DNA of 63,059 nt, the filler included, from Rhabdomonas costata (Eukaryota): NCBI GenBank assembly GCA_019059605.1. It is 48 parts of 48 records of this genome, joined end to end, with 100 filler letters (N's around TTAATTAATTAA, not from the genome) between each part and the next. Parts side by side here need not be neighbours in the genome. Positions count along the whole stretch, not along the records: positions 40,797 to 42,012 come from JAHMHO010023255.1; 47 more parts are not named here. One strand, 5' to 3'. Shown here piece by piece: positions 1 through 63,059 of the stretch. Within the stretch, counting starts at the first letter, position 1. Each line of letters starts with the position of its first letter. Below the pieces are notes generated by a model, which was not told where the DNA came from, did no database searches, and was given only the letters and a program-made list of their open reading frames with translations. The translations under genes were made by a program, and so were the position numbers.

Positions 1-960
1 TGTGTGGTGTCGCCGCTCTCGTCGGCTTCCTCTTCGTTTTTGAAGTACTTTCCATTGAATGCGTGAATGCGTCTCTCAAAGGGAGGGTTGTCGGTGGCGG
101 CTGTCTGAGAGAATGAGAGAAACGAGGCAATGACAGGGTGGAGGGTGGGTTGCCCGTTCCACCTTCTTACGCCCTGCTGCTTCTGTACTGCATTTGAACT
201 CTGATGGTCTTGTGAAGCCCAGTCCTTCGATGGTAAGTGTTTGGGAGTTGGTGTGAGATTGCCTTTCACCTGCCGCCTTGTTGCTGTGTCCCATTGTTTC
301 AGCAATAGCAATAGGTGGTTGTTTTATGGTCAACCCGAAAAACGAGGCTTGCCTCAACTCTTTGCACGTCTACACCACGTCAGGTTGGTCTGGTTTTCTA
401 GTCCCTGAACCGGGCTTCCACATGAGTGAGGGTTGCTCAATACAAAGTGCTTTCTTGCATTTGATGCGACCCGCGTTAAATGTCCCCGGTTGGCAGGGAA
501 GCTGCGGTAATAACAGGGGAGGTCTGGGAAAGAGGTGGGCGAGGCACCACTTGGTGCGGACGAGACGTGCTGTTGATGCTTGTTTTCTCCAGAAGGGTAA
601 TTGCCGCGCTGTTTGCAATCGATTTGTCCAGTCGTGCTCAGTAAGTGTTGTTGCCCGAAGTTTTGGGGTGTCGGAGCTGCGACAAGCGATGAGCACGGGT
701 ATGGCGCCGGATGTCCCCGGATGTCTCCTGGTGCAGAAGTCCAGGGAACCGCCAAAAAGATACACCTCAAGATCGCAAAGATGCGCCAGCCAATCCAGAT
801 ACAGATTTGGCAGCGGCTGCGATTTTCAAGCCTCGGCCTCATGGCAATAGATTACCGCCTTCCGACACTGCTTTCTTTCTCATAGTTCCCGTGCCCCGTG
901 CTCCCCCACGGTTTTTTTGCTCGTTCTTTCAATACCTATCTCCTCTTTGGACACAAGGGG

Positions 961-1216
961 CCTTCCCCCTTCTTCCTCCCCTTTTTTCTCCTCCTTTTCT
1001 CTCCCCCCTCTTTCTCTCCTCCTCTTCCTTACTCTTCCCTTTCTCCTCTTTCTCCTCCTTTTTTCTTCCTTCTCTCTCCTCCTTTCCCCTCTCCCCCCTT
1101 CCTTCCCCTTTCCTCTCCTTCCCTCCCTTTCCCCCTTTTCCCCCTCTTCCTCTTTTTCCTCCCCCTCCTTTCCCTTCCTCCTTCTCTCCCCTCCTTCTCT
1201 CTCTTTCCTCCCCCTC
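961..1216 (+). repeat. Low-complexity C/T (polypyrimidine) tract
   Basis: About 255 nt made almost entirely of C and T. It produces the spurious S/P/F/L-rich ORFs in the track. Confidence 0.9.
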
Positions 1217-1316
1217 NNNNNNNNNNNNNNNNNNNNNNNNNNNNNNNNNNNNNNNNNNNNTTAATTAATTAANNNNNNNNNNNNNNNNNNNNNNNNNNNN
1301 NNNNNNNNNNNNNNNN
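1217..1316. other. Artificial contig spacer (44 N + TTAATTAATTAA + 44 N), first of 47 spaced about 1316 nt apart
   Basis: The same 100-nt block recurs through the window up to 61744-61843. TTAATTAATTAA places stops in all six frames. Confidence 0.99.
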
Positions 1317-1697
1317 GGGTTTTCCTTCGATGCTATATTGTGGTTAGATGGTTCCCGGAGGTTGGAAATTGTGAACCGTGCACATGGATATTGCACATCA
1401 TGAGAATAATCGCTATTCACTGAACTGTGTTGACGAAGTGCCGGGCATTTCTTGCTTTCAAAAAAGAATCCCTTCCTGCGAATAAACAGGTGATGGTGGA
1501 AGGCACATAGATAGCATTCCGGGTGCTGATCGTGTCGCTCCACAACGAAGAGATCCAAGCTGATTAGTAAAGGACGACTGGACACGCAAAAGGGACTGCC
1601 TCCTTCGGAATTGACAGTGAAGGGCGGTTCGGCAATTAGCGGGTGAGGCCCTCAAACGAACACATCGGCTCCCAAAATCCGGAGGAGGGGAAAACAC

Positions 1698-1898
1698 CTT
1701 CCAGTTCTTATGGGCCATGCGCCCAGGCAGGGGCCCGGAGCACAAAGCAGCATCGTCGGGGTCAACGCCACCCTCGGGAGGCCCGGCGTCTGACAGGCTA
1801 TGGCCAAAGCTGCCTCCGCTGGCGGTCATCCCCGGAGGAAACTCCTCAATGCGGAACCCACTTCCTGGGCCCACAGGACGCTCATCCAGATCCATCAT
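1698..1898 (-). CDS. Probable first exon of an XMAP215/CKAP5(MOR1)-like TOG-domain protein
   Basis: Reads MMDLDERPVGP...DDAALCSGPLPGRMAHKNWK, then a GT donor at 1697. The end resembles the TOG1 start motif LPxEDRLxHKNWK. Downstream exons were not found. Confidence 0.35.
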
Positions 1899-2631
1899 TG
1901 TTAGGGTGGGTATGTGTGTGGGGGATGTCAAACTAGCAAAGACCACTAATTAACTAATGCACGAGGGAACTGGAGAAGGTGTGGCTTCCCTCAGTTTTCT
2001 AGGGGAAACCAGGAGGTGGGAGGTGGAAAAGCGGGAGCGAAAAGCTCGCAGAAGTAAAAAGAGTACAGGAATCTGAATGGAGAAAAATACGTAAAAAAAA
2101 AGTGATGACATGATCAACACGATCACCACAACCCTGCGATTCGAGAAAAGCGTAAAATAAAATGGCACCTTTACCTCACCGCTTTTGTGAGGGGTAACTT
2201 GTGCGGGAAAGGGGTTGGCATTTCCTCTCAGAATTGCTCGAGCGCTCGCGTGCGCTCCAGCCTGCCTCTCCCCCGTTTCTTCCGAGGTATTCTCAGATTG
2301 TGTCACAGCGCCGGTGAGAGCAACACCGGCAACATACGACCAAAGACGTGCTGAGGCAAAACCTCAACTCGTCCCAGGCTGTGACTTTCCCAGCTCATCC
2401 CCTGACGTCCACCAGTGCTGAGGCTCAAGTCAGCTCTCCCAGGGAGCTCTCTGGACCTCCCTTGTCCTCGACCTCCTCTGGCCCCCTTGGCGGGGGCCCC
2501 GCTCTGCCTTCGAGGAGAAGACCAACCCACCNNNNNNNNNNNNNNNNNNNNNNNNNNNNNNNNNNNNNNNNNNNNTTAATTAATTAANNNNNNNNNNNNN
2601 NNNNNNNNNNNNNNNNNNNNNNNNNNNNNNN

Positions 2632-3484
2632 TTGTGGTTGGAGCAGCTGAAGATGTCAGAAGGAAACTTTCAGTTTTACCATCAGCAGTTTGTGACTGGG
2701 ATGAATTTGCTGAATGGAACAATGTTTGAGAGCGAGACCATATGGCAGTACCTGTTCGTAAGAGGCTTGGAAGGGGACATCCAGGCGAAGGTGATGGCGA
2801 AGAATCCGAGGAGCCTGAACGAGGCGATGTAAAAGGCCTGGGAGTATTTCCAGAAGCCGAGACCCCCTCCACATGTAATCGTTGCTGTACCAGAGTGTGC
2901 AGTTCAGAGAAGCATAGCGACGGGGGGCAGGGCAATGGATTTAGACGCCATAGGATACTGGTACACCCCGTTTTCGGGGTGTTCGGTGTTCAAATCTTTT
3001 TGAGATGTCAGCGTCTCCGACACTAGCCACAACAGTTCCAGATAGTTCAGTGATGTTTTCCACTCCACCACTTCATCAGTTCAACGTGGCGCTCACCCCA
3101 TCTCCAGAAAGAAGGCCGAATCAAGGCAGAGGAATGTGGGTGTTTCGAGATCGGGGTTACATGGGAAGAGGACGAGGTTATTACCGATCACCGTCACTAT
3201 CCAGAAGTGGAAGGTCCAGAATTCCATCGTTCCCAAGGAGAGAAGATTCCCCGACTCGACTGTCAATCCCAACTTCACAGGGGACTAAGAGTAGTCAGCC
3301 GGCGCCATTTGCAAGGTCAAGTTTGGAAGACGCAAAGCCGTTGATCCCTTCCAGAGTCTGTTTATATTGCGGAAGTTCTAATCATTTTTACATAGACTGC
3401 GAGTTGGCTAAGGCAGACGTGGTCCAGAGCAGTGTGCCTAAGGGGCCGGGAGAGATTCAGAAGAGTGGTGATCAGTCAAACTAG
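2632..3484 (+). pseudogene. Decayed Ty3/gypsy LTR-retrotransposon gag
   Basis: FVRGLEGDIQAKVMAKNPRSLNEAM*KA matches the gag capsid C-terminal motif F..GL...I...V....P.SL.EA. It is followed by an AMDLDAI motif and a CCHC knuckle CLYCGSSNHFYIDC. There is an in-frame TAA at 2830-2832 and a frame change. Confidence 0.75.
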
Positions 3485-3984
3485 AGGGGGCAGGAGACAT
3501 GGCCACTCCCGCCACACCCAAGAGGTCCGCTTCAGCCACAGTGAGGACCCCAGCCAGCGCAAGTAACGTGCAAGATCAACCAAGTGTTTCAAACACCGTT
3601 CCGCTAAGAGCCTTGAAGAGACCGTCAGAGCCCGTGAACAGATTAAGTCGAGCTCGTCAGGAAAAGCCCCGAAATCCCATCTCGAGCATAGTGACACCAC
3701 AGACAGATGCAGAGGGTTCCAAAGATGTTTTGTCCTTGCGCTCAGAGGAAAAGCCAAGTGTCACTCTGGCCGCGCAAAAGAAGAGGGGTGCAGAAGTTCG
3801 AGTCAGAGTGACACTTGGCTTTTCCTCTGAGCGCAAGGACAATCCACANNNNNNNNNNNNNNNNNNNNNNNNNNNNNNNNNNNNNNNNNNNNTTAATTAA
3901 TTAANNNNNNNNNNNNNNNNNNNNNNNNNNNNNNNNNNNNNNNNNNNNGCACCTTGATTGGTGTGAATATTTGGTTTTCATCAG

Positions 3985-5164
3985 TTGGTCGTGGACCTTG
4001 CAGGTGCTTGCAGCTTCATTTCTGCCTTTTTGTTAACTTCGGCGAAAAATCGCACCCTTTTCTTTATGCTCACAGCGGGCAGCAGTGTTTTTGGAGAGGT
4101 GGTGTTCCCTCCACACGAACCATTTTTTTTTTGAATTTTTTCAATGGGGCAGCGGAGAGTGGTGGCAACTGCGAGCACACAAAGGCCGACGAAGTGGTGA
4201 ACCACAAGGGGGTGAGCATCATTGGGTTCACTGATCTGCCTAGCCGTCTGGCGACGCAGTCCAGCATGCTCTACAACAACAATATTGTGAAGTTCCTGTT
4301 CTCCCTGGGGTGCGCCTTTGCCCGCCTGGCTCATATTCAATGTACTCCAAAACGTCAGGAACTCAAAAAGGCGAACCCATTAGGGTGGTTTCTCCCTCGA
4401 GGTCGTTTTAATGTTTTTTGTCTTAATGTTTAGAATGAGGTGTTCCTCAACCCCAACAATCCCAGCACAATAATAGCATAAAAAATAACCTCGTTGGTTG
4501 TGATTTGGAAGTTTCCTTTTGATATACGCGTTTTTGACACCACATAGACTTCTGCACACTCACACATGCACATTCCACAGAGGTGACCACGGCAAGCTCT
4601 ACATTGACCACAACGACGAGGTCACTCGAGGGGCTCTGGTGCTGGAAAAGGGGGAGAAGATGTGGCCCCCACCACCCCGGCCACCTCCGGAGGCCCCCAA
4701 GACGCTGCCCAAGCCGCCTGCTGCCAAGCCTGCCGAAACCAAGGTCGTCATGGGAGCCGCTTGAGAAATGTTTTGGTGTTTTGGTTTTGAAAGATAATGC
4801 GAAAATGGGGAAGCAAGGTCTCACGTTGGCATCGGCGTGTCCAAAACATAGGAAAAGAGCTGGGGTAATAAAAAAGAGCACACCCCAGAACTATAAAGAA
4901 CACCACCGAGGCCGCTGTCCCAAGATTCCACATGCCTCACACGACAGACCACAGAAGGTTGGTCGGTTTGTCCGTGGTTTCAATGTGTCAAGTGTCAGTG
5001 AAAACCCCCTTCAAATCCCTTGCCTTATGGTTGCAGGTTGACATCGCGAGCTCCTCGGGCCACGGCCACGGCGGGGGCTCCTCGCAGGCCTCGGACGGTC
5101 GCGCCCCTGTGGGCAGCCTGGTGATGGTGTCGCTGGCGCTTGTGGTGGCGCTGACCACCAACAC
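3985..5164 (+). CDS. NNT: NAD(P) transhydrogenase, alpha-subunit region, partial. Exons 3985-4003, 4153-4309, 4581-4743, 5037->5164
   Basis: Spliced translation: LVVDLA|AESGGNCEHTKADEVVNHKGVSIIGFTDLPSRLATQSSMLYNNNIVKFLFSL|GGDHGKLYIDHNDEVTRGALVLEKGEKMWPPP...K|VDIA... It has the hallmark VDLAAExGGNC, DLPSRLATQSS and DEVxRG motifs. All three introns are GT-AG and phase-consistent. Confidence 0.93.
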
Positions 5165-6646
5165 NNNNNNNNNNNNNNNNNNNNNNNNNNNNNNNNNNNN
5201 NNNNNNNNTTAATTAATTAANNNNNNNNNNNNNNNNNNNNNNNNNNNNNNNNNNNNNNNNNNNNTTCTATCCTCCTCACTCTTGTGGAAGTGCACTTGGA
5301 ACGGTGCAAATTGCACATCCCGTTTTTACCATTCAGACGTCATTTTCTTGCGTGCATTAGATTCCTGTTCTCACACGTTACACCTCACTTTGCTACCATT
5401 GTCACTACATTGCGCCTTGTACCAGCCTTTTCACTAGTTTGCCACATGTTGTGGCTTACTAATTCGACGCGGATGGTTTTAAATGGACCGATACGTGTGG
5501 TACTGAAACCTCCCATTTGAAATCAACGGTGATAATATCATGCTCCGCTTCACCAGGATTAGCACGTCCACATGCATTATATAATCAGAGTCTGCCCCAC
5601 CACATGACGCTGAGCAGTACCACACACTTGACCGACTGCGGCAAAGGCTTCGGCGGACAGCGATCTTGCAAGCAATTCCCTCAGTACATATCACCAGGAT
5701 TCTCATTTCCATTTTTGACTACATTGTAAAACAGTTCAACACATCCTAATACTGATCATTGCGGTTCAAGACATGGGTTTCTGCGACTGGAACGCCATTA
5801 TGGGATACACCACAGATGTTGAAGCATCTTACAACCACGCAGCAGCCGTTCAAGTAACTGCCTCAAGCGTTGTCCAACTCGATTCCAGCCTTATCACATT
5901 GGACGCTGCCTTTCAGGACCTTCAGCGCACAATGGCATTACATGTAACTGCCGCTGTCTCTCAGGAGACGATGGGTCACTCTCAACCTCTTGCAGTAATC
6001 AGCAACATGCACCGGGCGCCACTAGCTTACCCACTGAGGCAACTTTGTGAAGACTGATACCACGTATCCACTTCAATGACGAACCACAAACCAAAATTGT
6101 AGGTTGGTGTACCACCGCCGAGACCTTCGTTGTGTGACCAGAGGTGAATGTGTAGGATCCAAAGGTCGTTTTACTTTTTGGTGGTTATCACAAAACTCCA
6201 AATCGGAAAATGAAGAGAAATAAAAGAGCAATAGAGAGATAAATGATTGAAAAATCACAAACCTCAGTTTACATCTATATCACATTCAATTTGACACCAA
6301 ATATTCTCACACAAGCGACGGTCTGGCGACATTTCTTTTCTTATACGTTTCTTACACGTTTGTTGGGCATGATGACAGAAAACACTGTGCAATTACACTC
6401 CTGGATGAGCAACCGCGCTCACATTATCCTCGCCGTGAATGAAATATGCACAATGGCGTAAATCTCTTGCATGGCACCGCANNNNNNNNNNNNNNNNNNN
6501 NNNNNNNNNNNNNNNNNNNNNNNNNTTAATTAATTAANNNNNNNNNNNNNNNNNNNNNNNNNNNNNNNNNNNNNNNNNNNNGAGGTTGGACCACCATAGT
6601 TCTGCCCCCCGCATGCTTACACCACCACGCGCGAGTGAGGAGCAAC

Positions 6647-7420
6647 CGTAGCAGCAGTCCTGCCAGGTGCAGTTTCCCGAGGAGCAGACAGTCGAAGACG
6701 GAAACTGAGTGTAGCTCGCCGGGCAGATGACGTCGTCCCCGCACGTTGGGTTAGCTGAGCGGATACGTAAAAGCACAACAACGGCACAGGGTACAGGTGG
6801 GTTCTATCGCCATAGAGCTCCATACTCCACCCAAACGAGACCCAACGCAAACGGCAACTCTTGGGGTGACGTTCAGCTACAACAACGTTACGCCTGCCCT
6901 TTACAGCTCATTGGATGCACACTCCTTTGCAAACGTCAACGATGGCAATCCTTGTCACACACTCACACAGAGTTGCTGCGGTGCCAGTGTCACGCCCATA
7001 GCGACAAAAATTTACCAGTACAGCAGTCCGTCAGGTTGCAGCTCAGCGAAGCGCAGACAGTGCTGGTGGTCTTGTTTGTGAAGCCCCAGGGGCAAGAGTA
7101 GCCGCTGCTCCCGCACGTGGGATTGGCTGTACAGCAAATGCGCACAATAAATCAAAGACATGAACGCCAACCAGATTGGAACCAAAACTTCTTCCTAAAA
7201 ATCAACAGTTTTCTGGCCAGCTTCACGGGCACCAAGCTTCCATCCCTCTGTTTCGGCGTTGACATCGGCGATTCAAACCCGCACCCACCACGGTTCCACC
7301 GCACCATACCAATGCAGCACTCCTCCTGGGTGCAGTTCGCCGCGAGACACCGTGAGGCCAAGCTAGAGGCGTTCTGGGTGAAGCCCGAGGGGCAGGACAA
7401 GCTACTACAGGTTGGGTTTG
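6647..7420 (-). CDS. Cys-rich repeat (surface or secreted) protein, partial. Exons 7420-7310, 7126-7016, 6754-6647
   Basis: Three AG/GT-bounded phase-1 exons each encode one ANPTC..C..C..C..CC module. Confidence 0.85.
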
Positions 7421-8396
7421 CTGTGTGCCCGGAAAATAAGGGAATTCTGACCAGTAACCCAGCGACGCCGATTCGGTAGTGAGGAATGGAATGGAATTGC
7501 TCAAGCACTCAACATGGTATGCCACTCAGCCTTAACAGCATATGTGATGATAACTGGCCAAAAAACACAGAAAAGATTAAGTTACGTCACTTTTACACTG
7601 ACACATCTCACTGGTTCCACCGAATAATGGTCGGGGACAATAAGACGATTACATTACAACAACATCATAGGGCATTCCCGCATAAACGGGGTGCCAACCC
7701 GCGAGGGTTCAGCGCATACAGACACAGGGCAGACGACAGTAGTAAACGGAAGCCGAAAGGTTCTGGGCAAGCGACCAAACCGACCAGCCCACCCACANNN
7801 NNNNNNNNNNNNNNNNNNNNNNNNNNNNNNNNNNNNNNNNNTTAATTAATTAANNNNNNNNNNNNNNNNNNNNNNNNNNNNNNNNNNNNNNNNNNNNGGT
7901 TGTTTCTTCCATGAACTCGTCTGCAGGCTGACTCCACGTTAGTTCCGGGTCATACTGAGGTGCTTGTGTTGGCTCCGTTGACGGGTGGTACCGAGTCGAA
8001 GTTGGGCTGGGTGACTCGCTTTCGAAGGCCATGTGTGGTGTACGCCGACGAGTATCGAAATTCCATGGCCTCTGCGATTGAGATTCGCGAGGTCCCCCCC
8101 CCCCTTTCTGAGGATGAGGACCCCGGTTGGTGAGGGTCCCGGGGCAGACTGAAGTCACTGAACAGGTCTACCTGAAAGGTTCCCCAGAATAGCGACAATG
8201 ATTGGGGATCACCATACACGGAAAAGAAAAGTGCGACATTTTTTTTATTTGACGCAGTTCCGACTCCTTTGGCGCAGTGTAGAGTGGAGAGGGCTTGAGC
8301 TGAAGCATGGGGAGTGGGTAAATCAAGTTTCTTTTTGTGCTCTTTCTGCATGTTTGTCAAGAGGTGGTATGCAAGTTAAAAAAGGCTTCTTGCTTT

Positions 8397-8422
8397 CCTT
8401 CCTTCCTTCCTTCCTTCCTTCC
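8397..8422 (+). repeat. (CCTT)n microsatellite
   Basis: Seen directly. It lies just upstream of a putative 3' splice site at about 8429. Confidence 0.8.
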
Positions 8423-9015
8423 CATGCAGTATCTGAGGGATCACTTGATTCCTGCTGAGCTGGTGAAGTCATCCGCAGAGCTCAACGGCAAGCTGGCGCT
8501 TTTTCGCGAGCATAAGCCTACTCTACGTGGCTTTCTGGACCTGAAGATGGGTCTCGTGGGGGAGGTGGGCTCATCTCTCTGTCTTTGTCTTTCGCTACCC
8601 ACCCACCTCATCTCTTTTCGTCCATCACTTCGTCACTGATCCCAACGCAGCGCAGAACCCGACCCATTTTCCAATTTCAAGTGAAGGTCCGCAAGTCGAC
8701 AACCCACCGTTGCTGATGATGACCACTCCGCCGCACCAAATCAGTCAGCTGCACACCTCAGAGTTCACCCCTATCACGATGTGTTGGCGCTCGAAAACCA
8801 GTCCTGCGGCCCTATCGTCCTGGGCTTAGCAGCGAAGAGGACCACCCAGAGGGTGTCTGCCGAAACGCCGACACTTGGCGTTAGCTGGCGCAGATTCAAT
8901 TCCAGTCGCAGCAGCAGTCTCACTGCCCTCCGTGGACGGAAGAATTTTCTACCGAGAGACGGACGACGTTTTCAGGACGGGACTCCAGTACCATAGCATC
9001 GCTCGTAGTAGTGTT

Positions 9016-9019
9016 TCTG

Positions 9020-9047
<28 letters not shown>
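9016..9047 (+). repeat. (CTGT)n microsatellite
   Basis: Seen directly. Confidence 0.8.
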
Positions 9048-9051
<4 letters not shown>

Positions 9052-9216
9052 CTCCTTTCCGCTAGTAGCGAAATGGAACAAAGCGCAGCACGGCAAGGAG
9101 GATAAACACCCAACNNNNNNNNNNNNNNNNNNNNNNNNNNNNNNNNNNNNNNNNNNNNTTAATTAATTAANNNNNNNNNNNNNNNNNNNNNNNNNNNNNN
9201 NNNNNNNNNNNNNNTG

Positions 9217-9750
9217 ATGAATAAATACATGACTGCGTATAAAACAACACGATATATTGACGTATTGGATAAGTTAATAAATAATTATAATAATTCCAAA
9301 CATACTACTACATCCTTTAAACCAAATGAGGCTAACAAACATGTTTCTGAAATACAGAAATTTAACACAAGAAGATACAATAAAGCTATACAACAAGAAG
9401 CACATTTTAAAATAGGAGATAAGGTGAGATGCATTATTAATTTAGAAGCTTTTCAAAAGCACACGTTACCTAAATGGAGCAAACAGGTGCACACCATTGT
9501 CAGTAAAACAGAACATTCTTATACTCTATCAAATGGGAAAATATACAAACCGTACGAGTTGCAACTTATAGAAAATGTGTTTGATGTTGGTATAAGTACA
9601 AGAACGAGGGTACATCAACAAATTCCATCACGGGAATTCTTGGGAAAACAGAAAACTGTTACTAGAAGGCTGAATCAAGAAGGTGTAAATTTATCTAATG
9701 CAGTACAAGGAAAAAGACAGCGAAAACAAACTGATAGATTTAAATTTTAG
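9217..9750 (+). CDS. rve-type (retroviral-like) integrase, C-terminal half, Polinton/PLV/virophage class; 5'-truncated
   Basis: TTRYIDVLDKLINNYNNSKHTTTSFKPNE ... FKIGDKVR ... FQKHTLPKWSKQVHTI ... YTLSNGKIYKPYELQLI follows the Polinton integrase pattern WIDxLxxLVxxYNNxxHxxxxxxP / FKVGDxVR / FxKxYxPxWSxEIF / YxxELQ. Confidence 0.85.
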   Translation: MNKYMTAYKTTRYIDVLDKLINNYNNSKHTTTSFKPNEANKHVSEIQKFNTRRYNKAIQQEAHFKIGDKVRCIINLEAFQKHTLPKWSKQVHTIVSKTEHSYTLSNGKIYKPYELQLIENVFDVGISTRTRVHQQIPSREFLGKQKTVTRRLNQEGVNLSNAVQGKRQRKQTDRFKF

Positions 9751-9787
9751 CTATAGAAATAATAATGGCTTTTAAAGTCATTATTAT

Positions 9788-10227
9788 TTAGTATAGAATA
9801 AAAAAGAATGGTCCATATCTTTTTTCTCTTTTGAACTGATACACAGTTTTAAAATATTTGCTGTACTCGCTAAAGTTTTTTTCCTTGAACAAATCAATTA
9901 ATGTTTTTGGCAACTCATCATATTCAAGTTCTGGATATTCACTTTTATAGAATTCAACATATTTATCAAACTCCTCCTTTGTCCCAAATTCTACGTGCCC
10001 TAAATTACACTCTAATCTGCATATATGCTGTTCTGTTGGTCCTTCTGGTGGACAAGCAAATTTAGCGTAGAACTCTGCTCGTATTTTTTTATTTTCCTCT
10101 TCTTTGATTTCTTTATAACGTCTAACTCTTTTTTCGCTTCTGCATTTCATGCACACCCCTTTACCTTTTGTGAATAAACTGTTAGGTTTTCATCATTGCA
10201 AATATTACACGTCTTTTTCTTATCCAT
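9788..10227 (-). pseudogene. Viral-type C4 zinc-ribbon protein with one frameshift at 10187-10190
   Basis: The ATG at 10227 gives MDKKKTCNICNDE. Adding one A to the A4 run continues KPNSLFTKGKGVCMKCRSEK into ORF 9788..10156, completing CxxC...CxxC. Confidence 0.6.
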
Positions 10228-13200
10228 TGTATAATATATATGGACACTATTTATTTATATCATTTAGTTTCCAATAAATATAATTCATATTTATCATCCT
10301 AAATTTGCCTCTTATTCTTGCTTGCGTTTTTTGTACACCCCGAAGGCGTCTAGAACTCCGTTGGAGTTGTACCATTTTATGATCACCCCTTCTCACCCAG
10401 ACCACGCAGACCATGAGGAGTAAAAACCCACNNNNNNNNNNNNNNNNNNNNNNNNNNNNNNNNNNNNNNNNNNNNTTAATTAATTAANNNNNNNNNNNNN
10501 NNNNNNNNNNNNNNNNNNNNNNNNNNNNNNNTTTTGGGGAGCATGAAGGACTGCTCTGCAGCTCGGCCAAGGCTTCTGGGACTTCGGTGAGCCGCGGAGA
10601 CGGTGCCGGGGTGGCCTGCATCCAAACTGATGGAATTGGGGATCCCGGGTCTGGGCAGGCGGCGAGGAAAAATGCGCTGGAGGATTTTCCCTCCTCTCTC
10701 AAGAGCTTTGAGGAGGTACGCGCCTCTTTGAATGTGTGAGATCAGACTGGTGCCTTGTTGGTGAGCTGGATGAAGCGAAAGGTTTTATATTGCTCTATTG
10801 AGGAAGCAATACGCTGGAAAGTGGTTTCTGTCATTCTAATCACGCTTTTTCTTTGTCGTGATCTTCCAGTTTTCAGATAAGTCTCTCCAAGCCATGGGAG
10901 TCCGAGTTCGATCCTTTTGATTTGCATTGCCTTCATTGCAAACTTCAACTTTGCCTGAACGATTCCCTCTGAGTGGGCACCTGCCCGTCAGCAACGTCAT
11001 CAGCAGGCAATTTACTTGTGAACACGTGTGCGAAATGAGCATGGCGCAGGTGTGGGCCACAAGTGCTTTCCGTTGGTCCCCAGGGCGTAGGCTGGATGCT
11101 GGGCCAGCCCCCGGAGCACCTGTGCGCGCTGTTGGCGATCACCACGCTGAACCACGTGCCCTCCCTCTCTGAAGACCATCTGAGGCTTCTGCTCCATATG
11201 CTAATCCACCGCCCGAGCTGCGGTGTTCTGCCAACCTGCTCTGTGGAACCTTTGACCTCTTCGAAGTGTTCTAAGCGCTGTTCACTCCATTCCTGCCCTC
11301 ATCCATTCCCACTTCACAAGCAAATGGGGATGGAATCCCTGCTTTCGTTTTTTCTTTCGCACCGCACGGTTTCGCTGTCTCTTGAACTTCAGTCAATTGT
11401 CAAAGCCTGATCCGGAAAATTACATTGTAAAAAAAGTGATTCCTTAATCCAAGAGCTCTTTGCTTCTTAGGTTTGTTTTTGTTCGGCTTTGCTCGCCAAA
11501 AAGGCCTGCTGCTGGACAAACCACACCCCTCCCCTTCTCTTGTCATTTTACAATTCCCAATCCACGAAAATCCACGAAAAACCCAATTCCACGAAAAACA
11601 GCATTGATCCTATGTATTGATCGAAACATCGCTTGCTTGATGATGATGATGATTGATAAGCCGAGCTTTGCCAATTTGAAAAAATTCGCAAATCTTAAAC
11701 GTAACGTTCGTACGTAATTTCACTTGCTTTATTCAGCACACAAAACANNNNNNNNNNNNNNNNNNNNNNNNNNNNNNNNNNNNNNNNNNNNTTAATTAAT
11801 TAANNNNNNNNNNNNNNNNNNNNNNNNNNNNNNNNNNNNNNNNNNNNTGATTTTTTTTTTTTTGGAGGGCCGATTTCTTTGAGCAAGCGCAAGCTACTGT
11901 GCAAAGTCCTGACCGAATGCGAGGTGCCCTGTGTTTGGGTTGACCTCTTAACTTACGGGTTCTGCGGTGATGAGGACAGCAATGGGGTTTTGGCCGCTGC
12001 CGTTCACCTTTCCGGACGAATGTGGGCAAACGTGACAGGCCGAGATTCTCAAAGCTGTACGTCGGCAGCACTGCCGAAGACCAGAATTATAGCTATCTCT
12101 CATTGTGTCACAGAACACCCAGAGCTGCTGGGGAAGCTGCGACCTTTCTGGGCAGACCTTTAGACCTTTGATTGAGCGATGTTGTTTCACCACTGTTGGC
12201 TCTTTTGTTTGCAAAGAATTGATGAAGAGAAATGAAGAGAGAGGAAAGGCCCGCTTCCTCCTGGCTGTTTTCATGCGACTTGGGAAACAAATTTGAACTA
12301 AGATATCTGAACTCTTTCATCATTGGCCCTCGCCTTCCACCTGCCCTTCATTGTACTGCAAAATGCATACCGGTGGTTGGGGTCAACCTCCACCAGTTCC
12401 CCCCCTTCCAGTACCTTCCAGTGTAATGATGTTTCCAAGTAATCGGGGAGGAACAACTTTCTATGCCGTATGGTGCGTAATCTACGTCGAACCGGGGATC
12501 AATCATCCTCAAGACTTACGATCACACACAGTTGAGGAGGGGGAGCAAACCACAGTTTAGGTTCCGCAAAACCCGGAGGACAGCAGCAATGACAAAAAAA
12601 ACTACAAGGCACAGCCCGAAGCAGGGCGCGGGCAAACAATGCGGTGGTCCACGTCGAGCTGTTTGCTGCCCTGATATGGCGTCGCATATGGGCTGCCTTC
12701 CCCAACCAATGGATCCGCCCCTGGCTGCTTTGTGGTTTGCCTAAATGAGCCCGTGGTTCTTGAACCCTTTCTGCGTCCAACCTTTTGCGCTACTCTCCCT
12801 CAAAACCTCGTGGTCCTCTCCTTGTGTGTTTTGTTGTTTGTGTTGGTTTTTCGGGAATGCAAACCCCGCCTCCTAAAAGATAAATCGGTTTTGCGATGTT
12901 TTTAGGCTCAACCGCGTCCGCAAAGCGCTCGCCAGTCGACCATTGTTCTTTAATGAACAGGAAAGGAATGCGGCGTAAAGAAGTGAAAAGTCCAAATTTC
13001 TCCGAAGGAAACATTAGCGCGCACGCACTTCATACTTTGAAAACCATCTGAAGATACGTCCACNNNNNNNNNNNNNNNNNNNNNNNNNNNNNNNNNNNNN
13101 NNNNNNNTTAATTAATTAANNNNNNNNNNNNNNNNNNNNNNNNNNNNNNNNNNNNNNNNNNNNTTGTTTTGTGAGAAGGTCGGAAGAAGATATGGACGCG

Positions 13201-16200
13201 ACTGAAGCTGCGGGTTCGGGGATCAGAAAGGATGCAAGGGACCACAGGAGTTGAGCAAGACCACAGCAGCGGGTGTGGCGAAAAACTGAAAAGCACCGAA
13301 CATCGCGGTCACCCCGCCGCGCACGCAGATTGACCTGACAGGTTACGTCACCAGGGATGGCGTCCGCAGGCGGCCCCAAATCTAGGATTTTGTTCTCCTG
13401 CTGCCGCTCCTCGGAAACGACGACTGCGCAGCAAAAGAATTCGCCTGACCATCTCTTTGAACCTAGTAGAGGTTCTCAGGAAACCTAACAGGCGCCCTGT
13501 TCGAGCCCACCTCAATCGGCAGCCTCAACGGCCACACACCATAATTCCCCACTCTACCCATCTGCAGACTGCCTCCTTCTCCTCCTTTAGCTCACTCCAC
13601 CGCACATATCCGTATGACAATATTTTCTTCCGGTGTACACTGTCAATTCAAAATTCAAAATGAGCCAACTTCACTGTACTAATTCATTAAGCAAGGTGAG
13701 AGGTGCAGTGTTCCACCCTTCAATCAAAAGTTACCTTCCGCCAAAGAAATCGGGACCCTTTCACGAAAACGTTAGTCCACGGCCGCAACAGTACATGGGC
13801 CAATACTTGAGGTGGTGTGTAGGGGGAAACATCAGCGCAGTATGACCAAAAACAGGAATGGCAAAGTTGGATCAACGAGGAGCGCACCAAAATCCGATCG
13901 ATCTCGGTTCCAGTTCGGGAGGCCGTAGGACTCTGGCAGGTCGTGTTCCCCAACTCTCTCCCCCGATTCTCCGAATTTCCCTACGTTTCCGCTCTGTGAG
14001 GGGACCTTACTTCGAATGCGCACAAAGATACTCTCTTCAGGCTTCGAGGACTCGGACTCGGCCTGAGGCGCGGCCGGGGCGTTCACGTTCACGTTAATCA
14101 CCTGCTCCACAGTACTCCCTTTCAGACAAAGAGGCGTGTGATATGAATGGACAAACAAAAGACAAGACAGGCAGTTGGTTGAGTGATGGCGCGAACGCAC
14201 GCTCGCCAAAACCACCCCGTGGATCCTCCCTTGCGGGTACTCACCGGGGAATTCCCACCCATCAAGGCGTCACGCAGGTGCGCAGGGGTCAGCACAGAAC
14301 ACGGGCAACAGGCTGGGAGCCTCATCTGAAAAAAGATCTGGAAGCTGACCCTTGAGTACAAGACGGAGAAACAACACACNNNNNNNNNNNNNNNNNNNNN
14401 NNNNNNNNNNNNNNNNNNNNNNNTTAATTAATTAANNNNNNNNNNNNNNNNNNNNNNNNNNNNNNNNNNNNNNNNNNNNGTGTTGGTGTGTTTGGGGGTG
14501 TGTGTCCCACGCATGTGACTTGTATCATCTGTCTCTGGATGTGGAACACCTGTGTGATCTGGACCGTTAGGAAATGGATACGAATGGGGAAGAGTGTGAT
14601 GTGGTGCCAGCGGTATGGAGTGCAAAAGGACGTTGAAAGTGACCATCAAACGTTGTACGTGAAGGAGGTGGATGTTAGAGCAAATTACAGCGCCGTATCA
14701 CCAGAGCCTGGCATGTGTGTGACGCTGGTGGTTGCGTTGGAGGTGGATCAGTTGCAACTGATCTTCCCGCATGGTGGAACGACTGCAACTAGGTGTCTTC
14801 GTAATGCTACCATGCCGTGGGCCGCTGACTCAGCTTTGCACGTAGGCAGATGACTCTAAAGCCTGCAAAATACTGCCCACTTTCTCTGATTGCAAATCAG
14901 GAAACAGCGAGATTGTGTTGCCCAACGTGGGCTCTGCCTGTATTTTACGTATTTCACGCGGCAGAGACTCCGGCTGGCATTCAGGATGTGGTCATTCAGA
15001 TACGCAACGCACGTTAGTCGGGGGTCTAATGATGATACCAACGTCGCTTCTCGCAAACGCAGGTATTTGGAATGAGCGCGAGTGGAAACGTACGACTTCC
15101 TGACATTGGAGTACCGCAAGTCGATGACAGTGCCGGTCGGTTTCCATAACATTTTTCCTCTGTTTTTTTGTGTCCTCCGTCATAATCACACCTGGTACTT
15201 CATCTGAAGACTCCATCCCACTAACTGGACTACTGTACAATGCGCAACACACAAAAGGAAGCAGAAAGCTTGTGGTAGGTGACTCATCGTTTGAAGTTGA
15301 CAGTAAGTGTGCTCTTGAAGACTTGCTTAACACCGAAACATCTCCTGTTCTGGTACTGGTACTGGTGCGATACTTTGTGTGTGACTATTTCCTGTTCATA
15401 GAACTACACTCTCCGACATCATAGGTGGCGTTTTGCTCGCACACTCTTCTGGATACAGGCGCCCATTTCATCTCCAGCCCACGTTTAACCTCTCAAACCT
15501 CGGCATTTTACCATCCGCATCTTGTCCACCACCCACCACTCCACGTTCCTCAACTCTTCTCGGCGAATCCCTTCTTCTCTCTGTACATTCATTGATAAAA
15601 TGGCCTACCTTGCCACATGCGTGGCATGTGCGCTCTTGAGCTGGATGTCTGGACCGTGGTGAATTATGACTACATTCTCAGTGGTCTCGGAAAGGTNNNN
15701 NNNNNNNNNNNNNNNNNNNNNNNNNNNNNNNNNNNNNNNNTTAATTAATTAANNNNNNNNNNNNNNNNNNNNNNNNNNNNNNNNNNNNNNNNNNNNTGTG
15801 GTGGGTGTGGGTGGTGTGGTTGTGTTTCAGTCACCTCTGAAAGAAGAGATGGCTCAGGTTGATCTTCGATTCCCTGAACGCTTGGCTGCATACTTTGCTG
15901 CGAATGCGCTTCTTTTCTAAATGGTGCCGTGTGTTGCCTCGTGGCCAGGATTGGGGAGATTGCAGTCCTTCATCATCGTAGTTCGTAGGACCCATTGGTT
16001 GTCGTCCATGAGAGTTTTTGGGCCCCCGGATCTTTTGGGGCAAAAAGTTACAAAAGGAATAGTTTGTGTCTGAATCAGTTCTTTTTGCTCGGCATTTCAT
16101 TGAATGGTTTGGGTTTCAGGGCCACTCCTCCACGGTATTTGTGCATGGGGTGGACCCTTCGCCTGCGCACTGGCTTTATCTGTGCATCCGGGCGGCTGAG

Positions 16201-18554
16201 GAACTGCACAATGGTGTTCTCTTGCGGCAGAACACTCTCCTTTTCTCTTCGCACGTCCTGTTGAAATTTCAGCGACCCACAACACCGTGTTCTTCTCCCC
16301 TGCCCAGTTTTCAGTTTTTCGGTAGTGGCCTCCATTAAGTTTTGCGCAAACGTGCAAACACGGCTTCTCAGTTGCCCATACCGTTCGGGGAGATCCATTG
16401 GCAGTGCTGGGTTGTTGGCGGAGCGCAGGAGTCCAGGCTGCTGTTAGACAAAAGGGGTGGTTATGAATTCAAGAGAATATTGCCTTCGAATGATACGAAT
16501 GATGTGCTGTGTTGATTCGGTGATGTCTGGCTCGTTATCGTCGGGTGGAGGCTTTGAAGTTTCCTTTTGTGGGACATTGTGGGGCACTCGGGACTGGCTG
16601 TATGGGCAAAATTGTTTGCAGTAGCGGAGGGAGTGTCTGGGTTTGGTGCGGGGTGCTGGGTTTTGCTGTAAACTTAGTGGGATGCGACTCACAGAGGTTG
16701 CAGCACTTCGACCGTCAGCATCGTGTTCTCTGCGTTTGGCCTGCCTTGAGGTTGACCTTCGCAGCTCTGCGGTGACGGAGCTGATCAAGGTTCCTTATTG
16801 TTGTGGTTGTTGCTGACTGAGGTTCCAAGCGTTAGCCACAACTGCAATATTCGCACTGAATCCCGCATGCGTGAAAAACGGGAATAGTGCGTCGGCCGCC
16901 TTGTTCAACCCACGACATCATCAGTTGGTTGCTGGGTGGGGGGACCGTTGTGTTTGGCTTTTTTTCGTATCATTCGAAGGCAATATTCTCTTGAATTCAT
17001 AACCAACCCCCCNNNNNNNNNNNNNNNNNNNNNNNNNNNNNNNNNNNNNNNNNNNNTTAATTAATTAANNNNNNNNNNNNNNNNNNNNNNNNNNNNNNNN
17101 NNNNNNNNNNNNTTGTGGTTGGGCTTTTTTTTACCTCATCCTACACTTGTACTTTGACCACGTGGCATGACGTGAGGCACTCCTGCACCGTGGTCAAAGT
17201 ACAAGTGTAGGATGAGGTAAAAAAAAGCCCAAGAACAGAAAAAAGCCTGCAAAATGTCACACAAAAAAAGGAGCCAAGCGCTAAAACGGGCAGCAGGTAG
17301 CTGTCCAAAAGTAAACTTGGACCCGTTCCACAATCTGAGCTGCAAAAAAAGCACGCTGAACTTTGCCGAAGAATCACTACTGGGAATCGCCTCTGACTGT
17401 ATCTTGACGCATGAATGTGAACCCAGCTGAAAGGAAGTTGGGAATTTTGGGACTCTTAGTCCTTCGGCGGGGACGACAGCACTGCCGCTATGCAGCCCCT
17501 AAGCTCCGTTAGCAGAGCGGCAGGGAAGTCCTCCGTCGCTCCCTCCTCCGTGCCACCTCGGGAGCGGCCCACGCCAACGCCCCCCTGACAGCGCCTAAGA
17601 AGCGCCCCCAGAGTGACCTGCACCACGCGCCGCAGTGCGCCCACCGCAACGACAGCGCGGGGCGATGCGGGCATCACAGCCCACTCCACCTGCGTGTGCA
17701 TCCCCTTCATTTAAACCCACCGGACACCCACCCACTCACCGGCCAACATGAGAGATGTGTCTCCCACAACCAACGAGAAAGTAAATACTGGTGCTTCGTT
17801 CACTTTTTCGGCGTGGACACTCTATAATATTTCATTGGGACTCACGTCGGACTCACGGCATCTGATTGTATCAATGAACTAAATCGTAAGAGATCACGAC
17901 CTGTTCGTGGTTGTGGTTGCCATTGGTGTGCGGGAGAGAGTCCCCGATAGCCACACACACGAATATCACAAACACTTGTTCCGACTCACCTTGAGCTGTC
18001 TCCGCAAGATCATCGGTGTAAAGCCCGCGCTGAACAGCGCCAGGGCGGTGGTGGGTACCGCAGTGCAGTCCCTATATTGGCAAAAAAACAAGCACATCAT
18101 CACACCTTTGTAATGGTGAAAGAGCCGAAACCGCGGCCTACCCTAAATTGGTCACTGTAAAGAATGTTTCAAGTGGAGTCAGAAAAAACCCACACTTTGA
18201 CATCGTGGGAATTGAACGACCACTGCATCGAGTGGTCCGTTCCACATCAAAGTCGCAAATGTCTTATAAACGCCTTATAGAAGACCAAACGGCGGGAACG
18301 AAAAGGATCGCCTTGGTCCCACCACAACNNNNNNNNNNNNNNNNNNNNNNNNNNNNNNNNNNNNNNNNNNNNTTAATTAATTAANNNNNNNNNNNNNNNN
18401 NNNNNNNNNNNNNNNNNNNNNNNNNNNNTTGTGGGGGGTCGTCTCCACTTGTGCTCCACCTGTGCGCCGTTGCTCGCATTCACTTTGCAACTCCTCGAGG
18501 GTGCTCACCACAACTGCCTCCTTCCCTCTCCCGTCATCGCACCATTCACGCAAA

Positions 18555-19644
18555 ATGACGAAGAACAGGGGAGCGCAAAAAAGGCGGGCGGAGGCTGTCG
18601 CTCCTGCGGCTCCTGTCGCTCCTCCTGAGGAGGAGACCGAGATCGTGGCTCCCCCGGTGAAAAAGCCCCGTACAACGCCCCAGAAAGGTATACAGGTGAA
18701 GCTCCAAGCAATTTTCGGGTAATACCTGCAACTTCCAGCGTTCTAATCCGTCAGTCTCAGTGGAAGTGGTGGCAGAGCTCTCTTTTTCTTCTTCCCTTCT
18801 TGACCTTAGGGCCACAGTGTTTTCTATTGTGGTCTCGAATGACGAATTTCTTTTTACTTTGAGTAAACCCGTTGCTGTATATTCATTTCGTTAAAACCGT
18901 TAAAGCAGAATTGTTTCTGTAATTGTTTGTGAAATTGCGGCTGGCAACCTCCGCTTGAGGTTTTCTCGAAATTTAGATGTTGTTTGCATTGTTTGATGAC
19001 AGCGGCGACTGTTTCAAAAGAGCATCTTTTTTGTTTAAATTCCGGCATTGTTGGGACCATTCCTCCCTCCTTCTTAGGTCAAGGCAGAACTCCGAAGGTC
19101 GCACCAGAGTCGGACCATGAAGAGGAGGAGGAGGAGGAGGAGGAGAGCGAAGAGGAGGGCGAAGAGGAGGAAGACGACGAGGAAGAGAGTGACGAAGAAG
19201 ACGAAGAGGAGGGTGACAGCAAGCAGGTCAAAGGCAAGCCAACGAAAGGGCTCGCCAAGGGAAAGGGCGGCAAGCCGGAGAAGGTTGCGGAGGGGACGGA
19301 GGAAGATGACGATGACGATGACGATGAGGAAGAAGACGATGAGGAGGATGACGATGAGGAGGAGGAGGAAGATGACGATGGTGAGCAAGGAAAATCCGGG
19401 AACAAGGTGGCCAAGGTGGGGCAGGACGACTCCGACTCCGACGCCGCCAGCGAGTCCACTGAGGCCAGCGAGTCCAGCGCGGACATCCAGCCGTGGCACA
19501 AGATGCACAACTACCGCGTCTGCCTGACCATCACGCAGCAGAACTTCCTGATGCTGCAAGTCCTGCGCCCTCACTTCCCTGGGCTGAAGTCCGTGCAGTT
19601 CGACCCCGGGATGACCGTGTGCCGGGCCCACTTCGAGAGCTGGG
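18555..19644 (+). CDS. Acidic-tract nuclear protein (nucleolin-like, possible RRM start), partial. Exons 18555-18687, 19078->19644
   Basis: Reads MTKNRGAQKRRAE...KKPRTTPQK|GQGRTPK, then long D/E tracts alternating with Lys-rich spacers, then YRVCLTI...FPGLKSVQF...CRAHFES. The GT-AG intron 18688-19077 is phase-consistent. Confidence 0.75.
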
Positions 19645-20754
19645 NNNNNNNNNNNNNNNNNNNNNNNNNNNNNNNNNNNNNNNNNNNNTTAATTAATTAA
19701 NNNNNNNNNNNNNNNNNNNNNNNNNNNNNNNNNNNNNNNNNNNNGGATATATTTAGTCTTTCGGTTTGTGTGTGTATGCTATTCTATGTGCTTTCGTTTG
19801 GATTCGTTCTGATTTTACCATGGTCCCTTCATTTTTTTCCATTTGTTATAATGTTGCCCCATCAAGTTGGAGTCAGAAAGACGTTGGTGGGTGTACGGGG
19901 AAGGGGTGGAGGAACTGTGGATATGAGGGGGATGTTTCTTGGTTGCATTGGTGCGGAGCATCGGCCGTTTGGCGATGCCTGCCCGTAGGAAGTTTTGGGA
20001 TTTTGAATATGATGGTTGGGGGCCTATCGTGCACCCGAGGTTTCTTTTTGGCGAGCGAGGCGTGTGCGCTTATGCTTCCGCTTGGTTCCTCTTGTGTACT
20101 ATGGAACTTCTCCTCACTCGGCACATGGTACCTGGTAGTGTTTGGGTGGATCCCTTTGAGCCTTCGTGGGAGTTATGGATCTGCGGGTATGGCAGATGAA
20201 GTGAGAGATGGTGAAAGCTTGCCCATGGGCCGATGTCGCGCTGCCGAGAAGAGTTCATACGTTGCCGTGCGTCCCCGGCCCCCCTTTCCCGTCCCCGCGC
20301 TACACAAAGGCGGAGAATCCAACTTGATGGGGCAACATTATAACAAATGGAAAAAAATGAAGGGACCATGGTAAAATCAGAACGAATCCAAACGAAAGCA
20401 CATAGAATAGCATACACACACAAACCGAAAGACTAAATATATCCCACCTGCCCCGATAACCTCTCTGCACGTCGATGGTCAAAGATAAAGGTAGTGCGCA
20501 ACAAAACGCAGCACAGCACCAGGAGTCAGCATAAACCACGACTGAAAAACCTCCACCTCCCATCTCTCTGTCAAAGCATTACCACGCTTGGCCAATCCCC
20601 AAAAGGAAACAGCCCTGCCACTGCACCACCACTGACTCCCCCCAGCCACCCCCAAACCCTTCCCGTTTACCACACACCCACCCTCTCTAGGTCGTTTACT
20701 GGAGCACCGGCCTTTGCCAGAGCCTCACCTTCATTCGGTGTCGTGCTTGGCCCC

Positions 20755-20961
20755 TCACATGTTGAGGTGGTGGGTGTGCTGCTGCTCTTTGCCCTTCTGC
20801 TCGGCGGAGTGCAGGCCTTCCTGGGCTTCGTGGCGGAGATGCTCGCCTTGCTGCTGCGCCTTCTGGCTGAGGTCCTGGGTCTTCTCCTGGGCCTTGTGGC
20901 CGGCGTCGCATGCCGCCTCCTTCGCCCTCTCGGTCTGCTCCGAGGCCTTCTGGCTCAGGTC
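20755..20961 (-). CDS. LEA (group 3)-like hydrophilic protein, C-terminal part
   Basis: DLSQKASEQTERAKEAACDAGHKAQEKTQDLSQKAQQQGEHLRHEAQEGLHSAEQKGKEQQHTHHLNM* shows 11-mer periodicity and strong GC3 bias. It is absent from the ORF track because the start lies off-contig. Confidence 0.7.
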   Translation of the reverse strand, partial: DLSQKASEQTERAKEAACDAGHKAQEKTQDLSQKAQQQGEHLRHEAQEGLHSAEQKGKEQQHTHHLNM

Positions 20962-21246
20962 NNNNNNNNNNNNNNNNNNNNNNNNNNNNNNNNNNNNNNN
21001 NNNNNTTAATTAATTAANNNNNNNNNNNNNNNNNNNNNNNNNNNNNNNNNNNNNNNNNNNNTGCTTTTTTTTTGGTTTTTTTTTTACCTTTCTTAAGATG
21101 AAAGGCAGTCAAAGTTTTGTTTGTGTGCGGTTGTGCGATCTTGTTCAGTGAAAACTAGTGTCTGAACGTGTGAAAATACGGGAATCTGCTCCCTTTCCCC
21201 CTTAAGTACCGCGCTCGCCACTCGAGCTTTTGTTCTGTTGCATTAG

Positions 21247-22014
21247 GGACTGAACCTGGTACCTATCAGATCTGCTACAAGTACTTCGACATGTGGATGA
21301 GCTTCACCAACAACTACCTGATCGTAATAGGTTTCGCCTCCGCTTCTGTTATTCTTTGTTGTCGTATGGTTTCTTTGTTGGGGGGAGCGTTTGCATTCAC
21401 ATTCTCATTCACACTCTTATGCGCATTCTCATTTGCACTCGCGAGATCCAGGCAACGATATGACCCAACCTTCCTTGCGATTGTCTGAGTGTACTGACAG
21501 ATTCTTGAACAGATCATAAAAGAGGCTAAAAGGTGGTGGCTCTGGAGGAGGTCCGGACGAACCCCTCGAAGGTGTGGTGGCGGCATTATGAAAAAAGTTA
21601 TTCCAGCTAGGCCCCTTCCGTCGACGTGGTGCCTTCAGCGGTCATGGATTTATAGGATTGTTGGACATTTTGGAATCCTTCATATTTTCTTTTTCGACTT
21701 TTCCAATCTAAGGTCTTATTTACCTTTTTAATTTTCTGATCCTCCACCTGTGGAATTCAGCCGGACCCTTCCACCTTCCCCCATTCGCCAACACCGCAGG
21801 GCTGCAAAAAGCCCGCGTGATCCCTCCGGAGGGGGCTCCCCAAAACGCCCTGTCCGCGGTGACCTTCACGGTAGTGGTGCAGCCCGTGGGCCTGGACGCC
21901 ACCTCGGGGTCGGTGCTGCGGATCTCTTCTGCGGTGGCCGGGACGTCGAGCTGGCCCAGCTGGACGACCAGCCTTGGAGGCGGCTCGTGTAGTCTCGTGT
22001 ACCCGGGGTCTTGG
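21247..22014 (+). CDS. Fragment of a large secreted or membrane glycoprotein. Exons 21247-21330, 21761-22014
   Basis: TEPGTYQICYKYFDMWMSFTNNYLIVI|AGPFHLPP...SAVTFTVVVQPVG...CSLVYPGSW, with a phase-consistent GT-AG intron. Confidence 0.55.
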
Positions 22015-25007
22015 GTATGCCTATGTTTGTCCGCGCTTGCCTCGATGAGGGCCTTCTAGCATTATCCATCTGTAGCCTTGTGCCTGCCGTCAGGCAAGGG
22101 GTTAACTTTTGTACTATGTGACTGAACAACTCCCCTCCCCATATTTATCAATGTTGGTGGGTGCAACGGCGGGGGTCCGTCTATTTTTTTTTTAGGAGGG
22201 GTGGTTACTCTCGAGTTTCCACTCAAACGCGCGCGCAAGAGAAAACAAGGGGACGTCGTCGTCAGTCACAACAAAACNNNNNNNNNNNNNNNNNNNNNNN
22301 NNNNNNNNNNNNNNNNNNNNNTTAATTAATTAANNNNNNNNNNNNNNNNNNNNNNNNNNNNNNNNNNNNNNNNNNNNTTTGCGGTGCTGGGAATGTATTC
22401 GGCCTTCTGGTGTCGGGATTCGGCCTTCTTGCCTTCGTTGCTGCTTTGGGTTCCTTCGCTATGGTGAGTGTATCGACAGTGGTTGTGCGTGTTTCCGTGG
22501 TGTTGGCGTGGGTGTGCGTGGTCTTCTGGTTCGTGGGGTTCGTGGTGCTTGGTTTCGGTCCTTCCGCTTAGGGGTATTCCGTAGTGTCGTTGGTTCAGGT
22601 TGGCGCGCAAGCGTTGGGTATCCTTGGTTCCGTTGTGCTTCTGGGTTCCTGCGCTGTGTTTATGGCTTCTACGGTGCGTGCATCTTGGGTGTTGGTGTGG
22701 GTGGGTGTGGCTTCGGTGTGCGTGGGGGTTGTGGTGCTCGGGTTCGGCTTCTGCGTTGGTGGTGCTGGGATGAATGGAATGGTGTGGGAGGGAGTGTGTG
22801 CAGGTTTCGATGGTGCTGACGTGTGCATGGGTGGGGTTAGTGCTTTGGGTGTGTTGGGTGTTGGGATGGATAGAAGGAAAGGAAGGGGCTGTGGGTTCTT
22901 GCGCTGGGGGTGCTTTGTTGGAACGTGTTGACATGGGAGGTGCGTGTAGGGTGAGCGTTGGTGTGGATGGAGGTGCGTATCTACATGATCTTTTCGGTGC
23001 TTTGGGTGCTTCTTGCGGTGTTGGGTGTGGGATTGACAACGTGTTGGGTACTGGTTTGTGAGCTGTGTTGGAGCTTGGCTTGGGGGTTCTCGCGCGTACT
23101 TGTTCTTCTACTTATATGGGTTAGGGTTGTGGTATAGGTGTAGGTGTAGGTAACCTCGACCCTCAACGCACCTCCCACACCCCCAGATCATGCACACTAC
23201 TCACCCAACGCCACGCACACCCCAACGCACGAACCACCCACCGAAACGCGAAGGCCAACCCCATATCCAGAACCCGAAATCACCAGCAAATAGCCCGTAG
23301 GCACAACCTCTAGCTCCCAGCGTTGCTGCCTAGTCACCCCGTAACCCCGAATGCCGAACCCGAATGCCGAAACCATCTCCGTAAAAGCATTGAACCCAGA
23401 AGACGAAGGCCGAATACCAGAATGCCGAACCCGACCGCAAACAAAACCCTGACAGCGTAAATCCCACTCCCAACACTACTGAAGGCCATGACCACCGAAG
23501 GAACCACGCAACAAGGAAGGCCCGAAGATCGACGCATAAATTCAACCCCTCCCATGAACCCTATCCTAACAACGAATCCTAAGCCCAAACAAANNNNNNN
23601 NNNNNNNNNNNNNNNNNNNNNNNNNNNNNNNNNNNNNTTAATTAATTAANNNNNNNNNNNNNNNNNNNNNNNNNNNNNNNNNNNNNNNNNNNNTTTGGTG
23701 AACAAACAACGAGTGGGCCGAATTGCTGCGCGCTTCCCCCAGTCCCCCAGGGGCCACCAGAGGCTGCAGCCAGTGCTGCCCATCACACAGCCTCTACAAG
23801 CCGAAGATGGATCCTCTCTCCCACTGTCATCATCAAAGATCCGCTCTAGCGGGACCCGAGCTCCTGCGCCACCACTCATTTCCACAGGAATTCAGCAGTG
23901 CGAATGGGCAGCAGGACCCCGGGAGATGATATCCGCGAGCTGAGGTTGGGAGATCTCCAAATTGATTCGCAGGAGAAGGTCGTGGCTTGGCAGTTTGCCG
24001 TTTTGCCAGTGGCAGGTTCAGGGGGGACCCCCTTGAGCAGTCCACATCCCCCACAAACGCCCGCAACCTGCTCCTGCAGACGCACTCTTTTGTGGTGGCT
24101 TTTCGCGAGGCACTTCTTCGCATGCACACGAGGCAGCCGATCACGGGAGAGGGACCTACGAGGCCGAGACCAGGCGAAGTCACAGTGATGCGAAGTCTTT
24201 GTGGCGGTAATCCGGCACCCCTTGGCAACGTTGTGACCAAGGGTTCGAAAGATGAGGACATTGGCCAGCCACGAGCGAGCGTATGTGTTGCACCGGACCC
24301 AACTTCGGGCCTAAGAGCAGAAAGCATGGAACCAAGAGCACCAAGACGACAGCGTCAGCTGGGTCACACACACTGGACTGGTGTGTGAGGTGTGGGGTGG
24401 CAAAGAAAGCACGATGCAAGACGATGCAGGGCGTGTGTGGTTGATATCATAAATGGCACTTGGGTGTTCTTGACCGGGAAGGCCACGGCCAGGAAAGTCC
24501 GCCGGTGCAAGACTAGCAGCAGCTTGACGTGCTGGCGGTGGGGAAAATCCTGGTTATGACCCAGTGTCCAAATTTTGAAAACACATTCACACAACACAAG
24601 CATACAACACAAACCCACACCGTGTTTATGTTTTTATCTTGTCTCGCTCCGCACGCTAGCCAAGGTCAACCCACAGCTGCGGGGGCAGCCCTGTCGACTC
24701 GCATGCCCCCCGATTCTCCAGTCCCCCGATTCCGCGGACCACCACCTTCGCAGGGAGTATCCTTCGCAAGGTTGTGCCTCCATCCATCCTTGTCTGGTTT
24801 TTAAGGTTTTGCGAATGCGAATGGGACGACGGAAAGAATTCCTGAGTCAGCGCAGTGCTGCGAAACGTGTACCGCGAAAACCCCACAACCCCAAACACAC
24901 CCACCACNNNNNNNNNNNNNNNNNNNNNNNNNNNNNNNNNNNNNNNNNNNNTTAATTAATTAANNNNNNNNNNNNNNNNNNNNNNNNNNNNNNNNNNNNN
25001 NNNNNNN

Positions 25008-25922
25008 AGGGGGGAGGTTTGGGAGGATGGGCCTCTGTGGCAGCACCGTGGGGGCAGTCCACTGCGCTATACGTTGCCGTGCTTCCTGGGAAGACGTCCC
25101 AGGGGCTGGAGGCCGGCAAGCTGACTGCTGAGGTGGAACTCGGGTTTGGGGTGCGGACCCAGACCTTAAACCTGTCGTGGAGCCGTGACCAGGCGCTCGG
25201 AGCACAGGCTTTGATCGGGATCACACGCGTCAGGCTCAGTCCTTTGACAGCAGCGATGGGACAAGGGCCTTTGCGGGCGAGACTGTTCCCCGAGGAGGTG
25301 CAACGGAATCTGAATCTCCTCCCCAGCCCCCACCTTTTTCTTTTTGCGTCATTCTACCCTCCGCTCATCGCCGTAAAGATCCAAATGCACTTTGTGTGAA
25401 GGGAACTCATGCACATCTGAAGGCGGATCCAGTTCCCGAAACACACCGTCTCTGCGCAGGTCTCCTCTGTCCCCAACGGCTCCAACAGCACCTGCCCCCC
25501 AGGCCGCTTCCTGTACCTCAGCCCCTCCACAGGCGCGCTGAGCTGTGCGGTTTGCCAGCAGATGGGGTTGTTGTGCCCCGGCGACGACCTGCAGCACCTC
25601 TGCCTCAAGCCCCTCACCGCCGCGGTGTGGCCCCCACTCTCCAGCCCCACGGGGTACACCTCCGCCTCGCAGTGTGAGTTTGCGTGCGTGGACCCGGCGC
25701 AGTATCACAGCCCGGGCTCGGACCTCTGTGAGGCCCTGCCGCTGGGGATGTACTCCCCAGACGGCACCACTGCGGTGGCCCGCTGTGTGCTCCCCGAGGT
25801 GTTCGGGGCGGGGCTGCCTTCGCTGGGATCTTTCGTAGGCTTCGCAGGGGGCGCCACAAAACGCACCGCAGAGTCCTGTCCGGTGCGGCCGCTGGGCCGA
25901 GTGGCGTGGGTTTCCTCGGCAG
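25008..25922 (+). CDS. Cys-rich extracellular protein fragment (CPPG/CxxC modules). Exons <25008-25228, 25460-25922
   Basis: Reads ...STCPPGRFLY...SCAVCQQMGLLCPGDD...QCEFACVDP...LCEALPLGMYSPDG..., with a phase-0 GT-AG intron at 25229-25459. Confidence 0.65.
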
Positions 25923-27416
25923 GTGCCTGCAGGACGCATTGGCATCATGTTGCATCATGTTGTTCTCTTTCCTGGCGCCTGGGACGCTCTGATAGTGCGA
26001 GGTCAAACCGATGAAAGGCATTACTTTACTATTGTGCCCAAAGGGTATAGGCAAGTTCCCGGTTCTGCGGTTCCCCTAGGACCCCCCTCCTGGTTTAAGT
26101 CTCCCTAACCCTCTGCGAGGCTAAATAATATCCAAAAGGGCACGGACACAACTCAATCACTGGAAGTAGTCGTCCCGGAAACACTCATGAAAGGGTCAGC
26201 AGAGCCAGGAGACCACCAACCCCNNNNNNNNNNNNNNNNNNNNNNNNNNNNNNNNNNNNNNNNNNNNTTAATTAATTAANNNNNNNNNNNNNNNNNNNNN
26301 NNNNNNNNNNNNNNNNNNNNNNNGGGGGTGTGGAAACCCGGTACGATGCTAATTTACAGACAGTGGTAGACGCAGGATCAAAAAGGATTCAGCTTCAGAA
26401 AGGAGCGAAAGATCCATCTGCTTTGGGCTGAAAACCACATTGGGCTTACAAAGCTACGTGAGCTTAATTCTTATCCAGTGATACTGACTTCTATCCCAGA
26501 TGGATCCTATTCTGCTGCATCCTTTTTGATCCTGCGTCTACCACTGTCTGTAAATTAGCATCGTACCGGGTTTCCTCACCTCTCATGTGCATCTGTTTAT
26601 TTTACTACCGGGCCGAGTAAGCAACCCTAAGTCCGGTGCTTCACAACACTCCGAACAGTTGGGACTCCTGTTGCTGTTTGCTGTTGGGAAATCACTGCGG
26701 CAGAGACAGTTGGCATGAGCTCGGTTTCGGCCCGCTGTCTTTGGGGAGGTAGAGCTGGGTAGGAATTCAGGACAAGTTTTTGCTTGAAGCGCTGCATATG
26801 TGTGCGAGTGGTTGAGGGGAAAGCATTTTGGAAGCATTGCGAAGTGAGAAAGTACTGTCATGTTTATGCTTGATGAGTAGGCTCGGAAGGTTTTGTCGGT
26901 GCTATTGCGTGTAAGGGTTGTGTGGGTCTTGCCAAGGTCGTTTCTGGGTGGTGAGAATTGCGGGCGCGGTAGAATCCACTGGGGATATGAAGCTTCAGTT
27001 TTTCCCTCAGGAATCTCTCTAATTGCAATACCCTCCTGCCGTTCTAAGTGCTGCAAGTTAGCAAAGTTTAATCCGCTCGCCGTGGTTAGTCGTCGGTGAC
27101 AGGACAAATCTCGATTTCGATTTCGAAATAGACTCTACAAAAGAAAGTTGAGAACAGGCGAAATATCGATGATATAGCACGATACACCGTAGACGCAGAA
27201 CACATGCTTTTTAGGCTCGGTAATATGAAGACGTTAGAAACATGTCAGTCCGTCTCAGTTGTTTTGTGTCGATTTGGACATGCCGAGACTACCCGCCCAT
27301 GGCATAAGCTTGCCAACGGTTTTCGCATTTCTGGCACGGTTGTCCGTACAGCTCGAAAACCTTTCCCCTTTTTGCACCCCTTTCTCATTTTTTTTCTCGG
27401 AAGAAGGAAGACCAGA

Positions 27417-27539
27417 ATGTCACGCAAGCCGTCGGATGTTGGTGAGGTGGTGCGGCTGAAGCCCTTTCAGTACATCCACGTCCATGACAACAACAGCAAT
27501 GTCACTCGGGTGGTGCTGGGGCCCGTGACCTTCACCAAC
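27417..27539 (+). CDS. MVP: Major vault protein, N-terminus (3'-truncated)
   Basis: MSRKPSDVGEVVRLKPFQYIHVHDNNSNVTRVVLGPVTFT matches the MVP repeat-1 motif IRIxPxxYIHVLDxNxNVxRVxxGPxT. Confidence 0.88.
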
Positions 27540-29597
27540 NNNNNNNNNNNNNNNNNNNNNNNNNNNNNNNNNNNNNNNNNNNNTTAATTAATTAANNNNN
27601 NNNNNNNNNNNNNNNNNNNNNNNNNNNNNNNNNNNNNNNCGCGAGCAAGTGGGGTTGTCAAGTGGAAGGCGGTTTAGTCCCCTTCCGATTGTTTTGTGTC
27701 GAAGCTAAGGCGGTAAAGTCCCCTTCGAGGTGAGGCAAGGTACGAGAAGCAAAGCGGGCAAGTCGGTCGTGGGAGATTTACGAAGGATGACGGGTCGCTG
27801 ATCGAAGGTGGTTAAGTACCCTTCGAAGGAGTTTGAGAAGCGAACGAGAGGGTGTGAAGGAGTGGCCGGTTGCGACAGAGAGTCGTCGACCAAGAGTTCA
27901 CAGGATTGGGCAGCAGCGAATAGTGGTTGCGGCCAGGCTCTACCCAGCCCTCGGAGAAAGCGATGTCAACCCGGGGGAAAGAAACTCTCCTCACCTAGGT
28001 AAGTGGACAGCGCTCACAAAGCGAAAGCTTTGCAGGGAGGGACCACGGAGTGGAGCGGATCGAGTGGGCTACGCGGGGGAGTCGCAAGAGCCACGTAATT
28101 GGTCCGGGCCCGCCGTGCCGTCTGAAAGTCACCCTGTCTTCTTTCATCTCCTCGACAGATCGGGCGCAGGACGCACCAGATTCAGCTGAGGCCACCATCG
28201 CACCAAAAATGCCGCTGACGCCGCGCACAGTTTGCAGCAGCTACCTCCTGCTGTCGTGTTGCTGCGTTCGTGGGACCTCTCAAAGTTGTGTACCTTTCCT
28301 CCCGTTGCCTTCCCCTGGCCCCCGGGAAACGAAAGTTTTCGAAGGAAACTGACGTTTCCCCGACGTCCCTTCCTTCTCATCACGTTCCTAGACATTCTCT
28401 TTTCTTTTGCCGGCCCCCTCTTTCTTTCTTCTCTCTCCCTTGCTTTTTGACGGTTTTGCAGTCTGTGAAATGCCACGGCCCCAACGCTGTACACAAGCCA
28501 CCTTGGTTGTGAAAATGAAAAACGTTGTGTTTTCTACCGTTGCCTTCTCCTGGGCGAAGTTTCCGAAGGAAACCGCCCTTTTTTGGCCTTATGGCGGCCG
28601 CAAATAGACCCTTGGATCCCCGAATTCTCGATAAGGTCAATTTTGGACTTTTCAGGTCATTTTGGTCGTTATAGGGTCAAAGGGAGGTTTTCCGGCCTTA
28701 AAAATGCCGCAACATGAACGGATCTTCCTCCGCGGAAGGGCTACCGTGAGGCAAAGGATGTTTTCTGGTCAGGTAGGTAGCAGCGATGCCGTGGCTTGAA
28801 TGTGAGCAAAAACGCCAGTATTCCCTAATTTATACTGCTTTCATGCCAAACAAAANNNNNNNNNNNNNNNNNNNNNNNNNNNNNNNNNNNNNNNNNNNNT
28901 TAATTAATTAANNNNNNNNNNNNNNNNNNNNNNNNNNNNNNNNNNNNNNNNNNNNGGGTTTTTTGATCTTTTTTTTTTGAAATTTTCTGGGTCCGCCATT
29001 GAAGTGGTAACTTTTGCTGCATTGCTCGTTCGTCTCACCCCAAACAAAGAGCAAAAGAGGACGTCTTCAGTGGAAACTAACCTGCACATGACGTGTGGCC
29101 GGTTTCTGTCTCGGTCCACACACAAGAATGGTATAAAACGCAGCTCACCCCTTCCCCGCCCGACTGCCTTACAATTGTCACCAGGACTGAGGTGGGAGCC
29201 AGAAGAGAGGGGGGGGGGGGCACTGCTCCGAACGCACCTCCCGCACCCCCGCACCAGTAAGGAGTCGAAAAGGGGAGGCATGTGCCAACAGAGCTAACAG
29301 AGCAAACAGAGCAAACAAGGGAGGAGTGTACATCAAGAAAGAAAACCACTCCCAGAAAAAGAAAAGAGCGTAACCAGACAACAGGAAGGGAAGGAGGATA
29401 CAGCTATCTGTTCTGCTTCTAAGAAGGCACATCAGGCGGCCGAAGGCCATTTCTTCTAAACACAATAGTGGTCTCCCGAACTGAGGGCTCCACAAAGCAC
29501 CCAGCCAAATGCACCACAAGGCCTTCCGCAGCACCACTGAGCACCACCGTTATATGAGAAATTTTGAAGTCTCAGCAGGGCAGAGAGCAGTGCACAC

Positions 29598-29895
29598 CGG
29601 CAAGGAGATCGACTGCACTGTGACGAAATAGTTAGCGATGCCACCCAGCGAGGTTGCGCGGTGGAACCCAACAAACCGGGCCCAGCCGCCCAGGACGGGA
29701 TTGTACATGGCTCGTGAGAGGGCTCGAACAACACTGTCGTTGAACTGAGTTGCGGGGATCTGAGGCCATGCCCCTGTCATGTTGTCAACATCATCCAGAA
29801 TATCTGGCCCCCGGGTAGAACTGGCCACCAGATACCCAGTGCTCGCGTCGACAACAAAAATCACCGTCCCGGGGAACAATGAGGAGGAAAGCTGA
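29598..29895 (-). CDS. Exon resembling an extracellular Cache-like sensor region (receptor cyclase or kinase type); boundaries approximate
   Basis: LFPGTVIFVVDASTGYLVASS...IPATQFNDSVVRALS...YFVTVQSISLP, followed by a GT donor. Confidence 0.35.
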
Positions 29896-31113
29896 GAGGA
29901 ATGCAATTTGCTAAGCGCAAAAGGCCACGGCCAGTTGAAGAAACCAGGTGGGGGTCATGCGCGTCACGATGAAACACTGACACATTGAAAACAACCGAAA
30001 TCCTTCCCAAAAAACTCCTGCCGAAACACTGAAACAAAACCTTCTCTTCTCTACCACATACTCAAAGTTTCGCTCTCCTTTAGTGTTTGTGGTTAGCAAT
30101 CTTCCCTGCTGAAAAAAAACCCCTAGGCCTGCTTCGGCTTAGCCCTCTACCATTGTGCACCATCTTCCCNNNNNNNNNNNNNNNNNNNNNNNNNNNNNNN
30201 NNNNNNNNNNNNNTTAATTAATTAANNNNNNNNNNNNNNNNNNNNNNNNNNNNNNNNNNNNNNNNNNNNGTTGTGGTGGAAAGAGCAGGCTTTTGCTGCT
30301 GCTCTTGGAGTGTGGACCCCGGCGTTGTCCCGTGGGTGTCTCTTTGCCACAATGCCACAGCCTTCAGCCGATAGAACTCCGGATCAAAGGTGGTCTGTCA
30401 GAAGCAAAAGAAGGTCTTGTGTTGGGAACTTTCTTGCTGATGTGATGTGGAAGTAGCAGAATACATTGCCCACGTCACCTTAAAGTAGAAGTTTTCGGGA
30501 TGTGGTCGAAAGGAGGAGCGTTTTTACCTACCTACAAGCGGTGTTTCGTGGGAAAAAGGTCTGCTGTGGAATTTATGATGTAATGTTCAACTTGAACAGC
30601 TTGGTTGGTGGGAATAGGTATCTTCGCAAACGGCGCACTGAACAGGCAGTGACATGGTTTTCTCTCATGGCAAGCGACTGTATGGGGTGTTTCAGGATAT
30701 TTTCAGGCTTTTCGGACATTAAAACGACCTTAATGAGTGTCATTTCATCTCTTCTCTGAGGTTCCGTGTCAGTGTTTGCCGAATTATCACCTCAACGTAA
30801 CCCTCATTTTTGACATGACCCACGTCACACCAAGGTGCAATAACAGAACATTTTCTCAGATATGATCCGAAAAGAAAACCAACAGCCGTCTTCAGGTGCA
30901 CAGCCTGTGAAAAATTAACCTCTGAAAACATGAATACAGTTGGGTCAGCCTCGCAATTACGAGCTTGCACTCGTCCGATTTATTGACTTACTGATGCCTT
31001 CCCTGATCCCACCAAAGAAGCACCACACACACTTGCCGACACCCTTAGACCAGCGGTGGCAGAAAGGTGAGCCAAACCATGAGAATGAAAGGAGAATGTC
31101 TCGGACAAAGCAC

Positions 31114-31331
31114 CTGGGCGCCGCGAATGCCCCTTTCGCAGGTCTCCACAACCTTATCAAACCGCTTGGCCTCGAGGTAGCCCAAGGCAAGCATGTAAAA
31201 GAAGACAGGAGCTGCCTTCTTTTTGTCAAGCTCGGCGACAGCAGGCTCCAGCAGTGCAAGCCCCATTTCCACGCGGTTCGCCAAAACCTGTTCGGAAATA
31301 GACACCGCAGAGTGAGGGGAAAACCTCTTCC
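31114..31331 (-). CDS. TPR-like helical-repeat exon
   Basis: ...GLALLEPAVAELDKKKAAPVFFYMLALGYLEAKRFDKVVETCERGI... has the TPR spacing and is AG/GT-bounded. Confidence 0.55.
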
Positions 31332-31879
31332 CTAAAAACAATAGAAGACCAAACCATCTGAGTGCGTCTGAGTACTGATAAGCCATCCACATAAGCCACC
31401 ACCATTTGCAGAGACATGAATGCCCGAAAATGAGGGCTGAGTTTATTCGGTAGTTGTAAAAAAACGAGTTGCCCTCCAACCACCCNNNNNNNNNNNNNNN
31501 NNNNNNNNNNNNNNNNNNNNNNNNNNNNNTTAATTAATTAANNNNNNNNNNNNNNNNNNNNNNNNNNNNNNNNNNNNNNNNNNNNATTTTGTGCTATTAC
31601 CAGGGAGGGGAGGGACGGACAAGAGCCGCCATGGGGACCGGCTCTGTACCACAGTAGCAGGGTAGTGGACAGCTCACGAAGAATCACCGATTCTTTGAGA
31701 GTTCACGAGGTCGCCTAGAGGTGTGGAAGGGAGAGGACTACAGTCTGTCTTGCATCTCTGTTTCGGAGGGCTTGATGTTGTTAAAGAAGAAGGTATCCTG
31801 TACTGCACGGGATGAGAAGAATTATGCAGTATTTCTGTACAATTTTATGTCAGGTTTCTTTTCTTATGCACTCCGCGAA

Positions 31880-31945
31880 GCGTTTGCGTTTGCGTTTGGG
31901 TTTGCGTTTGCGTTTGCGTGCGTTTGCGTTTGCGTTTGCCTTTGC
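31880..31945 (+). repeat. (GCGTTT)n microsatellite
   Basis: About 11 imperfect units. Confidence 0.85.
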
Positions 31946-32456
31946 GGAGCCCAGAAGGACGACGCATCCTTTGATGGCTCAACCGGGCACCTAGACCTTT
32001 TTTTGCATTGCTGCGTTCTCTCTCTCTCTCTCTCTCTTTGGTTCTCGAGAGGAGTAGGTTTTTGCCGACTAGTCCTGAGAAGAAGGGCAACGATTTGTTT
32101 AAGCTAGGGTGGGGGAATTTCCTTTGTTTCAGAAGTTTACCCACAAGCTTTCAGCAAGAGCAACATCACATTTCCTCCCACTCAGTCGCGTCAGTCACTG
32201 AGTTGCGCAGGGCATCCCATTCGAACGACCGAGACCATGGAATAGGGAGACATCAAGTAGAAGGGCCCTCCCACCACCATCATGCGTTACACGGGTCACG
32301 ATAGGGAGAGATTCCTTATGAGTTCAAAAACCGGACGCCAGCTTCCCGAAGCAGGCAAAAAGCACATAAACTTATTTGACCAGGTGGCACCGACCTCAAA
32401 GTTCAAGTGGGTGTGGTCAGAGTTCAAAGATCAATGTGACCAGTTCAAAGTTCAAT

Positions 32457-32489
32457 TCAACTCAACTCAACTCAACTCAACTCAACTCA
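32457..32489 (+). repeat. (TCAAC)n microsatellite
   Basis: Seen directly. Confidence 0.85.
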
Positions 32490-33738
32490 GGTCGATTCAA
32501 TTTAAAGTTCAGTGCAACCCTGTCCAAAGTCCAAAACAACCGCATTTTTTGCACGCCCGGTATTACAAAAGTTGGACCGCGCCAACTGCCCAGTCCACTT
32601 GTACCAGACCTGACATCAAATCATAGTGGTGGGGGAAATCGAAATATGTCAGGCCTCATTCATTTGCCGAGATCAACAACAGACAAAGTCACCCCACAGC
32701 TGGCAGCCAGCGGAATGGGAACTTATTAGAGTGCGCGAGGTGACCCCCACACACACACACACACGAAAAAAATCATCTGCACATTGGTGCCCAAAAACCC
32801 CNNNNNNNNNNNNNNNNNNNNNNNNNNNNNNNNNNNNNNNNNNNNTTAATTAATTAANNNNNNNNNNNNNNNNNNNNNNNNNNNNNNNNNNNNNNNNNNN
32901 NTTCTTTCCTCCCAAGTCTCAGTGCTGCGTTGGCTTGGCTGCTGTGCTATTCTGTTATTGAGCACCGCCAGATCCTTTGCAGCGGCGCAAACACAAACGT
33001 GGTGCGGCCTCGCTTTCTCCTGTGGGATATGGGAAAGTGCTCATTCTTCTCCATTCCTTTTTTGTTATTCCCATTGCCATTGCTCTGGACCGGCATCTTC
33101 GCAAAGACGCCTGCACTTTTTATGCCCTTCCCTTACTCAGAGCGGAAGCTGTACCTGGTCGCCGCCTGCCCTGCTCCCTGTGCTGCACCAGTGGCACGGG
33201 CTAATCAACGGGAAGGACGCCGAGCGGAAGCCTGGAAATAGCCGACAGCCTGGCGACGCAGACGCGGAGCTCCGCACGGCGGCTGTGGTTGGGGTCACTG
33301 GCCCAGCGGCGCTGCTGTGGCTTCCCGGGATCCCCGAGGAGCTCAGGGAGGCCGTTGCTCAGGCTCAGGGGGTGGCCGCGGTGATGGAGGTGGCCAGTGT
33401 GCTGGTATCCACCGCAGAGGAAGGTGCGCCGTGCTTTCTGCGCTCTACGGCGAGAGTGGTTTGCTGTGTGGGTGGAGTTGTATGAGAGCGATGGGCATGG
33501 CATGATCGATGGAAAGATTCACACAGCAGTTATCCCTCCGCCTGTCTGTCTCTTTGTTTTCGTTGACTTTTGCAGATGCACCAACCGCTTCACAGTTTCC
33601 TTTGGGATTATGGCTGCCTTGTATCTCGTCTACTCTGAATTCTTAGGTTGCCAGTCAGCCCTTTCGTTCAAACCGCCAGTGCTTGCGTTTAAGGGAAACC
33701 CGCCTGTGCTTGTTGTGGTTGCTCACCATCGGTTCTCT

Positions 33739-33780
33739 TGGGTGTGGGTGTGGGTGTGGGTGTGAGTGCGGGTGTGGGTG
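33739..33780 (+). repeat. (GGGTGT)n microsatellite
   Basis: Seen directly; imperfect. Confidence 0.75.
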
Positions 33781-34415
33781 TTTATGTGAACTTCTTTTCA
33801 TTCATTCATCTTCTCCCTTCCTTCTGTGTTGCTTCTGCTTCATTTCGGCATTTCAGTAGATCTTCCGTAAATCTCGTGCATGGATTTTGTTCATTCATGC
33901 ACCTTCGCGCACAGGCTCACCGGCAGGTTCTGTTCTCTTCACAGCTTGTCCTTCCACCTAACACACAGGATTCCCTTCCTCCCTCCAAGACTTCGTCCGT
34001 GGCCCCGTCCGCTCCCTCCTGCGGGGCTTCTCCCAGCTGTGCACGGCGGGGTACCCTCTGCTCCTGCATCCCTCGCTCTCGCCCACCGAACGCCTCTCGT
34101 CGCCCCCACCACACCCCNNNNNNNNNNNNNNNNNNNNNNNNNNNNNNNNNNNNNNNNNNNNTTAATTAATTAANNNNNNNNNNNNNNNNNNNNNNNNNNN
34201 NNNNNNNNNNNNNNNNNGGTGTTTGTGTTCAACCGTGTTCTGAGTGACCAGGAAAATTTTCTTGGGTTTCGCGGCTTCTTGCTGGTGACCCCTGCCGCTT
34301 TCGTATCTTTCGTCGAAATTCTTGTGAGGTTTGTGGGGGGGAGGTGTATGATCGCAAGTACCCGTTCTTATGAATTATTCTCCTGAATAGTGTTTGAATT
34401 CATTGCTCTTAAAAG

Positions 34416-35016
34416 GTATTACTGTCCTCCGGGAACGCAGTTCGCGACTCAGTACCCATGCCCTTCCGGGACAGTGGCGCTTGCCACGAATCTCCAGAAC
34501 CTGTCTGCTTGCGTGCCCTGCCCGTGGGGTATGCGTGTGTACGGGTGTCTGGGCGTGCCATGTCTGTGTGATGCCCCCCGACAGCAAGCCTGGCGTGATT
34601 TGTGTCTCAGAACTGAGGTGGTGAAGACCGACAGATTACTTCTTGTCATCATGTCATCTTATCCTCTTTTTGTTTTTGCTTTGGCGTACACCCTCTCTTC
34701 GTCCCCTCTGCTGTTCTATAAATGTGCGATTCTCTGAACACAAAATGCGCCCCAATCAATCGCCATAGTCCCAAAGCGGTTACCGCCGTTAACTGTTTAA
34801 CACACTAAAATTCATTTGCCCCCTCCCCCGTGTGGTGTGGAAGTGGTGTGCAGCCGCTGACCCGCCGTTCTTCCTGCCTGCAGGGCAGTACTGCCCCACC
34901 CCGGCGACGAACCTGAGCGGAGTCCTGAACTGCAGCGCGGGCTACTTCTGCCGCTCCGGCGCCACCACCCCGCAGCCCACGGACAATGTCACCGGGGCGA
35001 TCTGCCCCGCCGGAAG
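34416..35016 (+). CDS. GCC2/GCC3 (ephrin-receptor-like) Cys-repeat protein fragment. Exons 34416-34528, 34884-35016
   Basis: YYCPPGTQFATQYPCPSGT...SACVPCPW|GQYCPTP...LNCSAGYFCRSGATTPQPTDNVTGAICPAG is a classic CPxGxYC repeat with a phase-consistent intron. Confidence 0.85.
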
Positions 35017-35671
35017 GTCTGCGGGGGAAAGGAGCGCGCAATTGGAAAGGGCGGTAACGCTGCAGCCGAACGTGTGCATATTTCAGGCGTTGAGAGTAAA
35101 GTTTGCCGAACAGGCGAATGCGCAAGTCCAATCGCGCCTTCACAACAGCTTAGAGTCCCGATACTCGCCTCAGTTTCTTTATTCGAGAGATGGTATTGCC
35201 GAAAGAGCGGTTGGGTAGAACTTTTCGGCGCATTTAGGATGTTGTTCCCATTTCCTTGCTTTTTGGGGAGGGGGGTTTGCATGCCGTTGTCTCTTTGGAC
35301 ATAGCTTCTGCCCAAGTGGATCTGGCCAGCCTCAGCCCTGCCCTGTGGGTCAGTACATTCCCTCTGTGGGGGCGACCTCGGGATGCCTGCCATGGTTTGC
35401 CTCCAAGCCCCCCAACCCCAAACACACCCACACNNNNNNNNNNNNNNNNNNNNNNNNNNNNNNNNNNNNNNNNNNNNTTAATTAATTAANNNNNNNNNNN
35501 NNNNNNNNNNNNNNNNNNNNNNNNNNNNNNNNNGGGTGTTTTGTAACTTATGACATTATGACATGAAGCGCAGCCCTTCATATGGCAGAGCTTTTCATGA
35601 GGGCGATGCAAGAAAAAGTGGATGAGCAAACGAGAAGCGAGGGTGGAAAGTGGCTGGCTGGTAGAGCACAC

Positions 35672-36047
35672 CGCCGCCAAAGCGGTGCACCACGCCCAGC
35701 ATCCGGGTGAAGTAGGAGTTGAGGTGGCTCGAGACGTGCTCCGCGCCCTCCTCATGCTGCGCAAGGTCATCCGTGAGCTGGGTCCACCCCACGATGTCCA
35801 AAAACAGCGCCGCGCCGTGGGTGCTCTGCACGTGGTACTCCAGTGCGGGGAGCTCTGCCAAGTGCCTTAGCACGGACCGCGGGAGGTACGGGGCTAGCGC
35901 GGCCACCGAAGTGGGCTCCAGCCGGAGCTCCGGCACGGAGCCCATCGCGGTGTGCAACGCGGGTTCACAACAGAAGGAGAGGGTGGGGCCGGTGGCCGCG
36001 GCGGGCTCGCTGGGGGCGAGCAGAAGGGTGTTGGCCACGGCCATCAT
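35672..36047 (-). CDS. Class III nucleotidyl cyclase, soluble ADCY10-like, first catalytic domain N-terminal exon
   Basis: LAPYLPRSVL...HGAALFLDIVGWTQLTDDLA...GAEHVSSHLNSYFTRMLGVVHRFGG| matches LFxDISGFTxLTE...GAExLxxxLNxYFxxLIxxIxxxGGD. Confidence 0.85.
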
Positions 36048-37196
36048 AGTTTCCCGTCAGCACACGAAAAAAAATAACCGCACAGCTTACATATGTGCAC
36101 GGCGTTGCGGGGAGGGGGGAGCACGCTGGTGAATGAGCGAGTGAGCGAGCGTGTCGTTTCGAAGATCAGAGGGACGAGTATGTACAAGCAGGGTGTGCAC
36201 AGCACATAAAGCAAAAGAAAAAAAACAGTCAAGCGCACTGGGAAGAGCATTGCAGACGCAACGACAAAAATCTCTACCTTACTCTTATTTTCACGAGCGC
36301 AGTCTCGAGACCGTCTCGAGACGGCACAATGGCAAGAACACAGGGCTGCCCCACTGTGACAGTTTGCTTGGTTATGATCCTGCAGCATCTTGTATTTTTA
36401 AATGAAACAACAAGCAACGAGGGCAAAATTGAGGTGGTGACTCCCGGGGCCTTTTGTCTTTTTGTCACTATATCTGTGCCAGAGAGAGAGAGCCGCTGCT
36501 CCGGCAGAGGCTACAGTGAACAACCGCAGATCTGGAGCAAGTGTTCAGTGCCAAGTGCTTCATGGTGGGGTACATCCACAATTATTGAGAACCGACAACA
36601 AAAACAACGAACGTATCTGACATTTAGCATGCGATACGGGTGTCGCGTGGACCAGAACCACTTTGAAAGAAAGAAAACAGGTGGGCCCACACCGCACCCA
36701 TGGTTATGGTACCTAAGAGCATCCCACAACCTGTCCCGCCCCCACCCCNNNNNNNNNNNNNNNNNNNNNNNNNNNNNNNNNNNNNNNNNNNNTTAATTAA
36801 TTAANNNNNNNNNNNNNNNNNNNNNNNNNNNNNNNNNNNNNNNNNNNNTGTTTGTTGTCAAGAGGTCTTTTCTTTGATCGAGTGGATCATGATCCACTCG
36901 ATCAAAGAAAAGACCTCTTGACTACAAAATGAACGAAATCAATACCTATCACCCTTTGACGAAACATCAACGGCTCCCAGCACCACAAACACGGTATTTT
37001 CATGGGTTACTCCTCAATGTGAGGTGCCGGGGCTAGGCACAGATCATATTCTCCGGGTGAGGTGGCTGCCATATGGTGGGCTTGCCTGGACACCACACAT
37101 GCCGCAGCGTGCCACCCGGTCCGAAGGCTCAGGATGGCCTCGTTGAGCGCTGGTCGGGCTCTTCGTTGCGGTGGGCATGCCACTGGCCGTCCTCAC

Positions 37197-37442
37197 CCGA
37201 TGGTGGTCGAAACAGGCGTGGCACGACGAAATCTCATTCTTGGCCCCACAGAGGGGCAGGAAGTTAGAAGCGTCCCACGGCAGCCCTCGCAGGGCCACGG
37301 GCGTAGGAAGGATGTGGGCTCTCGAGACTGGGTGGCGCTGCGCAGCGCTGCAGGGGAAGGGCAGCGGGGGATTCTGTGGGTTGTACTGGAACCCGCAAAC
37401 GCAGCAGGCCACCGGCACGGACACATTCGAAGGGGTTTCCAT
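37197..37442 (-). CDS. HNH endonuclease (HNH_2-type) domain exon
   Basis: CCVCG...VSRAHILP...WDASNFLPLCGAKNEISSCHACFDHHR| fits CxxCG / AHIxP / NxLxLC / CHxxFD. Confidence 0.7.
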
Positions 37443-38244
37443 CGAGAGGGCGATGTGCGCAGGAGGATTCGATTCTGCAGACTCTTCTTCTCCTGAAACC
37501 GGAGCACCCGCTCGGCTTCTGAAAACCCTGCAGAAATGCAGAAGAAACCTAAAGCGCGGACAGGGGACCACGAAGCCTATGCAGGCTCGCTCAGTAGAAA
37601 TACAGCTTGAAGCCCTCCCCTTCTCCCCTGGGGCAAATCAGATTGGTCACCGGGACTGAACCGCCCGAAGACTACGAACTTGGGGCGCCACCACTCCAGG
37701 GGTCAAGAAAGAAAGAAAGACCCAAGCCCAGAACGGGAAAAATGCAAGGCTACATCCTATCCCCTGACAAAATGTTCTGGAATTGCTTCTGTTTGTCCGG
37801 CAGACAAGCCAACCAACTCATCTCATAAGAACTACCATCCCAACAAATATCTGTGGCAACACAACCACACAAAATATCGCTTACGTAGAGGGTAATTAAT
37901 TCAAGTGAGCGGGAGAGAGGGAACAACCAACCTGACGCTGACGCTTTTACCGGGGCCCAGTCCTCGAAGCGCTCCGTGCCCAGCTTCTGCAGTTGCCCGG
38001 GGCCAAAGATTGTTCCAATCATGGCTCAACCGGAACACTGCTATCGCCTTTCTGCCAAACCCCCNNNNNNNNNNNNNNNNNNNNNNNNNNNNNNNNNNNN
38101 NNNNNNNNTTAATTAATTAANNNNNNNNNNNNNNNNNNNNNNNNNNNNNNNNNNNNNNNNNNNNCGTACCAATGATAGAACCCCTGGATCCCTGGGAAGG
38201 CCACACAACGAGATGCTGCTCGAAGCTGTTTACAAAAGTCAAAC

Positions 38245-38542
38245 CTCCGCTCCTTCTGGTGGAACAGGAACAGCTCCTCCAAGTTCTTTGGCCTGACGAC
38301 CACTGCCCCACCACGGGGGACCTGGGCTGGTAGGCTGGCGCGAGGTTGGTATGGGGCGGATGCAGGCGGCCTTGCTGGAAGGGTTTGTGGCGGAACCCGG
38401 CGAAAGGCAGGCGGTTGAGGGGCAGCGGCACGAAGAGGTGGACGTGGAGGAACCCTCATCGGGTACGTGGGCTTCGCAGCATAGGGAGACCTCTGAGGAA
38501 CGCCATAGGGCCGGGCACCGCCATAGCCTCCTCGAGGGCGTC
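38245..38542 (-). CDS. RG/Pro-rich low-complexity exon ending PKNLEELFLFHQKERR (possible RNA-export adaptor-like protein)
   Basis: An AG/GT-bounded exon with an RGG start. The resemblance to PKTLDxxF motifs is weak. Confidence 0.4.
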
Positions 38543-39700
38543 CTGAAATGCAGCAGAACAAAAATCAGAAACAGCAAATCGCTGCTGGCAACTGCCTGCA
38601 GTTCTCTCTTGGAGAGCCTTTACACATGGGAGGCCACTGTTTCCGGTCGTTTTACCTCTACCTCCCTCTGGCCGATCTAGTTTCAAAATGAGATTGGTGA
38701 GGGAATTTTTCGCTGCCAACTAAAAAACTAAAAAAGTTCGACGAAACGGTGTGCAGGAGCAAGTATAGCAGGGCTGCCATATCTGCTGAGCCCGCCAAGG
38801 GGAGAGCGACGTGAAGACAGGGAATGGAGCGAAAGATCCGTGACGGAAGGAAAAACGTTGGCATCGGAGGAACACTTTACATCCAGAACTACACACGGGG
38901 AAGGGGGCGCGTTTTAGCAAGATTTTCCAGCTTTTTTCTCTCACTGGTTTCCTCTATAAACATTTGACCTTCACCATTCTCCACGAAACGCCAGCGTAAT
39001 TTATTCGTTCGCCAGTGTAATTTATTGCAGTGCCTGTTGCCCGACCATCAACAACCTGTGCGATGCTGCCATAACATCTGCGTTCCAAAAAATGAAGTAA
39101 AAATTTTATATAATCAATTCCACAACTTTTTACATAGAAATAAACATAGAAACAAAATTAGAAACAAGAAAAATTGAGAAATTTTGACCTTTCTGAAGAT
39201 AACGTTGCCACTCCATGACGTGTTTTTAAATATCCTTTTTCTCTGCGCTTTCAGTATCTGTAAATTTCTTTGTTGCTCTTTTGTCAATTTAATATGTTTT
39301 CTTTTAAAACAAATTAATTAAAACAATACTTGGACGGGGGAGTGAAAATTTCCCCGAGAAGAAATTTCCCACCCCCACCCNNNNNNNNNNNNNNNNNNNN
39401 NNNNNNNNNNNNNNNNNNNNNNNNTTAATTAATTAANNNNNNNNNNNNNNNNNNNNNNNNNNNNNNNNNNNNNNNNNNNNCTTCCCTCTTCCGAGTGGTT
39501 CTCTCTGGCCGCACCCCTTTGAGTCGCACCCCCGACAGGTTGGCTTGTCTGCCGTACTTGCCCCGTTTCGAGCAAACGGCTCTAAACGTGTTGGGGTGTG
39601 CTTCTCATGTGGTCCTCTACCTCTGCAAACAACTCGCTGGGGGAACTTCCAGCCTCTGGGTGCCCGTCGTCGGTTATGGTCTGATGCGGTGGGCACTCAG

Positions 39701-40555
39701 GTTCTCGCCTGGGAGGACGTGGCCGCGGCCGCGGTTGCCGTGGATCCGCTCTTCTCCGCCACCCCTTCGCCAATTACGCTGCAGCGCACGGCGGACTCCC
39801 CAACTACCGTTGTGCTGAGCCTGGGCAGCTGCACGGCTGCGGTGGTGTTCACGATGAATCCCATTGTCGCCCTCACCGGTCACCCGGCACTGTCCAGCTC
39901 TGGTTCGAAAACCCGCCCCCTCTTGTTTCACATGCAACCCCCCCCCGCTTAACCGCACAAACGGTAGTACGCGCATGTGTGTACACATGTCATTGGTCGA
40001 TTGCAGGAGCGCAGCCGGTGAACTATTGATTTTTCTGTGCACGTATTTCCTGCGCCATTCAAAAATCGTTTCCATTCTCTTACTGGCAGGTACTTCAATC
40101 ACTCCTTCGCCCTAATCCCACCCACAGGCTAGTCCATAGCCAGCATCACCTTTGGGATGCAAACCAAGAATACTCACCTGTACAACACTGGCACAAGTCA
40201 CGTAACCCCCATACATCACACTGAAGTCATTTCGAGGGTGCTTGCATTAGTTACCAAACCTCTTGCAGTTGTAAATCCTTTCCGGTCACAGCGATCCGAT
40301 CTCGGAGCTGGGTCTCTGACGCCATCTCCTTCACCCGAGTCCTCCGCGACTCCAGTGGCACTGGGGCCACGCTGGTTCGCAACAGCTCTGTTGTGTTCCA
40401 GCTTCAGAATCCTTCCCCGGTTCAGGAGCTGCACGTGTGCCGCTTCGAGACTGGTGACCCGACGTGCTACAGCGACGCGGTGGTGGAGGCCCCAGTGGGC
40501 TCCTCATTGCTGTACACAGTGACCAGCCCACAGACGTCATTCTTCGTTGCTTTCG
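39701..40555 (+). CDS. Beta-rich secreted protein fragment (exons about 39701-39879 and 40356-40555; joining unresolved)
   Basis: Two AG/GT-bounded GC3-rich segments: VLAWEDVAAAAV... and ...VFQLQNPSPVQELHVCRFETGDPTCYSD... Confidence 0.4.
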
Positions 40556-40822
40556 GTGTGGGCCCTTCTACCTCGCCCCAAGCTATATAACACTTCGTGC
40601 TTTTGCCTCTCTCACGCCATTCACTCTCTCGGATAAGGCTAACCATGACTCTGCGAGCACCCTTCTGCGTTCGCAGGCTTCTGCCCCACACCACAANNNN
40701 NNNNNNNNNNNNNNNNNNNNNNNNNNNNNNNNNNNNNNNNTTAATTAATTAANNNNNNNNNNNNNNNNNNNNNNNNNNNNNNNNNNNNNNNNNNNNTGTT
40801 GTGTGTGCCTTATTTTGCCTAG

Positions 40823-41979
40823 TTATGATCGTGACACTCTCGCTGACGCATTGCGGCCTGAGGTTCATCCTGACGGGTCCAAAATTTTGTCCTATGGCGA
40901 GGAAGAGGAGTGGATGTACATCATTCGGGAAGGCCGTGTGGCGATGATTGGTTTCCCCTCCTTTCTTTCAAGTCACTTTTGTTAAGATCGTCGGGTTCTG
41001 CATGGTCACCCCCCAAAGGACCTCTGCCTCCCGGTCGTCCCACACTACCGTTGTTCTTTTCCCAGCCCGTTATCTTTTTGTTTCAATTTAAAGGGTGCAC
41101 AATTGGATGGTTGGATTTATGTCAAATACCTAATGCTTGCTTTAGGTCCATGGAAAACTGAACTTCATTAAACTTTACAACTTTATTTTCGCCCGGCTTT
41201 TCCCCCGTTTATACGTTTTCTCATAATTTGGTGAAAAGCTGCCCTTACCGCAGGACGCTCACTGGAAAGCGGAGAGCACATCAAGATATGCGAGTTCCGC
41301 GAGGGTCATCATTTCGGAGAGCTGGAGTTTGTCAACACCCATCCGTACATCACTGACGCTGTCTGCATTGGTGCGGCTTCTCCGCGTTCGCCTGTTTCTC
41401 TATTCTTGGAGGTTTTCTGCCACTCAGTGCCATCCTGGGATTTGTTTTCAGGTCCCACGAAAGTTGTGAAATTGAACCGCTACCACATTGAGCTGTGCAT
41501 GGTATGGTAACCATGTTTCTCCTATAATTACAACCGGTTGCCGACGCAAGTCTTCTTCAGTGATTCAGTGATGTGCAGGACTTAGCCGGTATATTTTGCA
41601 ATTACCAGGAGACTTGACTTTTGGTCTGTGTTCATGGCTGCTCAACGGGCATACCAGTCACAAAGGTGATTCCCAAGAGACACCAATGAGATGTGGTCTG
41701 GGCCCCAGCTACAGCCGTTGCGGTTTCGTCATTACCATCTGTTTTCAAGAGTTGTCCTTTGACCTTCACGGTTGAAGCATATTGAAAGCTGCTCAACCGG
41801 GGGATTGCACTCTTCACCCTTCCTTTCCATTGCTTCCCCACCCCATCTCTTCTGTGCCCTACCGTTCAGAGCAGCATTAGGCAGATGCTCTTCGCCAACT
41901 TCAATAACCCCGTGTTCAGCTACTATAGGGAGAAAATGCTGGCACGCTCACTGAAGTACATCGGCAGAGCTGGGAGAAG
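40823..41979 (+). CDS. PKAR: PKA regulatory subunit-like protein, CNB-B domain, euglenozoan (trypanosomatid-like) type. Exons 40823-40950, 41254-41370, 41452-41501, 41870-~41979
   Basis: Spliced translation: YDRDTLADALRPEVHPDGSKILSYGEEEEWMYIIREGRVAMI|GRSLESGEHIKICEFREGHHFGELEFVNTHPYITDAVCI|GPTKVVKLNRYHIELCM|SSIRQMLFANFNNPVFSYYREKML. This is collinear with trypanosomatid PKAR motifs as I recall them (LADAL, YGEEGEWLYII, CEF..GDHIGELEFLNNH, KLNRRHFEMC, YEYY). All three introns are GT-AG and phase-consistent. Confidence 0.88.
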
Positions 41980-42140
41980 GCGAGCCCCCACTGTCTCTTC
42001 AGGTTCCCACCCNNNNNNNNNNNNNNNNNNNNNNNNNNNNNNNNNNNNNNNNNNNNTTAATTAATTAANNNNNNNNNNNNNNNNNNNNNNNNNNNNNNNN
42101 NNNNNNNNNNNNGGGGTTTGGTGATTTTCTGTTTCAACAG

Positions 42141-42804
42141 AGAGGTGACGCTGGAAAACGTCTTTACGGCCTTTTGGCAGGGCTTCTAAGAGGTACTTGA
42201 CTCCTTTCGAGTTCGTCGGCAATCTTAACTTTGCCGTGAAGTCTGCTGGGAAATGCCGTTGGAAAATCCTCTGTTGCAGGAGTGCTGCGCGAGGCCATCG
42301 CTGGCGTTGACCCAGGGCAGCGAAAGATTAACATTGAGAAATGCTGGAATTTCTACAAGGACAAGAAGAAACAGCTTCTGGACTGGAAGCTGGACCGCAA
42401 GGTTTGATTTCGTTTACAACCTGCAAATCGTGGGGACAAGTCCGAAAGTCCTTACTTTAAGATTCAGCCTTCTCTCAGATGTTGCGCTTTCTTTTCTAAT
42501 TCTCCTGAAATTAGTTTCCTTCCCCTTACTTTCCCGCCGTATTCCCGGTTCTCCAAAGTTTTCTTTCGCGCACAAGCATGTGCCTACATGTACTTATATG
42601 CACGGTCCCTGTCACCGAAATCAAAAATTGGGCACAGTCCTCACCCGCAAGCTCATTCCACGCTCCGGCTCCGCTTGTGGCGAGCTTTGTGTGGCGGCGT
42701 TCCACATTGGGGTTTGTGACTTTCTTGCAGGCGACAACTCCAGCGGAGGGGGAAGAGCCCGACGAGGCTGCCCGGGAATCCCCTCCTCCCGGAACTCCTG
42801 ACCA
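42141..42804 (+). CDS. Hypothetical protein fragment. Exons 42141-42192, 42280-42401, 42731-42804
   Basis: Phase-consistent splicing gives RGDAGKRLYGLLAGLLR|GVLREAIAGVDPGQRKINIEKCWNFYKDKKKQLLDWKLDRK|ATTPAEGEEPDE. Confidence 0.6.
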
Positions 42805-43996
42805 GTATGGGCGCATCCTCTGTTAATTGCTAATTATTTACTTTTCGCATGATGAAATTGTGAGGGAAAAGCTTTGCTGTCGATACCAATTCAGGTTTCC
42901 CTTATTCAAAGAATTGCAATGCTTCCTTATTTGTCGGAGGTCTACCCGTCCAGGCCCTTCTTTCTAATCTCATTCGATTTGCATGGAGGTACGGAATTGT
43001 CAAATCAGACAACTTTCCTAGAGGCTATGCGTTATCCAATCTGATTTTGCTCCCAGCTTGTGAAGTCGTGCGGATAGCACGTTGTTTCCAATATCGAAGT
43101 GTGAAACCTTTCCCCTCTCTGTTGGCAGCAACGTTCTCGCACGCAAAAGCTTTGTGTATCTGCCGAATCGCCGCCCCAACTTTTGTACGTGCCGCTAGAT
43201 GGCGTTTCGAAGGCGCTATTCGGCGTTTTCGCAGACCTTGCCAAACCTTCATTTGGTCGTCTTGCGCACGAAAAACCGTCCAATGCGCATTTATGCATTT
43301 TGCAAGTCCACTGTGCGACCCCCCACCCNNNNNNNNNNNNNNNNNNNNNNNNNNNNNNNNNNNNNNNNNNNNTTAATTAATTAANNNNNNNNNNNNNNNN
43401 NNNNNNNNNNNNNNNNNNNNNNNNNNNNGGGCAGATGGTTTAATTCACAGAGCTCAACAATCGCTCCGCGGCACGTGCTTCAAGGTGTGCACTCAATGCT
43501 TACCCTATTCGTCAATAAATGCTCGAACTTCCCAGAACGACATTTCGGAAACATTTGCAGCGAAGTTCGCCTCACCCATGACTCCGTATTCAAACAATGC
43601 CCTTAAATAGCTTTCGCAGGGAGACTCCCAAGGACGACTGACGTTATGCCCGAAGTGCCCCCCGCAGGGAATGTCTGGGACCTCTCCCCACAAGTGGGGT
43701 CATCTAATCGACGGCTTGCTACGGGCTATCGAGATATCCCCGACTCCCGGCACACTCGGCTTATATACCGGCACTACTAGCCAGCCTATAGCCCATGAGT
43801 AAAATGGCACACAGTACCCCAGCGCATGTGTGGGAGTGGGCGCAGTTTGGTGTTTGTGTTTGTGTGTTTGTGTGTTTGTGGTGGTAGGTCCTTCCGGGCT
43901 CGATCACCCAAGGGGCACGGCATCAAAGCCCCAGGCCTCAACTGGTTCGTTTCCTGGTATGTCGACGACAGCCCTGTGCGAGTGAACCCCCGGAAA

Positions 43997-44641
43997 TGAT
44001 ATCTTGGAGTCATATCGAGCAAGGAGCCCAGAGGGGGTCTTCCTTGCTGCATTTAAGCTCCGACGGTTGTCGAAAGAAAAACCAGAGATAGAGATAGAGA
44101 GAAAGATAGAGGGGGTCAACACCGATGGATTTGCGTCAGGAAAAACTCCGCATTTTCCATTTCTTTGCTGTTCATCAGCTCTTAGAGTAATAGGAGTCCA
44201 ACAAGGGTGGAAAAAGCAGCATGTGATGATGATAAGCTCAAGCTCAGGTCCACCCGAGACAGTCATCACTTAATATTGCCCTGTTAACATTGCTTCGAAA
44301 AAGTGCGTACCACACGTGCCTGACTTCGAGAAATCGCGCTTCCATTCACCTATCCAGCATCACCGATCGAGGAGACATCCATATATCGCATCCCCATAAA
44401 CCGCTGTACACTAGCACACATACAGAACACTGGAAAATACCGAAATGGCAGCTTTCACTATCCCAGGCACAGCATCTGGGATTCTCCCATTCCGCACAAG
44501 CAAATGGCAGCCTCTCAAGGAGGAGCCCTGTGAGAATGCTGCTAAAGAAAAATTGATATCTTGGAGTCATATCGAGCAAGGAGCCCAGAGGGGGTCTTCC
44601 TGGCTGCATTTAGGCTCCGACGGTTGTCGAAACAAAAACCA
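43997..44641 (+). repeat. Imperfect direct repeat of about 85 bp (43997-~44083 and 44554-~44641)
   Basis: TGATATCTTGGAGTCATATCGAGCAAGGAGCCCAGAGGGGGTCTTCC... occurs twice, 557 nt apart, with about 3 substitutions. Confidence 0.9.
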
Positions 44642-45340
44642 CACNNNNNNNNNNNNNNNNNNNNNNNNNNNNNNNNNNNNNNNNNNNNTTAATTAATTAA
44701 NNNNNNNNNNNNNNNNNNNNNNNNNNNNNNNNNNNNNNNNNNNNGGAGGACATGGAACGGAAAGGATGTGAAAGGCTGCTTTTGGTGGGGTTTGCTTGTG
44801 CTCACACTCCTCCTCTGGATGTAGACATCTGCCTGCAATTGCAGTTGGTTTGTTGCCGGCTTTTTTCTTCCCGGACGACGACTTTTGTTGTATTTTTGGT
44901 TCCAGAGCAAGATAGCAACAAACAGACGCTACAGTGCCCCAACACCAAATCGGTTGGTCCAAATTAGGCAGACGAAATCTACAAAAACCATCGAGTTTTG
45001 AATTCTCTACTTCTGCACACACCGCCAACAGCAAATGCGCATTGCTGGCCTCGGTGCTCTCGGAACAGATTCTTGTAAGGAAAATCAACACTGCCACAAC
45101 TGCCACAACATCTTACAATCAAGAATGCTATACACGACGACATGAAAAGAAATGAAAAGACATACACACAGAGCGGTGTTCAACCAAAAAGTGCACGTCT
45201 GTGGAGCCATGCAGAAATCCAAGCATACCTTTCCACACACACCCGCAAGGGAAAGAGCAAGCCCCCCCTTTTTTCGTGGTCGGGGGCCCACCCACGGGCC
45301 CCCTGTTCATGTTCATTCCTCTGAGTGGCAAACGCTCCTT

Positions 45341-45815
45341 TTATGCCTGGACTTGCTCGGGATCGCCGCTTCCTCCATCGGCTTTGCTGGCCTCCTCGTA
45401 GTCCTCGAACCCCAACAAGTTCTCTGCAAACGCCTTAGCGGTGATGTTTTCCTCCAGCATGTCAATTGAAGTCACGGTCTCCCCCAGAAGTGACTTCAGG
45501 CAGGAGTCCACCTATAAAATAACGCCAAAACAGCGACCATCCCTGCTTTCTCCTCAATCCAAATTTGTTGTACCTTGAGTCCAGCAGAGTCGCAGTACAC
45601 ATACCGAGAAGCCATTGCTTGCTGTAGGGATGCACAAACTAAAAGCAACCCTCTCCAAAAAAAATCCAAAAGAAAGAGCAAACTTTTCGGCTCTGAAGGG
45701 GAAACTCAATATGATAAATTGCAAAAACGGGGCGCTACGAAGCCAACCTCGATCTGGTGCAAGGGCTCCCCTCGGTGCATCAGAAGCTCAAACAGAGTGT
45801 CGCGGTCGATAACCC
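45341..45815 (-). CDS. CFAP251: Cilia- and flagella-associated protein 251 (WDR66)-like C-terminus. Exons 45815-45748, 45511-45341
   Basis: GVIDRDTLFELLMHRGEPLHQIE|VDSCLKSLLGETVTSIDMLEENITAKAFAENLLGFEDYEE...* matches the CFAP251 tail pattern LxxxGExxxxxELxxCLxxLLG...ITAxxFAxxxLGF. Confidence 0.7.
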
Positions 45816-46213
45816 CTATGGTGGAGGACATTAACACAAACTGAACATATCCAACTTTCAAGCCTGTCACCTACAATGTCGCAGTGACGCTGTGCTTGAT
45901 TGTTTTTACGTGGGGAACAGCAGCCAATACAATGGCACTCCAATCTTACACCAACCCCCNNNNNNNNNNNNNNNNNNNNNNNNNNNNNNNNNNNNNNNNN
46001 NNNTTAATTAATTAANNNNNNNNNNNNNNNNNNNNNNNNNNNNNNNNNNNNNNNNNNNNGGTTTTGGTTTGTTGAAGAGTTTTTGCACTATTATCCATCA
46101 CGAAGATCACATCATTCCACATACCCGCTGGTATAGCCAAACAAGGAAGTGACTCCGGAACAACTCGTCACGAACAGGATGCGGACAAGAGAGAGAGGTA
46201 AGAGACGGGGGTA

Positions 46214-59864: not shown

Positions 59865-60534
59865 GAAGACTGCTGCATATGGCTGCTAGAAAGGATGAAA
59901 AGGTGAGAAAGAGCCGACACTGGGCAGAGAATAGCTTCGGTGGGGAGGTCAGGTCTCGACAGGATCGGCTTACCCCTTGTCTTTGTGTTTTTTTTTTGTG
60001 TGGAAAGGTTGCAGGCATTCCTGGAAAGCCAACTGTTAGTAAACCTGGCACTTATTGTGCATGTCATCTTCATGACCGCCGCATTTGACGCAGCGGGGGT
60101 CAAAAACACGATCCTCCCCAATAAAATGGCCGCTCTCAATTGTATCAACAAGCCTTATCATGTGCCCCGCGGGGGGTATGCATGACCCCTGTGGATGTCT
60201 TCCACATGACAATTTCAGCGTTGCGCTCGGCAGCCTTCAATCGGTGCAGTGACTGCCCGTCCAAAAGAAACCAGTAAGACTTCCAAAAAATAACGGGCTG
60301 TCCGCCGAGAGATCTGCGAACTCTTGGAGAAGAGTCTACTCTGTACTCAATACGCCAATACGCGTGTATCAGATCCGTATGTCGTTGGCAAGCGCATAGG
60401 AAGCTGGGGCATCAAAGCACAAAAAAACNNNNNNNNNNNNNNNNNNNNNNNNNNNNNNNNNNNNNNNNNNNNTTAATTAATTAANNNNNNNNNNNNNNNN
60501 NNNNNNNNNNNNNNNNNNNNNNNNNNNNACTCAG

Positions 60535-61582
60535 GCGCCAACGTGAACCTCGCCATGCCTGGCCGTGCCAGCGCCCTGTTCACTGCGGCCTCAAGAGGCC
60601 ACCGGGAGCTCACTGCACTTCTCGTGGAAAGCGGTAAGTTGGCGGTTTCTCACGGGGAACCACTTCGGGAAACTTTCTTTGAGGGATTCACACACGTTAG
60701 CAGGGGTTGGAATCGGGCTCCAGAAGAGACGAGAGGTCTCCAGATGCAGATCATCCATTCCAACGGCTTACGTCTTATTTATTGCATATTATTGTCATCG
60801 GTGTCATCAACGGTCGCACAGTACCTGTGCGTGATGTGGCTTGCATCAGAGTTCTTTTGTATTTTGAAGGTGCCGACTTGGAGGAAGCAAGGAACTTGGC
60901 CATAGAGGTGGGGAACGAGGAGGTCCTGGAGCTGCTTGCCCAGTCCCCAACCGAAGCAGATTCTCGGAAAAAGAAGGTTCCCTTTTCTCTTGCGCTCATA
61001 TTGCTCCTGTGGGGAGCGCGTGTAGTCATCCCCTTTTACCTCTGTGTATGCAGCTTTCCTACGAGTCTTCTGCAAACGAACTTCAGGAAGTCCCTTTTGG
61101 GGTTTTAGGAGAAGAGATCACCAGAAACAAAAAAGCAGCATACTACTAACAGGTCGACAACCTGCAGCCGGCGATTTGTTGCGATCCATCGGCATGGATA
61201 GTGAGTGATCAGTAGCCAAGTAGCTTGAACCTTTGTTCAGTGCCGAAACAGAACAACCTTCTTTGTTACCTTGTGGAACTGCCTCTGAGCTCGACCTAGT
61301 AACGCTTCAACGGGTTCGGAGTGCATTTTTCCCATCCCCACCCCGCATCCACTTACCGCCTCGCGCATTGTCACAGTCGCATGATCGAGGAGGATGCTTG
61401 CCAGAACACTTGGGAGGGGAGGTTCTTTCTGTATCCAAATCCTTGCAAATTAGGTTGGGTTGCATTCTCGCCTTGCTTCACCACCAATTCTTTCTTTTTG
61501 CCTCAGGATCAGTGGTGCGATGATCTCCGTACCGCCGCATTCGCGGGTGATGCCGGGACGCTGAAAAAGCTTATTGCTGATG
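60535..61582 (+). CDS. Ankyrin-repeat protein fragment. Exons 60535-60633, 60870-60976, 61507-61582
   Basis: GANVNLAMPGRASALFTAASRGHRELTALLVES|GADLEEARNLAIEVGNEEVLELL...|DQWCDDLRTAAFAGDAGTLKKLIAD|G, with phase-consistent GT-AG introns. Confidence 0.85.
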
Positions 61583-63059
61583 GTAGCGTTTGCCCACTCC
61601 TTTGCAGGGGATTTCCTTTCATCCAACTGCAACCCCTTTGTGGCTGTTGTTTTGGTAACAGGGGAGGTTTTGGTCGCCTTTTAATGTGAGCAAGCTGTGT
61701 AGTCCTATTTTCCCTGTTTACATGATTGTGCCCGGATGGACTANNNNNNNNNNNNNNNNNNNNNNNNNNNNNNNNNNNNNNNNNNNNTTAATTAATTAAN
61801 NNNNNNNNNNNNNNNNNNNNNNNNNNNNNNNNNNNNNNNNNNNTTTTTGGGGGTGAAGGAAGGCATCCCTGTCACACTCCAACTTTATTGCGGGAACACT
61901 TACATGGCTCCTACCTCTGGAGGTGGTGATGCCTCTGGATCCTGCTCGCGTTGGACTGTATCCCGACCTTGCTTGCACAAGTTACAATCGCACAATCTCC
62001 GTTACCATGCTGCCTCAACTCCACAGGTTAGATGTCGAGACTCATCCTAACGTCGCGCAGAAGTTATAGAGCCAAAACCATGTTCAACAACGCTAGGGTG
62101 GTTGTGTCACAGTCTACCATCTGTGTGTGTTGGTTACGACTAGGTGGTAGTGTTAACGAATCCATCCCACGACTTCCGGTGTCTCCAATAGGCAGCATGT
62201 AGGTGTAAGTTATGCTACTATGGAGTTACCCACTAGCGTTACTCTACTAGAGGGACCAGCACTACCCAACTGTGTGCAATGAAAGCAGAGCCTCAGGTGG
62301 TTACTGTATGACTCACCCCACGTATTCTAGTTGGCGTCAGTGCATAGGCTTCATTGACATTGAATCACCGGTCACCGTATGACATTAGCTCACATGGTGT
62401 TGTTGGTGGCCTCATCCCTATGTTTCAGTGTTGCCAGGAGTACCTGATGATGCTCGTTTTGACTACAGCTTGCTCAAGGCAGCTCTCGACGGCTTATCAA
62501 CAAACGACACAGCCAACAACCCCTAACACCGATTTCGACACAGAGAGCAACACCAACTCAACCCTAGCACCACAGACACAGACTCCAACACGAACAACTG
62601 CTCCTACAGCATAACATACTCCTACACACTACACTACACCTATACCTGCACCACACCAGAAGAAGAACGCACACACGCACGAATTAAAGGCCAACATCAT
62701 CAACGCCATACCAAACACCCCCAACACCCCCAACACCCAAAACAAATAAAGGAAGAAGACTCGAAACCAATAGAGCGTACGCAACATCGGAATACGCAAT
62801 GACACCGCAAGGCATGAAACCGTGACCAGACCAACAAAGCTCCGCGCACTAACAGGAGAACTAACCAGGACACAAAGCAATAACACATACCCACAAAACC
62901 CTGCCAGGAATGGCATCAATCTTCACGCCAAGAGCCGGAACCGAATGGAAATAAATAACGTATACACTAGAAACCACTAGACACACCGAGAAACCACACG
63001 CGACAAACAAAGTCTGATCCACATGCACCATACGCACCATATCCATATCCAACCCAACA

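What the first reader, a model, noticed from the sequence alone, without database searches (positions are those of the whole stretch)
40823..41979. Intron-containing PKA regulatory subunit with the cAMP-insensitive, nucleoside-binding pocket of trypanosomatids
Seen: four exons splice into a CNB-B domain whose binding cassette reads FGELEFVNTHPYITD. It has Glu where canonical PKA-R has Ala (GELAL) and lacks the phosphate-binding Arg of PRAAT. A tandem YY follows in the C-helix (FSYYREK). Established: trypanosomatid PKAR has GELEFLNNH plus a C-helix YY and is activated by purine nucleosides rather than cAMP. Inference: an intron-rich, non-trypanosomatid euglenozoan carries a divergent paralogue of this repurposed sensor. 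The PYIT substitution could change which ligand it prefers. This gene is also the strongest taxonomic clue in the window.
Basis: partly seen in the sequence, partly recalled or inferred. Interest (0 to 1): 0.72.

Follow-up and report, generated by a model that had tools for sequence, protein, structure and literature searches.

The report
Double-module nucleoside-sensing kinase A regulator
These four exons are the middle of a real, spliced euglenid gene for a protein kinase A brake that carries the nucleoside-sensing pockets so far described only in trypanosome parasites, and is built as two regulatory units in one chain, suggesting that this signalling switch is much older than parasitism.

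Summary
Four GT-AG exons translate exactly to residues 178-319 of a 631-aa protein labelled Rhabdomonas costata, and a spliced contig skips all three introns. The B pocket keeps 11 of 14 residues that Ober 2024 names for T. brucei PKAR site B, including both glutamates and the alpha-D YY lid. The second inhibitor-like motif lies in the last exon of this window. Euglena gracilis, E. longa and two unnamed proteins share the design. Module 1 is intact. Module 2 keeps its A pocket but has lost the B lid and a kinase-contact Asp, while the lid-to-second-inhibitor segment is the most conserved part (21 of 28 invariant). Nucleoside-type modules form one clade covering euglenids, diplonemids and kinetoplastids, often as arrays of 2-5. 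The PYIT tyrosine is private to this species and sits at a position tolerant of mutation. Ligand binding is untested and no structure model was obtained. Verdict: new variant of a known kind.

The parts
40823..40950 (+). Exon encoding P0002 residues 178-220: A-site capping Tyr178 (Tb Y370), Asp185 of the kinase-contact pair, start of the CNB-B1 barrel
   Evidence: exact match to P0002; covered by spliced contig; residue map
40951..41253 (+). Intron, GT..AG, 303 bases
41254..41370 (+). Exon encoding residues 220-259 with the B1 ribose-binding cassette
41313..41357 (+). Ribose-binding cassette B1 (F240-D254): G241, E242, E244, N247, H249 match Tb G432, E433, E435, N438, H440; Y251 at the Arg position
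   Evidence: PMC10959531 passages of section 8 and sections 9-10
41371..41451 (+). Intron, GT..AG, 81 bases, in frame and without a stop
41452..41501 (+). Exon encoding residues 259-275 (last strand of the barrel, alpha-B)
41502..41869 (+). Intron, GT..AG, 368 bases
41870..42002 (+). Exon encoding residues 276-319: alpha-C, hinge Pro289, capping Phe291, alpha-D lid and second inhibitor-like motif; donor GT at 42003
41921..42001 (+). Alpha-D lid (Y293, Y294, K297) running straight into the second inhibitor-like site; most conserved stretch among the orthologues
   Evidence: 21 of 28 columns (293-320) invariant among 5 aligned sequences
41963..41986 (+). G-R-x-G-R-R-x-A motif (G307-A314), same pattern as the core of the PKI inhibitor peptide, but followed by Pro
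   Evidence: 6 of 247 proteins, all in this orthogroup; PKI(5-24) sequence as printed in PMC5059767

Best explanation
The gene encodes a euglenid-specific, cAMP-insensitive PKA regulatory subunit made of two modules in one chain. Module 1 (residues about 8-300) works like trypanosome PKAR. Its pseudosubstrate RRTAV blocks a catalytic subunit. A purine nucleoside binds pocket B1, the alpha-D helix closes over it, pocket A1 fills, and the kinase is released. Module 2 (about 310-595) is a partly degenerate copy: pocket A2 probably still binds a nucleoside, pocket B2 probably does not, and the normal CNB-based kinase docking surface is weakened. The lid helix of B1 is welded by a short, nearly invariant segment to the second inhibitor-like site, so ligand binding at B1 probably also moves or masks that site. 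Shown here: gene structure, splicing, architecture, residue conservation, clade membership. Inferred: ligand, kinase binding, allostery.
For: Exact splice model and spliced contig. The X4 contig continues past 42002 with bases that read as P0002 residues 320-329, so the modules are on one spliced molecule. Further exons of both modules are in G000 (L007 residues 43-177, L005 residues 402-530). Pfam finds 4 cNMP stretches and no other family at its cut-off. The same design is in E. gracilis P0003, E. longa P0004, MMETSP P0258 and JGI P0020. Best PDB hits are 6FTF 3.8e-55 and 6FLO 2.3e-52, against 7.4e-50 for RI-beta, whereas a canonical control ranks RI first by more than 40 orders of magnitude. 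Site B1 keeps R413, H430, G432, E433, E435, N438, H440, P480, Y484, Y485 and K488, with Y482 to F, V443 to I, N442 to Y; site A1 keeps G308, E309, E311, A320 and Y370. The glutamates are the main switch: E311A/E435A cut inosine potency 1556-fold (PMC10959531, section 9). 209 of 211 modules with Glu and no Arg in site B form one clade (FastTree 0.999; 0.995 without cassettes and alpha-D); IQ-TREE gives 98 SH-aLRT on 50 rows. The divergent LdPKAR3 also binds nucleoside analogues and not cAMP (PMC11006142, section 9), so the signature has predicted the ligand class in a second paralogue.
Against: No binding data and no structure model. Overall identity of module 1 to TbPKAR (34%) is no higher than to a canonical RI-like sequence (33%), and the PDB margin is small. 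Bachmaier 2019 warns that sequence alone did not predict the altered specificity (PMC6440977, passage). Orthologues vary at B1: the first Glu is Asp or His and H430 is Trp in Euglena, so the pocket may differ in ligand or be relaxed. A1 has Ala at the V319 position, as canonical sites do. The role of the conserved linker rests on conservation only; a phmmer search of it found no solved chain at E up to 10. Residues 1-42, 320-401 and 531-631 were not found in G000.
Confidence: 0.72

Rival explanations
1. Single-chain mimic of the R2C2 tetramer: both modules hold a catalytic subunit. The second is held in a PKI-like way by the alpha-D helix plus the G-R-x-G-R-R-x-A motif, so closing the lid on a nucleoside at B1 releases two kinases at once.
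For: Two inhibitor-like sites; no D/D domain; the motif occurs in 6 of 247 proteins, all in this orthogroup, and matches the PKI core printed in PMC5059767. Segment 293-320 has 21 of 28 invariant columns against 24 of 64, 40 of 140 and 4 of 140 in the flanks. The junction is 23-24 residues in 4 orthologues against 26-127 in the 52 other junctions measured.
Against: Pro follows the Ala, where the consensus R-R-X-S/(A/G)-hydrophobic wants a hydrophobic residue (PMC5059767). The Asp of the R240/D266 kinase contact (PMC11006142, section 9) is Gly or Ala in 5 of 5 second modules but Asp in 199 of 209 nucleoside-type modules. The motif was noticed after the fact, from recall, and Gly/Arg-rich stretches are common before inhibitor sites. 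64 of 198 complete nucleoside-type modules also miss the strict consensus, so failing it is not decisive either way.
Confidence: 0.3
2. Module 2 is a non-kinase-binding accessory (extra nucleoside sensor, anchor or scaffold that replaces the LRR or D/D domain); the conserved basic segment is a localisation or protein-binding element.
For: Loss of the kinase-contact Asp, of the alpha-D YY and of the B2 consensus; module 2 evolves faster (40-44% between genera against 54-59% for module 1); trypanosomatid PKARs use unrelated N-terminal anchors (PMC11006142, section 6).
Against: The A2 cassette Glu, Pro-Cys and capping Tyr are kept in 5 of 5, and the spacing from the motif to CNB-A2 is that of a normal inhibitor site. 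This reading is compatible with the best explanation for module 1.
Confidence: 0.45
3. The pockets bind another ligand (a modified or pyrimidine nucleoside, or nothing), as the first reader suggested from PYIT.
For: Tyr at the Arg position is unique (1 of 209), Thr replaces A444 and Phe replaces the capping Tyr; orthologues change the first Glu.
Against: The position is tolerant in TbPKAR mutants 3 and 4; Tyr is not kept in orthologues; Phe as cap occurs in 28 of 209 modules; the lid and ribose contacts are intact in this species.
Confidence: 0.12
4. The four-CNB protein is a transcript assembly chimera of two PKA-R genes.
For: The genome is fragmented; no single genomic contig spans both CNB pairs; X4 may be the source of P0002.
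Against: The end of module 1 and the second inhibitor-like motif share one genomic exon; four other proteins from separate data sets have the same order and junction.
Confidence: 0.02

Closest known systems
Trypanosomatid PKAR/PKAR1 (T. brucei 6FLO, 6H4G; T. cruzi 6FTF, 6HYI)
   Same: Glu in place of Ala and no Arg in both cassettes; histidines, Asn, Arg413, Pro hinge, alpha-D YY lid and K488 kept; inhibitor-CNB-A-CNB-B order; same clade.
   Different: No N-terminal LRR; pseudosubstrate Ala instead of phosphorylatable Thr; a second module follows alpha-D; Phe cap; 34% identity; intron-rich gene of a free-living euglenid.
Leishmania PKAR3 (PMC11006142)
   Same: cAMP-insensitive-type pockets, no D/D domain, similar length.
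   Different: PKAR3 has one module after a long disordered N-terminus; here the extra length is a second module at the C-terminus. No labelled PKAR3 was in my trees.
Canonical cAMP-dependent PKA-R (RI/RII; E. gracilis 6RSX)
   Same: CNB pair, RRxA-type pseudosubstrate, R240/D266-type contact in module 1. A canonical cassette also exists elsewhere in this genome (L014).
   Different: No phosphate-binding Arg in any of the four pockets; no D/D domain; two modules in one chain.
PKI heat-stable inhibitor peptide
   Same: G-R-x-G-R-R-x-A core preceded by a segment that aligns with a helix.
   Different: Pro after the Ala; embedded between CNB domains; no sequence-search support; function untested.

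Membership tests
Nucleoside-binding (trypanosomatid-type) PKAR pocket | Ribose-binding Gly/Glu/Glu in site B and no phosphate-binding Arg | tested here: met
   G241, E242, E244, Y251
Nucleoside-binding (trypanosomatid-type) PKAR pocket | Same signature and capping Tyr in site A | tested here: met
   G116, E117, E119, C126, Y178; exon in L007
Nucleoside-binding (trypanosomatid-type) PKAR pocket | Alpha-D lid, (K/N)YxYY after a Pro hinge, with partners R413, N438, H430, H440 | tested here: met
   P289, Y293, Y294, K297, R221, N247, H239, H249 kept; the cap is Phe and the preceding residue Val, so the written motif is met only in part
Nucleoside-binding (trypanosomatid-type) PKAR pocket | Falls in the nucleoside-type clade | tested here: met
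Nucleoside-binding (trypanosomatid-type) PKAR pocket | Binds purine nucleosides, not cAMP, and releases the kinase | not testable with these tools
   needs ITC and kinase assay
Kinetoplastid PKAR1 | N-terminal LRR domain | tested here: not met
   9 residues precede the first inhibitor site; Pfam finds only cNMP; orthologues also start short
Kinetoplastid PKAR1 | One inhibitor site and two CNB domains | tested here: not met
   two modules
Kinetoplastid PKAR1 | Orthology by tree | tested here: inconclusive
   module 1 branches outside PKAR1 but a joint clade is not rejected, p-AU 0.46
Kinetoplastid PKAR3 | Long disordered N-terminus before a single module | tested here: not met
Kinetoplastid PKAR3 | Orthology by tree | not tested
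   no labelled PKAR3 sequence was obtained
Canonical cAMP-dependent PKA-R | Phosphate-binding cassette with Ala and Arg | tested here: not met
   0 of 4 pockets
Canonical cAMP-dependent PKA-R | D/D dimerisation domain (many, not all, members) | tested here: not met
PKA regulatory subunit, module 1 | R-R-x-A/S/T-hydrophobic inhibitor site and Arg/Asp kinase contact | tested here: met
   RRTAV at 11-15, R159, D185
PKA regulatory subunit, module 2 | Same inhibitor consensus and Arg/Asp kinase contact | tested here: not met
   Pro in the site; Asp lost in 5 of 5
PKI-like inhibitor | G-R-x-G-R-R-x-A core | tested here: met
PKI-like inhibitor | Hydrophobic residue after the pseudo-phosphosite | tested here: not met
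   Pro in all 6 sequences
cGMP-dependent kinase or cyclic-nucleotide-gated channel | Kinase domain or membrane channel domain in the same chain | tested here: not met

The most novel reading that the evidence does not exclude
Nucleoside-gated PKA arose in the last common ancestor of Euglenozoa, beside cAMP-PKA and in cells that still make their own purines. It diversified as single-chain arrays of regulatory modules that hold several kinases without dimerising. In this euglenid orthogroup, the lid helix that seals the nucleoside pocket doubles as a PKI-like anchor for a second catalytic subunit, so that one ligand-binding event releases two kinases. This would be an allosteric design not seen in any PKA described in the papers read here.
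Probability: 0.22. Interest if true: 0.85.

Novelty: new variant of a known kind. Interest (0 to 1): 0.66.

Why it matters
[quoted passage not shown] Finding the whole pocket in 8 euglenid and 15 diplonemid proteins moves the cAMP-to-nucleoside switch back to the euglenozoan ancestor. Diplonemids and phototrophic euglenids have the full de novo purine pathway (PMC7052976, passage), so the switch is unlikely to be an adaptation to purine scavenging or parasitism. The open question whether nucleosides are second messengers or metabolic cues becomes testable in harmless Euglena gracilis, which has this protein (P0003) and a regulatory subunit deposited as cAMP-dependent (6RSX). The tandem architecture is a separate structural question: how PKA stoichiometry and cooperativity can be built without a dimerisation domain.

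Tried and rejected
Structure prediction of P0002 gave no model, so pocket geometry, the place of Tyr251 and the lid-to-inhibitor arrangement are unmodelled; no fold search or docking was done. A search of G000 with a PKA-like kinase domain returned only partial matches at 35-36% identity, so no native catalytic subunit was at hand and no complex was predicted. Phmmer of the 30-residue alpha-D segment against the PDB found nothing at E up to 10. The sequencing-run search listed no holder on record as RNA; X4 is treated as a spliced contig of unknown library type. My first splice coordinates were one base off and failed; corrected. AU tests did not resolve the origin of module 1 (p=0.46 with PKAR1) or an internal duplication (p=0.57, with a likelihood 2.07 higher than the free quick tree). 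The ESM Atlas returned only generic cNMP clusters for residues 285-631. Rejected: PYIT as a conserved specificity switch; canonical PKA-R; PKG or channel; chimera. Pfam on 16 of the 161 long open frames of the window gave no hit at a curated cut-off. Literature: 10 searches listed no paper whose title or abstract start describes nucleoside-type or tandem PKA-R in euglenids or diplonemids; '6RSX' occurs in 0 papers. The E. gracilis flagellar proteome paper and Mohanty 2015 are not held. Theses, subscription papers and supplements were not seen and may hold such a survey. Look-ups of earlier scan findings by sequence and by words were empty.

Full report
Observation. The window is not continuous DNA: it is 48 contigs of 1208-1217 bases joined by N-TTAATTAATTAA-N spacers, so neighbours carry no information. 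The finding lies on contig 40797-42012 (G000:C23255). A search with the open frame over exons 2-3 returned one longer protein among 45 candidates, P0002, labelled Rhabdomonas costata by EukProt. Exons 40823-40950, 41254-41370, 41452-41501 and 41870-42002, with three GT..AG introns, translate without a stop to exactly residues 178-319 of P0002. One contig of run X4 skips the three introns at these places and runs on into bases that read as residues 320-329; X1 and X3 cover intron sequence and show no joints. All three runs are one sample, and X4 may be the source of P0002.

What the whole protein is. P0002 has 631 residues and four cNMP-binding stretches, with no other family at its cut-off. 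A module profile built here finds two copies of inhibitor-CNB-A-CNB-B, at 8-299 and 310-594. The end of module 1 and the second inhibitor-like motif share the last exon of the window. Other exons are on G000 contigs L007 (residues 43-177) and L005 (402-530); residues 1-42, 320-401 and 531-631 were not found. E. gracilis P0003 and E. longa P0004 match over 94-98% of the length at 48% identity. MMETSP P0258 (with its cluster mate P0006) and the partial JGI protein P0020 share the design. A chimera is therefore very unlikely.

The pockets. I mapped the residues named in PMC10959531 (passages of section 8; sections 9 and 10 and the first part of the Discussion read) through an alignment with T. 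brucei PKAR P0215. Site B1 keeps 11 of the 14 named residues (R413, H430, G432, E433, E435, N438, H440, P480, Y484, Y485, K488), with Y482 to Phe, V443 to Ile and N442 to Tyr. Site A1 keeps G308, E309, E311, A320 and the cap Y370, has Cys for T318 and Ala for V319. Site A2 keeps Gly, both Glu, Pro-Cys and the cap Tyr. Site B2 has Asp for the first Glu (Ala in Euglena), no His440 and no YY lid. None of the four has the phosphate-binding Arg. In the paper the second glutamates carry most of the effect (1556-fold), the lid tyrosines 82-fold in affinity, and the Arg-position residue almost none for inosine. Tyr at that position is found in 1 of 209 nucleoside-type modules and is not kept in orthologues, so PYIT is a private change at a tolerant site. 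Against full confidence: identity to TbPKAR (34%) equals that to a canonical RI-like sequence (33%), and PMC6440977 (passages) notes that sequence alone did not predict the ligand switch.

Family context. From three homologue searches I kept 247 proteins after dropping the query frame and 10 duplicate cluster members; one gave 365 modules of at least 200 profile positions. 211 modules have Glu and no Arg in site B. 209 of them form one clade with two incomplete modules; the 2 outside come from P0134, a CNB-kinase fusion, and P0146, which groups with it (FastTree 0.999, and 0.995 with cassettes and alpha-D removed). A quick IQ-TREE on 50 chosen rows gave 98 SH-aLRT for the split from 12 canonical rows. 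Of 153 proteins in the clade, 40 carry a taxon label, all euglenozoan (8 euglenid, 15 diplonemid, 17 kinetoplastid); the 3 labelled outsiders (Gefionella twice, Diphylleia) are canonical. Four label prefixes (Hpha, Sspe, Rhum, Tbor) were expanded to genus names from recall. 113 proteins are unlabelled and no labelled heterolobosean or jakobid was in the set, so 'limited to Euglenozoa' is not shown. Arrays are common: 13 proteins with two, 19 with three and 1 with five nucleoside-type modules against 118 with one. They occur in 7 of 8 euglenid, 7 of 15 diplonemid and 2 of 17 kinetoplastid labelled proteins (Papus, Neobodo), and in none of the trypanosomatid ones; that last search was limited to 270-861 residues and seeded with a PKAR1-like protein. 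Arrays with cAMP-type pockets exist too (Gefionella, six modules), so tandem PKA-R is not tied to the nucleoside pocket. The two modules of this orthogroup each form a clade of their own (100); their deeper place is unresolved (p-AU 0.46 and 0.57). G000 holds at least six further loci with nucleoside-type B cassettes (L003, L004, L006, L008, L009, L013) and one canonical cassette (L014).

Mechanism. For module 1 I infer the TbPKAR mechanism: the pseudosubstrate RRTAV and the R159/D185 pair hold a catalytic subunit, and nucleoside binding with lid closure releases it. Module 2 is different. The Asp of the kinase contact named in PMC11006142 (sections 6 and 9 read, plus passages) is Gly or Ala in 5 of 5 second modules, but Asp in 199 and Glu in 5 of 209 modules overall, and the inhibitor-like site contains Pro. 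Yet residues 293-320, from the lid to this site, are the most conserved part measured: 21 of 28 columns invariant among five aligned sequences, against 24 of 64, 40 of 140 and 4 of 140 nearby (P0006 has an aberrant C-terminus, which lowers the last figure). The junction is also the shortest seen (23-24 residues in 4, against 26-127 in 52 others). It contains G-R-x-G-R-R-x-A, the pattern of the PKI core as printed in PMC5059767 (passages), found in 6 of 247 proteins, all of this orthogroup. This was noticed after the fact, has Pro where a hydrophobic residue is expected, and got no PDB hit. I put the two-kinase reading at about 0.3 and the accessory-module reading at about 0.45; the rest is a mixed or other role. 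No structure model was obtained.

Comparison with print. PMC10959531, PMC11006142 and PMC6440977 contain no word beginning 'euglen' in their main text. The first calls the alpha-D lid trypanosomatid-only; the second finds PKAR1, PKAR3 and a canonical PKAR in Bodo saltans. PMC10354285 (passages) links Euglenozoa with absence of cAMP-dependent PKA in a general sentence, without analysis of euglenid PKA-R; 6RSX and L014 argue that euglenids keep both types. bioRxiv 2023.11.08.566240 was read in passages. PMC7052976 (passages) reports a full de novo purine pathway in diplonemids and phototrophic euglenids; it was not checked for R. costata itself. Ten searches listed no description of euglenid or diplonemid nucleoside-type PKA-R or of tandem modules. 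The library lacks theses and most subscription papers, I read no supplements, and an unpublished E. gracilis PKA-R structure exists in the PDB, so specialists may already know the wider distribution.

Verdict. Real, spliced and conserved. It probably works like trypanosome nucleoside-gated PKAR (about 0.85 for the ligand class of module 1, 0.72 for the whole model) but is not a member of PKAR1 or PKAR3 by architecture. New variant of a known kind; interest 0.66, for dating the ligand switch before parasitism, for the tandem design, and for offering E. gracilis as a test system.

Noticed in passing
window 1-63059: The window is 48 unrelated contigs of nearly equal length joined by N-TTAATTAATTAA-N spacers; adjacency means nothing.
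   Followed up: yes
window 41371-41451: Intron 2 is 81 bases, in frame and without a stop; retention would add 27 residues right after the cassette. Only the spliced form was seen.
   Followed up: partly
proteins P0098, P0101, P0107, P0111, P0124, P0154: Proteins of 1534-1749 residues join one nucleoside-type inhibitor-CNB-A-CNB-B module to PAS, HATPase-like (in 4 of 6) and Ser/Thr kinase domains: candidate nucleoside-sensing kinases. Sources not labelled here.
   Followed up: partly
protein P0047 (Entosiphon sulcatum): Five nucleoside-type modules in one 1787-residue chain, with A pockets decaying towards the C-terminus.
   Followed up: partly
protein P0048 (Gefionella okellyi): Six canonical cAMP-type PKA-R modules, each with an inhibitor site, fused behind three adenylate kinase domains in 3779 residues.
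   Followed up: partly
proteins P0247 (Diplonema papillatum), P0249, P0248, P0075, P0147: Typed as canonical-like site A with nucleoside-type site B: possible natural mixed cAMP/nucleoside sensors, like TbPKAR mutant 6. Typing was by two columns only.
   Followed up: no
proteins P0025 (Peranema), P0049 (Ploeotia), P0053: A pockets hold both the nucleoside-type Glu and the phosphate-binding Arg.
   Followed up: partly
diplonemid and free-living kinetoplastid three-module proteins (for example P0016, P0005): Modules 1, 2 and 3 tend to group by position across the two lineages, hinting at an array in their common ancestor; support is good only for module 3.
   Followed up: partly
L003, L004, L006, L008, L009, L010, L011, L013, L014: Exons of further PKA-R paralogues in G000: several nucleoside-type cassettes and one canonical cassette (L014).
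   Followed up: partly
window 54082-55143 and 15 other long open frames: No Pfam family at its cut-off in 16 of 161 frames tested, including a 353-residue frame.
   Followed up: partly
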